Shown: positions 1 to 32,497 of the stretch, piece by piece | Numbering within the stretch: position 1 is the stretch's first letter | Layout: each line of letters starts with the position of its first letter | Sequence record: ON470601 | From: Escherichia phage vB_EcoM-569R9 | Reading direction: 5' to 3' (one strand) | Length of the DNA stretch: 32,497 nucleotides | The notes under the pieces: model-generated | Database searches by the model: none | What the model was told of the DNA's origin: nothing | What the model saw: only the letters and a program-made list of their open reading frames with translations | Program-made: the position numbers and the translations under genes

Positions 1-699
1 TCATGAAGCAGAAACCATCAGATAGCCGCGACCACGCAAGGTTTTAAACCACGGGTGACCATCTTTACGATCCGGCAGTTTACGACGCAGGTTGGAAATG
101 TGCATATCGATAGCGCGGTCGAAAGGCGTCAGGCGCTTGCCCAGCACTTCCTGGCTTAAATGCTCACGGGAAACCACCTGACCCAGATGCTGTGCCAGCA
201 AATAGAGCAGGGTAAACTCCGTACCGGTTAACTCCAGCGTTTGCCCGTCGAAGGTGGCTTCCTGGCGACCAGGATTGAGACTTAAGGCATCAACTTCCAG
301 TGTCGGTGAACCGTTGTCGTTGTTTTGCTGTTGTTCGCTCCAGTGCGAACGGCGCAGGATCGCGCGAATACGTGCCACCAGCTCACGATCATTAAACGGT
401 TTCGGGAGATAGTCATCTGCGCCCAGCTCAAGGCCGAGAACGCGATCAAGTTCACTGCCGCGCGCCGTCAACATAATGACAGGCGTCTGGTGTGTCTGGC
501 GAAGTGCTTTTAATGTGTCGATACCATTTTTCTTCGGCATCATTACATCAAGCAAAAGTAAATCAATGCTGTCGTCCAGAAGATCAAGCGCCTGTTCCCC
601 ATCGTGGGCAACAATCACGTTGAAGCCTTCCATCTCGAGCAGCTCCTTTAATAGGGAAGTCAGCTCTCGGTCATCATCAACTAACAGGATTTTATTCAT
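1..699 (-). CDS. cpxR: CpxR, OmpR-family response regulator of the Cpx envelope stress two-component system; complete gene with stop at nt 1-3
   Basis: 232-aa ORF; N-terminal receiver domain (MNKILLVDDD...DVMMPKKNG) and C-terminal winged-helix; matches the E. coli CpxR sequence as I recall it apart from a couple of substitutions. Confidence 0.95.
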   Translation of the reverse strand: MNKILLVDDDRELTSLLKELLEMEGFNVIVAHDGEQALDLLDDSIDLLLLDVMMPKKNGIDTLKALRQTHQTPVIMLTARGSELDRVLGLELGADDYLPKPFNDRELVARIRAILRRSHWSEQQQNNDNGSPTLEVDALSLNPGRQEATFDGQTLELTGTEFTLLYLLAQHLGQVVSREHLSQEVLGKRLTPFDRAIDMHISNLRRKLPDRKDGHPWFKTLRGRGYLMVSAS

Positions 700-754
700 T
701 GTTTAAATACCTCCGAGGCAGAAATTACGTCATCAGACGTCGCTAATCCATGAC

Positions 755-769
755 TTTACGTTGTTTTAC
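755..769. promoter_or_regulatory. CpxR box (GTAAA-N5-GTAAA, read on the minus strand) in the divergent cpxR/cpxP intergenic region; an additional GTAAA half-site lies at 800-804
   Basis: Plus strand reads TTTACgttgtTTTAC, whose reverse complement is GTAAAacaacGTAAA; location between divergent cpxR and cpxP. Confidence 0.6.
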
Positions 770-845
770 ACCCCCTGACGCATGTTTGCAGCCTGAATCG
801 TAAACTCTCTATCGTTGAATCGCGACAGAAAGATTTTGGGAGCAA

Positions 846-1349
846 ATGATGCGCATAGTTACCGCTGCCGTCATGGCCTCAACGCTGGCAGTCAGTTCAT
901 TAAGCCACGCTGCTGAAGTCGGTTCAGGCGATAACTGGCATCCGGGTGAAGAACTTACGCAGCGCAGTACGCAGAGCCATATGTTCGACGGCATAAGTTT
1001 AACCGAACATCAGCGTCAGCAGATGCGAGATCTTATGCAACAGGCCCGGCACGAACAGCCTCCTGTTAATGTTAGCGAACTGGAGACAATGCATCGCCTT
1101 GTCACCGCAGAAAATTTTGATGAAAACGCTGTGCGCGCACAGGCAGAAAAAATGGCGAATGAGCAAATTGCTCGTCAGGTTGAGATGGCAAAAGTCCGCA
1201 ACCAAATGTATCGCCTGTTAACGCCGGAGCAGCAAGCGGTTTTAAACGAGAAACATCAACAACGAATGGAGCAGTTGCGCGACGTGACGCAATGGCAAAA
1301 AAGTTCATCGTTGAAGCTATTGAGTAGTAGCAACTCACGTTCCCAGTAG
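846..1349 (+). CDS. cpxP: CpxP, periplasmic inhibitor/chaperone of the Cpx pathway (annotated start may be the second ATG at 849)
   Basis: 167-aa ORF with signal peptide ([21 protein letters not shown]) and LTXXQ-type motifs; divergent from cpxR. Confidence 0.93.
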
Positions 1350-1389
1350 TAAACCCTGTTTTCCTTGCCATAGACACCATCCCTGTCTT

Positions 1390-1417
1390 CCCCCACATGA
1401 TGTGGGGGTTTTTTTTA
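1390..1417 (+). terminator. Rho-independent terminator of cpxP
   Basis: Hairpin CCCCCACAtgaTGTGGGGG followed by a run of eight T. Confidence 0.8.
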
Positions 1418-1502
1418 TCAATTACTTACATGCAATAGAAAGTAAAAACAGGTACTTATCGAAAGCTGTAAGGGTTTGGAGCGGTTTCAAAATTTCTTGA
1501 GT

Positions 1503-1521
1503 GTGGACACTATGTGGACAC
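1503..1521 (+). promoter_or_regulatory. Two direct TGTGGACA repeats (Int arm-type binding sites) on the attL side, adjacent to int
   Basis: TGTGGACActaTGTGGACA, 11-bp periodicity; the same motif pair recurs at 32430-32448; matches the P2 Int arm-site consensus as I recall it. Confidence 0.6.
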
Positions 1522-1535
1522 TCAGAGGGGGAAAT

Positions 1536-2546
1536 TTATAACGTCACTCCGCCTTTTAGTGGATTCAGAGCGACGGCATTTTGCAGATAGTCAGGCGCAA
1601 GGTGCGCATAGGCCATCGTCTGCTGAATGCTCGCATGTCCCAGAATCTGTTGCAGTGCGATTATATTGCCCCCATTCATCATGAAATGGCTTGCGAATGT
1701 ATGTCGCAGGATGTGGGTTGCCTGATTGGGTGGTATATCAGGTTTCACTCTGCGTAAAATCCCGCAAAATTTCTCATAATCAACTTTGAATAATTTGGCG
1801 CTGGCCTCCTCTTTAACTTTTTTCTCCAGTTCCTCAGAAATCGGCACGGTTCGCTTTTTACCGTTTTTGGTTTTCAGGAAGGTAACCCTGCAATTTGTAA
1901 TCTGTGCTGGTTTTAGCGTGGCAACTTCCGTCCATCTTCCTCCAGTGCTCAGACATAAAAGCGCGACAAGTAAGTCATCACCAGCCAAAACATTTAACAG
2001 TTTTTCGATTTCTGCTTTTTCCAGGAACGTCATTTCAGGGTTGGCCTCCGCCAGTGGCGGCAGTCCGTGAATTGGGTGTTGCCCGGAAAATTCATCCAAT
2101 TGAATTAATTTTGTGAACATGCCGGATAATCGGTATATGTCACGGTTTATCGTTGCGGCACTGATACCATCACGTAGTCGCATGGAACGATAATCCATCA
2201 AAGCCCTTTTGCTCATCCTGCTCACTGGTATATCACCTATGCCGCTGATGGTTTTGAGTAGATGATTAAACTCTTTTGTTCCATGCTCGTGGTTTTGCCC
2301 GTGATATTTCCACCAGATGTCCAGCAACTCACTCAAAGTCCGGCGGTCTGCTCGCTGGCCTCCCCATTCTTTCTGACTGGCATTGGCGATTGTGTATCGC
2401 TCAAATGCTAGTGCTTCAGCTTTTCTTTCGAATTTCCTGCGGATGCGTTTTCCGTCGCGACCGCGAGGTCTAATGTCCACTTCATAGCGACCATCATCGA
2501 GCTTCTTAATTGCCATAAGAAAGCCCTCCGGCGCTGTATTCACCAT
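1536..2546 (-). CDS. int: Tyrosine site-specific integrase (P2 Int-like); alternative start at the Met of MAIKKLDDGRYEV (nt 2516)
   Basis: 336-aa ORF; C-terminal catalytic region with R...HxxR...Y context (ILRHTFASHFMMNGGNIIALQQILGHASIQQTMAYAHL); position at prophage end next to repressor. Confidence 0.9.
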   Translation of the reverse strand: MVNTAPEGFLMAIKKLDDGRYEVDIRPRGRDGKRIRRKFERKAEALAFERYTIANASQKEWGGQRADRRTLSELLDIWWKYHGQNHEHGTKEFNHLLKTISGIGDIPVSRMSKRALMDYRSMRLRDGISAATINRDIYRLSGMFTKLIQLDEFSGQHPIHGLPPLAEANPEMTFLEKAEIEKLLNVLAGDDLLVALLCLSTGGRWTEVATLKPAQITNCRVTFLKTKNGKKRTVPISEELEKKVKEEASAKLFKVDYEKFCGILRRVKPDIPPNQATHILRHTFASHFMMNGGNIIALQQILGHASIQQTMAYAHLAPDYLQNAVALNPLKGGVTL

Positions 2547-2585
2547 CTTGGTAGCAAATGATGAAAATGTAATCTTTATATAGAG

Positions 2586-2879
2586 TTAGCCAATCCTTTT
2601 CGCGGAGTGGTTGGACTCTGTTGACTCTGGCCCAATGTGCGCGAGAGCCGGTGCGATTTGTCCTGCGTCCGGCGCGGTTTTATCTGTCATAAGCCATAGA
2701 GCATATTTTTGGAATGTGGGATGCATAGTGATTTTTAGCAAAGCTGTGCCACCGGGTTCAAAGTTTCCTCCTTCATATTTTTTAAGTGTACTTAGTGGTA
2801 AGTCTATGATTTCACAGAATTTTGATTGGCTTAGCCCTTCAGCCTCACGCAAGGCCTTAATCTTTTCGCTTAATTTCAT
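2586..2879 (-). CDS. C: Immunity repressor C (P2 C-like)
   Basis: 97-aa ORF, divergent from cox; HTH-like N-terminus; C-terminal GQIAPALAH segment resembling P2 C; canonical position. Confidence 0.8.
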   Translation of the reverse strand: MKLSEKIKALREAEGLSQSKFCEIIDLPLSTLKKYEGGNFEPGGTALLKITMHPTFQKYALWLMTDKTAPDAGQIAPALAHIGPESTESNHSAKRIG

Positions 2880-2938
2880 TTGACATGGTGCCTATATAGG
2901 GACTAAATTCCCTCAAAACTGGAACCTATATAGGTTCC
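2880..2938. promoter_or_regulatory. Early promoter Pe and repressor operators: -35 TTGACA (2880-2885), -10 TAAATT (2904-2909), two copies of palindrome CCTATATAGG (2891-2900 and 2925-2934, the second within the perfect 18-bp palindrome GGAACCTATATAGGTTCC)
   Basis: Read directly; two operator half-sites flanking the -10 element mirror the P2 O1/O2 arrangement, though here they are palindromic. Confidence 0.55.
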
Positions 2939-3000
2939 ATTGATTTGAGAATAAACCAGCGTCTAAACGGTTTTGAGTGGTTTAGAAAGGGCTGGATCCT

Positions 3001-3288
3001 ATGAGGGTACCATATATGGACGCTGAAAATTATGTGATTCAGTATCCGCTGGATGCGGTTCATGTGGATAAATTTGCTGATTTATTAGGGAAGCCAAAGA
3101 CAGCCGTCAGTGAAATGGTGAAGGCAAATAAATTACCAATTATTGAATTACGTGATCCTTGCAAACCGAAGGCTCGTGCCGGTGAAAAATGGGTTTTCAT
3201 TCCTGAGTTTAATCGCGCTGTACGTGAGGCGTTTTATAACCGACCGGTTGAACAGCGTGATGCATGGCTTTTGTGGATGGGGTTGTGA
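3001..3288 (+). CDS. cox: Cox-like excisionase/transcriptional repressor of Pc
   Basis: 95-aa ORF, first gene of the early rightward operon, divergent from C; weak resemblance to P2 Cox; position. Confidence 0.7.
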   Translation: MRVPYMDAENYVIQYPLDAVHVDKFADLLGKPKTAVSEMVKANKLPIIELRDPCKPKARAGEKWVFIPEFNRAVREAFYNRPVEQRDAWLLWMGL

Positions 3289-3290
3289 TT

Positions 3291-3461
3291 ATGAATGAGC
3301 CGCGTTGTATTGCTCAGTTATTGCGTAACGAAAGCCCCAGGGCGATTGACTTCACCATCACCCACGGGAAGGGACGCAAGGGAATCATTATCCGCACCAA
3401 AAAACAGAGTCCGTTAAAGAAGGCTCTGACCTTTCTGAAAAGCCGGAGAGTCTGGAAATGA
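3291..3461 (+). CDS. Small hypothetical early protein (P2 orf78 position)
   Basis: ORF beginning MNEPRCIAQLL between cox and B; overlaps the B start. Confidence 0.45.
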   Translation: MNEPRCIAQLLRNESPRAIDFTITHGKGRKGIIIRTKKQSPLKKALTFLKSRRVWK

Positions 3462-3958
3462 CAGTGATGACGCTTAATCTCGTTGAAAAACAGCCAGCAG
3501 CTATGCGCCGGATAATTGGTAAGCATCTGGCCGTCCCTCGCTGGCAGGATACATGTGATTATTATAATCAGATGATGGAACGCGAACGGCTAACGGTTTG
3601 CTTTCATGCGCAGTTAAAACAACGTCATGCAACGATGCGTTTTGAAGAAATGAACGACGTCGAACGTGAACGGCTGGTTTGTGCAATTGATGAATTGCGT
3701 GGGGCATTCTCAAAACGCCGTCAGGTTGGCGCAAGTGAGTATGCATATATTAGTTTTTTAACAGTCAGTCAGCGTCGTACTTTATTTATGCATGCCGGAT
3801 TGACTGAAAAAGAATTCAACCAGCCATACTGGCGCATTAATGAAGAATCATGTTACTGGCGTGATGCTTTATTCCGTGCATTACGTGAATTATTCAGTCT
3901 GTTTGAGTATGCACCGACAATTCTGACGTCGGTAAAACCAGAGCAATATCTGCATTAA
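3458..3958 (+). CDS. B: Replication protein B (P2 B-like)
   Basis: 166-aa ORF in canonical position between cox and A; size matches P2 B. Confidence 0.75.
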   Translation: MTVMTLNLVEKQPAAMRRIIGKHLAVPRWQDTCDYYNQMMERERLTVCFHAQLKQRHATMRFEEMNDVERERLVCAIDELRGAFSKRRQVGASEYAYISFLTVSQRRTLFMHAGLTEKEFNQPYWRINEESCYWRDALFRALRELFSLFEYAPTILTSVKPEQYLH

Positions 3959-4021
3959 GTAATTAACCAGAGTTTTTAACGCACTTAATTGTGCGGGGCT
4001 TCTTTTTGCCTGGAGAAAGTC

Positions 4022-4246
4022 ATGCATACAGTTTCTGAAAATCAGTGCGGTAAATACGCATTACTGCTGCAACAGGCCAGAACCGAAGCACAGGCCGACG
4101 CAGCGACGCGCTTTTCTTCTCATCTTGACGCCATGATTCGCCACATCACAAAGGCGGAGTTATCCCGCGTGGAGATAGTCGAGCTGCTCAGTCAGGAGTC
4201 GGAAAAATTTCACAATATCGGATTGTCTCGCGGGGAGGTGCTTTGA
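4022..4246 (+). CDS. Hypothetical early protein (P2 orf80 position)
   Basis: ORF with RBS GGAGAAAG upstream of ATG at 4022; translationally coupled to the next ORF. Confidence 0.5.
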
Positions 4247-4545
4247 TGTCCTGTTCTCATTCAGTTGTATTACTGAATAACGCCTTAAAAATCGCCGTTA
4301 TGGAAAATGGTGATTTGTCTCTTATTCAACTTTGTCTTGATAAAGAAAAACGCGACATAACTGAATCTGTTATCGCGATTTATCAGAATGAATTAAACCT
4401 CCTGTCTGATGTGGTCAATTTACTTGTTAAACGTGCTGTATTCCACAAGCAAATTTCCTCAGTGGATGAACTGACAAAATTAACGACAGAACTCGCCAGT
4501 TATTGCGCTGATGTATCCAGGAAACTTAACGATAAAAGGAGCTGA
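4243..4545 (+). CDS. Hypothetical early protein (P2 orf81 position)
   Basis: 100-aa ORF, ATGA overlap with upstream ORF, RBS AAAGGAG before the next gene. Confidence 0.5.
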
Positions 4546-4547
4546 TA

Positions 4548-4772
4548 ATGCCGGACAACGTAGATTTTATTCAGGAACAACAGGCTGAATTACTGGAGCG
4601 CCAGATTAACGCGGCAAGGGGTAAACATTGCGGTGTTTCTTCGCTGGTTTGCGAAGAGTGTGACGCTCCAATACCTGCTGCCCGTCGTGCGGCTTATCCG
4701 TCAGCCACGCGTTGTGTTTCCTGTCAGTCAGTCTTTGAAGCAAAAAACAAACATTACCGGAGAACGGCATGA
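4548..4772 (+). CDS. TraR/DksA-family C4 zinc-finger protein (P2 orf82-like)
   Basis: 74-aa ORF with CxxC...CxxC (CEECD...CVSC) arrangement typical of TraR/DksA zinc fingers. Confidence 0.7.
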   Translation: MPDNVDFIQEQQAELLERQINAARGKHCGVSSLVCEECDAPIPAARRAAYPSATRCVSCQSVFEAKNKHYRRTA

Positions 4773-5044
4773 GTATTCGTATTGAAATTGGCGAACGTTA
4801 TGTCGTTACCAGTGACAGCTTTCAGTTTATTCTCCACGAGAAAAAGAGAGCGGAAAGCGGTAAAAACGCCGGTCAGGAATGGCTGGCGGTGGTTGGTTAT
4901 TACCCGAAATTAAGCCAGCTCGTTTCCGGCCTGATGCATCACGATATTCTGACCGGAAGCGCAACGTCTTTTGCTGATTTAAACGCGCAGGTTGAGCAAC
5001 TCAGCAAGCGTTGTTCAGAGGCTTTTGGCTCATATGGCCGTTAA
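4769..5044 (+). CDS. Hypothetical early protein (P2 orf83 position)
   Basis: 91-aa ORF, overlaps the start of A. Confidence 0.5.
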   Translation: MSIRIEIGERYVVTSDSFQFILHEKKRAESGKNAGQEWLAVVGYYPKLSQLVSGLMHHDILTGSATSFADLNAQVEQLSKRCSEAFGSYGR

Positions 5045-7316
5045 AGCCTCCGGGCGTTTTGTCCCTCCGTCAGCATTTGCCGCAGGCACCGGTGAGACGT
5101 TTACCGGTGCTTATGCATGGAACGCGCCACGCGAGGCCGTCGGGCGCGAAAGACCCCTTACACGTGACGAGATGCGTCAGGTGCAAGGTGTTTTATCCAC
5201 GATTAATCGCCTGCCTTACTTTTTGCGCTCGCTGTTTACTTCACGCTATGACTACATCCGGCGCAATAAAAGCCCGGTGCACGGGTTTTATTTCCTCACA
5301 TCCACTTTTCAGCGTCGTTTATGGCCGCGCATTGAGCGCGTTAATCAGCGCCATGAAATGAACACCGACGCGTCGTTGCTGTTTCTGGCAGAGCGTGACC
5401 ACTATGCGCGCCTGCCGGGAATGAATGACAAGGAGCTGAAAAAGTTTGCCGCCCGTATCTCATCGCAGCTTTTCATGATGTATGAGGAACTCAGCGATGC
5501 CTGGGTGGATGCGCATGGCGAAAAAGAATCACTGTTTACGGATGAGGCTCAGGCTCACCTGTATGGTCATGTTGCTGGCGCTGCACGAGCTTTCAATATT
5601 TCCCCTCTCTACTGGAAAAAATACCGTAAAGGACAGATGACCACGAGGCAGGCTTATTCTGCCATTGCCCGTCTGTTTAACGATGAGTGGTGGACTCATC
5701 AGCTTAAAGGCCAGCGTATGCGCTGGCATGAGGCGTTACTGATTGCTGTCGGGGAGGTCAATAAAGACCGTTCTCCTTATGCCAGTAAACATGCCATTCG
5801 TGATGTGCGTGCGCGCCGCCAGGCAAATCTGGAGTTTCTTAAATCATGTGACCTTGAAAACAGGGAAACCGGCGAGCGCATCGACCTTATCAGTAAGGTG
5901 ATGGGCAGTATTTCTAATCCTGAAATTCGCCGGATGGAGCTGATGAACACCATTGCCGGTATTGAGCGTTACGCCGCCGCAGAGGGTGATGTGGGGATGT
6001 TTATCACGCTGACCACGCCGTCAAAGTATCACCCGACACGTCAGGTCGGAAAAGGAGAAAGTAAAACCGTCCAGCTTAATCACGGCTGGAACGATGAGGC
6101 ATTTAATCCAAAGGATGCGCAGCGTTATCTCTGCCGCATCTGGAGCCTGATGCGCACGGCATTCAAGGATAATGATTTACAGGTCTACGGTTTGCGTGTC
6201 GTCGAGCCCCACCACGACGGAACGCCGCACTGGCATATGATGCTTTTTTGTCATCCACGCCAGCGTAACCAGATTATCGAAATCATGCGTCGCTATGCGC
6301 TCAAAGAGGATGGTGACGAAAGAGGAGCCGCGCGAAACCGTTTTCAGGCAAAGCACCTTAACCGGGGCGGTGCTGCGGGATATATCGCGAAATACATTTC
6401 AAAAAACATCGACGGCTATGCACTGGATGGTCAGCTCGATAACGATACCGGCAGGCCGCTGAAAGACACTGCCGCGGCTGTTACCGCATGGGCGTCAACG
6501 TGGCGCATTCCGCAATTTAAAACGGTTGGCCTGCCGACAATGGGGGCTTACCGTGAACTACGCAAATTGCCTCGCGGCGTCAGCATTGCTGATGAGTTTG
6601 ACGAACGCGTCGAGGCTGCACGCGCTGCCGCAGACAGTGGTGATTTTGCGTTGTATATCAGCGCGCAGGGTGGGGCAAATGTTCCGCGCGATTGTCAGAC
6701 TGTCAGGGTTGCCCGTAGCCCGTCGGATGAAGTTAACGAGTACGAGGAAGAAGTCGAGAGAGTGGTCGGCATTTACGCGCCGCATCTCGGCGCGCGTCAT
6801 ATTCATATCACCAGAACGACGGACTGGCGCATTGTTCCGAAAGTGCCGGTCGTTGAGCCTTTGACTTTAAAAAGCGGCATCGCCGCGCCTCGGAGTCCTG
6901 TCAATAACTGTGGAAAGCTCACCGGTGGTGATACTTCGTTACCGGCTCCCACGCCTTCTGAGCACGCCGCAGCAGTGCTTAATCTGGTTGATGACGGTGT
7001 TATCGAATGGAATGACCCGGAGGTCGTGAGGGCGCTCAGGGGCGCATTAAAACACGGCCTGAGAAGACCAAACCGTCAGCAAAGAAACGGAAGCCCGTTA
7101 AAACCGCATGAAATAGCGCCATCGGCCAGACTGACCCGGTCGGAAAGAATGCAAATTACCCGTATCCGCGTTGACCTTGCTCAGAACGGTATCAGGCCGC
7201 AGCGATGGGAGCTTGAGGCGCTGGCGCGTGGTGCGACCGTAAATTACAACGGGAAAAAATTTACGTATCCGGTCGCTGATGAGTGGAGTTGGTTTTATTG
7301 TTATTCAGAGCAATAA
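5034..7316 (+). CDS. A: Replication initiation endonuclease A (rolling-circle Rep, P2 A-like)
   Basis: About 760-aa product starting MAVKASGRF; contains HUH-type region (PHWHMML) and catalytic tyrosine region (GYIAKYISKN); canonical position. Confidence 0.9.
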   Translation: MAVKASGRFVPPSAFAAGTGETFTGAYAWNAPREAVGRERPLTRDEMRQVQGVLSTINRLPYFLRSLFTSRYDYIRRNKSPVHGFYFLTSTFQRRLWPRIERVNQRHEMNTDASLLFLAERDHYARLPGMNDKELKKFAARISSQLFMMYEELSDAWVDAHGEKESLFTDEAQAHLYGHVAGAARAFNISPLYWKKYRKGQMTTRQAYSAIARLFNDEWWTHQLKGQRMRWHEALLIAVGEVNKDRSPYASKHAIRDVRARRQANLEFLKSCDLENRETGERIDLISKVMGSISNPEIRRMELMNTIAGIERYAAAEGDVGMFITLTTPSKYHPTRQVGKGESKTVQLNHGWNDEAFNPKDAQRYLCRIWSLMRTAFKDNDLQVYGLRVVEPHHDGTPHWHMMLFCHPRQRNQIIEIMRRYALKEDGDERGAARNRFQAKHLNRGGAAGYIAKYISKNIDGYALDGQLDNDTGRPLKDTAAAVTAWASTWRIPQFKTVGLPTMGAYRELRKLPRGVSIADEFDERVEAARAAADSGDFALYISAQGGANVPRDCQTVRVARSPSDEVNEYEEEVERVVGIYAPHLGARHIHITRTTDWRIVPKVPVVEPLTLKSGIAAPRSPVNNCGKLTGGDTSLPAPTPSEHAAAVLNLVDDGVIEWNDPEVVRALRGALKHGLRRPNRQQRNGSPLKPHEIAPSARLTRSERMQITRIRVDLAQNGIRPQRWELEALARGATVNYNGKKFTYPVADEWSWFYCYSEQ

Positions 7317-7388
7317 ACATCTGATTTAATTTGTTGCATAATAGTAAAATTGCTGTTTATCTGCATGTGTTAACTATTGATAATTATG

Positions 7389-7416
7389 TTGCTAATAATG
7401 TGTGCAAATTTATACT
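7389..7416 (+). promoter_or_regulatory. Putative sigma70 promoter for the hotspot cargo gene: -35 TTGCTA (7389-7394), 16-bp spacer, -10 TATACT (7411-7416)
   Basis: Hexamers read from sequence; followed by RBS AGGTG and ATG at 7433. Confidence 0.3.
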
Positions 7417-7432
7417 GAAAAAGGTGAAAACG

Positions 7433-9265
7433 ATGAATGATATCTTTGTTCTTACAAGGGAAGAGCTTGAAACACTAGATTATAGTGTTTTTATGCATAT
7501 ACCAGTTACATTTCATGCACATAAAATAAAAAAATATCTGGATGGGATTGCTGAATCATCAGAAAACCCCAAAGAGAAAAAATTAGCATCTCTTTTTGGT
7601 ATGCTATATAGTTTCAATTTGCAAGTTGTTAACAACACTCCATCATTTGAACCCCAAATGATTTGGGGTAATAAAAGATCAATATTGCCTGAAGATTTTG
7701 ATGAGCAGGTGAATGACTGTCTTTTATATGTTTCTCAAAAAATAACCAATCCATTTTTGTTATCAAGAATATATGATGTTGTTTGGTGTAATAATCGGAA
7801 AAATAAAGACGTGGCAATTAAAGCAATTGATTCCTATGCTGAAATGCTAAATATAGCAATTGAAAAGCTAATAATAAAAAACGAAAGCATGGATGAAAGT
7901 GATTTAAATTGCTTTATTTTTGCTCGTGATTATATTGCTAGGGCTTTGCACATTAATAAAATGGTCTACCCTAGAAAATCAGAAGGAAACATGGCGATTA
8001 AAAATGCCATTCATTCTCTTTATAGTATTCAAAATGAAAGATTAATCTTTGAAGGTTTCAATAATTTGACTTGGTTTATGGTGCGTGATTTTGATGGGTA
8101 TAATCTGCAGTATGCGGAAAATGCTGAGAAGATGGCTGAGCAGCATAAAGATAAAAAATATTATGATGCTGTAAAATCACTTTATATGACAAGTGCAGTT
8201 ATTTATGAAAAAAATGGTGAGTATGAACGTGCCAAGAGATGTAAACTGGCATCTGCAAATATTACTATTAAAGTTGCAACAGATCGACCTGATAATATGG
8301 GTAAGATCTCTTGGTTAAGAACAGCTATCTCTGAATTAAGACAGTACGGTGGTGATAGCCAACAGATAGAAGATTTAAAGGAACAACTTGCTAATTTGAG
8401 AGAAGAAGTAAGGAGTGAATATGTCACTTTAAGCCATTCTATTGATATTAGTGACTTGGTTGCTGAAAGTGAAAAAAAACTGACGGGGCGTTCTTTGCCC
8501 GATATATTCAAAGTTTTAATGAGTGAAACACCGATTGAAAATATTGAAAGCATGAGGGAACAAGTTTTAAAATTATCAGAAAAAAGTTTATTCTCTAGTT
8601 TTGTTGGAACAGAAATTAATGATGAGAGTGGGCGTAAGATATATACAATCCCGCCGTTGGATAATAAAAAAGATATGAGTGATGATGTTGTTATTGATCA
8701 ATATCTAAGAAATTTCGAGATTACTCATAAGATTTTTGTAAACGGTGTCTTTGAACCTGCTCGCTATGTACTTTCTCAAGAACATGGCTTGACGTTGTCA
8801 ACATTCGTTAAATTGGTTACAACTAGTCCAATTGTCAAGCCGGAGTTTAGGGAGATTTTTAATTTGGGCTTTTACAAATTATGGCAGGGAGATTACATCA
8901 GTGCAGCTTATCTTTTAATACCACAAATGGAAGGTATGGTTCGTTATTATTATGAGCTTAGCGGAAAGGATGCTACTAGATATTTGGATAAGGGATTAGA
9001 GGAGTCAACAAGTATTTCTCAGCTTCTAGATAAATGCAGAGATGATTTGGAAAGTATCTTTTCTAAAAATCTTGTTTTGACTATCGATGTTCTTTTTAAC
9101 AGAAAGAGTGGGGCAACCTTAAGACATAAATTAGCACATGGTAATTTATATACTAATGCTTGTTACGATGAAACAACGACATATGCATGCATCCTGATTT
9201 TCTTTCTGTGTGCTTATCCTCTCCTACCATATTTTGATACTGTTTTTGAACAGGGCTCTGTTTGA
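7433..9265 (+). CDS. Orphan ~610-aa cargo protein in the P2 tin/old hotspot; candidate anti-phage defence (abortive infection) protein with C-terminal HEPN-like R-x4-H-G motif (LRHKLAHG)
   Basis: Single long ORF (frame open from 7331; RBS-supported start 7433); AT-rich relative to the backbone; located exactly between A and cos; no Walker A motif so not Old-like; not Tin size. Confidence 0.6.
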   Translation: MNDIFVLTREELETLDYSVFMHIPVTFHAHKIKKYLDGIAESSENPKEKKLASLFGMLYSFNLQVVNNTPSFEPQMIWGNKRSILPEDFDEQVNDCLLYVSQKITNPFLLSRIYDVVWCNNRKNKDVAIKAIDSYAEMLNIAIEKLIIKNESMDESDLNCFIFARDYIARALHINKMVYPRKSEGNMAIKNAIHSLYSIQNERLIFEGFNNLTWFMVRDFDGYNLQYAENAEKMAEQHKDKKYYDAVKSLYMTSAVIYEKNGEYERAKRCKLASANITIKVATDRPDNMGKISWLRTAISELRQYGGDSQQIEDLKEQLANLREEVRSEYVTLSHSIDISDLVAESEKKLTGRSLPDIFKVLMSETPIENIESMREQVLKLSEKSLFSSFVGTEINDESGRKIYTIPPLDNKKDMSDDVVIDQYLRNFEITHKIFVNGVFEPARYVLSQEHGLTLSTFVKLVTTSPIVKPEFREIFNLGFYKLWQGDYISAAYLLIPQMEGMVRYYYELSGKDATRYLDKGLEESTSISQLLDKCRDDLESIFSKNLVLTIDVLFNRKSGATLRHKLAHGNLYTNACYDETTTYACILIFFLCAYPLLPYFDTVFEQGSV

Positions 9266-9416
9266 TAACGTATACGTTGAGGCATAAAACCTATGCATAC
9301 TTAGCTGCATCAATTTGCACGAGGTATTTCAGTATGCATTTTCTGCGTAATAGTAGGGATTGCTTGGTTTGGTAGTTGTAATTCAACTGCATTCAAACCG
9401 ACCCATGAAGCGGGCG

Positions 9417-9435
9417 GGCGAGGCGGGGAAAGCAC
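9417..9435. other. cos site: 19-nt cohesive-end sequence GGCGAGGCGGGGAAAGCAC (P2-type)
   Basis: Exact 19-mer read in sequence, located between the cargo hotspot and Q as in P2. Confidence 0.8.
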
Positions 9436-9575
9436 TGCGCGCTGGCGGTGGTGCTGATTTTATTTTTTCAGCGTCTGAGCGCGTCGTGATGGCGTTTAGA
9501 TTGTGCGTCGGGGCGTTGGTGTGTCTAAGGGGTGTTTTGTGCTGTGGTGAGCGTGTGAGGGCGTGATGACGGGGT

Positions 9576-9600
9576 GTAAAAAAGCCGCCCGCAGGCGGCG
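9576..9600 (-). terminator. Rho-independent terminator downstream of Q (minus strand)
   Basis: Minus-strand hairpin GCCGCC-tgcg-GGCGGC followed by TTTTTT, located 5 nt after the Q stop. Confidence 0.65.
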
Positions 9601-9604
9601 ATGT

Positions 9605-10639
9605 TCAGCCGTTGTCAGTGTCCAGTGAGTAGTTTTTAAAGCGGATGACCTCCTGACCGAGCCAGCCGTTTATCTCGCGGATCCTGTCCTGTAGCGGGAT
9701 AAGCTCATTGCGGACAAAGACCTTTGCCACTTTCTCAATATCACCCAGCGACCCGACGTTCTCCGGCTTGCCGCCCATCAACTGAAAGGGGATGCGGTGC
9801 GCGTCCAGCAGGTCAGCGGCGCTGGCTTTTTTGATATTAAAAAAATCGTCCTTCGTTGCCACTTCACTGAGCGGGATAATTTTAATGCCGTCGGCTTTCC
9901 CCTGCGGAGCATAGAGAAACAGATTTTTAAAGTTGTTGCGGCCTTTCGACTTGACCATGTTTTCGCGAAGCATTTCGATATCGTTGCGATCCTGCACGGC
10001 ATCGGTGACGTACATGATATATCCGGCATGAGCGCCATTTTCGTAATACTTGCGGCGGAACAGCGTGGCCGACTCATTCAGCCAGGCAGAATTAAGGGCG
10101 CTGAGATATTCCGGCAGGCCGTACAGCTCCTGATTAATATCCGGCTCCAGCAGGTGAAACACGGAACCGGGCGCGAAGGCTGTCGGCTCGTTGAAGGACG
10201 GCACCCACCAGTAAACATCCTCTTCCACACCACGGCGGGTATATTTTGCCGGTGAGGTTTCCAGTCTGATGACCTTACCGGTGGTGCTGTAACGCTTTTC
10301 CAGAAACGCATTACCGAACACCAGAAAATCCAGCACAAAGCGGCTGAAATCCTGCTGGGAAAGCCACGGGTGCGGGATAAACGTTGAAGCCAGAATATTA
10401 CGTTTGACGTAAATCGGTGAGCTGTGATGCACGGCAGCACGCAGACTTTTTGCCAGACCGGTAAAGCTGACCGGTGGCTCATACCATCTGCCGTTACTGA
10501 TGCATTCGACGTAATCCAGAATGTCACGGCGGTCGAGTACCGGCACTGGCTCACCAAAGGTGAATGCNNNNNNNNNNNNNNNCGCTGGCGGTCATTTTTT
10601 TTGCCGCAGGTTGCGGTGTTTTCCCTTTTTTCTTGCTCA
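9605..10639 (-). CDS. Q: Portal protein Q (interrupted by a 14-nt N-run at 10568-10581)
   Basis: 313-aa ORF plus N-terminal exon MSKKKGKTPQPAAKKMTAS upstream of the gap; P2 Q-like; position next to terminase. Confidence 0.88.
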
Positions 10640-12412
10640 TCAGTAAAACTCCAGAATGGTGGATGTCAGCGGGGTGCTGATACCGGCGGTGAGTGGCTCA
10701 TTTAACAGGGCGTGCATGGTCGCCCAGGCGAGGTCGGCGTGGCTGGCTTCCTCGCTGCGGCTGGCCTCATAGGTGGCACTGCGTCCGCTGCTGGTCATGG
10801 TCTTGCGGATAGCCATAAACGAGCTGGTGATGTCGGTGGCGCTGACGTCGTATTCCAGACAGCCACGACGGATAACGTCTTTTGCCTTGAGCACCATTGC
10901 GGTTTTCATTTCCGGCGTGTAGCGGATGTCGCGCGCGGCGGGATAGAACGAGCGCACGAGCTGGAACACACCGACACCGAGGCCGGTGGCATCAATTCCG
11001 ATGTATTCGACGTTGTATTTTTCGGTGAGTTTGCGGATGGATTCAGCCTGAGTGGCAAAGTCCATGCCTTTCCACTGGTGACGCTCAAGTATTCTGAATT
11101 TGCCACCGGCCACCACCGGCGGTGCCAGCACCACGCATCCGGCACTGTCGCCACGGTGTGACGGGTCGTAACCAATCCATACCGGACGGGAGCCGAACGG
11201 ATTGGCGGCAAACGGCGCATAGTCTTCCCATTCTTCCAGCGTGTCGACCATGCAGCGTTGCAGCTCCTCGAACGGGAATACCGACGCCTTGTCGTCAACA
11301 AATTCACACATGAACAGGTTTTTAAAATCGTCGGCGCTGTTTTCGCGTTTGAGCTGTTCAATGTCGAACAGCGTGCAGCCGCCTTTCAGCGCGTCCTCAA
11401 TGGTGACAATCTGCCGCCACTGACCGTCCGCACAGAGAAGCCCACCGGCAAGGGCGTTATGACTGACGTCGATTTCCACGCGTTCGGTGGCGCTGGCGCG
11501 TCCCCGGTTGAACAGTTCACCCGACCAGAACGGGTAGGCGTCGTGCGCCAGCGTGGACGGGGTGGAGAAATAGGTCGAGCGCAGGTGACTCTGTGAGGCC
11601 ATACCTGATGCCACCTTACGCAGTACCTGAAAATTCGGGATCCAGAAAATCTCGTCGACGTACAGGTCGCCGTTATGGCTCTGTGCGGTGTTGGAGTTGG
11701 TGCCGAGAAAAATCAGTTTTGCGCCGTTATTGCCCAGGACAATCGGGTCACCAGTCAGGTCAACGTCAACCAGCCGGGCAAAGGCGATGATGTATTCGCG
11801 GAACACATGCGCCTGCGTTTTACTGGCCGACAGAAAAATCTGGTTATGGCCGGTTTTCAGGGCGCGCAGCAGCGCCTCACGGGAAAAATAAAACGTCGCG
11901 CCAATCTGACGGGATTTCAGGATATCGCGGATGCGGTGCTCAAGCCCGGCGCGATACCAGTGCAACTGATAGTCGAAAGACTGCTCAAAGAAAATCTGCT
12001 CCAGCTTTTCGATAGCCTCGTCACTGAAAAAATTCTTTTTCGGTTTGCGCCGCCCGCCTTTGTTGCGGTTAGCAACGTTCGGATTAAGGTCTGCCTCGTT
12101 GCCGGTCTGACTGTAACGGTTGACCCGTGCCAGTCGTTCAATCTGGCGTCCCAGCAGGTCAATTTCCTTGAAGTCACCGCCGGTTTTCTGCGGTTTGATG
12201 ATGAGCTGGGTCAGTCGCGCTTCCAGACTCATTTCGACACGGCTGATGGGGGCAACGCTGTCCCAGCCGTCGCGCTGTTTCCAGCTCTGCACCGTCGGAC
12301 GTTTCATCTGCAACATGGCGGCAATCTGCGGCACGGAAAACCCCTGCCAGTACAGCAGCGCCGCCTGACGACGCGGGTCGTGTAAAAGAGTGGTGTCTGT
12401 GGTGATGGTCAT
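10640..12412 (-). CDS. P: Terminase large (ATPase) subunit P
   Basis: About 590-aa product starting MTITTDTT; P2 P-like sequence; divergent from O. Confidence 0.9.
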   Translation of the reverse strand: MTITTDTTLLHDPRRQAALLYWQGFSVPQIAAMLQMKRPTVQSWKQRDGWDSVAPISRVEMSLEARLTQLIIKPQKTGGDFKEIDLLGRQIERLARVNRYSQTGNEADLNPNVANRNKGGRRKPKKNFFSDEAIEKLEQIFFEQSFDYQLHWYRAGLEHRIRDILKSRQIGATFYFSREALLRALKTGHNQIFLSASKTQAHVFREYIIAFARLVDVDLTGDPIVLGNNGAKLIFLGTNSNTAQSHNGDLYVDEIFWIPNFQVLRKVASGMASQSHLRSTYFSTPSTLAHDAYPFWSGELFNRGRASATERVEIDVSHNALAGGLLCADGQWRQIVTIEDALKGGCTLFDIEQLKRENSADDFKNLFMCEFVDDKASVFPFEELQRCMVDTLEEWEDYAPFAANPFGSRPVWIGYDPSHRGDSAGCVVLAPPVVAGGKFRILERHQWKGMDFATQAESIRKLTEKYNVEYIGIDATGLGVGVFQLVRSFYPAARDIRYTPEMKTAMVLKAKDVIRRGCLEYDVSATDITSSFMAIRKTMTSSGRSATYEASRSEEASHADLAWATMHALLNEPLTAGISTPLTSTILEFY

Positions 12413-12585
12413 GAATACCTCGCCGTGATGAATACACGGCAAGGCTACTGAGTCGCGCCCCGCGATTCGCTAAGGTGCTGTTGTGTCAGTGATAAGCCAT
12501 CCGGGACTGATGGCGGAGGATGCGCATCGTCGGGAAACTGATGCCGACATGTGACTCCTCTAATCACTATTCAGGACTCCTGACA

Positions 12586-13440
12586 ATGGCAAAAAAAGTC
12601 TCAAAATTCTTTCGTGTCGGCGTTGAGGGTGACACCTGTGACGGGCGTGTCATCAGTGCGCAGGATATTCAGGAAATGGCGGAAACCTTTGACCCGCGTG
12701 TCTATGGTTGCCGCATTAACCTGGAACATCTGCGCGGCATCCTGCCTGACGGTATTTTTAAACGTTATGGCGATGTGGTCGAACTGAAGGCCGAAAAGAT
12801 TGACGATGATTCGGCGCTGAAAGGCAAATGGGCGCTGTTTGCGAAAATCACCCCGACCGATGACCTTATCGCGATGAACAAGGCCGCGCAGAAGGTCTAC
12901 ACCTCAATGGAAATTCAGCCGAACTTTGCCAACACCGGCAAATGTTATCTGGTGGGGCTGGCCGTCACCGATGACCCGGCAAGCCTCGGTACGGAATACC
13001 TGGAATTCTGCCGCACGGCAAAACACAACCCCCTGAACCGCTTCAAATTAAGCCCTGAGAACCTTATTTCAGTGGCAACGCCCGTTGAGCTGGAATTTGA
13101 AGACCTGCCTGAAACCGTGTTCACCGCCCTGACCGAAAAGGTGAAATCCATTTTTGGCCGCAAACAGGCCAGCGATGACGCCCGTCTGAATGACGTGCAT
13201 GAAGCGGTGACCGCTGTTGCTGAACATGTGCAGGAAAAACTGAGCGCCACTGAGCAGCGCCTCGCTGAGATGGAAACCGCCTTTTCCGCACTTAAGCAGG
13301 AGGTGACTGACAGGGCGGATGAAACCAGCCAGGCATTCACCCGCCTGAAAAACAGTCTCGACAACACCGAAAGTCTGACCCAGCAGCGCCGCAGCAAGGC
13401 CACCGGTGGTGGCGGTGACGCCCTGATGACGAACTGCTGA
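12586..13440 (+). CDS. O: Capsid scaffolding protein O
   Basis: Starts MAKKVSKFFRVGVEGDTCDGRVISAQDIQEMAE, closely matching the P2 O N-terminus as I recall it. Confidence 0.9.
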   Translation: MAKKVSKFFRVGVEGDTCDGRVISAQDIQEMAETFDPRVYGCRINLEHLRGILPDGIFKRYGDVVELKAEKIDDDSALKGKWALFAKITPTDDLIAMNKAAQKVYTSMEIQPNFANTGKCYLVGLAVTDDPASLGTEYLEFCRTAKHNPLNRFKLSPENLISVATPVELEFEDLPETVFTALTEKVKSIFGRKQASDDARLNDVHEAVTAVAEHVQEKLSATEQRLAEMETAFSALKQEVTDRADETSQAFTRLKNSLDNTESLTQQRRSKATGGGGDALMTNC

Positions 13441-13498
13441 CCGGCGTCAGTCAGTCCGGGAAAACCTTCACGATTAACCCTTAATTTCAGGAAAAACT

Positions 13499-14592
13499 AT
13501 GCGCCAGGAAACCCGCTTTAAATTTAATGCCTACCTGTCCCGTGTTGCCGAACTGAACGGCATCGACGCCGGTGATGNNNNNNNNNNNNNNNNNNNNNNN
13601 CGAAAAAATTCACCGTTGAACCGTCGGTCACTCAGACCCTGATGAACACCATGCAGGAGTCCTCTGATTTTCTGACCAGCATCAACATTGTGCCGGTCAG
13701 CGAAATGAAAGGGGAAAAAATTGGTATTGGTGTCACCGGCTCCATCGCCAGCACCACCGACACCGCCGGTGGCACCGAGCGTCAGCCGAAGGACTTCTCG
13801 AAGCTGGCGTCAAACAAGTACGAATGCGACCAGATTAACTTCGATTTTTATATCCGCTACAAAACGCTGGACCTGTGGGCGCGTTATCAGGATTTCCAGC
13901 TCCGTATCCGTAACGCCATTATCAAACGCCAGTCCCTTGATTTCATCATGGCCGGTTTTAACGGCGTGAAGCGTGCCGAAACCTCTGACCGCAGCAGTAA
14001 TCCGATGCTGCAGGATGTGGCGGTCGGCTGGCTGCAGAAATACCGCAATGAAGCACCGGCGCGCGTGATGAGCAAGGTCACTGACGAGGAAGGGCACACC
14101 ACCTCTGAGGTCATCCGCGTGGGTAAGGGCGGTGATTATGCCAGCCTCGATGCACTGGTGATGGATGCGACCAACAACCTGATTGAGCCGTGGTATCAGG
14201 AAGACCCTGACCTTGTGGTGATTGTGGGGCGTCAGCTACTGGCGGACAAGTATTTCCCCATCGTCAACAGGGAGCAGGATAACAGCGAAATGCTGGCTGC
14301 TGACGTGATCATCAGCCAGAAACGCATCGGTAACCTGCCAGCGGTACGCGTCCCGTACTTCCCGGCGGATGCGATGCTCATCACGAAGCTGGAAAACCTG
14401 TCCATCTACTACATGGATGACAGCCATCGCCGCGTGATTGTGGAAAACCCGAAACTCGACCGCGTGGAGAACTACGAGTCAATGAACATTGATTACGTGG
14501 TGGAAGACTACGCCGCCGGTTGTCTGGTGGAAAAAATCAAGGTCGGTGATTTCTCCACACCGGCTAAGGCGACCGCAGAGCCGGGAGCGTAA
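13499..14592 (+). CDS. N: Major capsid protein N (interrupted by a 23-nt N-run at 13578-13600)
   Basis: Starts MRQETRFKFNAYLSRVAELNGIDAGD before the gap, continues ...FTVEPSVTQTLMNTMQESSDF...; P2 N-like. Confidence 0.9.
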
Positions 14593-14595
14593 CCG

Positions 14596-15337
14596 ATGAC
14601 GAGTCCCGCACAGCGCCACATGATGCGGGTCTCGGCAGCGATGACCGCGCAGCGGGAAGCCGCCCCGCTGCGACATGCAACTGTCTATGAGCAGATGCTG
14701 GTCAAGCTGGCCGCAGACCAGCGCACACTGAAAGCGATTTATTCAAAAGAGCTTAAGGCCGCGAAAAAGCGCGAACTGCTGCCGTTCTGGTTGCCGTGGG
14801 TGAACGGTGTGCTGGAGCAGGGCAAAGGTGCACAGGATGACATTCTGATGACGGTCATGCTGTGGCGTCTGGATACCGGCGATATTGCCGGTGCGCTGGA
14901 GATTGCCCGTTATGCCCTGAAGTACGGTCTGACCATGCCGGGTAAACACCGCCGCACCCCGCCGTACATGTTCACCGAGGAGGTCGCACTCGCGGCCATG
15001 CGCGCTCACGCTGCCGGTGAATCTGTGGATATCCGCCTGCTGACGGAGACCCTTGAACNNNNNNNNNNNTGACATGCCTGATGAAGTGCGCGCAAAGCTG
15101 CACAAAATCACCGGTCTGTTTCTGCGTGACGCTGGTGATGCCGCCGGTGCGCTGGCTCACCTGCAACGTGCGACACAGCTCGACTGTCAGGCAGGCGTCA
15201 AAAAAGAGATTGAACGACTGGAGCGGGAGCTGAAACCGAAGCCGGAGCCGCAGCCAAAAGCGGTCACCCGCGCCCCGCGTAAGACCCGGAGCGTGACACC
15301 GGCAAAACGTGGACGCCCGAAAAAGAAAGCCAGTTAA
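14596..15337 (+). CDS. M: Terminase small/endonuclease subunit M (interrupted by a 10-nt N-run at 15060-15069)
   Basis: Two ORF segments either side of the gap; basic C-terminal tail (RKTRSVTPAKRGRPKKKAS); canonical position. Confidence 0.85.
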
Positions 15338-15436
15338 CAACCAAATGCGCCCCGCGCCAGGGCGGCACGCCGGTCAGTGAGGGTGAATCACCTGACACTG
15401 CACCGGCGTCCACCGCCCGACTTTTCAGAGGTAGTC

Positions 15437-15946
15437 ATGATGACGCTGATTATTCCGCGAAAGGAGGCTCCCGTGTCCGGTGAGGGGACGGTGGTCATCC
15501 CGCAACCGGCAGGCGACGAGCCGGTGATTAAAAACACGTTCTTTTTTCCCGATATCGACCCGAAGCGCGTCCGGGAACGTATGCGCCTTGAGCAGACCGT
15601 CGCCCCCGCCCGTCTGCGTGAGGCCATCAAGTCAGGCATGGCGGAGGCGAATGCGGAGCTGTACGAATACCGCGAACAGAAAATTGCCGCCGGTTTTACG
15701 TGTCTGGCGGACGTTCCGGCGGACGACATCGACGGTGAAAGCATCAAAGTTTTTTACTACGAGCGCGCCGTGTGTGCGATGGCGACCGCATCGCTTTATG
15801 AGCGTTATCGCGGCGTGGATGCCAGTGCGAAAGGCGACAAGAAGGCTGACAGCATTGACAGCACCATTGATGAGCTGTGGCGGGATATGCGCTGGGCGGT
15901 GGCGCGCATCCAGGGCAAGCCGCGCTGCATCGTGAGTCAAATCTGA
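15437..15946 (+). CDS. L: Capsid completion protein L
   Basis: Starts MMTLIIPRKEAPVSGEG; P2 L-like; position. Confidence 0.85.
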   Translation: MMTLIIPRKEAPVSGEGTVVIPQPAGDEPVIKNTFFFPDIDPKRVRERMRLEQTVAPARLREAIKSGMAEANAELYEYREQKIAAGFTCLADVPADDIDGESIKVFYYERAVCAMATASLYERYRGVDASAKGDKKADSIDSTIDELWRDMRWAVARIQGKPRCIVSQI

Positions 15947-16149
15947 TGAAGACCTTTGCGCTACAGGGCGACACGCTCGACGCCATTTGTGTCCGCTATT
16001 ACGGGCGCACTGAGGGCGTGGTCGAGGCCGTGCTCGCCGCAAATCCGGGACTGGCTGAACTGGGGGCGGTGCTGCCACACGGCACCGCCGTCGAACTGCC
16101 CGACGTTCAGACCGCGCCCGTGGCTGAAACTGTCAATCTGTGGGAGTAA
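15946..16149 (+). CDS. X: Tail protein X (LysM-like)
   Basis: 67-aa ORF MKTFALQGDTLDAICVRYYGRTEGVVEAVLAANPGLAELGAVLPHGTAVELPDV; P2 X-like. Confidence 0.85.
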   Translation: MKTFALQGDTLDAICVRYYGRTEGVVEAVLAANPGLAELGAVLPHGTAVELPDVQTAPVAETVNLWE

Positions 16150-16152
16150 CGC

Positions 16153-16434
16153 ATGACAGCAGAAGAAAAAAGCGTCCTGTCGCTTTTCATGATTGGGGTG
16201 CTGATTGTTGTCGGCAAGGTGCTTGCCGGTGGTGAACCTATCACCCCGCGTCTGTTTATCGGGCGCATGTTGCTCGGTGGTTTTGTCTCGATGGTTGCCG
16301 GTGTTGTTCTGGTGCAGTTTCCTGACCTGTCACTGCCTGCGGTGTGCGGCATCGGCTCCATGCTGGGTATCGCCGGTTATCAGGTGATTGAGATTGCCAT
16401 TCAGCGCCGTTTTAAGGGCAGGGGGAAACCGTAA
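16153..16434 (+). CDS. Y: Holin Y
   Basis: 93-aa ORF with hydrophobic transmembrane segments and charged C-terminus; first gene of lysis cassette. Confidence 0.85.
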   Translation: MTAEEKSVLSLFMIGVLIVVGKVLAGGEPITPRLFIGRMLLGGFVSMVAGVVLVQFPDLSLPAVCGIGSMLGIAGYQVIEIAIQRRFKGRGKP

Positions 16435-16949
16435 TGCCGGTAATTAACACGCATCAGAATATCGCCGCCTTTCTCGACATGCTGGCCGTGTCCGAAGGGA
16501 CGGCGAATCATCCGCTGACGAAAAACCGGGGCTATGACGTGATAGTCACCGGACTGGACGGAAAGCCGGAAATTTTCACCGACTACAGTGACCACCCGTT
16601 CGCGCATGGCCGACCGGCGAAGGTGTTTAACCGTCGCGGTGAAAAATCCACGGCCTCCGGTCGCTATCAGCAGCTTTACCTGTTCTGGCCGCACTACCGC
16701 AAACAGCTTGCCCTGCCGGATTTCAGTCCGTTGTCACAGGACAGGCTCGCCATTCAGTTGATCCGCGAACGCGGTGCACTGGATNNNNNNNNNNNNNNNN
16801 NNNNNATCCGGGCGGGACGCATTGAGCGCGCCATTTCACGCTGTCGCAATATCTGGGCGTCCCTGCCGGGTGCCGGTTACGGTCAGCGTGAGCATTCACT
16901 GGAAAAACTGGTCACCGTCTGGCGTACCGCCGGCGGCGTACCGGCTTAA
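16434..16949 (+). CDS. K: Endolysin K (lysozyme; interrupted by a 21-nt N-run at 16785-16805)
   Basis: P2 K-like ORF following the holin. Confidence 0.85.
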   Translation: MPVINTHQNIAAFLDMLAVSEGTANHPLTKNRGYDVIVTGLDGKPEIFTDYSDHPFAHGRPAKVFNRRGEKSTASGRYQQLYLFWPHYRKQLALPDFSPLSQDRLAIQLIRERGALDXXXXXXXIRAGRIERAISRCRNIWASLPGAGYGQREHSLEKLVTVWRTAGGVPA

Positions 16950-16963
16950 ACGGAGTAAACACC

Positions 16964-17389
16964 ATGAAGAAATTATCCCTTTCACTGATGCTGAACGTGT
17001 CGCTGGCGCTGATGCTGGCACTGTCCCTGATTTACCCGCAGAGCGTGGCCGTCAGTTTTGTCGCCACCTGGGCGATTCTGGCGACGGTTATCTGTGTGGT
17101 TGCCGGTGGTGTCGGCGTGTATGCCACTGAGTATGTGCTGGAACGCTACGGGCGGGAGCTGCCGCCGGAATCGCTGGCCGTGAAGATTGTCGCGTCGCTG
17201 TTTTTGCAGCCGGTGCCGTGGCGCAGACGGGCGGCGGCTCTGGTGGTGATGGTGGCGACGTTTATCTCGCTGGTCGCTGCCGGGTGGATTTTTACCGCGC
17301 TGATTTACCTCGTGGCGTCGGTGTTCTTCCGGTTGATACGCACGGCCTGTCGTCAGCGTTTTGAGGGGCGGGAACCATGTCAAAGCTGA
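16964..17389 (+). CDS. lysA: Lysis timing protein LysA (membrane protein)
   Basis: 141-aa ORF with multiple transmembrane segments; position after K. Confidence 0.8.
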   Translation: MKKLSLSLMLNVSLALMLALSLIYPQSVAVSFVATWAILATVICVVAGGVGVYATEYVLERYGRELPPESLAVKIVASLFLQPVPWRRRAAALVVMVATFISLVAAGWIFTALIYLVASVFFRLIRTACRQRFEGREPCQS

Positions 17390-17802
17390 TGATTGTGCTG
17401 GTTGTGTTGTTATCACTGGCGGTGGCCGGTCTGTTTCTGGCGAAGCATGAAAACGCCAGCCTGCGCACCTCGCTGGACAGGGCGAACAACGTCGCCAACG
17501 GGCAGCAGACGACCATCACCATGCTGAAAAATCAGCTTCATGTTGCCCTCACCAGAGCAGACAAAAACGAGCTGGCGCAGGTGGCACTGCGTCAGGAACT
17601 GGAGAACGCGGCGAAGCGTGAAGCACAGCGCGAGAAAACCATCACGAGGTTACTGAATGAAAACGAAGATTTTCGCCGCTGGTACGGCGCTGGCCTGCCT
17701 GATGCTGTGCGCCGGTTGCACCAGCGCCCGGCCTGCACCGACGCCAGTGATTGTCGCCAACGCCTGCCCGAAAGTGAGCCTTTGCCCGATGCCGGGCAGT
17801 GA
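17377..17802 (+). CDS. lysB: LysB, Rz-like inner-membrane spanin subunit
   Basis: 141-aa ORF, N-terminal transmembrane segment then coiled-coil region; contains lysC embedded in another frame. Confidence 0.8.
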   Translation: MSKLMIVLVVLLSLAVAGLFLAKHENASLRTSLDRANNVANGQQTTITMLKNQLHVALTRADKNELAQVALRQELENAAKREAQREKTITRLLNENEDFRRWYGAGLPDAVRRLHQRPACTDASDCRQRLPESEPLPDAGQ

Positions 17803-17947
17803 CCCGGAGACGAACGGCGATTTAAGTGCCGATATCCGACAGCTTGAGAACGCGCTGGCACGCTGTGCCAGCCAGGTAAAAATGATTAAACACTGTCAGG
17901 ACGAAAACGATGCTCAAACCCGACAGCCTGCGCAGGGCGCTGACTGA
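17657..17947 (+). CDS. lysC: LysC, Rz1-like outer-membrane lipoprotein spanin subunit, start embedded in lysB in an alternative frame
   Basis: 96-aa ORF with lipoprotein signal peptide and lipobox (LMLCAGC), proline-rich mature region. Confidence 0.75.
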   Translation: MKTKIFAAGTALACLMLCAGCTSARPAPTPVIVANACPKVSLCPMPGSDPETNGDLSADIRQLENALARCASQVKMIKHCQDENDAQTRQPAQGAD

Positions 17948-18377
17948 TGCCGTCACGGTGCTGAAAACCAGTCCCGAGATGCTGCGGATATTCGTTGATA
18001 ACGGGAGTATTGCCTCCACGCTGGCGACGTCGTTGTCATTCGAAAAGCGTTACACGCTCAATGTGATTGTGACCGACTTTACCGGTGATTTTGACCTGCT
18101 CATCGTGCCGGTGCTGGCGTGGCTGCGGGAAAATCAGCCCGACATCATGACCACCGACGCAGGCCAGAAAAAGGGCTTCACGTTTTATGCAGACATCAAC
18201 AATGACAGCAGCTTTGATATCAGCATCAGCCTGATGCTGACCGAGCGCACGCTGGTCAGTGAGGTGGACGGCGCACTGCATGTGAAGAATATCCCGGAAC
18301 CCACGCCGCCGGAGCCGGTCACCCGCCCGGTGGAGCTTTATATCAATGGCGAACTGGTGAGCAAGTGGGATGAATGA
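17910..18377 (+). CDS. R: Tail completion protein R
   Basis: 155-aa ORF in canonical position; P2 R-like. Confidence 0.8.
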   Translation: MLKPDSLRRALTDAVTVLKTSPEMLRIFVDNGSIASTLATSLSFEKRYTLNVIVTDFTGDFDLLIVPVLAWLRENQPDIMTTDAGQKKGFTFYADINNDSSFDISISLMLTERTLVSEVDGALHVKNIPEPTPPEPVTRPVELYINGELVSKWDE

Positions 18378-18822
18378 GTTTAAGCGTTTTGAAGACCGGC
18401 TGACCGGACTGATTGAATCGCTGTCACCGTCAGGGCGTCGGCGACTGAGCGCCGAACTGGCGAAACGTCTGCGGCAGAGTCAGCAGCGTCGGGTGATGGC
18501 TCAGAAAGCCCCGGACGGCACACCCTACGCGCCACGCCAGCAGCAGAGCGCCAGAAAAAAGACTGGTCGTGTTAAGCGAAAAATGTTTGCGAAACTTATC
18601 ACCAGTCGTTTTTTGCATATCCGCGCCAGCCCGGAACAGGCATCAATGGAGTTTTACGGCGGAAAGTCACCGAAAATCGCCAGTGTGCATCAGTTCGGTC
18701 TGTCGGAAGAAAACCGGAAAGACGGTAAGAAAATTGATTATCCGGCGCGTCCCCTGCTCGGCTTTACCGGTGAGGATGTGCAGATGATTGAAGAGATTAT
18801 CCTGGCTCACCTTGAGCGTTAG
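18370..18822 (+). CDS. S: Tail completion protein S
   Basis: 150-aa ORF in canonical position; P2 S-like. Confidence 0.8.
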   Translation: MNEFKRFEDRLTGLIESLSPSGRRRLSAELAKRLRQSQQRRVMAQKAPDGTPYAPRQQQSARKKTGRVKRKMFAKLITSRFLHIRASPEQASMEFYGGKSPKIASVHQFGLSEENRKDGKKIDYPARPLLGFTGEDVQMIEEIILAHLER

Positions 18823-18888
18823 TTGTGCCATTCCCGACACCTCATCGTCACATTGCCGCCGGTATGACCCGGCGGCATCCTTCCCGTT

Positions 18889-19524
18889 ATGAACACTCTC
18901 GCAAATATTCAGGAACTCGCGCGCGCACTGCGCAACATGATTCGTACCGGCATTATCGTCGAAACCGACCTTAACGCCGGTCGCTGCCGTGTGCAGACCG
19001 GCGGCATGTGTACCGACTGGCTGCAGTGGCTGACCCATCGCGCCGGACGTTCGCGCACATGGTGGGCACCTTCCGTGGGGGAACAGGTGCTGATTCTGGC
19101 CGTGGGCGGTGAACTCGACACGGCGTTCGTTCTGCCGGGGATTTATTCCGGCGATAACCCCTCGCCGTCTGTGTCGGCGGATGCCCTGCATATCCGTTTC
19201 CCTGACGGGGCGGTGATTGAGTATGAACCCGAAACCAGTGCACTCACGGTAAGCGGAATTAAAACGGCCAGCGTGACGGCTTCTGATTCTGTTACCGCCA
19301 CGGTGCCTGTGGTCATGGTGAAAGCATCAACCCGCATCACCCTGGACACACCGGAGGTGGTCTGCACCAACAGGCTGATTACCGGCACGCTGGAAGTGCA
19401 GAAGGGCGGGACGATGCGCGGCAACATTGAACACACCGGCGGTGAACTCTCATCAAACGGTAAGGTACTGCATACCCATAAACACCCCGGCGACAGCGGC
19501 GGCACAACCGGGAGTCCTCTATGA
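18889..19524 (+). CDS. V: Baseplate central spike protein V
   Basis: 211-aa ORF; P2 V-like; first gene of the V-W-J-I-H-G operon. Confidence 0.85.
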   Translation: MNTLANIQELARALRNMIRTGIIVETDLNAGRCRVQTGGMCTDWLQWLTHRAGRSRTWWAPSVGEQVLILAVGGELDTAFVLPGIYSGDNPSPSVSADALHIRFPDGAVIEYEPETSALTVSGIKTASVTASDSVTATVPVVMVKASTRITLDTPEVVCTNRLITGTLEVQKGGTMRGNIEHTGGELSSNGKVLHTHKHPGDSGGTTGSPL

Positions 19525-19868
19525 CAGCGCGTTATCTCGGAATGAATCGCAGTGATGGCCTGACTGTCACTGACCTTGAGCATATCAGCCAGAGTATCGG
19601 CGATATCCTGCGCACACCGGTCGGCTCACGGGTGATGCGTCGTGATTACGGCTCGTTGCTGGCGTCAATGATTGACCAGCCGCAGACCCCGGCGCTTGAG
19701 TTGCAGATTAAGGTCGCCTGTTACATGTCCGTGCTGAAATGGGAACCCCGCGTCACCCTGTCATCCGTCACCACGGCGCGCAGTTTTGACGGGCGAATGA
19801 CGGTCACGTTAACCGGTCAGCACAACGACACCGGCCAGCCACTTTCGTTAACCATCCCTGTGAGTTGA
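19521..19868 (+). CDS. W: Baseplate wedge protein W (gp25-like)
   Basis: 115-aa ORF; GPW/gp25 family-like; position. Confidence 0.85.
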   Translation: MTARYLGMNRSDGLTVTDLEHISQSIGDILRTPVGSRVMRRDYGSLLASMIDQPQTPALELQIKVACYMSVLKWEPRVTLSSVTTARSFDGRMTVTLTGQHNDTGQPLSLTIPVS

Positions 19869-19872
19869 AACC

Positions 19873-20781
19873 ATGCCGATTATCGACCTGAACCAGCTAC
19901 CCGCACCGGATGTGGTCGAGGAGCTGGACTTTGAAACCATTCTCGCTGAACGCAAGGCGACACTGATTTCCCTTTACCCGGAAGACCAGCAGGAGGCGGT
20001 CGCCCGTACCCTGACGCTGGAATCCGAGCCTCTCGTCAAACTGCTGGAGGAAAATGCTTATCGTGAGCTTATCTGGCGTCAGCGTGTGAATGAGGCCGCA
20101 CGGGCGGTAATGCTGGCCTGTGCTGCCGGTAATGACCTTGATGTGATTGGTGCCAATTACAACACCACGCGCCTGATTATCACCCCGGCAGATGATTCGA
20201 CTATCCCGCCGACACCGGCAGTGATGGAATCTGACACCGATTATCGTCTGCGTATTCAGCAGGCGTTTGAAGGTTTAAGCGTCGCCGGGTCGGTGGGTGC
20301 CTATCAGTATCATGGTCGCAGTGCCGACGGGCGTGTCGCAGATATCTCTGTCACCAGCCCTTCTCCGGCCTGCGTCACCATCTCCGTGCTGTCTCGCGAA
20401 AATAACGGTGTTGCATCCGAAGACCTGCTGGCGGCGGTGCGTAACGCCCTTAATGGCGAGGACGTCAGGCCGGTGGCCGACCGCGTGACCGTGCAGTCTG
20501 CCGCCATCGTTGAATACCAGATAAACGCCACGCTTTACCTTTACCCTGGTCCCGAAAGCGAACCCATCCGCGCTGCTGCCGTGAAAAAACTGGAAGCGTA
20601 CATCACAGCACAGCACCGGCTGGGGCGCGACATCCGTCTGTCTGCCATTTATGCTGCTTTGCATGTGGAAGGCGTGCAGCGTGTCGAACTGACTGCACCG
20701 CTGGCCGACATCGTGCTCAACAGTACGCAGGCGTCTTTCTGTACCGAATACCGCGTCGTGACCGGAGGCTCGGATGAGTGA
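19873..20781 (+). CDS. J: Baseplate protein J
   Basis: 302-aa ORF; position and size match P2 J. Confidence 0.85.
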   Translation: MPIIDLNQLPAPDVVEELDFETILAERKATLISLYPEDQQEAVARTLTLESEPLVKLLEENAYRELIWRQRVNEAARAVMLACAAGNDLDVIGANYNTTRLIITPADDSTIPPTPAVMESDTDYRLRIQQAFEGLSVAGSVGAYQYHGRSADGRVADISVTSPSPACVTISVLSRENNGVASEDLLAAVRNALNGEDVRPVADRVTVQSAAIVEYQINATLYLYPGPESEPIRAAAVKKLEAYITAQHRLGRDIRLSAIYAALHVEGVQRVELTAPLADIVLNSTQASFCTEYRVVTGGSDE

Positions 20782-21304
20782 TTCGCGACTGCTGCCGACC
20801 GGCTCATCACCGCTTGAAGTTGCTGCCGCAAAAGCCTGTGCGGAAATTGAAAAAACGCCGGTCAGTATTCGTGAACTGTGGAACCCGGACACCTGCCCGG
20901 CAAATCTGCTGCCGTGGCTGGCGTGGGCGTTTTCGGTCGACAGGTGGGATGAAAAGTGGCCGGAAGCGACCAAGCGCGCCGTTATTCGCGATGCCTATTT
21001 CATCCACTGTCATAAAGGCACTATAGGCGCAATCCGGCGTGTGGTGGAGCCGCTCGGCTATCTCATTAACGTAAAGGAATGGTGGGAGACAAACGACCCG
21101 CCCGGAACCTTTCGCCTTGATATCGGTGTGCTGGAAAGCGGCATCACGGAGGAGATGTATCTGGAAATGGAACGGCTGATTGCCGATGCCAAACCCGCAA
21201 GTCGCCACCTTATCGGCCTGAACATTATCCAGGACATTCCCGGCTATCTGTATACAGGCGGTGTGGTCTGTGATGGTGATGTTATTACTGTTTATCCCGG
21301 ATAA
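20774..21304 (+). CDS. I: Baseplate/tail fibre attachment protein I
   Basis: 176-aa ORF; position and size match P2 I. Confidence 0.85.
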   Translation: MSDSRLLPTGSSPLEVAAAKACAEIEKTPVSIRELWNPDTCPANLLPWLAWAFSVDRWDEKWPEATKRAVIRDAYFIHCHKGTIGAIRRVVEPLGYLINVKEWWETNDPPGTFRLDIGVLESGITEEMYLEMERLIADAKPASRHLIGLNIIQDIPGYLYTGGVVCDGDVITVYPG

Positions 21305-21314
21305 GTGAGAAACA

Positions 21315-24050
21315 ATGAGCACGAAATTTAAAACCGTTATCACTACTGCCGGAGCCGCGAAGCTGGCAGCCGCCACTGTCCCCGGCGGGAAAAAAGTAAA
21401 CCTGTCTGCAATGGCCGTGGGTGACGGTAATGGCAAATTGCCGGTGCCGGATGCCGGTCAGACGAAGCTGGTGCATGAGGTCTGGCGTCATGCCCTGAAT
21501 AAAGTCAGCGTGGATAATAAGAATAAAAACTATATCGTGGCTGAACTGGTTGTTCCGCCAGAAGTGGGCGGCTTCTGGATGCGTGAGCTTGGTCTGTATG
21601 ACGATGCCGGAACACTGATTGCGGTATCCAACATGGCAGAAAGCTATAAGCCAGAACTGGCTGAAGGCTCCGGACGTGCGCAGACCTGCCGCATGGTTAT
21701 TATTCTCAGCAACGTGGCGTCCGTTGAGCTGAGTATTGATGCCAGCACAGTGATGGCGACGCAGGATTACGTCGATGACAAAATCGCAGAGCATGAGCAG
21801 TCCCGCCGCCATCCTGACGCCACGCTGACAGAAAAAGGTTTTACTCAGTTAAGCAGTGCAACAAACAGCACCAGTGAGTCATTGGCAGCAACGCCAAAAG
21901 CGGTCAAGGCAGCAAATGACAACGCAAATTCACGTCTGGCGAAAAATCAGAATGGTGCAGATATCCAGGATAAATCAGCTTTTCTGGACAATGTTGGCGT
22001 TACCAGCCTGACGTTTATGAAAAACAATGGCGAAATGCCGGTTGATGCTGATCTGAATACGTTTGGTCCTGTTAAGGCTTATTCAGGTATCTGGTCTAAA
22101 GCTACATCCACTAACGCGACGGCTGCTAAAAATTTCCCTGAAGACGGTGCAGTCGGTGTACTGGAGGTATTCAATGGCGGTAATTTTTCAGGAATGCAGC
22201 GTTATACCACCAGAACAGGCAATGTTTATATGCGCAACCTTTCTGGCACATGGAATGGTTCAGACGGTCCGTGGAGTTACTGGCGTCAGGTTCAGTCTGC
22301 AACACGCCCCCTGAGCACAACCATTGACCTGAACACGCTCGGAGGCGCAGAGCATCTTGGTTTATGGCGAAACAGTAGTGGCTCAATCGCTTCATTTGAC
22401 CGCAACTATCCGGAAGAAGGAAGTTATGGTCAGGGACTCCTTGAAGTTCTTGAAGGTGGTGGTTACTCGCGAACGCAGCGTTACACGACCCGCCGTGGAA
22501 ATGTTTATGTTCGCTGTCTTTCGGCCTCGTGGGATGCAGAGAACCCACAGTGGGAGCCGTGGTCAAGAGTGGGCTACCAGTCAGAAAGCCGTTATTACGA
22601 CGGTGATTTGAATGATGTAACCTCACCAGGTATTTACAGCGTTACAGGTAAAGCGACCAATGGTCCAATACTGGACGGAAACGGCGTGACAGTCCTCGGT
22701 ATTCTGGAAGTGTTGAGGCGCTTTGATGGTGTTAACGTATGGCAGCGTTATACAACTGCCGGAACAGGTACAACCCTTAAAGGTCGCACGTTTGAGCGCG
22801 TTTTTACCGGCAGCTCATGGAGCGAATGGCGGGAAGTTTACACATCTTATTCACTTCCCCTGAATCTGGGTATCGGTGGCGCAGTAGCAAAACTCACCAG
22901 CCTGGACTGGCAGACATACGATTTTGTGCCGGGCAGTCTGATAACCGTTCGGCTGGATAACATGACCAATATTCCCGACGGTATGGACTGGGGCGTCATT
23001 GATGGCAACCTGATAAACATCTCAGTCGGTCCGAGTGATGATTCTGGTTCGGGACGCTCAATGCATGTATGGCGCAGCACTGTAAGTAAAGCCAACTACC
23101 GCTTTTTTATGGTGCGTATTTCAGGAAATCCGGGAAGCCGCACGATTACAGCAAGACGAGTACCAATCATTGACGAAGCCCAGACATGGGGCGCGAAACA
23201 GACATTCAGTGCTGGCCTTTCTGGTGAACTGTCCGGCAATGCGGCGACAGCAACAAAGCTGAAAACAGCCCGTAAAATTAATAACGTTTCGTTTGATGGA
23301 ACATCAGATATTAACCTGACGCCGAAAAATATTGGTGCATTTGCTTCAGGAAAAACAGGAGACACCGTTGCGAATGATAAAGCCGTTGGATGGAACTGGA
23401 GTAGCGGAGCCTATAACGCAACTATTGGTGGGGCATCAACGTTAATTCTTCATTTTAATATCGGTGAAGGAAGTTGCCCCGCCGCCCAGTTCCGCGTTAA
23501 TTATAAGAACGGCGGTATTTTTTATCGTTCTGCTCGTGACGGTTACGGATTCGAGGCTGACTGGTCTGAGTTTTATACCACAACGCGAAAACCTACAGCG
23601 GGAGATGTCGGTGCACTGCCGTTATCTGGTGGTCAATTGAATGGTGCTCTGGGTATAGGAACATCCAGTGCTCTTGGCGGTAATTCGATTGTTTTGGGTG
23701 ATAATGACACGGGCTTTAAACAAAATGGTGATGGTAATCTGGATGTTTATGCTAATAGCGTCCATGTTATGCGCTTTGTCTCGGGAAGTATTCAAAGTAA
23801 TAAAACCATAAATATTACGGGGCGTGTTAATCCCTCGGATTACGGTAACTTTGATTCCCGCTATGTGAGAGATGTCAGACTTGGCACACGTGTTGTTCAG
23901 ACCATGCAAAAAGGCGTGATGTATGAAAAATCAGGCCATGTAATCACGGGGCTTGGTATTGTCGGTGAAGTCGATGGTGATGATCCAGCAGTATTCAGAC
24001 CAATACAAAAATACATCAATGGCACATGGTATAACGTTGCGCAGGTGTAA
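21315..24050 (+). CDS. H: Tail fibre protein H, mosaic: P2 H-like N-terminal virion-attachment region fused to a long divergent distal region with a triplicated ~50-aa repeat
   Basis: 911-aa ORF (P2 H is markedly shorter); conserved N-terminus MSTKFKTVITTAGAAKLAAATV...; three repeat units around nt 22120-22290, 22400-22570 and 22660-22840. Confidence 0.85.
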   Translation: MSTKFKTVITTAGAAKLAAATVPGGKKVNLSAMAVGDGNGKLPVPDAGQTKLVHEVWRHALNKVSVDNKNKNYIVAELVVPPEVGGFWMRELGLYDDAGTLIAVSNMAESYKPELAEGSGRAQTCRMVIILSNVASVELSIDASTVMATQDYVDDKIAEHEQSRRHPDATLTEKGFTQLSSATNSTSESLAATPKAVKAANDNANSRLAKNQNGADIQDKSAFLDNVGVTSLTFMKNNGEMPVDADLNTFGPVKAYSGIWSKATSTNATAAKNFPEDGAVGVLEVFNGGNFSGMQRYTTRTGNVYMRNLSGTWNGSDGPWSYWRQVQSATRPLSTTIDLNTLGGAEHLGLWRNSSGSIASFDRNYPEEGSYGQGLLEVLEGGGYSRTQRYTTRRGNVYVRCLSASWDAENPQWEPWSRVGYQSESRYYDGDLNDVTSPGIYSVTGKATNGPILDGNGVTVLGILEVLRRFDGVNVWQRYTTAGTGTTLKGRTFERVFTGSSWSEWREVYTSYSLPLNLGIGGAVAKLTSLDWQTYDFVPGSLITVRLDNMTNIPDGMDWGVIDGNLINISVGPSDDSGSGRSMHVWRSTVSKANYRFFMVRISGNPGSRTITARRVPIIDEAQTWGAKQTFSAGLSGELSGNAATATKLKTARKINNVSFDGTSDINLTPKNIGAFASGKTGDTVANDKAVGWNWSSGAYNATIGGASTLILHFNIGEGSCPAAQFRVNYKNGGIFYRSARDGYGFEADWSEFYTTTRKPTAGDVGALPLSGGQLNGALGIGTSSALGGNSIVLGDNDTGFKQNGDGNLDVYANSVHVMRFVSGSIQSNKTINITGRVNPSDYGNFDSRYVRDVRLGTRVVQTMQKGVMYEKSGHVITGLGIVGEVDGDDPAVFRPIQKYINGTWYNVAQV

Positions 24051-24053
24051 ATT

Positions 24054-24581
24054 ATGCAGCATTTAAAAAACATTAAGTCAGGTAATCCAAAAACAAAAGA
24101 ACAATATCAGCTAACAAAGAATTTTGATGTTATCTGGTTATGGTCCGAAGACGGAAAAAACTGGTATGAGGAAGTAAGTAATTTTCAGGAAGACACGATA
24201 AAGATTGTTTACGATGAAAATAATATTATTGTCGGCATCACCAGAGATGCTTCAACGCTCAACCCTGAAGGTTTCAGCGTTGTCGAGGTTCCTGATATTA
24301 CCGCCAACCGACGTGCTGATGACTCAGGGAAATGGATGTTTAAGGATGGTGCCGTGATTAAGCGGATTTATACGGCAGACGAACAGCAACAACAGGCAGA
24401 ATCACAAAAGGCCGCGTTACTTTCCGAAGCGGAAAGCGTTATTCAGCCACTGGAGCGCGCTGTCAGGCTGAACATGGCAACAGATGAGGAGCGTAGCCGA
24501 CTGGAAGCATGGGAACGCTACAGTGTTCTGGTCAGCCGTGTGGATCCTGCAAATCCTGAATGGCCGGAAATGCCGCAATAA
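24054..24581 (+). CDS. G: Tail fibre assembly chaperone G (Tfa family)
   Basis: 175-aa ORF immediately after H; C-terminal EWPEMP-type ending typical of tail fibre assembly proteins. Confidence 0.8.
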
Positions 24582-24642
24582 GTGATATGATCTCTTGTGT
24601 TAGTTAACATAGCTATAGTACAGAGTAAGGCCTAATCTGACA

Positions 24643-24666
24643 GTCCGCTCTGTGCTAGGAGCGGAC
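24643..24666 (+). other. Perfect 8-bp stem / 8-nt loop hairpin (GTCCGCTC-tgtgctag-GAGCGGAC) nested inside a larger inverted repeat (TTAACATAGC at 24604-24613 / GCTATGTTAA at 24681-24690)
   Basis: Read directly from sequence; no T-tract follows, so not a canonical intrinsic terminator. Confidence 0.5.
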
Positions 24667-24970
24667 ATTATCAACATCATGCTATGTTAATGTATAAAGT
24701 GAAGATAAATTGATATAATAAGGCCACCATGAATATTTCAGAACCTTGTCAAAAGGTTTGCACATACTCTAGTCTTGCAATGTGTAGTTGATAGTTCCAC
24801 TGAGGAGGTTCTTCGACATTCTTTATAAAAATGTACATTTTCATCAATAATAAGAGGTAAAAGGGCTTTAATAGTTTTTTGTGGATGTTATGTCCACTCA
24901 TAAATTTTGAGATAAGTATTGAGTTGAGATAAAGTTAAACTCGTTAAATTCACCTTTAAAAGGATAAAGC

Positions 24971-25522
24971 ATGGACTGGAAAGATCTTGCATCAACCGCT
25001 GTGTATACAGGTATGACTGATGAAAATGAAAACATATGGGGACGTGTTGATGGGGTTGACGTTGCCTTCATAGGTGCCTTTCTTACTGCGCACTTGAGCC
25101 TTGAAAAGTATATTACTGATTATCTTGGATTAAGATATCCTTCGTTAGCTTGGGGTGATGCAAAACTCACATTTTCACAAAAAATAGCTTTAATACAACA
25201 TGAGCCTGCAAAACCCCCTTATGATGAAATATATTTAAGAATAAAAGACTTTAACAGCATAAGAAATAAAATNNNNNNNNNNNNNNNNNNNNNNNNNNNN
25301 NNNNNNNTGAATTATCAGATTACGGATAAAGAAAAAAGTAAGTTTGTGGACTTCTACATGAAGATTACTAAAGCCAGTAAAACTAAACCAAATATTGATA
25401 TTGATAACATGGCGGATTTGTTGGATTTTTTCGTATCGATGACAAAATCCTATTTTGCTAGTGCTATTTCTTATTATCACTATAATAAAAAGGTTGCAGG
25501 TAAAAGTAATAAAATTGATTAA
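24971..25522 (+). CDS. Orphan ~180-aa cargo protein in the P2 Z/fun hotspot (interrupted by a 34-nt N-run at 25274-25307); function unknown, candidate exclusion/defence gene
   Basis: ORF with RBS AAAGGA before ATG; AT-rich; between G and FI where P2 carries Z/fun. Confidence 0.5.
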   Translation: MDWKDLASTAVYTGMTDENENIWGRVDGVDVAFIGAFLTAHLSLEKYITDYLGLRYPSLAWGDAKLTFSQKIALIQHEPAKPPYDEIYLRIKDFNSIRNKXXXXXXXXXXXXXNYQITDKEKSKFVDFYMKITKASKTKPNIDIDNMADLLDFFVSMTKSYFASAISYYHYNKKVAGKSNKID

Positions 25523-25697
25523 TAAAACTGGACTTAGGGATAATTAATATATAGACGTTCTATCATTTTTAGAGTGTGCGGCAGCTCCATACATTCATGC
25601 GGATGTCAGCACCTCGCTCAAAGCAGACAGTCAGATTTGATAGCGTTTGGACTATGTAAATAGTCAGTTGGAAAATGAGTGAGTACAAATCAGGACA

Positions 25698-25724
25698 GGC
25701 GGGCGAATTGCCCGCCTTTTCTTT
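25698..25724 (+). terminator. Rho-independent terminator downstream of the Z/fun-position cargo gene
   Basis: Hairpin GGCGGGC-gaatt-GCCCGCC followed by TTTTCTTT. Confidence 0.7.
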
Positions 25725-25820
25725 ATCTGTTGTTTCATCCACTGACCAGCCAGGTCAAATAGCGCCTCATACTCTGCACAACAGAAAATAATTGCACCCA
25801 TTAACCACGGAGTTAAACGG

Positions 25821-27011
25821 ATGAGTGACTATCATCACGGCGTGCAGGTGCTGGAGATTAACGAGGGCACCCGCGTCATTTCCACTGTATCCACGGCCAT
25901 TGTCGGCATGGTCTGCACGGCCAGCGATGCGGATGCGGAAACCTTCCCCCTCAATAAACCTGTGCTGATTACCAATGTGCAGAGCGCAATTGCAAAGGCC
26001 GGTAAAAAAGGCACGCTGGCGGCATCGTTGCAGGCCATCGCCGACCAGTCAAAACCGGTCACCGTTGTCGTGCGTGTGGAAGACGGCACCGGCGACGACG
26101 AGGAAACGAAACTTGCGCAAACCGTTTCCAATATCATCGGCACCACCGACGAAAACGGTCAGTACACCGGACTGAAAGCCCTGCTGGCGGCGGAGTCGGT
26201 AACCGGTGTTAAACCGCGCATTCTCGGTGTGCCGGGACTGGACACCAAAGAGGTTGCCGTCGCACTGGCATCAGTCTGTCAGAAGCTGCGCGCTTTCGGG
26301 TATATCAGCGCATGGGGCTGTAAAACCATTTCCGAGGTGAAAGCCTACCGCCAGAATTTCAGCCAGCGTGAGCTGATGGTCATCTGGCCGGATTTCCTCG
26401 CATGGGATACGGTCACCAGTACTACCGCCACCGCGTATGCCACCGCCCGTGCGCTGGGTCTGCGTGCCAGAATTGACCAGGAGCAGGGCTGGCATAAAAC
26501 GCTGTCCAATGTCGGGGTGAACGGTGTTACCGGCATCAGCGCCTCTGTATTCTGGGATTTGCAGGAGTCCGGCACCGATGCTGACCTGCTTAACGAGTCA
26601 GGCGTCACTACGCTGATTCGCCGCGACGGTTTCCGCTTCTGGGGTAACCGTACCTGCTCTGATGACCCGCTGTTCCTCTTTGAAAACTATACCCGCACCG
26701 CGCAGGTGCTGGCCGACACGATGGCTGAGGCGCACATGTGGGCGGTGGACAAGCCCATCACCGCAACGCTGATTCGCGACATCGTTGACGGCATCAATGC
26801 CAAATTCCGTGAGCTGAAAACAAACGGCTATATCGTGGATGCGACCTGCTGGTTCAGCGAAGAATCCAACGATGCGGAAACCCTCAAGGCCGGAAAACTG
26901 TATATCGACTACGACTATACACCGGTACCTCCTCTTGAAAACCTGACCCTGCGCCAGCGTATTACCGATAAATACCTGGCAAATCTGGTCACCTCGGTTA
27001 ACAGCAATTAA
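25821..27011 (+). CDS. FI: Tail sheath protein FI
   Basis: 396-aa ORF; P2 FI-like; followed by tail tube gene. Confidence 0.9.
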   Translation: MSDYHHGVQVLEINEGTRVISTVSTAIVGMVCTASDADAETFPLNKPVLITNVQSAIAKAGKKGTLAASLQAIADQSKPVTVVVRVEDGTGDDEETKLAQTVSNIIGTTDENGQYTGLKALLAAESVTGVKPRILGVPGLDTKEVAVALASVCQKLRAFGYISAWGCKTISEVKAYRQNFSQRELMVIWPDFLAWDTVTSTTATAYATARALGLRARIDQEQGWHKTLSNVGVNGVTGISASVFWDLQESGTDADLLNESGVTTLIRRDGFRFWGNRTCSDDPLFLFENYTRTAQVLADTMAEAHMWAVDKPITATLIRDIVDGINAKFRELKTNGYIVDATCWFSEESNDAETLKAGKLYIDYDYTPVPPLENLTLRQRITDKYLANLVTSVNSN

Positions 27012-27023
27012 GGAGCCTGACCG

Positions 27024-27542
27024 ATGGCAATGCCGCGCAAACTCAAGTTAATGAACGTCTTTCTGAACGGCTACAGCTATCAGGGCGTTGCAAAGTCCGT
27101 CACGCTGCCAAAACTGACCCGTAAGCTCGAAAACTATCGCGGTGCGGGGATGAACGGCAGCGCACCGGTAGACCTCGGCCTTGATGACGATGCGCTGTCA
27201 ATGGAGTGGTCGCTCGGTGGCTTCCCGGATTCGGTTATCTGGGAGCTTTACGCCTCAACCGGTGTGGATGCCGTGCCGATTCGTTTTGCAGGCTCTTACC
27301 AGCGCGACGATACCGGCGAAACGGTGGCCGTCGAAGTGGTCATGCGTGGACGTCAGAAAGAAATCGACACCGGCGAGGGTAAACAGGGAGAAGACACCGA
27401 GTCGAAAATCTCCGTGGTCTGCACCTATTTCCGGCTGACGATGGACGGTAAGGAGCTGGTCGAAATCGACACCATCAACATGATTGAGAAGGTGAACGGC
27501 GTCGACCGGCTGGAGCAACACCGCCGAAATATCGGCCTGTGA
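27024..27542 (+). CDS. FII: Tail tube protein FII
   Basis: 172-aa ORF; position and size match P2 FII. Confidence 0.9.
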   Translation: MAMPRKLKLMNVFLNGYSYQGVAKSVTLPKLTRKLENYRGAGMNGSAPVDLGLDDDALSMEWSLGGFPDSVIWELYASTGVDAVPIRFAGSYQRDDTGETVAVEVVMRGRQKEIDTGEGKQGEDTESKISVVCTYFRLTMDGKELVEIDTINMIEKVNGVDRLEQHRRNIGL

Positions 27543-27598
27543 TTTTCATCCGGTCAGCCTGGCTGACCGGTTAACCCTGATTCAGAAGTGAGAAAACC

Positions 27599-27874
27599 AT
27601 GAACAAAGAAAATGTCATTACCCTGGAAAATCCGGTCAAGCGTGGTGAGCAGGTCATCGAACAGGTCACGCTGATGAAACCCAATGCCGGGACGCTGCGC
27701 GGTGTCAGTCTGGCAGCGGTCGCAAACTCCGAAGTTGATGCACTAATTAAGGTGTTGCCGCGCATGACGGCACCGATGCTGACCGAGCAGGAAGTCGCCG
27801 CGCTGGAACTGCCTGACCTTGTGGCGCTGGCCGGTAAGGTGGTCGGTTTTTTGTCGCCGAACTCGGTGCAGTGA
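27599..27874 (+). CDS. E: Tail assembly chaperone E
   Basis: 91-aa ORF ending just after the slippery run; canonical position before tape measure. Confidence 0.85.
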   Translation: MNKENVITLENPVKRGEQVIEQVTLMKPNAGTLRGVSLAAVANSEVDALIKVLPRMTAPMLTEQEVAALELPDLVALAGKVVGFLSPNSVQ

Positions 27875-28026
27875 CGTTCCCGAAAAATCTCTCGGTCGAT
27901 GACCTGATGGCGGATGTGGCAGTGATATTTCACTGGCCGCCATCAGAACTGTATCCCATGAGCCTGACCGAACTCATCACATGGCGCGAAAAGGCGCTCC
28001 GGCGAAGCGGAAACACGAATGAGTAA
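27599..28026 (+). CDS. E': E+E' tail assembly chaperone produced by programmed -1 frameshift at TTTTTTG (27847-27853); the E' extension ends at 28026, overlapping the T start
   Basis: T6G slippery heptamer within the last codons of E; -1 frame is open from 27853 to the TAA at 28024-28026. Confidence 0.7.
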
Positions 28027-30466
28027 CAATGTAAAATTACAGGTATTGCTCAGGGCTGTTGACCAGGCATCCCGCCCGTTTAAATCCATCCGTACAGCGA
28101 GCAAATCGCTGTCGGGGGATATCCGGGAAACACAAAAATCACTGCGCGAGCTGAACGGTCAGGCATCCCGTATTGAGGGATTTCGCAAGACCAGCGCACA
28201 GCTTGCCGTGACTGGTCATGCACTTGAAAAGGCTCGGCAGGAAGCCGAAGCCCTTGCCACACAGTTTAAAAACACCGAACGTCCGACCCGTGCTCAGGCG
28301 AAAGTGCTGGAATCCGCAAAGCGTGCGGCGGAGGACTTACAGGCGAAATATAACCGCCTGACGGATTCCGTTAAACGCCAGCAGCGGGAACTGGCCGCTG
28401 TGGGAATTAATACCCGCAATCTTGCACATGATGAGCAGGGACTGAAAAACCGTATCAGTGAAACCACCGCACAACTTAACCGTCAGCGCGACGCGCTGGC
28501 GCGTGTCAGTGCGCAACAGGCAAAACTTAACGCAGTAAAACAGCGTTATCAGGCCGGAAAGGAACTGGCCGGAAATATGGCCTCAGTAGGCGCTGCCGGT
28601 GTGGGGATTGCGGCGGCGGGAACGATGGCCGGAGTTAAGTTGCTGATGCCCGGTTATGAGTTTGCGCAGAAAAACTCAGAATTGCAGGCTGTGCTCGGTG
28701 TGGCAAAAGACTCCGCCGAAATGGCTGCACTACGCAAGCAGGCGCGCCAGCTCGGCGACAACACCGCCGCCTCAGCGGATGATGCAGCCGGTGCGCAGAT
28801 TATCATTGCGAAAGCCGGTGGAGATGCTGCGGCTATTCAGGCGGCAACGCCGGTCACGCTGAATATGGCACTGGCGAATCAGCGGTCGATGGAAGAAAAC
28901 GCGCAACTGTTGCTGGGGACTAAGGCATCCTTTCAACTGTCAAATGATGATGTCAGCCATGTGGGCGACGTGTTGTCGGCAACGATGAATAAGTCGGCGG
29001 CTGATTTTCAGGGACTCAGTGATGCACTGACTTACCTCGGTCCGGTTGCTAGGACGGCAGGTGTAAGTCTTGAACAGGCAGCGGCCATGACAGGTGTGCT
29101 GCATGACAATAACATCAGGGGGTCAATGGCGGGGACGGGGAGCAGTGCCGTTGTCACCCGATTACAGGCACCGACTGGAAAAGCATGGGATGCACTCAAA
29201 GAGCTTGGCGTTAAAACCTCGGACAAAAAGGGAAATATGCGTCCGTTGTTCACCATTCTGAAAGAGATTCAGGCCAGCTTTGATAAACACAAGCTGGGAA
29301 CGTCTCAGAAGGGGGAATACCTTAAAACCATTTTTGGTGAGGAAGCCCTGAAATCAGCGAACGTTTTACTGGCAGCGGCAGCAAGCGGAAAACTGGATAA
29401 GCTGACCGCCACGCTGAAAGCCTCGGACGGTAAAACGGAAGAGCTGGTTAAAATCATGCAGGATAACCTCGGCGGTGACTTTAAGGAGTTTCAGTCTGCT
29501 TATGAGGCGGTGGGGACTGACCTGTTTGACCAGCAGGAAGGCGCACTGCGTAAGCTCACTCAGACGGCCACAAAGTATGTGTTAAAACTCGACGGCTGGA
29601 TCCAGAAAAACAAATCACTGGCGTCAACCATCGGCCTCATTGTCGGTGGCGCGCTGGCGCTGATTGGCATCATCGGTGCAATTGGTCTTGTAGCCTGGCC
29701 GGTTATCACCGGCATCAATGCCATCATCGCGGCAGCAGGCGCAATGGGGGCAATCTTCACGACGGTTGGCAGTGCTGTTATGACCGCCATCGGGGCTATT
29801 AGCTGGCCGGTTGTGGCTGTGGTGGCTGCCATTGTCGCCGGGGCGTTGCTTATCCGTAAATACTGGGAGCCTGTCAGCGCATTCTTTGGTGGTGTGGTTG
29901 AAGGGCTGAAAGCAGCATTTGCGCCGGTGGGGGAGCTGTTCTCGCCACTGAAACCGGTGTTTGACTGGCTGGGCGAAAAGTTACAGGCCGCGTGGCAGTG
30001 GTTTAAAAACCTGATTGCCCCGGTCAAAGCCACTCAGGACACCCTGAACCGTTGCCGTGATACTGGCGTCATGTTCGGGCAGGCACTGGCTGACACGCTG
30101 ATACTGCCGCTTAATGCGTTCAACAAACTGCGCAGCGGTATTGACTGGGTACTGGAAAAACTCGGCGTCATCAACAAAGAGTCTGACGCACTTGACCAGA
30201 CTGCCGCCAGAACTCATGCCGCCACGTATGGCACAGGTGGTTATATTCCGGCGAGCAGCTCTTATGCAGGCTATCAGGCTTACCAGCCGGTCACGGCACC
30301 GGCTGGTCGCTCTTATGTGGACCAGAGTAAAAACGAATATCACATCAACCTGACGGGCGGTACTGCGCCGGGGACACAGCTTGACCGCCAGTTACAGGAT
30401 GCGCTCGAAAAATACGAGCGGGATAAACGTGCGCGCGCCCGTGCCAGCATGATGCATGACGGTTAA
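28019..30466 (+). CDS. T: Tail tape measure protein T
   Basis: 815-aa ORF, coiled-coil rich with glycine/alanine-rich hydrophobic segment; canonical position. Confidence 0.9.
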   Translation: MSNNVKLQVLLRAVDQASRPFKSIRTASKSLSGDIRETQKSLRELNGQASRIEGFRKTSAQLAVTGHALEKARQEAEALATQFKNTERPTRAQAKVLESAKRAAEDLQAKYNRLTDSVKRQQRELAAVGINTRNLAHDEQGLKNRISETTAQLNRQRDALARVSAQQAKLNAVKQRYQAGKELAGNMASVGAAGVGIAAAGTMAGVKLLMPGYEFAQKNSELQAVLGVAKDSAEMAALRKQARQLGDNTAASADDAAGAQIIIAKAGGDAAAIQAATPVTLNMALANQRSMEENAQLLLGTKASFQLSNDDVSHVGDVLSATMNKSAADFQGLSDALTYLGPVARTAGVSLEQAAAMTGVLHDNNIRGSMAGTGSSAVVTRLQAPTGKAWDALKELGVKTSDKKGNMRPLFTILKEIQASFDKHKLGTSQKGEYLKTIFGEEALKSANVLLAAAASGKLDKLTATLKASDGKTEELVKIMQDNLGGDFKEFQSAYEAVGTDLFDQQEGALRKLTQTATKYVLKLDGWIQKNKSLASTIGLIVGGALALIGIIGAIGLVAWPVITGINAIIAAAGAMGAIFTTVGSAVMTAIGAISWPVVAVVAAIVAGALLIRKYWEPVSAFFGGVVEGLKAAFAPVGELFSPLKPVFDWLGEKLQAAWQWFKNLIAPVKATQDTLNRCRDTGVMFGQALADTLILPLNAFNKLRSGIDWVLEKLGVINKESDALDQTAARTHAATYGTGGYIPASSSYAGYQAYQPVTAPAGRSYVDQSKNEYHINLTGGTAPGTQLDRQLQDALEKYERDKRARARASMMHDG

Positions 30467-30480
30467 GGAGGTAACGAAAA

Positions 30481-30960
30481 ATGATGCTCGCGTTAGGTAT
30501 GTTTGTTTTTATGCGCCAGACGCTGCCACACCAGACCATGCAGCGTGAATCAGATTATCGCTGGCCGTCAAATTCCCGTATCGGCAAACGGGATGCCTTT
30601 CAGTTTCTCGGTGCGGGTGAGGAAAACATCACGCTTGCCGGTGTGCTTTATCCTGAACTGACCGGCGGAAAGCTGACGATGACCACGCTCAGACTGATGG
30701 CAGAGGAAGGCCGGGCGTGGCCGTTGCTGGATGGCACCGGCATGATTTACGGCATGTATGTCATCAGCAAGGTGAGTGAAACAGGGAGTATTTTCTTTGC
30801 AGACGGCACACCCCGGAAAATTGATTTTACGCTGTCACTCACCCGCGTTGATGAATCACTGGCCGCGCTTTATGGCGATATCGGTAAACAGGCGGAATCG
30901 CTCATCGGTAAGGCTGGCAGTATGGCGACTAAATTCACGGGTATGACGGGGGCGGGATAA
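30481..30960 (+). CDS. U: Tail protein U
   Basis: 159-aa ORF; position and size match P2 U. Confidence 0.85.
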   Translation: MMLALGMFVFMRQTLPHQTMQRESDYRWPSNSRIGKRDAFQFLGAGEENITLAGVLYPELTGGKLTMTTLRLMAEEGRAWPLLDGTGMIYGMYVISKVSETGSIFFADGTPRKIDFTLSLTRVDESLAALYGDIGKQAESLIGKAGSMATKFTGMTGAG

Positions 30961-32085
30961 TGCTGGATGCGCTGACATTTGATGCAGGCAGTACGCTGAC
31001 GCCGGATTACATGCTGATGCTCGACAGCAGGGATATTACCGGCAATATCAGCGACCGTCTGATGAGTATGACCCTGACGGATAACCGGGGCTTTGAGGCT
31101 GACCAGCTTGATATTGAACTGAACGATGCCGACGGGCAGGTCGGGCTGCCGGTTCGTGGCGCTGTCCTGACGGTTTATATCGGCTGGAAAGGTTTTGCCC
31201 TGGTATGCAAAGGGAAATTTACCATTGATGAGGTTGAACACCGGGGAGCGCCGGATGTGGTCACCATCCGCGCCCGGAGTGCGGATTTTCGCGGGACGCT
31301 CAATTCCCGCCGTGAAGGCTCCTGGCATGACACCACGCTTGGTGNNNNNNNNNNCCTCCCGTAACAGGCTGGAAGCCAGTGTCGCTCCGTCACTGGCAGG
31401 AATTAAAATCCCGCACATCGACCAGTCGCAGGAGTCTGATGCGAAATTTCTGACCCGTCTTGCAGAACGCAACGGCGGTGAGGTGTCGGTAAAAATGGGA
31501 AAACTGCTGTTTCTCAAAGCGGGGCAGGGGGNNNNNNNNNNCCGCAGCGACGGCGACCGTCATCATTTTGCGATTGCTGACCGTGGAGCCTACACAGGCG
31601 TAACGGCAAAGTGGTTACACACCAAAGACCCGAAGCCGCAAAAGCAGAAGGTAAAACTGAAACGCAAAAAGAAAGAGAAACACCTGCGCGCACTGGAGCA
31701 CCCGAAAGCGAAACCGGTCACGCAGAAGAAAGCGCCAAAAGTACCGGAAGCGCGCGAAGGTGAATACATGGCCGGTGAGGCTGACAATGTTTTTGCCCTG
31801 ACCACGGTATATGCCACGAAAGCGCAGGCCATGCGCGCCGCTCAGGCGAAGTGGGATAAACTGCAACGGGGCGTTGCGGAGTTCTCCATCAGCCTGGCTA
31901 CCGGTCGGGCAGATATTTACACGGAAACACCGGTCAAAGTGTCAGGCTTTAAGCGCGTCATAGACGAGCAGGACTGGACAATCACTAAGGTGACACATTT
32001 TCTGAATAATAGCGGCTTCACGACGTCCTTGGAGCTTGAGGTCAGGCTTTCTGATGTGGAGTACGAAACAGAAGATGATGAGTGA
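30960..32085 (+). CDS. D: Tail protein D (late control gene D family; interrupted by two 10-nt N-runs at 31345-31354 and 31532-31541)
   Basis: Three ORF segments spanning the gaps; canonical position before ogr. Confidence 0.85.
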
Positions 32086-32166
32086 TGTTTTTATTTTATC
32101 TGTTTGTTTTATAAGGATAAATTAACTAAAATGGCACCGTCAACAAAACCGGAAGAGGTGCTCGCG

Positions 32167-32385
32167 ATGTTTCATTGTCCTTTATGCCAGCATGCCGCAC
32201 ATGCGCGTACAAGTCGCTATATCACTGACACGACAAAAGAGCGTTATCACCAGTGCCAGAACGTGAATTGCAGCGCCACGTTCATCACTTATGAGTCGGT
32301 ACAGCGATACATCGTGAAGCCGGGAGAAGTCCACGCCGTAAGGCCGCACCCGTTGCCGTCAGGGCAGCAAATTATGTGGATGTAA
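32167..32385 (+). CDS. ogr: Ogr, zinc-finger late-gene transcriptional activator
   Basis: 72-aa product MFHCPLCQHAAHARTSRYITDTTKERYHQCQNVNCSATFITYESVQRYIVKPGEVHAVRPHPLPSGQQIMWM, essentially identical to P2 Ogr as I recall it; the longer upstream ORF start at 32104 is unlikely. Confidence 0.95.
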   Translation: MFHCPLCQHAAHARTSRYITDTTKERYHQCQNVNCSATFITYESVQRYIVKPGEVHAVRPHPLPSGQQIMWM

Positions 32386-32395
32386 TCACAAAAAT

Positions 32396-32421
32396 AGCCC
32401 CTCAGTTGAGGGGCTTTATTT
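32396..32421 (+). terminator. Rho-independent terminator of ogr
   Basis: Hairpin GCCCCTC-agtt-GAGGGGC followed by TTTATTTA. Confidence 0.75.
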
Positions 32422-32429
32422 ATGGTCGA

Positions 32430-32448
32430 TGTGGACGCTATGTGGACA
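32430..32448 (+). promoter_or_regulatory. Two direct TGTGGAC(G/A) repeats (Int arm-type binding sites) on the attR side
   Basis: TGTGGACGctaTGTGGACA with the same 11-bp periodicity and orientation as the pair at 1503-1521. Confidence 0.6.
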
Positions 32449-32497
32449 GCGTTTGATATAAATCCATTCATATCATCAGGTTAGGTGCTTTTTTGTG

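Follow-up and report, generated by a model that had tools for sequence, protein, structure and literature searches.

attL of a WPhi-type, P2-like prophage at its known site between cpxP and fieF, where the attachment core overlaps the small RNA gene cpxQ

Positions 1373-1535 of the DNA analyzed here (a stretch of 32,497 nt, hereafter the window, whose last base is 32497) are very probably the left attachment site (attL, B-O-P') of a P2-family prophage that carries the WPhi integration module and sits in the WPhi attB already described there, in the spacer that separates cpxP from fieF. This is a known system, a P2-like prophage of the WPhi type in its usual and frequently used site, of which attL is seen here; the overlap with cpxQ and the side of the crossover, read from a natural polymorphism, are small additions to it. 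Host DNA forms the left end of the window, with cpxR (1-699, minus strand) and the cpxP coding sequence (846-1349, plus strand), the latter taken from the list of open reading frames and from RefSeq annotation of identical DNA in other genomes. To the right of the left pair of arm sites lie int (1536-2516, minus strand), encoding a tyrosine integrase of 326 aa with the Pfam domains Int_N and Phage_integrase, the gene for the C immunity repressor, a helix-turn-helix (HTH) protein (2586-2879, minus strand, Pfam HTH_3), and cox (3001-3288, plus strand, Pfam Phage_Cox), whose product is the excision directionality factor and Pc repressor. The last prophage gene is ogr (32167-32385, plus strand, RefSeq annotation of ogrK on identical DNA), and its terminator (32396-32423, plus strand), recovered in a terminator scan and aligning with the annotated P2 ogr terminator, stands left of the right arm pair. 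The gene set from int to ogr is P2-like, and the original prediction of a P2-like prophage directly 3' of cpxP was borne out, with int following the left arm pair and ogr preceding the right one.

The integrase and the attachment site both point to WPhi. Over its full length Int is identical to WPhi Int at 321 of 326 positions (98%) and to P2 Int at 52%, and matches to PF00589 (1.1e-19) and PF24624 (Int_N, 4.5e-28) identify it as a tyrosine recombinase of the heterobivalent kind. Its relatedness to WPhi Int includes the variable core-binding domain, and the core sequence and the location of attB are likewise those of WPhi. The 45-mer at 1375-1419 was found exactly in the attP of WPhi (records AY135739 and AJ245959), of L-413C and of KC618326 and is absent from P2, and in alignment all 47 nt of the block agree with WPhi and L-413C. 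An attP rebuilt from the two window ends aligned over its full length with the attP of WPhi and L-413C and was collinear with the annotated P2 attP, in the order ogr terminator, P arm, IHF, core, Cox, P' arm and int. WPhi and L-413C are reported to integrate at the same E. coli site, MG1655 position 4104392 (PMC3448106 Table 1), the L-413C attP core is the WPhi core (PMC3448106), and the E. coli W genome is listed with 'cpxP-fieF: Wphi1 (P2)' (PMC3032704 Table 2). In NC_000913.3 the core occupies 4106344-4106390. The versions of the MG1655 sequence presumably differ by 1,977 bp in length, and after subtraction of 1,977 bp the core stands at 4104367-4104413, so that the published position 4104392 falls inside it. 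A length of 47 nt has probably also been published for the WPhi core. The integration sites of P2-like coliphages were reportedly typed by Karlsson et al. in 2006.

The element is nevertheless distinct from WPhi itself (Peduovirus Wphi). It shares with WPhi the integrase, the 47-nt core, the P and P' arm repeats, the P-arm/IHF region and the cpxP-fieF (yiiP) site, but its repressor is only 56% and its Cox only 82% identical, and the spacer from core to P' (the presumed Cox region) has diverged; the element is therefore of another immunity type, equipped with the integration module of WPhi. L-413C (a 'Yersinia' P2-like diagnostic phage) and KC618326 ('Escherichia phage P2', from O157:H43 T22) show 98.9-99.6% nucleotide identity from the core through P' and int to the start of C and an attP that is nearly base for base the same; Cox is 99% identical to that of L-413C. 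Both are free phage genomes, whereas the window holds an integrated form. From these comparisons, the element has the integration module of WPhi, a Cox like that of L-413C and a repressor that differs from WPhi C. With P2 it has in common the architecture, spacing and arm consensus of attP and the orientation of ogr and int on either side of the site. It differs from P2, which uses locI and locH, in its integrase, in an unrelated core (27 bp in P2, 47 bp here) and in its chromosomal target, and the hallmarks of the classical P2 loci (locI, locH, locII, locIII), a 27-bp P2 core or a P2 Int, are lacking. P2-type elements have also been listed at cyaR (PMC3032704 Table 2).

The core was defined by a four-way comparison of attB, attL, attR and attP. 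The longest exact match between attL and attR, which we designate the common core (O), is 47 nt, GACACCATCCCTGTCTTCCCCCACATGATGTGGGGGTTTTTTTTATC, and lies at 1373-1419 of the window and at 3398-3444 of the corresponding attR locus (L001). In the prophage-free O157 strain FRIK2069 the cpxP-fieF spacer is 148 bp; attL matches it up to 1419 and attR matches it from the first core base onward, and phage-only DNA thus starts at 1419/1420, where the match to prophage-free genomes ends. The attR copy of the core begins with a G at 32497, the last base of the window, the other 46 nt lying just past the window and being followed by fieF. Genome Ecol_867 is 100% identical to the window over 32100-32497 and continues ACACCATCCC...TTTTTTTTATC; its sequence past the window end reads ACACCATCCCTGTCTTCCCCCACATGATGTGGGGGTTTTTTTTATC, and fieF starts 79 nt further on. 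From such genomes, identical up to the window end, the window's own prophage would carry the same attR copy of the core. The original prediction had placed the junction between the cpxP terminator and the arm repeats; the core instead contains the terminator, and the exchange lies left of position 1400. It had rightly seen no core shared by 1418-1502 and 32449-32497: the core lies mostly left of the first interval and was missed because neither of the two contains it. The suspicion that the attR core lay at or beyond the window edge was correct, and the alignment it proposed, with DNA past 32448 and with an empty cpxP-fieF region, did yield the core and attB, although mostly left of 1418-1502.

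Most of the core is part of a small RNA gene, a target that the original prediction had overlooked. The 58-nt sRNA cpxQ, from the cpxP 3'UTR, is intact at attL (1359-1416, plus strand), starting 10 nt past the cpxP stop as in the MG1655 RefSeq annotation (ncRNA cpxQ, b4716) and differing from the K-12 sequence by a single base, at 1400. The core is made up of the 3' 44 nt of cpxQ, terminator included, and 3 further bases, and spans nt 15-58 of the 58 nt of CpxQ. The intrinsic terminator of cpxP and cpxQ (1390-1416, plus strand), recovered both by terminator scan and by folding, lies within the core and consists of an 8-pair hairpin at 1390-1408 and a T8 run at 1409-1416; of the span 1390-1417 originally given for it, the hairpin and T-run are present and the right end is off by one. 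CpxQ is predicted to fold into two hairpins (-17.4 kcal/mol, z = -2.7). It is known as an Hfq-dependent sRNA cut by RNase E from the cpxP 3'UTR and conserved above all other parts of cpxP (PMC9438474). A scan of the window, L001 and a second locus (L002) against Rfam gave no match to a CpxQ family at the gathering threshold, so that cpxQ is assigned here from the RefSeq annotation of MG1655 and from the literature. The sole matches at gathering level in that scan, both to the ES036 (CssrF) sRNA at 38-40 bits, lay outside the window between pfkA and sbp (L001 5646-5687; L002 4822-4863, minus strand).

From cpxP through the T-run attL equals attB, the loop allele excepted. Because nt 15-58 of CpxQ lie within the core, the gene is restored at attL on integration, just as a tRNA gene is by phages that insert into it. 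The arrangement resembles 3' targeting of tRNA and tmRNA genes, as by 186 in tRNA-Ile and by Fels-2 and SopEPhi in ssrA (PMC3448106), in that the stretch of identity reaches from the crossover as far as the 3' end of a gene for a small structured RNA, the gene is intact at attL, a displaced 3' fragment is left at attR and the target is conserved across genera. It differs in that the target is an Hfq-dependent sRNA derived from an mRNA 3'UTR and the integrase is of the P2 type rather than the 186 type. A search of the available literature library recovered no paper linking CpxQ with phage integration; in the only one that contained both 'CpxQ' and 'integrase', the latter was a cloning tool.

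The site is widely used. Placement next to cpxP had been called uncommon in the original prediction, which the data contradict: this is the published attB of WPhi and L-413C, and it is occupied in approximately 790 of 5426 complete E. coli genomes (15%). The attL junction was present in 793 of the 5426 (at least 80% coverage of window 1300-1700, that is, cpxP, core, P' and int) and the attR junction in 790 (at least 80% of an 80-nt probe). Beyond E. coli, a scan with one genome per species recovered the exact 47-mer at 22 loci in 21 genomes. At 21 of these loci it stands directly 3' of cpxP, and the remaining one is a prophage attR end beside ogr and fieF. Among the genera are Erwinia and Edwardsiella, whose CpxP shares just 51-53% identity, together with Yokenella, Citrobacter, Kluyvera, Pluralibacter, Entomohabitans and Salmonella, and in four loci (Yokenella, Citrobacter, Kluyvera and an unclassified Proteobacteria MAG) an integrase 75-85% identical to that of the window adjoins the core. 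A mainly phage-borne origin of the exact 47-mer in distant genera was ruled out, since the 5' 14 nt of cpxQ, which lie upstream of the core and are not carried by the phage, are equally conserved; the conservation is native and not a phage footprint. Because CpxQ is so extremely conserved, the same 47-mer is on offer from Escherichia to Erwinia and Edwardsiella, with integrases of 75-85% identity adjoining it.

Other elements were encountered at the same spot. In S. enterica subsp. houtenae (AGRM01000004.1, L032 2297-26236) the cpxQ attachment site has turned into a genomic island of approximately 24 kb between the cpxQ core and fieF, carrying genes for a microcin-type ABC transporter, an autotransporter and IS elements, and flanked on one side by a decayed P' arm and a 3' int stub and on the other by a decayed P arm and a degenerate core. 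A 1.8-kb element without integrase in Citrobacter amalonaticus (L014 1045-2929) has an exact core and a copy with 4 mismatches, flanks resembling the P' and P arms, and genes for a 339-aa protein without Pfam match and a 154-aa Fic/DOC protein; it is either a cargo-only remnant or a small element mobilized in trans. The 1.4-kb insert of Erwinia aeris (L023 4999-6528) combines an exact core at cpxP with a second copy with 9 mismatches, so that the attL (functional cpxQ) copy is perfect and the one at attR has diverged, the pattern to be expected under selection on attL alone. In E. coli GN02461 (L040) the cpxQ T-run is followed neither by the fieF spacer nor by a P2-type P' arm (GTGCACAGAAAACCCCCAGCTAGGCTGGGGG...), and some other insertion appears to occupy the same spot. 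Two records labeled Enterobacter hormaechei, CP169086.1 (L019) and CP170191.1 (L020), have an E. coli-like spacer, with CpxP and FieF 100% and CpxR 99% identical to those of E. coli, and look like mislabeled E. coli genomes.

The side of the core on which the strands cross can be read from position 1400, a polymorphic base of the terminator hairpin loop. The window, every phage attP examined and most E. coli have A there, and K-12-type hosts have C. With allele-specific 47-mers picked so that each 28-nt megablast seed spans base 1400, the A-allele core was found in 4488 genomes at 5153 places, and the C-allele core, present in 1088 genomes, was single-copy in each of them (1088 places). The two genome counts together exceed 5426 by 150, which points to approximately 150 mixed genomes, the lysogens of C-type hosts; these are partly clonal, and the allele counts cover clonal relatives. 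Strain M217, the sole lysogen read at both junctions, has the phage allele A at attL and the host allele C at attR, and the attR of strain 98-3133 likewise reads C. The genome collection yielded no full-identity match to an attL with the C allele, and records with a second place, the signature of C at attR, showed the same attL identity as A/A lysogens of the same flank type. The crossover thus falls at the 5' side of the identity block, as seen at both junctions of M217 and in agreement with the collection counts. Because A stays at attL and C at attR, the exchange lies left of 1400 and the functional cpxQ terminator of the lysogen is phage DNA.

A limit on the left comes from the phages. In four Peduoviridae genera (WPhi/L-413C, SI7, ev239 and SEN5) the attP begins to match attB at 1373-1375, and a Citrobacter attR does so at 1375. 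Together with the 1400 allele, these starts confine the strand-exchange (overlap) segment to 1375-1399. By analogy with tRNA-gene sites the exchange most likely occurs near the left edge of the core, at approximately 1375-1383. The first predicted hairpin of CpxQ contains a 5-bp inverted repeat, AGACA/TGTCT, around the 7-nt CCATCCC, which may be the site of exchange. Two further sources for the left limit were set aside: the four host variants of the 47-mer that were retrieved have their changes right of 1400 or past the T-run and give no left limit, and the copy in the Erwinia remnant is too mutated. In E. coli O178:H19 (L037) and O111:H8 (L038) a G to T change was observed at the equivalent of 1408, the last base of the terminator stem, and the same allele is present in the attP of phage SEN5; this could be the trace of a lysogeny resolved by homologous recombination, or a coincidence.

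Inverted core sites around an overlap of 6-8 bp are the rule for tyrosine recombinases, and the terminator stem, a perfect 9+9 palindrome centered at 1399, would make a natural pair of core-type sites of the kind assumed for P2, whose 27-bp core also holds a small dyad. The exchange could on these grounds be centered on the terminator, with the inverted stems CCCCCACAT/ATGTGGGGG as core-type Int sites, the overlap at approximately 1396-1402 and the rest of the core a passenger. We consider this unlikely. It places position 1400 inside the overlap, where heterology should depress integration, yet occupancy derived from the allele counts is approximately 14% in C-type and 15% in A-type hosts, a similarity that argues against 1400 lying in the overlap. 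It also predicts both allele arrangements, whereas M217 has A at attL and C at attR, a C at attL was not seen at full identity, and the C-allele core is never present twice in a genome. An exchange left of 1400, with an overlap that may end at 1399, is in better agreement with these alleles.

We also considered whether the prophage is a fixed, defective relic whose attachment sites, arm repeats and core are fossils. Degraded elements do occur at this site (the 24-kb island of S. houtenae and the int-less remnants of 1.4-1.8 kb in Erwinia and Citrobacter), and part of the window sequence is hidden by N-runs. Seven of these lie inside the prophage (10568-10582, 13578-13600, 15059-15069, 16785-16805, 25273-25307, 31345-31354 and 31532-31541), and its intactness can for this reason be judged only in part. 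Against a relic, however, the two copies of the core and the four arm sites are all perfect and none of int, C and cox is truncated, int and cox being 98-99% identical to those of the plaque-forming phages WPhi and L-413C, and length and gene order, from the list of open reading frames, are normal for P2. We therefore regard a relic as quite improbable, and the window's prophage as probably still active in recombination. The window between the two junctions is 23 nt longer than in Ecol_867, while both window ends are 100% identical to that genome and to several others; near 31532 the flanks are out of register with Ecol_867, indicating that at least one N-run replaces a stretch of different length. 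Two further reading frames in the prophage deserve mention. A 644-aa open reading frame (7331-9265, plus strand) directly after replication gene A, the usual P2 cargo position, matched Pfam DUF7380, DUF4209 weakly, and the PADLOC candidate defense system PDC-S39 (8.5e-85), and is probably a prophage-borne anti-phage gene. Between the tail-fiber and tail-sheath genes a 183-aa open reading frame (24971-25522, plus strand) had no Pfam or PADLOC match, and the call is unreliable because the N-run at 25273-25307 falls inside it.

Arm-type sites for the integrase were found at both prophage ends. The P' arm carries two direct Int arm-type sites TGTGGACA, 11 bp apart (1502-1520, plus strand), and the P arm carries direct sites TGTGGACG and TGTGGACA, likewise 11 bp apart (32430-32448, plus strand); they align with the annotated P' and P arms of P2, respectively. 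Exact copies of TGTGGACA stand at 1502-1509, 1513-1520 and 32441-32448, and TGTGGACG at 32430-32437. Repeat pairs at both ends had been part of the original prediction, with the right pair placed correctly and the left pair one base too far right (1503-1521), and its assignment of the TGTGGACA pairs to Int, as arm-type sites in P' of attL and in P of attR, is well supported. P2-type integrases have the arm-repeat consensus tgTGGaCa (PMC3448106), and direct repeats of this form on both sides of the core place the present integrase with the P2 type and not the 186 type. That the pairs are instead chance repeats or operators for C or Cox is hardly credible: the octamer by itself is not significant (3 matches against 0.95 expected, with 3 reached in 10 of 100 shuffles), but the 19-nt tandem form TGTGGAC-N4-TGTGGACA occurs exactly twice in the window, once per prophage end and on the same strand, and in 0 of 100 shuffles, and the pairs align with the experimentally annotated Int arm footprints of P2 and fit the published consensus (PMC3448106). 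Equally implausible is a crossover at a short, undetected core within 1418-1502, as originally proposed, for although phage-only DNA does begin in that interval, at 1419/1420, the DNA from 1420 to 1501 shares nothing with the attR side, the only shared block is 1373-1419, and the phage allele at 1400 in attL places the exchange upstream.

The remaining parts of the attachment site were assigned by comparison with P2. A pattern search gave a predicted IHF site, TATCATCAGGTTA (32471-32483, plus strand), a single match with one mismatch to the consensus WATCARNNNNTTR, located where P2 has an annotated IHF footprint. The phage DNA between the core and the P' arm sites (1420-1501) is presumed by position to be the Cox-binding region, the equivalent 86-bp interval of the P2 attP being annotated as a Cox footprint in the alignment. 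A search of 1420-1501 for repeated k-mers, including k-mers shared with the Pe-Pc switch region, recognized no Cox boxes; its only outcome, a weak pair of AT[AC]GAAAG, was set aside.

In the integration reaction that we propose, the N-terminal domain of the heterobivalent Int would bind the TGTGGACA arm-type sites in P' and P, while its core-binding domain would bind core-type sites within the 47-bp block. IHF would bend the P arm at approximately 32471-32483, and Cox, bound between the core and P', would direct excision. Strand exchange left of 1400, with cleavage most likely at approximately 1375-1383, would rebuild an intact cpxP-cpxQ transcription unit at attL in which, given an exchange on that side, the DNA from the crossover to the end of cpxQ is supplied by the phage. 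A promoterless, 5'-truncated copy of cpxQ with its terminator would be kept at attR, between the ogr terminator and fieF; upstream of the attR core, the window showed no promoter-like site on the plus strand.

The WPhi attB was defined before CpxQ was discovered. It is now seen to be the cpxQ gene, and it joins the P2-family sites at the sRNA genes cyaR and rybB (PMC3032704 Table 2) and at ssrA and tRNA genes (PMC3448106). The natural A/C polymorphism of the terminator loop makes the side of the crossover readable from public genomes without experiment. For studies of CpxQ in natural isolates, approximately 15% of E. coli carry a second, truncated cpxQ, along with a cpxQ whose 3' half is phage-derived. 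The WPhi-type attP carries three-quarters of an envelope-stress sRNA, and lysogens run a chimeric cpxQ with a phage-supplied 3' part; during lytic growth the 5'-truncated copy resides in attP, and in the lysogen it is part of attR. It is conceivable, if rather a long shot, that WPhi-type phages use cpxQ as more than a landing pad, with the truncated copy in attP or attR, if read through from ogr, yielding a CpxQ-like RNA tied to the Cpx response. Were this the case, the RNA might affect the targets of CpxQ or be a competitor for Hfq.

Follow-up and report, generated by a model that had tools for sequence, protein, structure and literature searches.

The gene and its setting

What kind of protein is encoded by the lone gene between the replication gene and cos of this P2-like prophage, and does the gene serve in defence against other phages? 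The DNA analysed here, referred to as the window (32,497 nucleotides from Escherichia phage vB_EcoM-569R9, sequence record ON470601), represents a P2-like prophage integrated beside cpxP, and its sequence is 100% identical to that found in several complete E. coli genomes. The genes cpxR and cpxP lie at 1–1349, and the integrase gene lies at 1536–2546. The replication endonuclease gene A (5034–7316, plus strand), assigned from its open reading frame together with the RefSeq annotation and start, forms the left border of the slot, and Pfam Phage_GPA matches at homologous loci support its identity. The right border is a P2-type cos 19-mer, GGCGAGGCGGGGAAAGCAC (9417–9435, plus strand), which we take to be the P2 cohesive end. 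The portal gene Q (9605–10639, minus strand) lies beyond cos and is broken by a masked run of N at 10568–10582. Between the end of gene A (7316) and the start of cos (9417), just one coding sequence is present, at 7433–9265. The hotspot of P2-like prophages described by Rousset et al. (2022) adjoins cos, lies between gpA and gpQ, and houses old/tin as well as validated defence systems; about one quarter of such hotspots hold non-defence cargo, for example partition systems, and about 2% hold toxins. The preliminary description of this DNA had placed the gene in the P2 tin/old hotspot between gene A and cos, and this position is borne out, with a single gene in the slot. We read the open reading frame as accessory cargo that a P2-like prophage carries in its gpA–cos hotspot.

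The long open reading frame that had been proposed at about 7433–9265 is real. The frame is free of stop codons from a TTG at 7331 through 9265; initiation at the ATG at 7433 on the plus strand gives a protein of 610 amino acids (70.5 kDa, pI 5.4), and the TGA ends at 9265. The product is identical to RefSeq WP_021535452.1, which is labelled 'DUF7380 domain-containing protein'. The start at 7433 agrees with the RefSeq start, and the N-termini of the homologues align there too. A ribosome-binding site, AGGTG (7422–7426, plus strand), can be read directly 6 nucleotides before the ATG. When the upstream regions of four divergent alleles were aligned, conservation was limited to the ribosome-binding site and the ATG, with no promoter shared between the alleles. 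Fourteen sigma70-like matches occur against 8.5 ± 3.5 in shuffled sequences, a number that is not above chance in such AT-rich DNA. Of the promoter and ribosome-binding site that had been claimed for the gene, the latter therefore stands, and the sigma70 promoter is a plausible candidate and no more, because the matches are at chance level and are not conserved between alleles.

The base composition sets the gene apart from the prophage backbone. The G+C content of 7441–7500 is exactly 0.30, in agreement with the earlier hand count of about 30% against a backbone of roughly 50%; the flanks are at 53–55%. Over the whole open reading frame it is 0.331 (GC3, 0.256), compared with 0.535 (GC3, 0.55) in gene A and 0.555 in the portal/terminase region. 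These values support a foreign origin of the gene. The recency of the acquisition, which had also been claimed, does not follow, as the hotspot alleles of this family have G+C contents of 33–35% throughout and share only 27–65% protein identity.

Domain architecture

The protein comprises three parts, namely a DUF7380 domain, a TPR-like helical-repeat region, and a HEPN domain, with a hairpin and linker helix between the last two, all encoded on the plus strand. The N-terminal region (residues 4–184, nucleotides 7442–7984) matches the DUF7380 domain (Pfam PF24098) with 134.8 bits against a cut-off of 27 (E = 3.8e-39), and the domain was found in 70 of 70 family members. In a model built with AF2 from an alignment of 120 sequences (pLDDT 95.3, pTM 0.87), this domain consists of helices and one beta-hairpin. 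Its near-invariant residues among the homologues are R82, D88, R112, D115, W118, Y135, and R170. We propose that it serves as a sensor or regulatory module. The central region (residues 185–385, nucleotides 7985–8587) is composed of alpha-helical repeats of the TPR/SNAP/Rap-like type; it is among the least conserved parts of the protein and is a candidate surface for binding of a ligand or protein. A beta-hairpin (residues 393–406), in which D397 and G400 are near-invariant, and a long linker helix (residues 417–450) follow at nucleotides 8588–8794, as judged from the alignment and the AF2 model.

The C-terminal region (residues 455–604, nucleotides 8795–9244), assigned to the DUF4209 (C6orf70/ERMARD) type of HEPN domain for the reasons given below, is the most conserved part, with a conservation score of 0.53 compared with 0.38–0.39 in the remaining regions. 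Its codon for E500 (8930–8932) lies in the motif P-Q-[LM]-E-x-x-[LIV]-R, and the R-x4-H motif R564-H-K-L-A-H569 (9122–9139) lies in the consensus G-P-x-L-R-[HN]-x-[LVIM]-A-H-G. The AF2 model places E500 and R504 on a helix at 498–509, followed by an insert, a helix at 545–568 that ends in the R564 to H569 motif, and a helix at 580–604. On the basis of this model, we propose a layout in which HEPN helix 2 comprises residues 498–509, the insert residues 510–544, helix 3 residues 545–568, and helix 4 residues 580–604. The sole hydrophobic stretch of the protein, residues 583–605, was considered as a transmembrane segment and ruled out, since it contains prolines and is confidently modelled as the last HEPN helix. 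The protein is soluble, because this lone stretch coincides with the proposed last helix.

Neither a Walker A motif nor an NTPase match in Pfam or PADLOC was found in the 610-residue protein. The absence of a P-loop, claimed earlier, is thereby upheld, and the protein does not have the P-loop of the TPR-armed sensors of the STAND/Avs type.

Evidence for a HEPN domain

The octapeptide LRHKLAHG (residues 563–570, nucleotides 9119–9142) had been read in the preliminary description as the R-x4-H motif of HEPN RNases. This reading has gained considerable support from the homologues. In an alignment with 120 homologues sharing 20–67% identity, E500, R564, and H569 are the sole invariant columns (120/120). 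The position immediately after the arginine, 565, is occupied by a polar residue, as is characteristic of the R-x4-6-H motif of HEPN domains: histidine in 92 sequences, asparagine in 25, and aspartate in 2 (119/120). HEPN domains also have a conserved acidic residue in helix 2, for which a role has been described (Anantharaman et al. 2013; PMC3710099); E500, invariant and located in the predicted helix at 498–509, corresponds to it. The order of the elements in the AF2 model, namely the helix bearing the glutamate, an insert, and the R-x4-H motif ending the next core helix, matches the description of the HEPN domain in the same survey.

The similarity to DUF4209 is clearer in the family than in the window protein itself. 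DUF4209 matched 63 of 70 homologues at E ≤ 0.01 (best E = 3.2e-15), and six of eight isolated C-terminal fragments of homologues exceeded its gathering cut-off of 22.3 bits. The window protein scored 20.0 bits over residues 524–590, just under the cut-off, and its residues 455–610 submitted alone scored 21.8 bits, again below 22.3, with E values ranging from 7e-4 to 2e-4. Anantharaman et al. (2013) place DUF4209, as C6orf70 (ERMARD), among the HEPN families predicted to be active; in bacteria, they describe its members as 'fused to TPR' and as lying in operons related to restriction-modification (R-M). The TPR-type repeats of the 610-residue protein agree with this family trait. Taken together, these results make it very probable that the protein is a HEPN-domain protein, and judging from its sequence the gene almost certainly encodes a HEPN-type RNase, with the activity being predicted. 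The prophage encodes a second, small protein with an R-x4-H motif; when it was compared with the C-terminal profile using hhalign, the 8-residue motif alone was aligned, with a probability of 0.5%.

Family membership and genomic neighbourhoods

The protein had been regarded as an orphan without resemblance to Old, Tin, PARIS, retrons, or other familiar cargo. The latter half of this statement stands: none of the named PADLOC models (Old, Tin, PARIS, retron, and others) matched, PDC-S39 being the only hit apart from a chance-level helix-turn-helix match. The former half does not. The Pfam and PADLOC searches that had been suggested for checking the orphan status returned DUF7380 (E = 3.8e-39) and PDC-S39 (E = 7e-85), and PHROG 5183 matched the protein from end to end. 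The two HMMs of PDC-S39 gave full-length matches with E values of 7.1e-85 (residues 40–598) and 6.2e-84 (residues 7–596). A search of NCBIfam with the 610-residue protein gave no hit, and a sequence search of the PDB gave nothing significant with either the single protein or the 120-sequence profile. Weak Pfam matches to ACOX, DHR-2, and bromodomain-like families were dismissed as chance (E > 0.01).

The family is large and widely distributed. A profile search of 1.84 billion representative sequences found at least 3,373 clusters (50% identity) at E ≤ 1e-3, including 642 at E ≤ 1e-30; among the best 150 of the 3,373 clusters, nearly all members are 600–640 residues long and match from end to end. 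The 90% identity cluster to which the protein belongs has 810 members. The gene itself, at full length and with an intact frame, is present in 55 of 5,426 complete E. coli genomes. A genome scan found family members in Alphaproteobacteria, Pseudomonas, Cyanobacteria, Bacteroidota, Armatimonadota, and Bdellovibrionales. PADLOC reports the PDC-S39 family in P. aeruginosa PAO1.

Alleles of the family also fill the gpA–portal slot in other prophages, with protein identities of 65% in Klebsiella, 33% in P2-EC46, and 27% in a metagenomic P2/186-like prophage. Since the same slot is held by alleles as different as those with 65% and 27% identity, deep lineages of one family recur at the hotspot. The lack of a partner gene, claimed for this locus from its single coding sequence, holds for the family as well. 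In 44 distant loci with 150 flanking proteins, no Pfam family occurs in more than four, and we therefore conclude that there is no conserved partner gene. Some of the neighbours at these loci are the S and R subunits of type I R-M systems, BrxA, DrmMII, IetA, PbeA, and AbiEi; others, for many homologues, are housekeeping or metabolic genes. The defence-type neighbours are anecdotal as evidence for a defence role. Small open reading frames flank some of the alleles.

Prior record and published phage screen

The gene had been described before, as the catalogue of Rousset et al. (2022) shows. Its Table S5A contains WP_021535452, the identical protein. System #13 in the catalogue, named 'DUF4209', has 193 occurrences, and a diverged relative, #55, has 76. 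Table S2B lists a plasmid, pFR103, described as 'Putative HEPN' and carrying one gene from the P2 locus of E. coli S88. Over the first 399 residues, the pFR103 and window proteins differ at three positions, and system #13/pFR103 is an allele of the same gene with no substantive difference. That study already records the gene together with the prediction of a HEPN domain and its place in the hotspot.

The same study contains the sole published phenotype test. pFR103 is a low-copy plasmid clone in E. coli K-12, which was challenged with a panel of eight phages (Rousset et al. 2022). Its insert is the equivalent of 7233–9624 of the window, and therefore the native upstream region was included. 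Eight further P2-hotspot systems were cloned in that work, of which three were active; pFR103 is listed solely under 'additional tested systems' (Table S2B), outside the three active ones, and the Methods state outright for two Table S2B entries that they had no activity against the panel. We infer an abortive-infection function for the gene, and the one screen published so far speaks against it: the near-identical pFR103 is among the systems without detected activity.

The literature searched on DUF7380, DUF4209, and the HEPN domain of ERMARD/C6orf70 yielded the 2013 HEPN survey alone, and newer validation is possible; that literature contained no biochemical study of any DUF4209 member.

Proposed mode of action and alternatives

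The mode of action that we infer for the 610-residue protein, with its RNase activity, dimerisation, latency, trigger, and defence phenotype, would be as follows. The 70-kDa soluble DUF7380–repeat–HEPN protein would be produced by the lysogen in latent form. Once its variable DUF7380 and repeat parts sensed a protein of phage origin or a cue of infection, the R564/H569 motifs of two HEPN domains, one per protomer, would come together with E500 to build a composite active site. The activated enzyme would then cut tRNA, rRNA, or mRNA, so that translation would stop, the superinfecting phage would be aborted, and the clonal population of lysogens would be protected. HEPN RNases are typically dimers with a composite active site, and because each chain here has one HEPN domain, self-association should be needed; the variable N-terminal two-thirds of the protein probably gates it on the phage protein or infection cue.

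We regard a single-polypeptide sensor-effector RNase of the abortive-infection type with a narrow trigger, acting as outlined, as somewhat probable, and do not put it more strongly because the sole published phenotype test was negative. In its favour are the evidence for the HEPN domain, the pattern of a sensor and an effector, with the HEPN domain better conserved than the other regions, the setting in the P2 hotspot and the recurrence of diverged alleles there, the full-length match to PDC-S39, the single gene in the slot, and the precedent of HepS, HEC-08, and DS-11 described below. Against it are the position of pFR103 outside the active set, the candidate status of both the promoter and PDC-S39, the DUF4209 score below the cut-off, and the many homologues found amid metabolic genes. 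A broader proposal, in which DUF7380–TPR–HEPN proteins (PDC-S39) form a widespread single-protein abortive-infection system that senses a phage structural or replication protein outside the eight-phage panel, and whose nuclease shares its ancestry with eukaryotic ERMARD/C6orf70, is put forward tentatively.

The negative screen may be read in other ways. The lack of activity in the screen would fit a non-defence moron with an RNA-processing or regulatory function that alters host physiology or prophage maintenance. Its N-terminal domains would respond to a signal from the host, and its HEPN domain would then cleave or bind RNA. The eukaryotic DUF4209 relatives are indeed predicted to function in ER-associated RNA degradation, not immunity (PMC3710099), and both the non-defence cargo in about a quarter of P2 hotspots and the metabolic neighbours of some homologues fit such a role. 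We nevertheless consider it unlikely, given that the gene is patchy among complete E. coli genomes (55/5,426), AT-rich, and hotspot-borne, that family members lie within BREX, DISARM, or R-M loci, and that the characterised bacterial solo HEPN proteins are toxins or defence effectors. It is also conceivable that the protein is a weapon between mobile elements, a HEPN RNase triggered by P2-like phages, P4-like satellites, or other competitors; a trigger specific to competing elements would explain the negative result on standard phage panels, which in this case is limited to eight phages. At least one P2-hotspot system, AC1, acts on P2 itself (Rousset et al. 2022), and P2-like prophages from several genera retain deeply diverged alleles at one slot. 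Most family members, however, are not carried by P2-like prophages and come from Alphaproteobacteria, Pseudomonas, and Cyanobacteria, which makes this explanation quite improbable.

Two further explanations have very little to recommend them. HEPN domains are common as toxins in toxin-antitoxin systems (PMC3710099), and small open reading frames lie beside some alleles, so that the gene might be an addiction module stabilising the prophage, in which a constitutively toxic RNase would be restrained by some antitoxin, be it a small open reading frame or RNA nearby or an intramolecular element. This would be surprising in view of the lack of a conserved neighbouring open reading frame and of any MNT-type antitoxin, and of the maintenance of pFR103 in K-12 without a partner. 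The lone published test without a phenotype would be equally expected of a functionless or decaying passenger gene, a reading that is disfavoured by the intact full-length frame in 55 complete genomes, the 810 members of the 90% identity cluster, and the preservation of both the 600–640-residue architecture and the catalytic triad over more than 3,000 clusters.

As a discovery, the present analysis adds little, since the gene had been catalogued with its predicted HEPN domain and its location, and the first functional test was negative. The family itself, spanning several phyla in more than 3,000 clusters with an invariant HEPN triad, remains a useful target. If the trigger of the proposed sensor-effector RNase were found, the PADLOC candidate would become a defined system, and the DUF4209 HEPN domain, which human ERMARD also has, would become accessible to biochemistry for the first time. 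The bacterial protein would then be a model for the human HEPN protein ERMARD/C6orf70, should the tentative proposal of common ancestry and defence function be true.

Comparison with known systems

Single-protein HEPN defences are represented by HEC-08 and DS-11, in which defence is lost on mutation of the R-x4-6-H motif or of the HEPN catalytic residues, and a preprint on DefensePredictor reports four validated HEPN systems from E. coli. HepS from the Gifsy-1 prophage (PDB 9OIJ) is a solo HEPN protein that stays latent until a phage tail-tip protein triggers it, whereupon it cuts tRNA anticodon loops. Like the window protein, it is prophage-encoded by a single gene, has an R-x4-H motif, and lacks an antitoxin, and it may serve as the model for how such a protein is kept inactive and then switched on by a phage product. 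It differs in being a tetramer of 212-residue chains without TPR or DUF7380 regions, in contrast to the 610 residues of the window protein, and no match between the two appeared at thresholds as loose as E ≤ 10, whether the search used the single sequence or the 120-sequence profile. By analogy, the resemblance to HepS may thus point to a possible mode of action and not to family membership.

The eukaryotic C6orf70/ERMARD proteins (DUF4209, PF13910) share with the C-terminal part of the window protein a family-level match, the R-x4-H motif, and the upstream acidic residue. They contain a transmembrane segment, and an association with the ER is predicted for them, whereas the window protein is soluble and has the DUF7380 domain in addition.

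Further comparisons are with PDC-S39 and P2-EC46. PDC-S39 is one of 145 phage defence candidates, drawn by 'guilt-by-embedding' from genes that lie inside BREX, DISARM, and type I R-M loci. Its HMMs match the window protein over the full length, and match ORF612 of P2-EC46 too; the difference is that the window gene is phage-borne and stands alone. ORF612 (AM157366.1, CAJ43155.1), annotated as a hypothetical protein, shares 33% identity with the window protein over 98% of the length (E = 5e-110), possesses the DUF7380 domain, and occupies the same P2 locus as a deeply diverged allele.

A second AT-rich island encoding a candidate HEPN protein

The window contains a second AT-rich island (24600-25800, 31–37% G+C), flanked by a tail-fibre assembly gene on one side and the tail sheath gene FI on the other, at what we take to be the Z/fun position of the P2 map. 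Its ORF (24971-25522, + strand) encodes a hypothetical protein (WP_001554309.1, 175 aa, PHROG 5483), and an intact copy was located at L068:1972-2499, in another extracted locus. In the window, the ORF is broken by a run of masked bases a few codons past its R-x4-H motif. Seven such runs, totaling 125 bases, are present in the window (10568-10582, 13578-13600, 15059-15069, 16785-16805, 25273-25307, 31345-31354, and 31532-31541), and another of them interrupts the portal ORF (gene Q). Length is not conserved across the masked stretches: the ORF of the island spans 552 nt in the window versus 528 nt in NZ_CP071073.1.

WP_001554309.1 gave no match in Pfam. Its best match in the PDB was HepS, the solo HEPN abortive-infection protein of Gifsy-1 (9OIJ), with E-values of 0.16 for the single sequence and 0.014 for a 19-sequence profile. 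The match is weak and covers only 38 residues; the alignment falls exactly on the R100-H105 motif of HepS, and the corresponding motif of the island protein (R98-N-K-I-S-H103) is invariant across its family. This weak match over the R-x4-H motif therefore raises the possibility of a HepS-like solo HEPN protein in the prophage. The second hotspot of the prophage may carry a small protein of this type.

Homologs of the 610-aa HEPN protein

Diverged alleles of the window-protein family occupy the slot between the replication gene A and the portal gene in P2-like prophages of other hosts: 65% identical to the window protein in Klebsiella (L003:8001-9842), 33% in P2-EC46 (L002:220-2058), and 27% in a metagenomic P2/186-like prophage (L007:8001-9860). 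All three alleles have a G+C content of 33–35%. Exchange at this slot seems to involve deep lineages of a single family as well as unrelated systems.

No terminator comparable to the strong terminator-like hairpin at 9584-9599 (− strand; GCCGCCTGCGGGCGGC followed by a T run) was found after the HEPN gene in the window. The hairpin lies in the Q-cos interval, just downstream of the Q stop codon.

On two metagenomic contigs, a 277-aa gene that faintly matches AbiGi (L010:7024-7857 and L011:1844-2677) is followed immediately downstream by a distant homolog, P0105. The pair is possibly a local two-gene arrangement, one not seen elsewhere. PADLOC reports one PDC-S39, the defence candidate matched by the window protein, in Pseudomonas aeruginosa PAO1 (PMC11878078), and the candidate family thus has a member in a genetically tractable model strain.

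Follow-up and report, generated by a model that had tools for sequence, protein, structure and literature searches.

What does an unusually long tail fibre tell us about the surfaces that a P2-like phage recognizes? The question is raised by gene H in the window, the 32,497-nucleotide stretch of Escherichia phage vB_EcoM-569R9 (ON470601) analysed here, the product of which is 911 aa in length as against 669 aa in P2, a difference of 242 aa. A first-pass annotation of the letters had read H as a mosaic fibre with an internal triplicated domain and a swapped receptor-binding region, and the neighbouring G as its matching assembly chaperone. We consider it very likely that H and G are the tail-fibre gene and Tfa-type chaperone of an intact P2-like (Peduovirus) E. 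coli prophage, specifying a modular trimeric fibre with recognition at its tip and an old cassette of knobs along its shaft.

Layout of the locus and the composition of H

The late-operon gene order V-W-J-I-H-G (18889..24581) is that of the P2 annotation, including the placement of the Tfa gene after H, and the flanks of the fibre region on both sides are 92-97% identical to P2 at the nucleotide level. G starts 3 nt past the stop of H in the list of open reading frames. The G+C content is 0.41-0.53 over H aa 208-911 and 0.45 in G versus 0.577 in V-W-J-I and 0.566 in FI; thus, both the low G+C relative to the backbone and the excess length over P2 H had been correctly noted. The coordinates of the genes and of the modules discussed below are collected in Table 1.

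Table 1. Genes, modules and knob units of the fibre locus, with positions in the window
Feature	Position (nt)	Strand	Evidence or remark
Gene H, tail fibre protein, 911 aa	21315..24050, stop codon included	+	ORF; Pfam PF12571 and PF03406
H aa 1-207, P2-type N-terminal baseplate-attachment part	21315..21935	+	Phage_tail_fib at aa 1-151 (E 3.3e-57); Phage_fiber_2 repeat at aa 170-211
H aa 226-688, block collinear with T-even gp37	21990..23378	+	Three knobs and aa 526-640
Knob unit 1, H aa ~245-337, starts DLNTF at aa 246	22047..22325	+	
Knob unit 2, H aa 338-430, starts DLNTL	22326..22604	+	Smith-Waterman, HMMs; 44% identical to unit 1
Knob unit 3, H aa 431-525, starts DLNDV	22605..22889	+	Smith-Waterman, HMMs; most divergent and most variable unit
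H aa 675-767, domain common with phage Mu G(-) fibre S'	23337..23615	+	85% identity to Mu S'
H aa 770-835, P2 H/gp37-needle-like segment, GDNDTGF motif	23622..23819	+	
H aa 836-911, terminal domain	23820..24047	+	~78% identity to P2 H 592-669
Gene G, tail fibre assembly protein (Tfa family), 175 aa	24054..24581	+	ORF; Caudo_TAP, phrog_136

The N-terminus of H is P2-like, as had been claimed: aa 1-207 are 83.6% identical to P2 H 1-207 and belong to the PF12571 family. At the DNA level, the homology to P2 (92%) runs up to nt 21920, where it stops, and returns at nt 23844 (87%) to span the last 68 codons of H and the whole of G. Since the N-terminus, the end of H and G all match P2, the part foreign to P2 is the shaft encoded by nt 21921-23843 (H aa ~203-843). 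H and P2 H are accordingly not collinear over their full length, with the central ~640 aa being devoid of DNA-level homology to P2. Hence, the proposed swap is real with respect to P2, but it affects the middle of the fibre rather than its receptor-binding end.

Within and beyond this foreign part, the matches of the individual modules to P2 H, gp37 and Mu S' sustain the view of H as a mosaic. The block at aa 226-688 aligns with T6 gp37 aa 105-562 at 53.5% identity over 465 aa and with many T-even gp37 proteins at ~60%; the collinearity with the T-even versions (e.g., T6 and RB14) takes in all three knob units. In contrast to H with its P2 baseplate, P2/Mu-type tip and Tfa chaperone, gp37 attaches via the gp36 joint, ends in another tip and uses the chaperones gp38/gp57A. 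The domain at aa 675-767 corresponds to residues 321-417 of PDB 8ju3 (domain E 6e-49), with Pfam gp37_C matching at aa 679-754, whereas the needle-like segment at aa 770-835 aligns with P2 H 472-526 and with residues 21-92 of S16 gp37 (PDB 6f45). P2 H carries an insert of ~56 aa between this segment and the terminal domain that is absent from the present H. The likeness to the Mu pairs S/U and S'/U' (PDB 5YVQ, 8JU3) extends from the S' domain to the last ~75 aa of H and to G; however, unlike Mu, the present phage has no invertible G segment, and the S'-like domain and S-like end occur in one H protein, with the needle segment (~77 aa) between them.

The knob units and the relatives of the fibre

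The three tandem units predicted for H are borne out, though a comparison of H against itself by BLASTP gave no off-diagonal match. This is because the repeats have diverged too far, and Smith-Waterman alignment against shuffled sequences and HMMs were therefore needed to support them. With 500 shuffles, the alignments gave z = 28 for units 1 and 2, 6.9 for units 1 and 3, and 4.0 for units 2 and 3, the pairwise identities being 44%, 27% and 24%, with unit 3 at 24-27% to the other two. An HMM built from unit-1 sequences only recovers unit 2 (E 3e-24) and unit 3 (E 2e-4), and one built from all units finds exactly three matches in H (aa 246-337, 338-429 and 431-520), with none in the rest of H and none in P2 H, which thus lacks gp37-type knobs by this measure. 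A fourth knob, sought at aa 526-640 with the knob HMM and with the single-unit HMMs, was not detected. The named motifs are also in place, G.LEV at aa 281/374/462 (nt 22155, 22434, 22698) and QRYTT at aa 295/388/477, within ~40 nt of the unit starts given earlier (22120, 22400, 22660). The period is, however, ~93 aa; the ~50 aa of the first-pass annotation cover the conserved core only.

In monomer structure predictions, the three units model as the knob fold known from R-type pyocin fibres, with an antiparallel five- or six-stranded beta-sheet and wrapping loops, as in Knob1 and Knob2 of the R2 fibre. A phmmer search of H against PDB sequences returned no pyocin fibre match and Pfam recognized no domain within H aa 212-678. 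NCBI labels fragments of the H protein as 'pyocin knob domain-containing protein'; NCBIfam has 0 matches for H, G or a 183-aa ORF, and the name presumably derives from another domain model. In contrast to the R1/R2 pyocin fibres (PDB 6CL5/6CL6/6CU2; Buth et al. 2018), which have two knobs and a lectin-like foot, H has three knobs and a C-terminal domain of the Mu/P2 type.

The DNA of H and G recurs at 100% nucleotide identity in 12 complete E. coli genomes, E. coli JJ2434 being one carrier of the identical pair, and infectious phages (P24B2, vB_YpM_50 and L-413C) carry H proteins that are 82-95% identical, the Peduovirus P24B2 version being at 95% and that of L-413C at 82%. The fibres of L-413C, P24B2, vB_YpM_22/50 and GMG73 share a length class of 909-913 aa and the same module order. 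As relayed in PMC7460101, Garcia et al. (2008) described L-413C H as a hybrid of four regions, in which the N-terminal 207 aa and the C-terminal end are P2-like. The present fibre type is thus already known, from the L-413C hybrid of 2008 and from identical copies in E. coli; it is real but ordinary. L-413C is itself a plague-diagnostic phage. Relative to its H, aa 1-240 and aa 631-911 of the present protein are 97-100% identical, whereas the two proteins carry different alleles of the knob cassette (aa 241-630), with 30-87% identity per 30-aa bin and saturated synonymous divergence.

These comparisons bear upon two readings of the locus. Three adjacent units with a common motif, in a protein so much longer than P2 H, could be taken as a recent, lineage-specific expansion that lengthened the fibre in this prophage. 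We reject this as almost certainly wrong: the units share only 24-44% identity, Tandem Repeats Finder detects no tandem repeat in the DNA, and the three units recur in unchanged order in T6 gp37 and L-413C H, each being nearer to its positional counterpart than to its neighbours. By these sequence comparisons, the triplication is ancient, came along with the cassette and is not peculiar to the present phage. It is also highly improbable that H is a decayed or non-functional chimera of a defective prophage, as its mosaicism, its patchy G+C and the short masked runs of N elsewhere in the window might suggest, given that the 911-codon ORF is uninterrupted and coupled to G, that identical copies persist in the 12 complete genomes, that plaque-forming phages carry close relatives, and that dN/dS is well below 1 throughout H.

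The tip, its chaperone and host range

The final 76 aa of H (aa 836-911), previously regarded as a distinct C-terminal tip, are ~78% identical to the end of P2 H, 74% to P88 H 689-764 and 54% to the C-terminus of Mu S. Within them, aa 863-893 (nt 23901-23993) align with HR2, the experimentally mapped host-range determinant of the P2-like phage P88 (PMC5285337), and aa 861-900 are variable among relatives. The P2 identity and the HR2-aligned stretch indicate that the receptor-binding end of H is a diverged P2 homologue and not a foreign domain, so that the earlier claim is only partly right. Fibre tips are interdigitated trimers and require multimer prediction; an AlphaFold2 monomer of H aa 520-911 had a pLDDT of 48.7 and was unusable as a fold, and the architecture of the tip is therefore read from homology only.

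G matches Caudo_TAP (PF02413, E 1.1e-36, aa 40-175) and phrog_136 (E 2e-82), placing it among the Tfa-domain proteins, with the PHROG matches falling into two parts, aa 1-93 and aa 101-175. It is 95% identical to P2 G, 99% to L-413C G (96-99% across the fibre type), 92% to Mu U and 57% to Mu U'. In a set of 80 IMG/VR loci, at least eight tip types occur in combination with the knob cassette, and each goes with one to three chaperone types of its own that are seldom shared with other tip types. When only loci of the present tip type are considered, changes in the final ~65 aa of H go along with changes in the first 95 aa of G, and among relatives these N-terminal 95 aa vary with the fibre end while the C-terminal part is generally more conserved. 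G is encoded directly after the fibre gene and matches the C-terminus of its product in this co-variation; it is therefore supported as the cognate assembly chaperone, in line with its domain match and the original proposal. P2 G and Mu U are required for fibre folding and trimerisation. In one study, however, co-expression of L-413C gpG brought no gain in the yield or solubility of GpH, according to an unpublished remark (PMC7460101), and we accordingly infer the need for G from P2 and Mu. Mu Tfa attaches to the distal fibre through its N-terminal domain and stays on the virion, according to North (2019) as cited in PMC9608196.

As for the expectation that the host range differs from that of P2, this is plausible in degree but not in kind, since L-413C, with a near-identical tip, uses the P2 receptor. 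On Y. pestis, L-413C and P2 vir1 share an LPS-core receptor with a critical terminal GlcNAc, though their titres are 5e11 and 2e7 PFU/ml, respectively (PMC3182234), and the L-413C GpH binds Y. pestis cells (PMC7460101). The present phage shares with P2 the operon position of the fibre genes and the homology of the H ends and G.

A set of 19 unique H proteins that have this tip in common shows only two variable zones. The knobs make up one of them (76-83% mean pairwise identity), with most of the remainder at 95-100%; unit 3 is the least conserved at 76%. Their loop (non-strand) residues vary more than their strand residues (0.777 vs 0.833, p = 0.009). The differences between knobs have a dN/dS of 0.12-0.15 with saturated dS, and the ratio is well below 1 in every region of H; these values lead us to reject positive selection as the source of the variability and point instead to an exchange of alleles.

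It might nevertheless be argued that the knob cassette, rather than the tip, is the main determinant of host range at the strain level, with each knob acting as a lectin-like secondary site and allele exchange retargeting the phage. Consistent with this are the concentration of variability in the knobs and their loops, the strongly different knobs of L-413C and the present H despite tips that are 97-100% identical, and the parallel in R pyocins, where the most diverse regions are Knob2 and the C-terminal foot, both proposed binders (PMC6116203). Yet old alleles exchanged under purifying selection need no adaptive cause, the knob family is without a known ligand site, and the sole mapped host-range determinant in a P2-like H is the terminal domain (PMC5285337); we hence view this reading as unlikely. 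We would be similarly doubtful that the three knobs form a second, independently exchangeable specificity module, with old alleles shuffled among P2-like prophages and, more distantly, shared with T-even gp37. If they did, the choice of knob allele would adjust the range of LPS or O-antigen surfaces open to the fibre, and the Y. pestis-efficient L-413C and the identical-tip E. coli prophage versions would differ through their knobs.

A modular fibre and its implications

Returning to the reading that we favor, recognition by the tip of an intact modular fibre, we advance the following plausible mechanism. By analogy with the binding of L-413C GpH and with the infectious phages that carry similar H proteins, H would form a trimeric fibre that mediates adsorption and is built from interchangeable modules: (i) a P2-type N-terminus (aa 1-207) for insertion into the baseplate; (ii) the gp37-like shaft cassette (aa ~226-688), opening with the three ~93-aa knobs; (iii) the domain shared with Mu S' (aa 675-767); (iv) a short needle-like segment (aa 770-835); (v) the P2/Mu-S-type terminal domain (aa 836-911). 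The variable N-terminal half of G probably binds aa 836-911, the putative docking site, whereas its conserved C-terminal helical half might drive trimerisation starting from the fibre C-terminus; the mature tip would, as in the reports on Mu, probably keep G. Recognition of the LPS core is likely to lie with the tip, HR2-equivalent stretch included. The knobs might lengthen and stiffen the fibre and may add putative secondary sugar contacts, with the cassette probably being exchanged among phages as one unit.

While of limited importance in itself, the locus offers a clean worked example of tail-fibre modularity, in which the baseplate adaptor, the knob shaft cassette and the tip-plus-chaperone unit each have a separate recombination history. 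In practical terms, this matters for host-range prediction and for fibre engineering (e.g., retargeted pyocins and Y. pestis phage diagnostics), where fibre length and the presence of repeats are by themselves uninformative. Attention should go first to the final ~76 aa of H along with the N-terminal half of G, and possibly then to the knob cassette.

Locus organization and mosaic composition of H

The window comprises an entire P2-like prophage whose gene order agrees with the V-W-J-I-H-G late operon of the P2 annotation, with DNA on both sides of the tail-fibre gene H and the assembly-chaperone gene G showing 92–97% identity to P2. The H protein is 242 aa longer than its P2 counterpart (669 aa) and is composed of segments with distinct affinities (see table), of which aa 226–688 display ~60% identity to many T-even gp37 proteins.

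Coordinates and affinities of the features considered here
Feature	Nucleotides	Strand	Length	Remarks
V, W, J, I	18889..21304			Upstream of H
H	21315..24050	+	911 codons	Tail fibre
G	24054..24581		175 codons	Start 3 nt past H stop
H aa 1–207	21315–21935			Nearest P2 H, 83.6%; PF12571 + Phage_fiber_2 repeat
H aa 226–688	21990–23378			T6 gp37 aa 105–562, collinear, 53.5% over 465 aa
H aa 675–767	23337–23615			Mu G(-) fibre S', 85%; PDB 8ju3
H aa 770–835	23622–23819			P2 H 472–526 and S16 gp37 needle (PDB 6f45)
H aa 836–911	23820–24047			P2 H end ~78%, P88 H 74%, Mu S 54%
ORF	7331..9265	+	644 aa	G+C 0.31–0.35
ORF	24971..25522	+	183 aa	G+C about 0.31
Terminator-like hairpin	25697..25717	+		9-bp stem, 7 G-C pairs, then T run

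DNA homology to P2 ends at nt 21920, returns weakly at 23669–23758 (81%) and runs again from nt 23844 through the rest of H, the whole of G and 95 nt further (87%). Thus, the segment foreign to P2 is nt ~21921–23843, with the extreme tip excluded. The first-pass annotation, made from sequence alone, had proposed a P2-like N-terminus, a distal part of lower G+C than the backbone, and a swapped region ending in a distinct tip. The first two are borne out, with G+C at 0.41–0.53 over the foreign stretch and G versus about 0.57 in the flanking structural genes; the third holds for the foreign segment but not for the terminal domain, which remains close to that of P2 H. Given a pLDDT of 48.7 for the monomer model of aa 520–911, the architecture proposed for the tip is based on sequence homology.

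Two low-G+C ORFs occupy positions that in P2 hold tin/old and fun(Z). The 644-aa ORF, lying between gene A (replication) and gene Q (portal) at the tin/old position, matches the PADLOC candidate PDC-S39 (E 8.5e-85), Pfam DUF7380 and, weakly, DUF4209, and is probably an anti-phage cargo gene. The 183-aa ORF, between G and FI (the fun(Z) position, where L-413C, a plague-diagnostic Yersinia phage, and the Peduovirus P24B2 have other small ORFs), has phrog_5483, a function-unknown family, as its sole match, with none in Pfam, NCBIfam or PADLOC. The strong hairpin downstream of it, immediately upstream of FI, probably marks the end of the V-operon or cargo-gene transcript. A masked N run (25273–25307) breaks this ORF; it is one of seven short runs (also 10568–10582, 13578–13600, 15059–15069, 16785–16805, 31345–31354, 31532–31541), several within structural genes, which look like masking rather than biology.

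The knob repeats: fold and origin

The tandem repeats reported in the first-pass annotation are real: pairwise Smith-Waterman comparisons against shuffled controls gave z = 28 (units 1/2), 6.9 (1/3) and 4.0 (2/3); an HMM built from relatives' unit-1 sequences only recovered both other units, unit 2 with E 3e-24 and unit 3 with E 2e-4, and reciprocal single-unit searches also succeeded. An all-unit HMM found exactly three matches in H (aa 246–337, 338–429, 431–520) and none in H aa 526–911, P2 H or Mu S/S'. The three copies carry the named motifs (G.LEV at aa 281/374/462; QRYTT at aa 295/388/477), but their period is ~93 aa, the ~50 aa originally claimed being the conserved core.

An AlphaFold2 model of aa 235–530 (22-sequence alignment, mean pLDDT 77) comprises three beta-rich domains. 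The structures compared with it were the Acinetobacter phage AS12 tailspike (6eu4, 11.3), the R2 pyocin fibre (6cu2, 9.7; 6cl6, 9.0), the phi11 receptor-binding protein (5efv, 8.4), T4 gp34 (5nxh, 7.3) and phage K gp144 (5m9f, 6.7). Buth et al. (PMC6116203) list four of these proteins, namely the pyocin fibre, phi11 gp45, phage K gp144 and T4 gp34, among those with the knob fold of the R-pyocin fibre, and fragments of the same H protein are named 'pyocin knob domain-containing protein' by NCBI. Since H has no sequence-level match to pyocin fibre chains among PDB sequences, the modeled units are assigned to the pyocin-type knob domains by fold.

A triplication in this phage is ruled out by the divergence of the units (44%, 27% and 24% identity), the lack of any DNA-level repeat by Tandem Repeats Finder, and the occurrence of these three units, in unchanged order, in L-413C H and T6 gp37 according to the all-unit HMM; hence, the triplication is ancient and arrived with the cassette, i.e., the shaft block containing all three knobs. 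As to variability, 19 unique H proteins that share the window's tip type are 95–100% conserved over most of their length, with two variable zones, the knobs (mean pairwise identity 76–83%) and aa 861–900 (64–66%), a pattern resembling that of R pyocins, where diversity is greatest in Knob2 and the C-terminal foot (Buth et al., PMC6116203). Knob differences show saturated dS (0.55 to >1.7, against 0.01–0.16 in the flanks) and dN/dS of 0.12–0.15, which rule out positive selection on point mutations; therefore, knob variability reflects the swapping of old alleles that are under purifying selection.

Tip–chaperone pairing and host specificity

G belongs to the Caudo_TAP/Tfa proteins (Pfam E 1e-36) and shares 95% identity with P2 G, 99% with L-413C G, 92% with Mu U and 57% with Mu U'. 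Across 80 IMG/VR loci encoding the same knob cassette, the H proteins fall into at least eight types by their tips, and the chaperones downstream of them into at least eight as well. A given tip type goes with between one and three chaperone types of its own, few of which recur with another tip type. Within the window's tip type, the last ~65 aa of H come in two variants, each found exclusively with one variant of G's N-terminal 95 aa; the rest of G, towards its C-terminus, is generally more conserved. This co-variation supports the earlier identification of G as the cognate chaperone and fits the Mu model of North 2019, as relayed in PMC9608196, in which Tfa attaches to the distal fibre by its variable N-terminal domain, drives trimerisation through its conserved C-terminal helices, and remains on the virion. 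The functional recombination unit is the H end plus G.

The tips joined to the cassette at these loci, at least eight of them unrelated, include a tail-collar/HxH-repeat type with chaperones of 192 or 205 aa and a Mu S'-type end with U'-like chaperones; some cassette-bearing proteins exceed 1200 aa and have no P2 N-terminus.

In the P2-like phage P88, replacement of HR2 (H aa 716–746) altered host range; single changes had an effect at positions 730 and 744 (PMC5285337). The exact alignment partner of HR2 here is aa 863–893, where specificity probably resides. The first-pass annotation held that host range likely differs from that of P2. Over aa 631–911, L-413C H is 97–100% identical to the window's H; L-413C GpH binds Y. 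pestis cells (PMC7460101), on which L-413C and P2 vir1 share a dependence on one LPS-core structure, in which terminal GlcNAc is critical, and reach titres of 5e11 and 2e7 PFU/ml, respectively (PMC3182234). Given this near-identical tip, shared receptor and higher titre, a plating efficiency or strain range unlike P2's is plausible, whereas nothing points to a different receptor class.

Prevalence and place in tail-fibre evolution

The identical 3267-nt H+G segment occurs in 12 complete E. coli genomes, annotated as a tail-collar fibre domain protein and a tail fibre assembly protein; most of it is present in 170 of 5426 genomes, and in 27 phage records its coverage is 80% or higher. The four-part hybrid nature of the L-413C version was described in 2008, as cited in PMC7460101. 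H+G thus lies within known tail-fibre modularity and is no departure from it: tidy as they are, the exchange of knob-cassette alleles and the co-variation of tip with chaperone at fine scale were to be expected.

Follow-up and report, generated by a model that had tools for sequence, protein, structure and literature searches.

HepS, a solo HEPN protein of 210 aa encoded by the Salmonella prophage Gifsy-1 (STM14_3211; PDB 9oij and 9oik), represents a kind of anti-phage defence system published in January 2026 (Sargen et al., Nature 2026, PMC13043305). At rest, the protein forms a non-toxic tetramer that is opened on binding of the siphovirus tail-tip protein J, upon which the activated protein cleaves tRNA anticodon loops and the infection is aborted; no antitoxin is required (PMC13043305). 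The supplement of that study contains 393 HepS homologues, a homologue in the broad sense being a protein of less than 250 aa retrieved by iterative profile searching at E < 0.005, with an R-x4-6-H motif and no additional domain (Sargen et al. 2026, PMC13043305). Active HEPN RNases in general are metal-independent and share the R-x4-6-H motif, with a polar residue (N, D or H) following the arginine, and a conserved acidic residue located in the first core helix (typically E-x3-[KR]) (Anantharaman 2013, PMC3710099). HEPN-MNT toxins (SO_3166, PDB 5yep; 7ae2) invariably have an MNT nucleotidyltransferase as a neighbouring antitoxin, and AbiF works together with a non-coding RNA (ncRNA).

The genomic position studied here likewise has described counterparts. 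Published surveys report hotspots for accessory and defence genes inside the late and tail genes of P2, and in the P2 reference genome (AF063097) fun(Z) lies directly upstream of the tail-sheath gene FI. Between the same inverted repeats, P2-EC67 (Z-region record AJ512685) and W-phi each carry a single plus-strand ORF, ORF1 and orf44 respectively, with its own promoter region right after the left repeat. A literature search on these repeats returned nothing usable beyond the GenBank annotation; the inverted repeats of this P2 hotspot are reportedly described by Nilsson et al. 2004 in Mol Biol Evol.

We analyzed a stretch of 32,497 nt from Escherichia phage vB_EcoM-569R9 (ON470601), hereafter called the window. 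The tail-fibre gene (21315–24050) is followed by the tail-fibre assembly gene G (24054–24581), the stop codon of which ends at 24581, while the tail-sheath gene FI starts at 25821. An original prediction, made from the sequence of the window, had placed an AT-rich island between G and FI at the position of P2 Z/fun. This is borne out by a dip in GC content to 26–37% over 24550–25750, versus 50–59% in both flanks, and by the P2 gene order, as the cargo ORF occupies the slot of fun(Z). The coordinates of this ORF (24971–25522, plus strand) were reproduced as well, and the gap downstream of G, predicted to span about 390 bp, measures 389 nt from the stop codon at 24581 to the cargo ORF.

The island is bracketed by two inverted-repeat arms of 35 nt (24634–24668 and 25603–25637) that are 80% complementary. 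The left arm aligns with the feature annotated as left inverted repeat in P2-EC67. It belongs to a left boundary region, conserved directly after gene G in W-phi and P2 as well, whose non-coding part spans 24582–24668 (plus strand; fold z = −2.6) and which includes a 9-bp hairpin at 24643–24666. On the other side, the right arm (plus strand) corresponds to the annotated right inverted repeat of P2-EC67; matches to P2-like phages start at ~25603, where the conserved P2 backbone begins, and the region aligns with P2 and W-phi. Because the repeats are conserved in P2-EC67, W-phi and P2, the first ~90 nt of what had been regarded as the leader of the cargo gene, and everything from ~25603 onwards, are part of the hotspot backbone. 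The cargo proper, ~24669–25602, is made up of the AT-rich leader (300 nt), the ORF and a spacer of 80 nt. The best explanation of the island is a one-gene cassette, comprising the leader and an ORF of 175 codons, placed between the conserved inverted repeats of the G/FI hotspot.

With P2 Fun(Z), this cassette shares the G/FI slot, the inverted repeats and the nature of a non-essential, AT-rich cargo. However, Fun(Z) is a protein of 528 aa, encoded on the opposite strand and unrelated to the 175-aa protein, and homology between the two was rejected (hhalign probability 0.1%). Consequently, no functional conclusion is drawn from Fun(Z), and the link to T5 exclusion is one of position only. The products of P2-EC67 ORF1 and W-phi orf44 (~300 aa) are different proteins too. 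No DNA similarity to the interior of the cassette was found in the phage collection.

As displayed, the cargo ORF measures 552 nt and is interrupted by a run of 35 Ns (25273–25307), one more than the 34 counted originally. In otherwise identical genomes this run replaces 11 real bases, CAGTCATCAAT; since the placeholder is too long, the true length of the solo HEPN gene (24971–25522, plus strand) is 528 nt, encoding 175 aa. The ORF is intact in strain Ecol_867, where its product is annotated as hypothetical protein (WP_001554309.1, 175 aa) and where 3853221–3854355 of NZ_CP018983.1 corresponds to 24582–25740 of the window. Without its masks, the window is 99.7–100% identical to the P2-like prophage of this strain, which is integrated between cpxP and fieF. 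Relative to that prophage, the N-runs differ in length by +1 nt (10568–10582), +20 nt (13578–13600), −2 nt (15059–15069), +18 nt (16785–16805), +24 nt (25273–25307), −8 nt (31345–31354) and −30 nt (31532–31541). All seven N-runs in the window thus have lengths unrelated to the real sequence, which identifies them as placeholders and the reading of 183 aa as an artefact. For the same reason, a genuine 24-nt in-frame insertion under the mask was rejected, and ORF lengths or frames read across any of these runs are unreliable. The ~180-aa ORF that had been proposed hence stands as an intact gene, but not at its displayed length. Nor is it likely to be the pseudogene fragment that the gap might have concealed, since 49 genomes show an uninterrupted reading frame across this position, and dN/dS values for the gene are 0.11–0.22.

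The product had also been called an orphan. With regard to names this holds, as scans of the 175-aa protein against Pfam, NCBIfam and PADLOC gave no match even at E values up to 10, PADLOC 2023 did not recognize it and the sole match in PHROGs is the unnamed phrog_5483. With regard to relatives it does not: close relatives make up 24 clusters, all from Enterobacterales and all unnamed, and an exhaustive profile search collected 368 representatives of a wider family, mostly stand-alone proteins of 160–210 aa.

Conservation within this family centres on a HEPN catalytic motif, R98-N99-K100-I101-S102-H103-Q104-L105, encoded at 25262–25310 (plus strand). In the window, the N-run masks the last base of the I101 codon, codons 102–104 in full and the first base of the L105 codon, including the motif histidine H103. 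A DFNxIRNKxSHxLNY block and a FLTAHLSxE helix are invariant in the family alignment, as are R98, N99 and H103 in 21 family members. In a 70-member superfamily alignment, of which 64 relatives lie outside the window's own family and share 19–28% identity with the query, three residues (H41, E45 and R98) never vary, and three others (N95, N99 and H103) are conserved in at least 90% of the sequences. R98-N99-K-I-S-H103 matches the HEPN superfamily motif, R-x4-6-H with a polar residue after the arginine. E45, present in 70 of the 70 sequences, aligns with E48 of HepS; the +4 position is T, versus the typical K or R of E-x3-[KR]. Moreover, single members of the superfamily weakly match the Pfam HEPN families Cthe_2314, Csm6_HEPN, MAE_28990, RiboL-PSP and DUF4145.

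Structure prediction was carried out on P0001, a protein 99% identical to that of the window. The AlphaFold2 model obtained with the 70-sequence alignment (pLDDT 92.4, pTM 0.83), which replaced an earlier model from a shallow alignment of 21 sequences (pLDDT 61), has an N-terminal beta-hairpin and a helical C-terminus. According to this model, the 175-aa protein has the all-alpha HEPN helical-bundle fold. When the model was used as a Foldseek query, only HepS was returned, with a probability of 0.99–1.0 but a TM score of just 0.44–0.47.

A remote homology search of the full ORF, which had been recommended as a check, likewise leads to HepS. The superfamily sequence profile retrieves HepS from the PDB at E 6.8e-7, followed by Csm6 HEPN, and the lower score of the HepS H105A mutant entry fits the aligned histidine. 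By BLASTP, full-length HepS, taken from IMG/VR, is 26% identical to the window's protein over 73 residues (E 9e-6). Alignment of the two family alignments with hhalign gives 97.8% (E 1.2e-12) over 92 columns, pairing residues 36–129 of the 175-aa protein with 39–131 of HepS. Among the aligned pairs are E45 and E48, W61 and F66, F68 and F73, K71 and K76, R98 and R100, N99 and N101, H103 and H105, L105 and I107, and Y107 and Y109 (window's protein and HepS, respectively). When the iterative search of Sargen et al. was emulated with HepS as the starting point and scaled to a database of nr size, the window's family (P0001) was reached in round 2 at E 2e-13. A HepS fragment had no match by tblastn against the phage collection, nor in the large protein search; given as a two-row alignment, it recovered HepS from IMG/VR.

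Under the broad definition of Sargen et al. (2026), the window's protein qualifies as a HepS homologue, including the lack of a conserved partner or immunity gene and the frequent location in prophages. The full-length similarity that characterizes the strict HepS clade (~35–50% identity) is not found in the 175-aa protein, and there is no overlap between the close relatives of HepS (23 clusters) and those of the window's protein (24 clusters). A homologue of the HepS clade (P0197) and a member of the window's family occur together in Pectobacterium sp. PL64. Judged by these sequence comparisons, the 175-aa protein is a HepS homologue in the broad sense, outside the strict clade.

The two proteins also differ in several respects. 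Identity is only ~20% over the 92 aligned columns, which cover the HEPN core only (~92 of 175 residues), and HepS is longer (210 versus 175 aa). The N- and C-terminal strands with which HepS binds its trigger (S13, D15, Y20, S202, T203) have no aligned counterpart. The tetramer-interface residues F66, K78 and L83 of HepS align with W61, which is invariant, A73 and E78, so that two of the three are not conserved, while K71, the proposed anticodon contact, aligns with L66. The carriers differ as well: a myovirus, P2-like and without a J-type tail tip, for the 175-aa protein, versus a siphovirus for HepS. As the termini, two interface residues and K71 are not kept, the trigger, oligomeric state and RNA target of HepS are not transferable to the 175-aa protein.

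Taken together, the island gene probably encodes a stand-alone HEPN endoribonuclease, remotely related to HepS, that is silent at rest and acts in phage-triggered abortive-infection defence. The 175-aa protein is most likely a member of this recently described kind of system, as a diverged relative that lacks an annotation and is located in a classical hotspot. That the island is horizontally acquired and plausibly a defence cargo, as originally suggested, agrees with the intact ORF under purifying selection, the HEPN motif, the homology to HepS and the location of relatives beside known or candidate defence genes. We propose that the HEPN protein would be present in the lysogen as a resting oligomer with its catalytic site closed, for which reason no antitoxin would be needed. 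A component of the infecting phage, which by analogy would be a structural protein that has just been synthesized, may then bind the non-conserved N- and C-terminal parts, and this would open a composite R-x4-H active site to which two protomers contribute. Cleavage of cellular RNA, which in the case of HepS concerns tRNA anticodon loops, would stop translation and abort the infection, thus protecting the population of lysogens together with the P2-like prophage that they carry.

More tentatively, and with somewhat less than even confidence on our part, the family might constitute a separate branch of solo HEPN sensors in which the HepS core has been kept and the termini replaced, responding to a trigger other than the siphovirus J protein and possibly cleaving another RNA. 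If so, sensor variants would be swapped and diversified at the P2 hotspots and in tandem paralogues like the Pectobacterium pair. With a shared core, different termini and different carrier phages, the two proteins lend themselves to a comparison of what solo HEPN nucleases sense and how they are kept inactive at rest. Moreover, the link to HepS gives a cassette of the classical P2 Z/fun hotspot a concrete predicted function and adds to the evidence for defence genes in the tail-gene hotspot of P2-like phages.

The whole island is present in 49 complete E. coli genomes at 98.9–100% identity. The gene thus occurs in ~1% of complete E. coli genomes (49–50 of 5,426), mostly human and animal isolates; among the ~1640 E. 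coli genomes that match the flanks, 49 carry the island. In E. coli, the cassette is found in the same G/FI slot, beside differing alleles of the tail-fibre genes H and G. Neither cassette DNA nor a homologue of the protein was found in the isolated phage genomes of the phage collection. Relatives in other genera occupy a P2-like tail-fibre hotspot, adjoining AbiGi (L007), the gpA-portal hotspot, adjoining HicB and PDC-S15 (L019), the ogr–gpA interval of a P2 remnant (L009), a chromosomal islet of Pectobacterium together with PDC-S31 and a retron-type RT (L004), and another chromosomal locus (L005). Across these five contexts and the E. coli G/FI slot, no conserved partner gene was found; since no neighbour is common to all contexts, the HEPN gene would act alone or with host factors. 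The gene is full-length in seven loci from several genera, and pairwise dN/dS, where dS is not saturated, ranges from 0.11 to 0.22, in agreement with purifying selection.

The Pectobacterium sp. PL64 islet (L004) contains two solo HEPN genes of the same superfamily in tandem (4284–4784 and 5001–5510), the upstream one encoding a protein of 166 aa that matches the superfamily profile (97.5%, E 5.6e-12) and carries an MRNKFAH motif of its own. In the window itself, the gpA-portal (old/tin) hotspot contains a first AT-rich island (~7420–9252, plus strand; 34–37% GC), the product of which, a DUF7380 protein of 610 aa (WP_021535452.1), matches the PADLOC candidate system PDC-S39 (E 7e-85). With this PDC-S39-like island and the HEPN cassette, the prophage carries putative defence cargo in both P2 hotspots.

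The cargo-specific, AT-rich leader (24669–24970, plus strand) always accompanies the ORF; 50 E. coli genomes contain this leader, and 49 contain the complete island. At homologous loci in other genera, the shared part of the leader is limited to ~60–170 nt next to the ATG. This leader had been predicted to be structured. However, the segment 24670–24975 folds no better than shuffled sequences (z = −0.22), the sole part of the leader region with a notable fold (24582–24700, z = −2.6) being the conserved left inverted repeat. A structured leader is therefore not supported: the cargo leader does not stand out from its shuffles, and only the boundary repeat folds. The leader has no tandem repeats, the only one found being a 15-nt ATATTG run within the ORF, and no Rfam family was matched at threshold. 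On these grounds, a riboswitch or ncRNA in the leader was rejected.

Several putative expression signals can be read in and around the leader. The sequence TGATATAAT at 24711–24719 (plus strand) matches the consensus TGnTATAAT, which occurs once in the 32.5-kb window and on the coding strand of the cargo gene. It is located just past the left repeat, a placement resembling that of the annotated P2-EC67 promoter, and is plausibly an extended −10 promoter element. A ribosome-binding site, AAGGA (24960–24964, plus strand), is read 6 nt ahead of the ATG, and homologous loci share the conserved block TTAAAAGGA..ATG. Starting 10 nt past the candidate extended −10 element, there is also an ATG ORF of 20 aa, MNISEPCQKVCTYSSLAMCS (24729–24791, plus strand). 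No support was obtained for small ORFs in the leader or spacer as partner genes.

One alternative to a HepS-like abortive-infection RNase is that the gene encodes the toxin of a toxin-antitoxin module, of which the antitoxin, a small protein or RNA, is hidden in the leader (300 nt) or encoded on the other strand, and which serves prophage addiction instead of phage sensing. We consider this unlikely. HEPN toxins of the paired type come with an MNT antitoxin, yet no MNT nucleotidyltransferase gene is found in the window or at the homologous loci, and neither MNT nor any other partner is conserved across contexts. A type III toxin-antitoxin or AbiF-like ncRNA is not apparent either: in contrast to AbiF, there is no repeat RNA beside the cargo ORF and no match to the sequence family, and the leader, which beyond ~60–170 nt is not shared with other genera, shows no tandem repeats, significant fold (z = −0.22) or Rfam match above threshold. 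Furthermore, HepS, the nearest characterized relative, needs no antitoxin.

The first plus-strand terminator downstream of G is an intrinsic one at 25697–25727, with a 9-bp stem including 7 G-C pairs (hairpin 25697–25717) followed by a T-run; none was found between 24581 and 25697. The original prediction had listed a clean intrinsic terminator with the island. Its hairpin and T-run are indeed present, but it is not part of the cargo, as it lies outside the right inverted repeat, in backbone shared with P2 and W-phi and directly upstream of the Ogr site of pF. Based on alignment with the P2 annotation (AF063097), this segment (25728–25797, plus strand) comprises the Ogr activator site at ~25728–25753 and the pF transcription start at ~25795. 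The Ogr site and pF of the tail operon are backbone elements conserved with P2 and W-phi and located outside the cargo. The terminator would stop transcripts of the cargo gene ahead of pF, along with any that read through from the V-G operon. At 25478–25727 (plus strand), two Hfq-binding sRNAs of Salmonella, STnc150 (22 bits; gathering score 60) and isrF, were matched in Rfam below threshold. These matches were rejected, as they end on the backbone terminator and reflect mainly its hairpin and AT-rich sequence.

As no terminator was found between G and 25697, transcripts of the late tail-fibre operon (V-G) may read through the HEPN gene, in contrast to P2, which has its V-operon terminator inside its own cargo. 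This arrangement, and the orientation of the gene along with the late operons, would suit an RNase that is co-transcribed by read-through and serves the phage's own programme, for example by processing transcripts of phage or host at a late stage of P2 development. Such a role is nevertheless improbable. The gene is dispensable, given its presence in only 49 of the ~1640 flank-matching E. coli genomes and in no isolated P2-like phage; the family is also found in chromosomal islets outside phages and in the other P2 hotspot, and the AT-rich composition marks the gene as foreign to the phage. A phage-triggered, HepS-like RNase is the likelier explanation here as well.

Still less probable is a non-catalytic regulator or RNA-binding protein with a HEPN fold, similar in type to MtlR/YggD and functioning in lysogenic conversion. 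The similarity to MtlR/YggD is confined to the fold, as sequence membership and mannitol-operon context are both absent: the gene lies in a prophage tail region, with no mannitol genes nearby. The inactive MtlR subset has lost the catalytic motif (PMC3710099), whereas R-N-x3-H is invariant in the window's family and nearly so in the superfamily. In addition, the protein has no Pfam match at E values up to 10, no mannitol-repressor match was obtained among the 70 relatives at E values up to 0.01, and the PDB matches of the profile include HepS and Csm6 but not MtlR. Finally, a decaying or non-functional ORF, hitch-hiking as junk in a recombination hotspot, is largely refuted and very improbable: the copy in the window is interrupted by Ns, annotated only as hypothetical and assigned solely to an unnamed PHROG, but the N-run is a placeholder, 49 genomes have an intact copy with identities of at least 98.9%, the gene is full-length in seven loci with dN/dS of 0.11–0.22, and its catalytic residues are invariant. 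Each of these four alternatives is less likely than a HepS-like abortive-infection RNase.

Two further observations were made in the course of the analysis. In three giant proteins, P0039, P0147 and P0152 (4271, 3978 and 2278 aa), the motif region of the profile (~84–145) was matched in 16, 7 and 9 separate stretches, respectively; these could be repeated HEPN-motif-like units or compositional artefacts. In the window, cpxP (~849–1336, by correspondence with 2039–2526 of locus L032) adjoins the integrase end of the prophage and is annotated as frameshifted in Ecol_867.

What the first reader, a model, noticed from the sequence alone, without database searches (positions are those of the whole stretch)
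24604..24690. Nested inverted repeats in the non-coding leader of the Z/fun-position island
A perfect 8-bp stem with 8-nt loop (GTCCGCTC...GAGCGGAC, 24643-24666) sits inside a second inverted repeat (TTAACATAGC at 24604-24613 and GCTATGTTAA at 24681-24690). Together they could fold into a roughly 87-nt two-tier stem-loop. No T-tract follows, so this is not a simple terminator for G. It could be a structured small RNA, an RNA antitoxin-like element, a protein-binding palindrome, or a recombination site marking the cargo boundary.
Basis: seen in the sequence. Interest (0 to 1): 0.55.

Follow-up and report, generated by a model that had tools for sequence, protein, structure and literature searches.

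The report
Inverted-repeat border of a prophage gene cassette
The small hairpin is the inner end of one of two inverted repeats that bracket the swappable "cargo" gene between the tail-fibre and tail-sheath genes of a P2-like prophage; such repeats were reported around P2's fun gene in 2004, and here they turn out to mark cargo slots in many phages, islands and chromosomes.

Summary
The two repeats have different standing, however.

**Inner palindrome.** The 8-8-8 palindrome (24643-24666) is the cargo-proximal end of a conserved left arm (24582-24669). That arm is present in P2-like phages with at least 48 unrelated cargos. An inverted copy of its ~36-nt core lies at the other cargo border (25603-25637, inside right arm 25597-25693). 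Relatives with an empty site lack both arms. Phage P2 has the same pair around fun(Z), matching the inverted repeats attributed to Nilsson et al. 2004.

**Outer repeat.** The 10-bp repeat is specific to this cargo lineage. Its right arm lies past the conserved border, and its chance probability is about 0.09. The 87-nt two-tier fold is not a conserved unit.

**RNA versus DNA.** I found no evidence for a structured RNA: no Rfam hit, no covariation in the hairpin, and no consensus fold over 115 distinct arms.

**Best reading.** This is a DNA-level cassette border. Conservation drops at the palindrome's spacer, and one near-identical cargo sits between diverged arms with the switch inside the palindrome. 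Left and right cores are heterotypic, and cargo orientation is fixed. The recombination mechanism and enzyme are inferred, not shown.

The parts
24054..24581 (+). Gene G (tail fibre assembly). Its stop codon is the left edge of the insertion site.
   Evidence: ORF list. Annotated as tail fiber assembly protein in the identical E. coli locus L001.
24582..24633 (+). Outer part of the left arm (L-type). It is absent from empty sites.
   Evidence: Mean conservation is 0.91 over 48 cargo classes at this site. Absent in empty-site relatives L043, L046, L053, L072, L074 and L012.
24634..24669 (+). Core of the left inverted repeat. It consists of AATCTGAC (24634-24641), A, the 5' half GTCCGCTC (24643-24650), the spacer TGTGCTAG (24651-24658), the 3' half GAGCGGAC (24659-24666) and ATT (24667-24669).
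   Evidence: the repeat finder I1. nhmmer places the left arm at 24579-24678, E = 2e-25. Conservation by segment: core 0.99, spacer 0.73, 3' half 0.89, RTT 0.71, then background.
24617..24625 (+). AGTACAGAG, complementary to CTCTGTGCT (24648-24656). This alternative pairing excludes the inner hairpin. In most relatives the pair is GGCACAGAG/CTCTGTGCC.
   Evidence: Cells paired: 72% against 65% in shuffles. Covariation score: 0.24 against 0.14, reached by 0 of 500 shuffles. Much of this reflects the L-type versus R-type clade difference, so the support is weak.
24670..24692 (+). Cargo-proximal 'extension' remnant.
   Evidence: It lies beyond the conserved border. The 16-mer ACATCATGCTATGTTA is identical in a Serratia arm (L261). 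A related extension ending in GGGAGCAGGTCA occurs in 20 of 222 unique arms.
24711..24719 (+). TGATATAAT, a possible extended -10 promoter element for the cargo gene.
   Evidence: Read from the sequence. The promoter scan lists an overlapping weak site at 24710-24737. Function is not tested.
24971..25522 (+). Cargo ORF of unknown function. The true protein has 175 aa (WP_001554309.1). In the window, a 35-N mask at 25273-25307 replaces 11 real bases.
   Evidence: It matches phrog_5483 (unknown function). There are no Pfam, NCBIfam or PADLOC hits.
25597..25693 (-). Right arm (R-type), an inverted copy. Its core lies at 25603-25637, with GTCAGATT at 25630-25637. Here the palindrome is weakened.
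   Evidence: the repeat finder I1: 35 nt, 80% complementary to 24634-24668. nhmmer places it at 25692-25597, E = 4.5e-13. Absent from empty sites.
25697..25724 (+). Intrinsic terminator (AGGCGGGCgaaTTGCCCGCCT plus a T-run). This is the ancestral terminator of the V-W-J-I-H-G operon. In empty-site phages it directly follows the G stop codon.
   Evidence: Terminator scan. Empty-site comparison.
25821..27011 (+). Gene FI (tail sheath), the right-hand anchor of the site.
   Evidence: ORF list and annotation of L001.

Best explanation
The inner palindrome is the cargo-proximal end of the left member of a pair of inverted repeats. These repeats bracket a replaceable gene cassette inserted between gene G and its terminator in a P2-like prophage.

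**Shown.**
- The block 24582 to about 25694 is an insertion.
- Both ends carry the same ~36-nt core: AATCTGAC-N-8 nt-spacer-8 nt-RTT, with the palindromes facing the cargo.
- The arms stay while the cargo changes.
- The same arm family marks other variable sites of P2-like phages, and also other prophages, islands and chromosomal sites.

**Inferred.** The cores act on double-stranded DNA as the places where cassettes are exchanged between two such units. An L core recombines with an L core and an R core with an R core. The crossover falls in or next to the palindrome's spacer, so the 3' half-site travels with the cargo. Because the L and R cores differ in their spacers, orientation is kept and the cargo is neither inverted nor lost. 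This resembles engineered heterospecific cassette exchange.

Whether a dedicated site-specific recombinase does this, or short-homology recombination, is not known. No enzyme was identified. The outer 10-bp repeat is a feature of this one cargo lineage and is probably incidental.
For: **Insertion and empty sites.** In six relatives the G stop codon is directly followed by the terminator that lies at 25697 in the window. Neither arm is present in them.

**Conserved arms, variable cargo.** Wphi, P2_2H1 and pro147 share only the flanks. There are 48 cargo classes at this site. Conservation is 0.91 (outer), 0.99 (core), 0.73 (spacer), 0.89 (3' half), 0.71 (RTT), and then background at 0.38-0.45.

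**Inverted pair.** The window holds exactly two arm copies, one + and one -. Of 169 viral loci with arm hits, 127 show a single convergent pair. A divergent pair is never seen.

**Phage P2.** The same pair lies at 15272-15367 (+) and 17519-17423 (-) around fun(Z). [quoted passage not shown]

**Crossover inside the palindrome.** L143 (G/FI site) and L112 (next to a P4-type integrase of another prophage) carry the same 945-nt cargo at 99.4% identity. Their outer arms are only about 40% identical position by position. The last mismatch lies in the 5' half (GTCC versus GTCT). An unusual 3' half, GAGCAGCC, is shared.

**Polarity.** 118 of 152 pairs combine an L core (GCTCTGTGC) with an R core (GCTTTGAGC); 2 are L/L and none is R/R. 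No cargo is found inverted among 85 canonically oriented units.

**Breadth.**
- Arms lie after Q, between S and V, after U and after A in other P2-like phages. PMC3091744 names the TO region, the Z region and orf30 as the known variable loci.
- Full-length arms occur in Erwinia, Yersinia, Morganella, Pectobacterium, Xenorhabdus, Serratia, Pantoea, Enterobacter, Citrobacter and Pseudomonas lundensis, among others.
- Several sit in non-phage contexts: acrB/rsmJ, carbamate kinase/xdhC, rcnA/hcp, and an ArdC island.

**Cargo.** There are 112 distinct cargos and 108 protein clusters. Many are defence-type; others are transport or redox genes. Only one transposase was seen.

**DNA rather than RNA.** The hairpin is 78% paired but shows no covariation (339 of 500 shuffles equal it). 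RNAalifold predicts no structure. There is no G-U versus A-C strand bias and no Rfam hit.
Against: - No recombinase or binding protein is identified, and nothing was tested experimentally.
- Only one clear case of the same cargo between diverged arms was found in about 220 unique arms. The crossover position therefore rests on that case plus the conservation profile.
- The 40-nt conserved cores could serve simply as patches for ordinary homologous recombination.
- In the commonest non-Z/fun arm type the 5' half (GGCAGCTC) mismatches the 3' half at two of eight positions. In this window the right-arm palindrome is weak. A strict palindrome is therefore not required.
- The primary paper (Nilsson 2004) could not be read. 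That its repeats are these exact sequences is inferred from a review sentence and from the P2 scan.
Confidence: 0.6

Rival explanations
1. The arms are the terminal inverted repeats of a non-autonomous transposon (a mobile insertion cassette). The whole unit, arms plus cargo, is moved by a transposase supplied in trans. The palindrome is part of the transposase binding site.
For: - The whole unit is absent from empty sites.
- Units occur at many unrelated sites in phages, islands and chromosomes.
- Both ends are about 100 nt long, with related outer termini (TGTAT(T/C)AGCTC-like) and repeated CTGACA boxes.
- L and R ends differ, as in many transposons.
Against: - No target-site duplication could be recognised at the G/FI or S/V junctions.
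- No recurrent transposase appears among 108 cargo protein clusters.
- The best-conserved part is the inner, cargo-facing core, not the outermost tip.
- Arms of one site stay similar while the cargo changes, which whole-unit transposition alone does not explain.
- A profile of the left outer arm alone does not detect the right outer arm.

This rival is not exclusive of the main explanation. It may describe how units first reach a site.
Confidence: 0.2
2. The region acts as RNA. It could be a structured 3' UTR of the late V-to-G transcript or a 5' leader of the cargo mRNA, acting as a stabilising hairpin, a processing site, an attenuator built from two exclusive stems, or a small RNA or antitoxin.
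For: - The window sequence folds much better than shuffles (z about -4 on both strands).
- Because the G terminator lies downstream of the insert, late transcripts should run through the arm (inference).
- Two mutually exclusive stems exist: 24617-24625 with 24648-24656, against the inner hairpin. The first shows more pairing and covariation than shuffles.
Against: - No Rfam match.
- No covariation in the hairpin.
- No consensus structure over 115 distinct arms.
- No strand bias of G-U over A-C mismatches.
- The same core sits inverted at the other border, so it would be antisense in the same transcript.
- It is conserved irrespective of cargo identity and cargo strand; for example, fun(Z) and the pro147 cargo are on the opposite strand.
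- The covariation of the alternative stem is largely one L-type versus R-type difference inherited by many sequences.
Confidence: 0.1
3. The arms are passive relics of a first ancestral insertion. They are kept only because cargo is swapped by ordinary homologous recombination in the flanking G and FI genes. On this view the palindrome has no function.
For: P2-like coliphages are very similar to one another and recombine. PMC13586616 discusses homologous recombination between flanking homologous genes as one route of exchange.
Against: - Flank recombination cannot bring in new cargo from non-P2 sources.
- The core is 0.91-0.99 conserved even among arms whose outer parts are only 0.64 conserved, and across genera as distant as Pseudomonas.
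- The border with cargo is sharp, at the same 3-nt position, in dozens of independent cargo classes.
Confidence: 0.08
4. The full 87-nt two-tier stem-loop (outer 10-bp stem plus inner hairpin) is the functional unit.
For: Both stems are perfect in the window, and the minimum-free-energy fold contains both. The window's left arm differs from the consensus CTTACATATC at three positions, and all three changes make it complementary to GCTATGTTAA.
Against: - The right arm lies outside the conserved element.
- Other cargo classes lack the pairing.
- The chance probability is about 0.09.
- The window's outer left arm is generally diverged: about 12 of 52 positions differ from the consensus by my count, so three changes in a 10-mer is not an excess.
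- All fetched carriers are identical here, so there is no covariation evidence.
Confidence: 0.04

Closest known systems
Inverted repeats flanking fun(Z) in phage P2 and in bacterial genomes (Nilsson, Karlsson and Haggard-Ljungquist 2004, as summarised in PMC8987985)
   Same: The position is the same, between G and FI. The orientation is the same inverted pair. The sequence family is the same: the arm profile hits P2 at 15272-15367 and 17519-17423 around fun(Z). The proposed role is also the same, namely exchange of the flanked gene by site-specific recombination.
   Different: The cargo differs: a 175-aa protein of unknown function instead of Fun. The window's left palindrome is perfect, whereas P2's is degraded (GTCCACTC/AAGCGGAC). 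I could not read the original paper. How much of what follows it already reports is therefore unknown: the anatomy (core, spacer, L and R types), the other sites and the breadth.
pdif modules of Acinetobacter plasmids (gene modules flanked by inversely oriented XerC/XerD sites; from my own knowledge of Blackwell and Hall 2017)
   Same: Discrete, swappable gene modules are bracketed by two recombination-site-like palindromes in inverted orientation. No recombinase gene lies inside the module.
   Different: No dif-like sequence is present. The best matches to the dif, psi and cer arms in 24561-25720 are at chance level. The core has an 8-8-8 layout with its own consensus, not the 11-6-11 layout of dif.
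Integron gene cassettes and attC sites
   Same: Promoter-poor cassettes of very diverse content are bounded by an imperfect palindrome. The conserved sequence ends at a (G/A)TT next to the cargo.
   Different: Here two sites per cassette lie in inverted orientation, not one attC per cassette in direct orientation. There is no R''/R' pairing beyond AAT/RTT, and six unpaired bases sit on one side only. No single-strand signature was found. There is no IntI, attI or array.
Engineered recombinase-mediated cassette exchange with heterospecific sites (lox or FRT variants; from my own knowledge)
   Same: Two sites flank the cassette. They share half-sites but differ in the spacer (L: CTGTGCC; R: TTGAGCG). 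Orientation is preserved, and neither inversions nor L/R hybrids are seen.
   Different: This is a natural element. The enzyme is unknown, and exchange has not been demonstrated.
Mobile insertion cassettes and MITE-like elements (transposase-less units with terminal inverted repeats)
   Same: There is no transposase inside. The inverted ends are about 100 nt long. Units occur at many genomic sites and are absent from empty sites.
   Different: No target duplication was found. The most conserved part faces the cargo. The element is single-copy per prophage and not dispersed: median one place per E. coli genome.

Membership tests
P2 fun(Z)-type cassette-flanking inverted repeats | Lies between tail fibre assembly gene G and tail sheath gene FI, bracketing the non-essential cargo | tested here: met
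   G is at 24054-24581, the arms at 24582-24669 and 25597-25693, and FI at 25821.
P2 fun(Z)-type cassette-flanking inverted repeats | Two copies in inverted orientation | tested here: met
   The 35-nt core is 80% complementary between the two arms. The profile hits once on + and once on -.
P2 fun(Z)-type cassette-flanking inverted repeats | Sequence homology to the repeats around fun in phage P2 itself | tested here: met
   The same profile hits NC_001895 at 15272-15367 (E = 1.4e-24) and at 17519-17423 (E = 7.7e-12), flanking fun(Z) at 15675-17261. That these are the repeats described in 2004 is inferred from the review sentence.
P2 fun(Z)-type cassette-flanking inverted repeats | The same repeats flank genes in bacterial genomes outside P2-like phages | tested here: met
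   Arm pairs occur in chromosomal and island contexts (L315, L261, L227, L222, L229). This is not shown for this window's own cargo, which was found only at the G/FI site.
P2 fun(Z)-type cassette-flanking inverted repeats | The repeats mediate site-specific recombination | not testable with these tools
   There is only indirect support: the L143/L112 junction inside the palindrome, the conservation drop at the spacer, and the fixed L/R polarity.
Intrinsic (rho-independent) terminator | G+C-rich stem-loop followed by a T-run | tested here: not met
   The stem is followed by ATTATCAACATCA. The scan finds terminators only at 25697-25724.
Any described RNA family (Rfam 15) | Covariance-model match | tested here: not met
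   No hit overlaps 24582-24700 even at E up to 10.
Conserved structured RNA (undescribed) | Base pairs kept through compensatory change; consensus fold | tested here: not met
   Hairpin covariation is 0.134 against 0.135 in shuffles. RNAalifold predicts 0 pairs. The alternative stem gives a weak positive signal.
Integron attC | R''/L''...L'/R' boxes (RYYYAAC...GTTRRRY), one site per cassette in direct orientation | tested here: not met
   Only GCCTAAT...RTT resembles the boxes. The sites come as inverted pairs in 152 of 152 adjacent pairs.
Integron attC | Integron integrase and attI nearby | not tested
   No search for IntI was made. The unit sits between phage tail genes.
Xer (dif, cer, psi, pdif) sites | 11-6(8)-11 site with XerC and XerD arms | tested here: not met
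   The best arm scores are 13-15 of 22. The fraction of shuffles scoring at least as high is 0.95, 0.70 and 0.07.
MITE or non-autonomous TIR transposon | Terminal inverted repeats | tested here: met
   Arms of about 100 nt are detected by one profile on both ends. However, a left-outer-only profile does not find the right outer arm.
MITE or non-autonomous TIR transposon | Target-site duplication | tested here: inconclusive
   Empty sites (TAA-A(C/T)AC-AGGCGGGC) compared with the filled site (TAA-G|TTGTAT...ACAAATCAGG|ACAGGCGGGC) give no clean duplication. The S/V junction is likewise unclear.
MITE or non-autonomous TIR transposon | Cognate transposase known, or autonomous copies exist | tested here: not met
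   One IS110-family hit among 108 cargo protein clusters, and nothing recurrent.
Dispersed intergenic repeat (ERIC or REP type) | Many copies per genome | tested here: not met
   Found in 1777 of 5426 E. coli genomes, with a median of 1 and a maximum of 4 places per genome.

The most novel reading that the evidence does not exclude
The ~36-nt cores may be the sites of an unrecognised natural cassette-exchange system of Gammaproteobacteria. In this reading, heterotypic L and R palindromic sites, in inverted orientation, let a recombinase supplied in trans swap defence and other accessory genes between units. That recombinase would be encoded by the host or by a mobile element, and it is still unidentified. 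The units involved would include P2-like phages (all three classical variable loci), other prophages, integrative islands and chromosomal slots. The orientation of the cargo would be preserved. This would supply the exchange mechanism that the recent literature on defence hotspots calls unknown (PMC13586616).
Probability: 0.3. Interest if true: 0.85.

Novelty: already known. Interest (0 to 1): 0.45.

Why it matters
P2-like prophages are a main reservoir of anti-phage defence genes. Those genes turn over quickly at a few fixed slots. The 2026 survey of these hotspots states that the route of exchange with other elements is unclear and that transposable elements are nearly absent.

The repeats examined here are a concrete, sequence-defined handle on that process. 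They delimit the slot to the nucleotide. They recur at the other variable loci of P2-like phages. They also occur in other prophages, islands and chromosomes, with more than 100 different cargos.

The arm profile could be used to find cargo slots, and so candidate defence genes, without relying on gene annotation. The defined core makes the exchange mechanism directly testable.

For this window alone the result is modest. The hairpin is one more copy of a border element already reported around P2's fun gene. It is not a new RNA.

Tried and rejected
- **Rfam scan** of 24000-26000 at E up to 10: nothing over the element.
- **Terminator reading:** no T-run.
- **Dispersed-repeat (ERIC-like) idea.** It was prompted by short shared words (GAGCTTACAT, CTGGTGTGAGC), recalled from memory. 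I rejected it because the arm has a median of one place per E. coli genome.
- **Xer/dif idea.** It was prompted by TATGTTAA in both outer-repeat arms. I rejected it because the dif, psi and cer arm scores are at chance.
- **Integron attC:** the layout and orientation do not fit.
- **Tn3-family inverted repeat, Mu end and Tn7 end.** These resemblances were recalled from memory only. They rest on too few shared bases and were not pursued.
- **Strand-specific wobble test** for a single-stranded structure: no bias.
- **Search for the same cargo between different arm types:** only one case, L143/L112.
- **Search for inverted cargos:** none.
- **Search for a cargo-less pair of arms.** The shortest spacing is 91 nt, in four loci, three of them L049, L098 and L114. 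That case is a nested, degenerate arrangement rather than a clean empty holder.
- **Literature.** Nilsson 2004 and Odegrip 2006 are not held. Full-text search for 12-14-nt strings of the core found no paper.
- **Plasmid collection:** only 34 weak or partial matches, with none covering 80% of the arm.
- **Covariation in the outer repeat:** impossible to test, since all fetched carriers are identical there.
Full report
**What the window is.** The window is a P2-like (Peduovirus) prophage of E. coli. H (21315-24050), G (24054-24581) and FI (25821-27011) are in the usual order. A 1.24-kb interval lies between G and FI. It holds one ORF (24971-25522). Identical DNA occurs in 11 complete E. coli genomes, and 49 genomes cover at least 80% of the interval. 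All are annotated tail fiber assembly / hypothetical / tail sheath.

**The observation.**
- The inner stem is 24643-24650 paired with 24659-24666, with an 8-nt loop.
- The outer 10-bp repeat is 24604-24613 paired with 24681-24690.
- No T-run follows.
- The stretch folds far better than shuffles on both strands (z = -3.97 and -3.7).
- No Rfam family matches.

**The hairpin has a partner at the other border.** The repeat finder shows that 24634-24668 is an 80% inverted copy of 25603-25637, 934 nt away. Phages Wphi, P2_2H1 and pro147 carry unrelated genes in this interval. They share with the window only two stretches. One runs from the G stop codon to 3 nt past the hairpin (...GAGCGGAC-ATT). The other is a right-hand block that starts at about 25600.

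**Empty sites show that the whole block is an insertion.** I collected 80 loci anchored on FI. In six of them the G stop codon is followed directly by the terminator GGCGGGC-nnnn-GCCCGCC-TTTTCTTT, then the F promoter region and FI. Neither conserved flank is present. In the window that terminator is at 25697-25724. So 24582 to about 25694, meaning left arm, cargo and right arm, is inserted between G and its terminator. A third state of the site also exists: a DNA invertase gene lies directly upstream of FI, without arms.

**Anatomy and conservation.** I took one representative per cargo class, giving 48 classes at this site. Left-arm conservation by segment is as follows:

| Segment | Conservation |
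|---|---|
| Outer 52 nt | 0.91 |
| Core, positions 0-21 (AATCTGACAGTCCGCTCTGTGC) | 0.99 |
| Spacer | 0.73 |
| 3' half-site | 0.89 |
| Final RTT | 0.71 |
| Next 12 nt | 0.45 |
| Beyond | 0.38 |

In window coordinates the conserved element ends at 24669.

A profile built from the arms finds exactly two copies in the window. They are 24579-24678 (+, E = 2e-25) and 25692-25597 (-, E = 4.5e-13). A profile of the left outer part alone does not find the right arm. The robust inverted repeat is therefore the ~36-nt core. The outer parts form distinct left (L) and right (R) types.

**The link to the literature.** In phage P2 the same profile hits 15272-15367 (+) and 17519-17423 (-), on either side of fun(Z). 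The record NC_001895 does not annotate them. [quoted passage not shown] The 2004 paper itself is not in the library. The window's hairpin is thus part of a border element already described around fun. I therefore class it as already known.

Neither Rousset et al. 2022 nor the 2026 NAR survey of these hotspots mentions repeats or hairpins. The latter calls the route of exchange with other elements unresolved.

**Breadth.**
- A pattern scan of viral contigs, followed by the profile, gave 169 loci with arms. Of these, 127 show a single convergent pair. A divergent pair was never seen.
- Arms with a diverged but homologous outer part lie after the portal gene Q, between S and V, after U and after A in other P2-like phages. 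These include the TO, Z and orf30 variable regions known from the literature (PMC3091744).
- A scan of species-representative genomes, filtered by the profile, found full-length arms in Erwinia, Yersinia, Morganella, Pectobacterium, Xenorhabdus, Serratia, Pantoea, Kluyvera, Mixta, Enterobacter, Citrobacter, Raoultella, Ewingella, Pseudomonas lundensis and Ignatzschineria. Weaker hits came from Alteromonas. The raw pattern is expected to hit by chance a few hundred times, so only profile-confirmed loci count.
- Most of these loci have no P2 gene within 8 kb.
- Pfam confirms non-phage settings: acrB/rsmJ/histidine kinase (L315), carbamate kinase/xdhC (L261), rcnA/hcp (L227), an ArdC/DUF1281 island (L222), and P4-type integrases abutting the R arm (L177, L229).
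- Between arm pairs I counted 112 distinct cargos and 108 protein clusters. These include OLD/AriA/PtuA/GajA-type ATPases, DarT, AbiGi, GmrSD and STAND NTPases. They also include ArsB, CitMHS, MFS, LysR, FMN reductase and HxlR. Only one transposase was seen.
- The element is not a dispersed repeat: 1777 of 5426 E. coli genomes have it, with a median of one place per genome.

**RNA or DNA?** I aligned 115 distinct arms (A1).
- The inner hairpin is paired in 78% of cells, but 339 of 500 shuffles do as well. The covariation score equals the shuffle mean.
- RNAalifold predicts no consensus pair.
- G-U mismatches do not outnumber A-C mismatches in a consistent way.
- An alternative pairing exists: GGCACAGAG with CTCTGTGCC (window 24617-24625 with 24648-24656). 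It excludes the hairpin and does exceed the shuffles (72% against 65% paired; covariation 0.24 against 0.14; 0 of 500). This largely reflects one difference between L-type and R-type arms, inherited by many sequences.

What is conserved is the primary sequence of both half-sites. That fits a site read on double-stranded DNA. It also fits half-sites that are re-assorted by crossing over between them.

**Where exchange happens (inferred).**
- L143 (G/FI site) and L112 (beside the integrase of an unrelated prophage) hold the same 945-nt cargo at 99.4% identity. Their outer arms are only about 40% identical position by position. The last left-hand mismatch is in the 5' half-site (GTCC versus GTCT). 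Both share the unusual 3' half GAGCAGCC. The right border behaves in the mirror-image way.
- The drop of conservation at the spacer agrees with this.
- Of 152 arm pairs, 118 combine an L core (GCTCTGTGC) with an R core (GCTTTGAGC). Two are L/L and none is R/R. Among 85 canonically oriented units no cargo is found inverted.

This is the logic of heterospecific cassette exchange. L recombines with L and R with R, so orientation is kept and the cargo is neither flipped nor lost. The same pattern could arise from short-homology recombination in the 40-nt cores. I found no match to dif, psi or cer, no attC layout, and no candidate enzyme.

**The outer repeat.**
- Its left arm sits on a degenerate CTGACA-type box of the conserved arm. 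The consensus there is CTTACATATC.
- Its right arm sits in a cargo-proximal 'extension'. The 16-mer ACATCATGCTATGTTA recurs identically in a Serratia arm. A fuller form of the extension, ending in GGGAGCAGGTCA, is seen in 20 of 222 unique arms.
- The three positions at which the window's left arm departs from the consensus all increase complementarity. However, that arm is diverged throughout: about 12 of 52 positions differ, by my count.
- A perfect 10-mer repeat arises in about 9% of shuffles of the insert.
- The four carriers fetched are identical over the first ~270 nt, and all 50 match at 98.7% or better.

I treat the outer repeat as lineage-specific and probably incidental.

**Cargo.** The ORF encodes a 175-aa protein (WP_001554309.1). 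It matches phrog_5483, of unknown function, and nothing in Pfam, NCBIfam or PADLOC. A possible extended -10 element (TGATATAAT) lies at 24711-24719.

**Verdict.** The inner hairpin is the palindromic core of a known type of cassette border. The outer repeat and the two-tier RNA fold are not supported. The mechanism, exchange at the cores, is inferred at a confidence of about 0.6.

Noticed in passing
window 25273-25307 (also 10568-10582, 13578-13600, 15059-15069, 16785-16805, 31345-31354, 31532-31541): These are runs of N. The run inside the cargo ORF is 35 N long but replaces only 11 real bases (CAGTCATCAAT in L001). The window ORF therefore reads 183 aa instead of the true 175 aa.
   Followed up: yes
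window 25697-25724: This is a strong intrinsic terminator. In relatives with an empty site it directly follows the G stop codon. Here the insertion has displaced it by 1.1 kb, so late transcripts from the V operon should read through the left arm and the cargo gene.
   Followed up: partly
L007, L019, L021, L024, L028-L030 and others, about 330 nt upstream of FI: In many close relatives the G-FI interval holds a DNA invertase gene (tail-fibre inversion type, recognised from the translated C-terminus) and no arms. This is a third state of the same site.
   Followed up: no
L049 1313-1561 (the same arrangement in L098 and L114): A left arm is followed after only 91 nt by a partial arm in the opposite orientation. 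Then come cargo and the regular right arm. The 91 nt contain the 'extension' module in reverse orientation. This looks like a nested or tandem arrangement of units.
   Followed up: partly
Arms of L034, L065, L016, L125, L130, L184, L261, L282, L307 and others; window 24670-24692 is a partial copy: A ~47-nt 'extension' follows the core at a fixed distance: RTTGCTAACATC...TGTTAAT...GGGAGCAGGTCA, 63 nt from AATCTGAC. It occurs in about 9% of arms, of both L and R type, and in several genera. Its role is unknown.
   Followed up: partly
L125 about 3370-3420 (S/V site of another P2-like phage): At the S-V site the arm next to S begins with a terminator-like hairpin, ACTGGATCAGC...GCTGATCCAGTTTTT. 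It overlaps the arm's outer terminus.
   Followed up: no
One of the 108 cargo protein clusters (alignment A2): A single IS110-family transposase (PF01548) lies inside one arm-flanked cargo. I did not check which unit it is in, or whether the IS sits in or next to a core.
   Followed up: no
window 24700-24970: About 250 nt of AT-rich non-coding leader lie between the putative cargo promoter and the cargo start codon. It has several short repeats (for example TTGAGATAA twice, at 24907 and 24924). It is unexplained.
   Followed up: no
L177 12621-13880 and L229 4619-5914: In two unrelated elements the R arm abuts the 3' end of a P4-type tyrosine integrase gene (Arm-DNA-bind_3 plus Phage_integrase). 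This could be coincidence, since cargo slots are often next to int. It could also be a lead to the enzyme.
   Followed up: no
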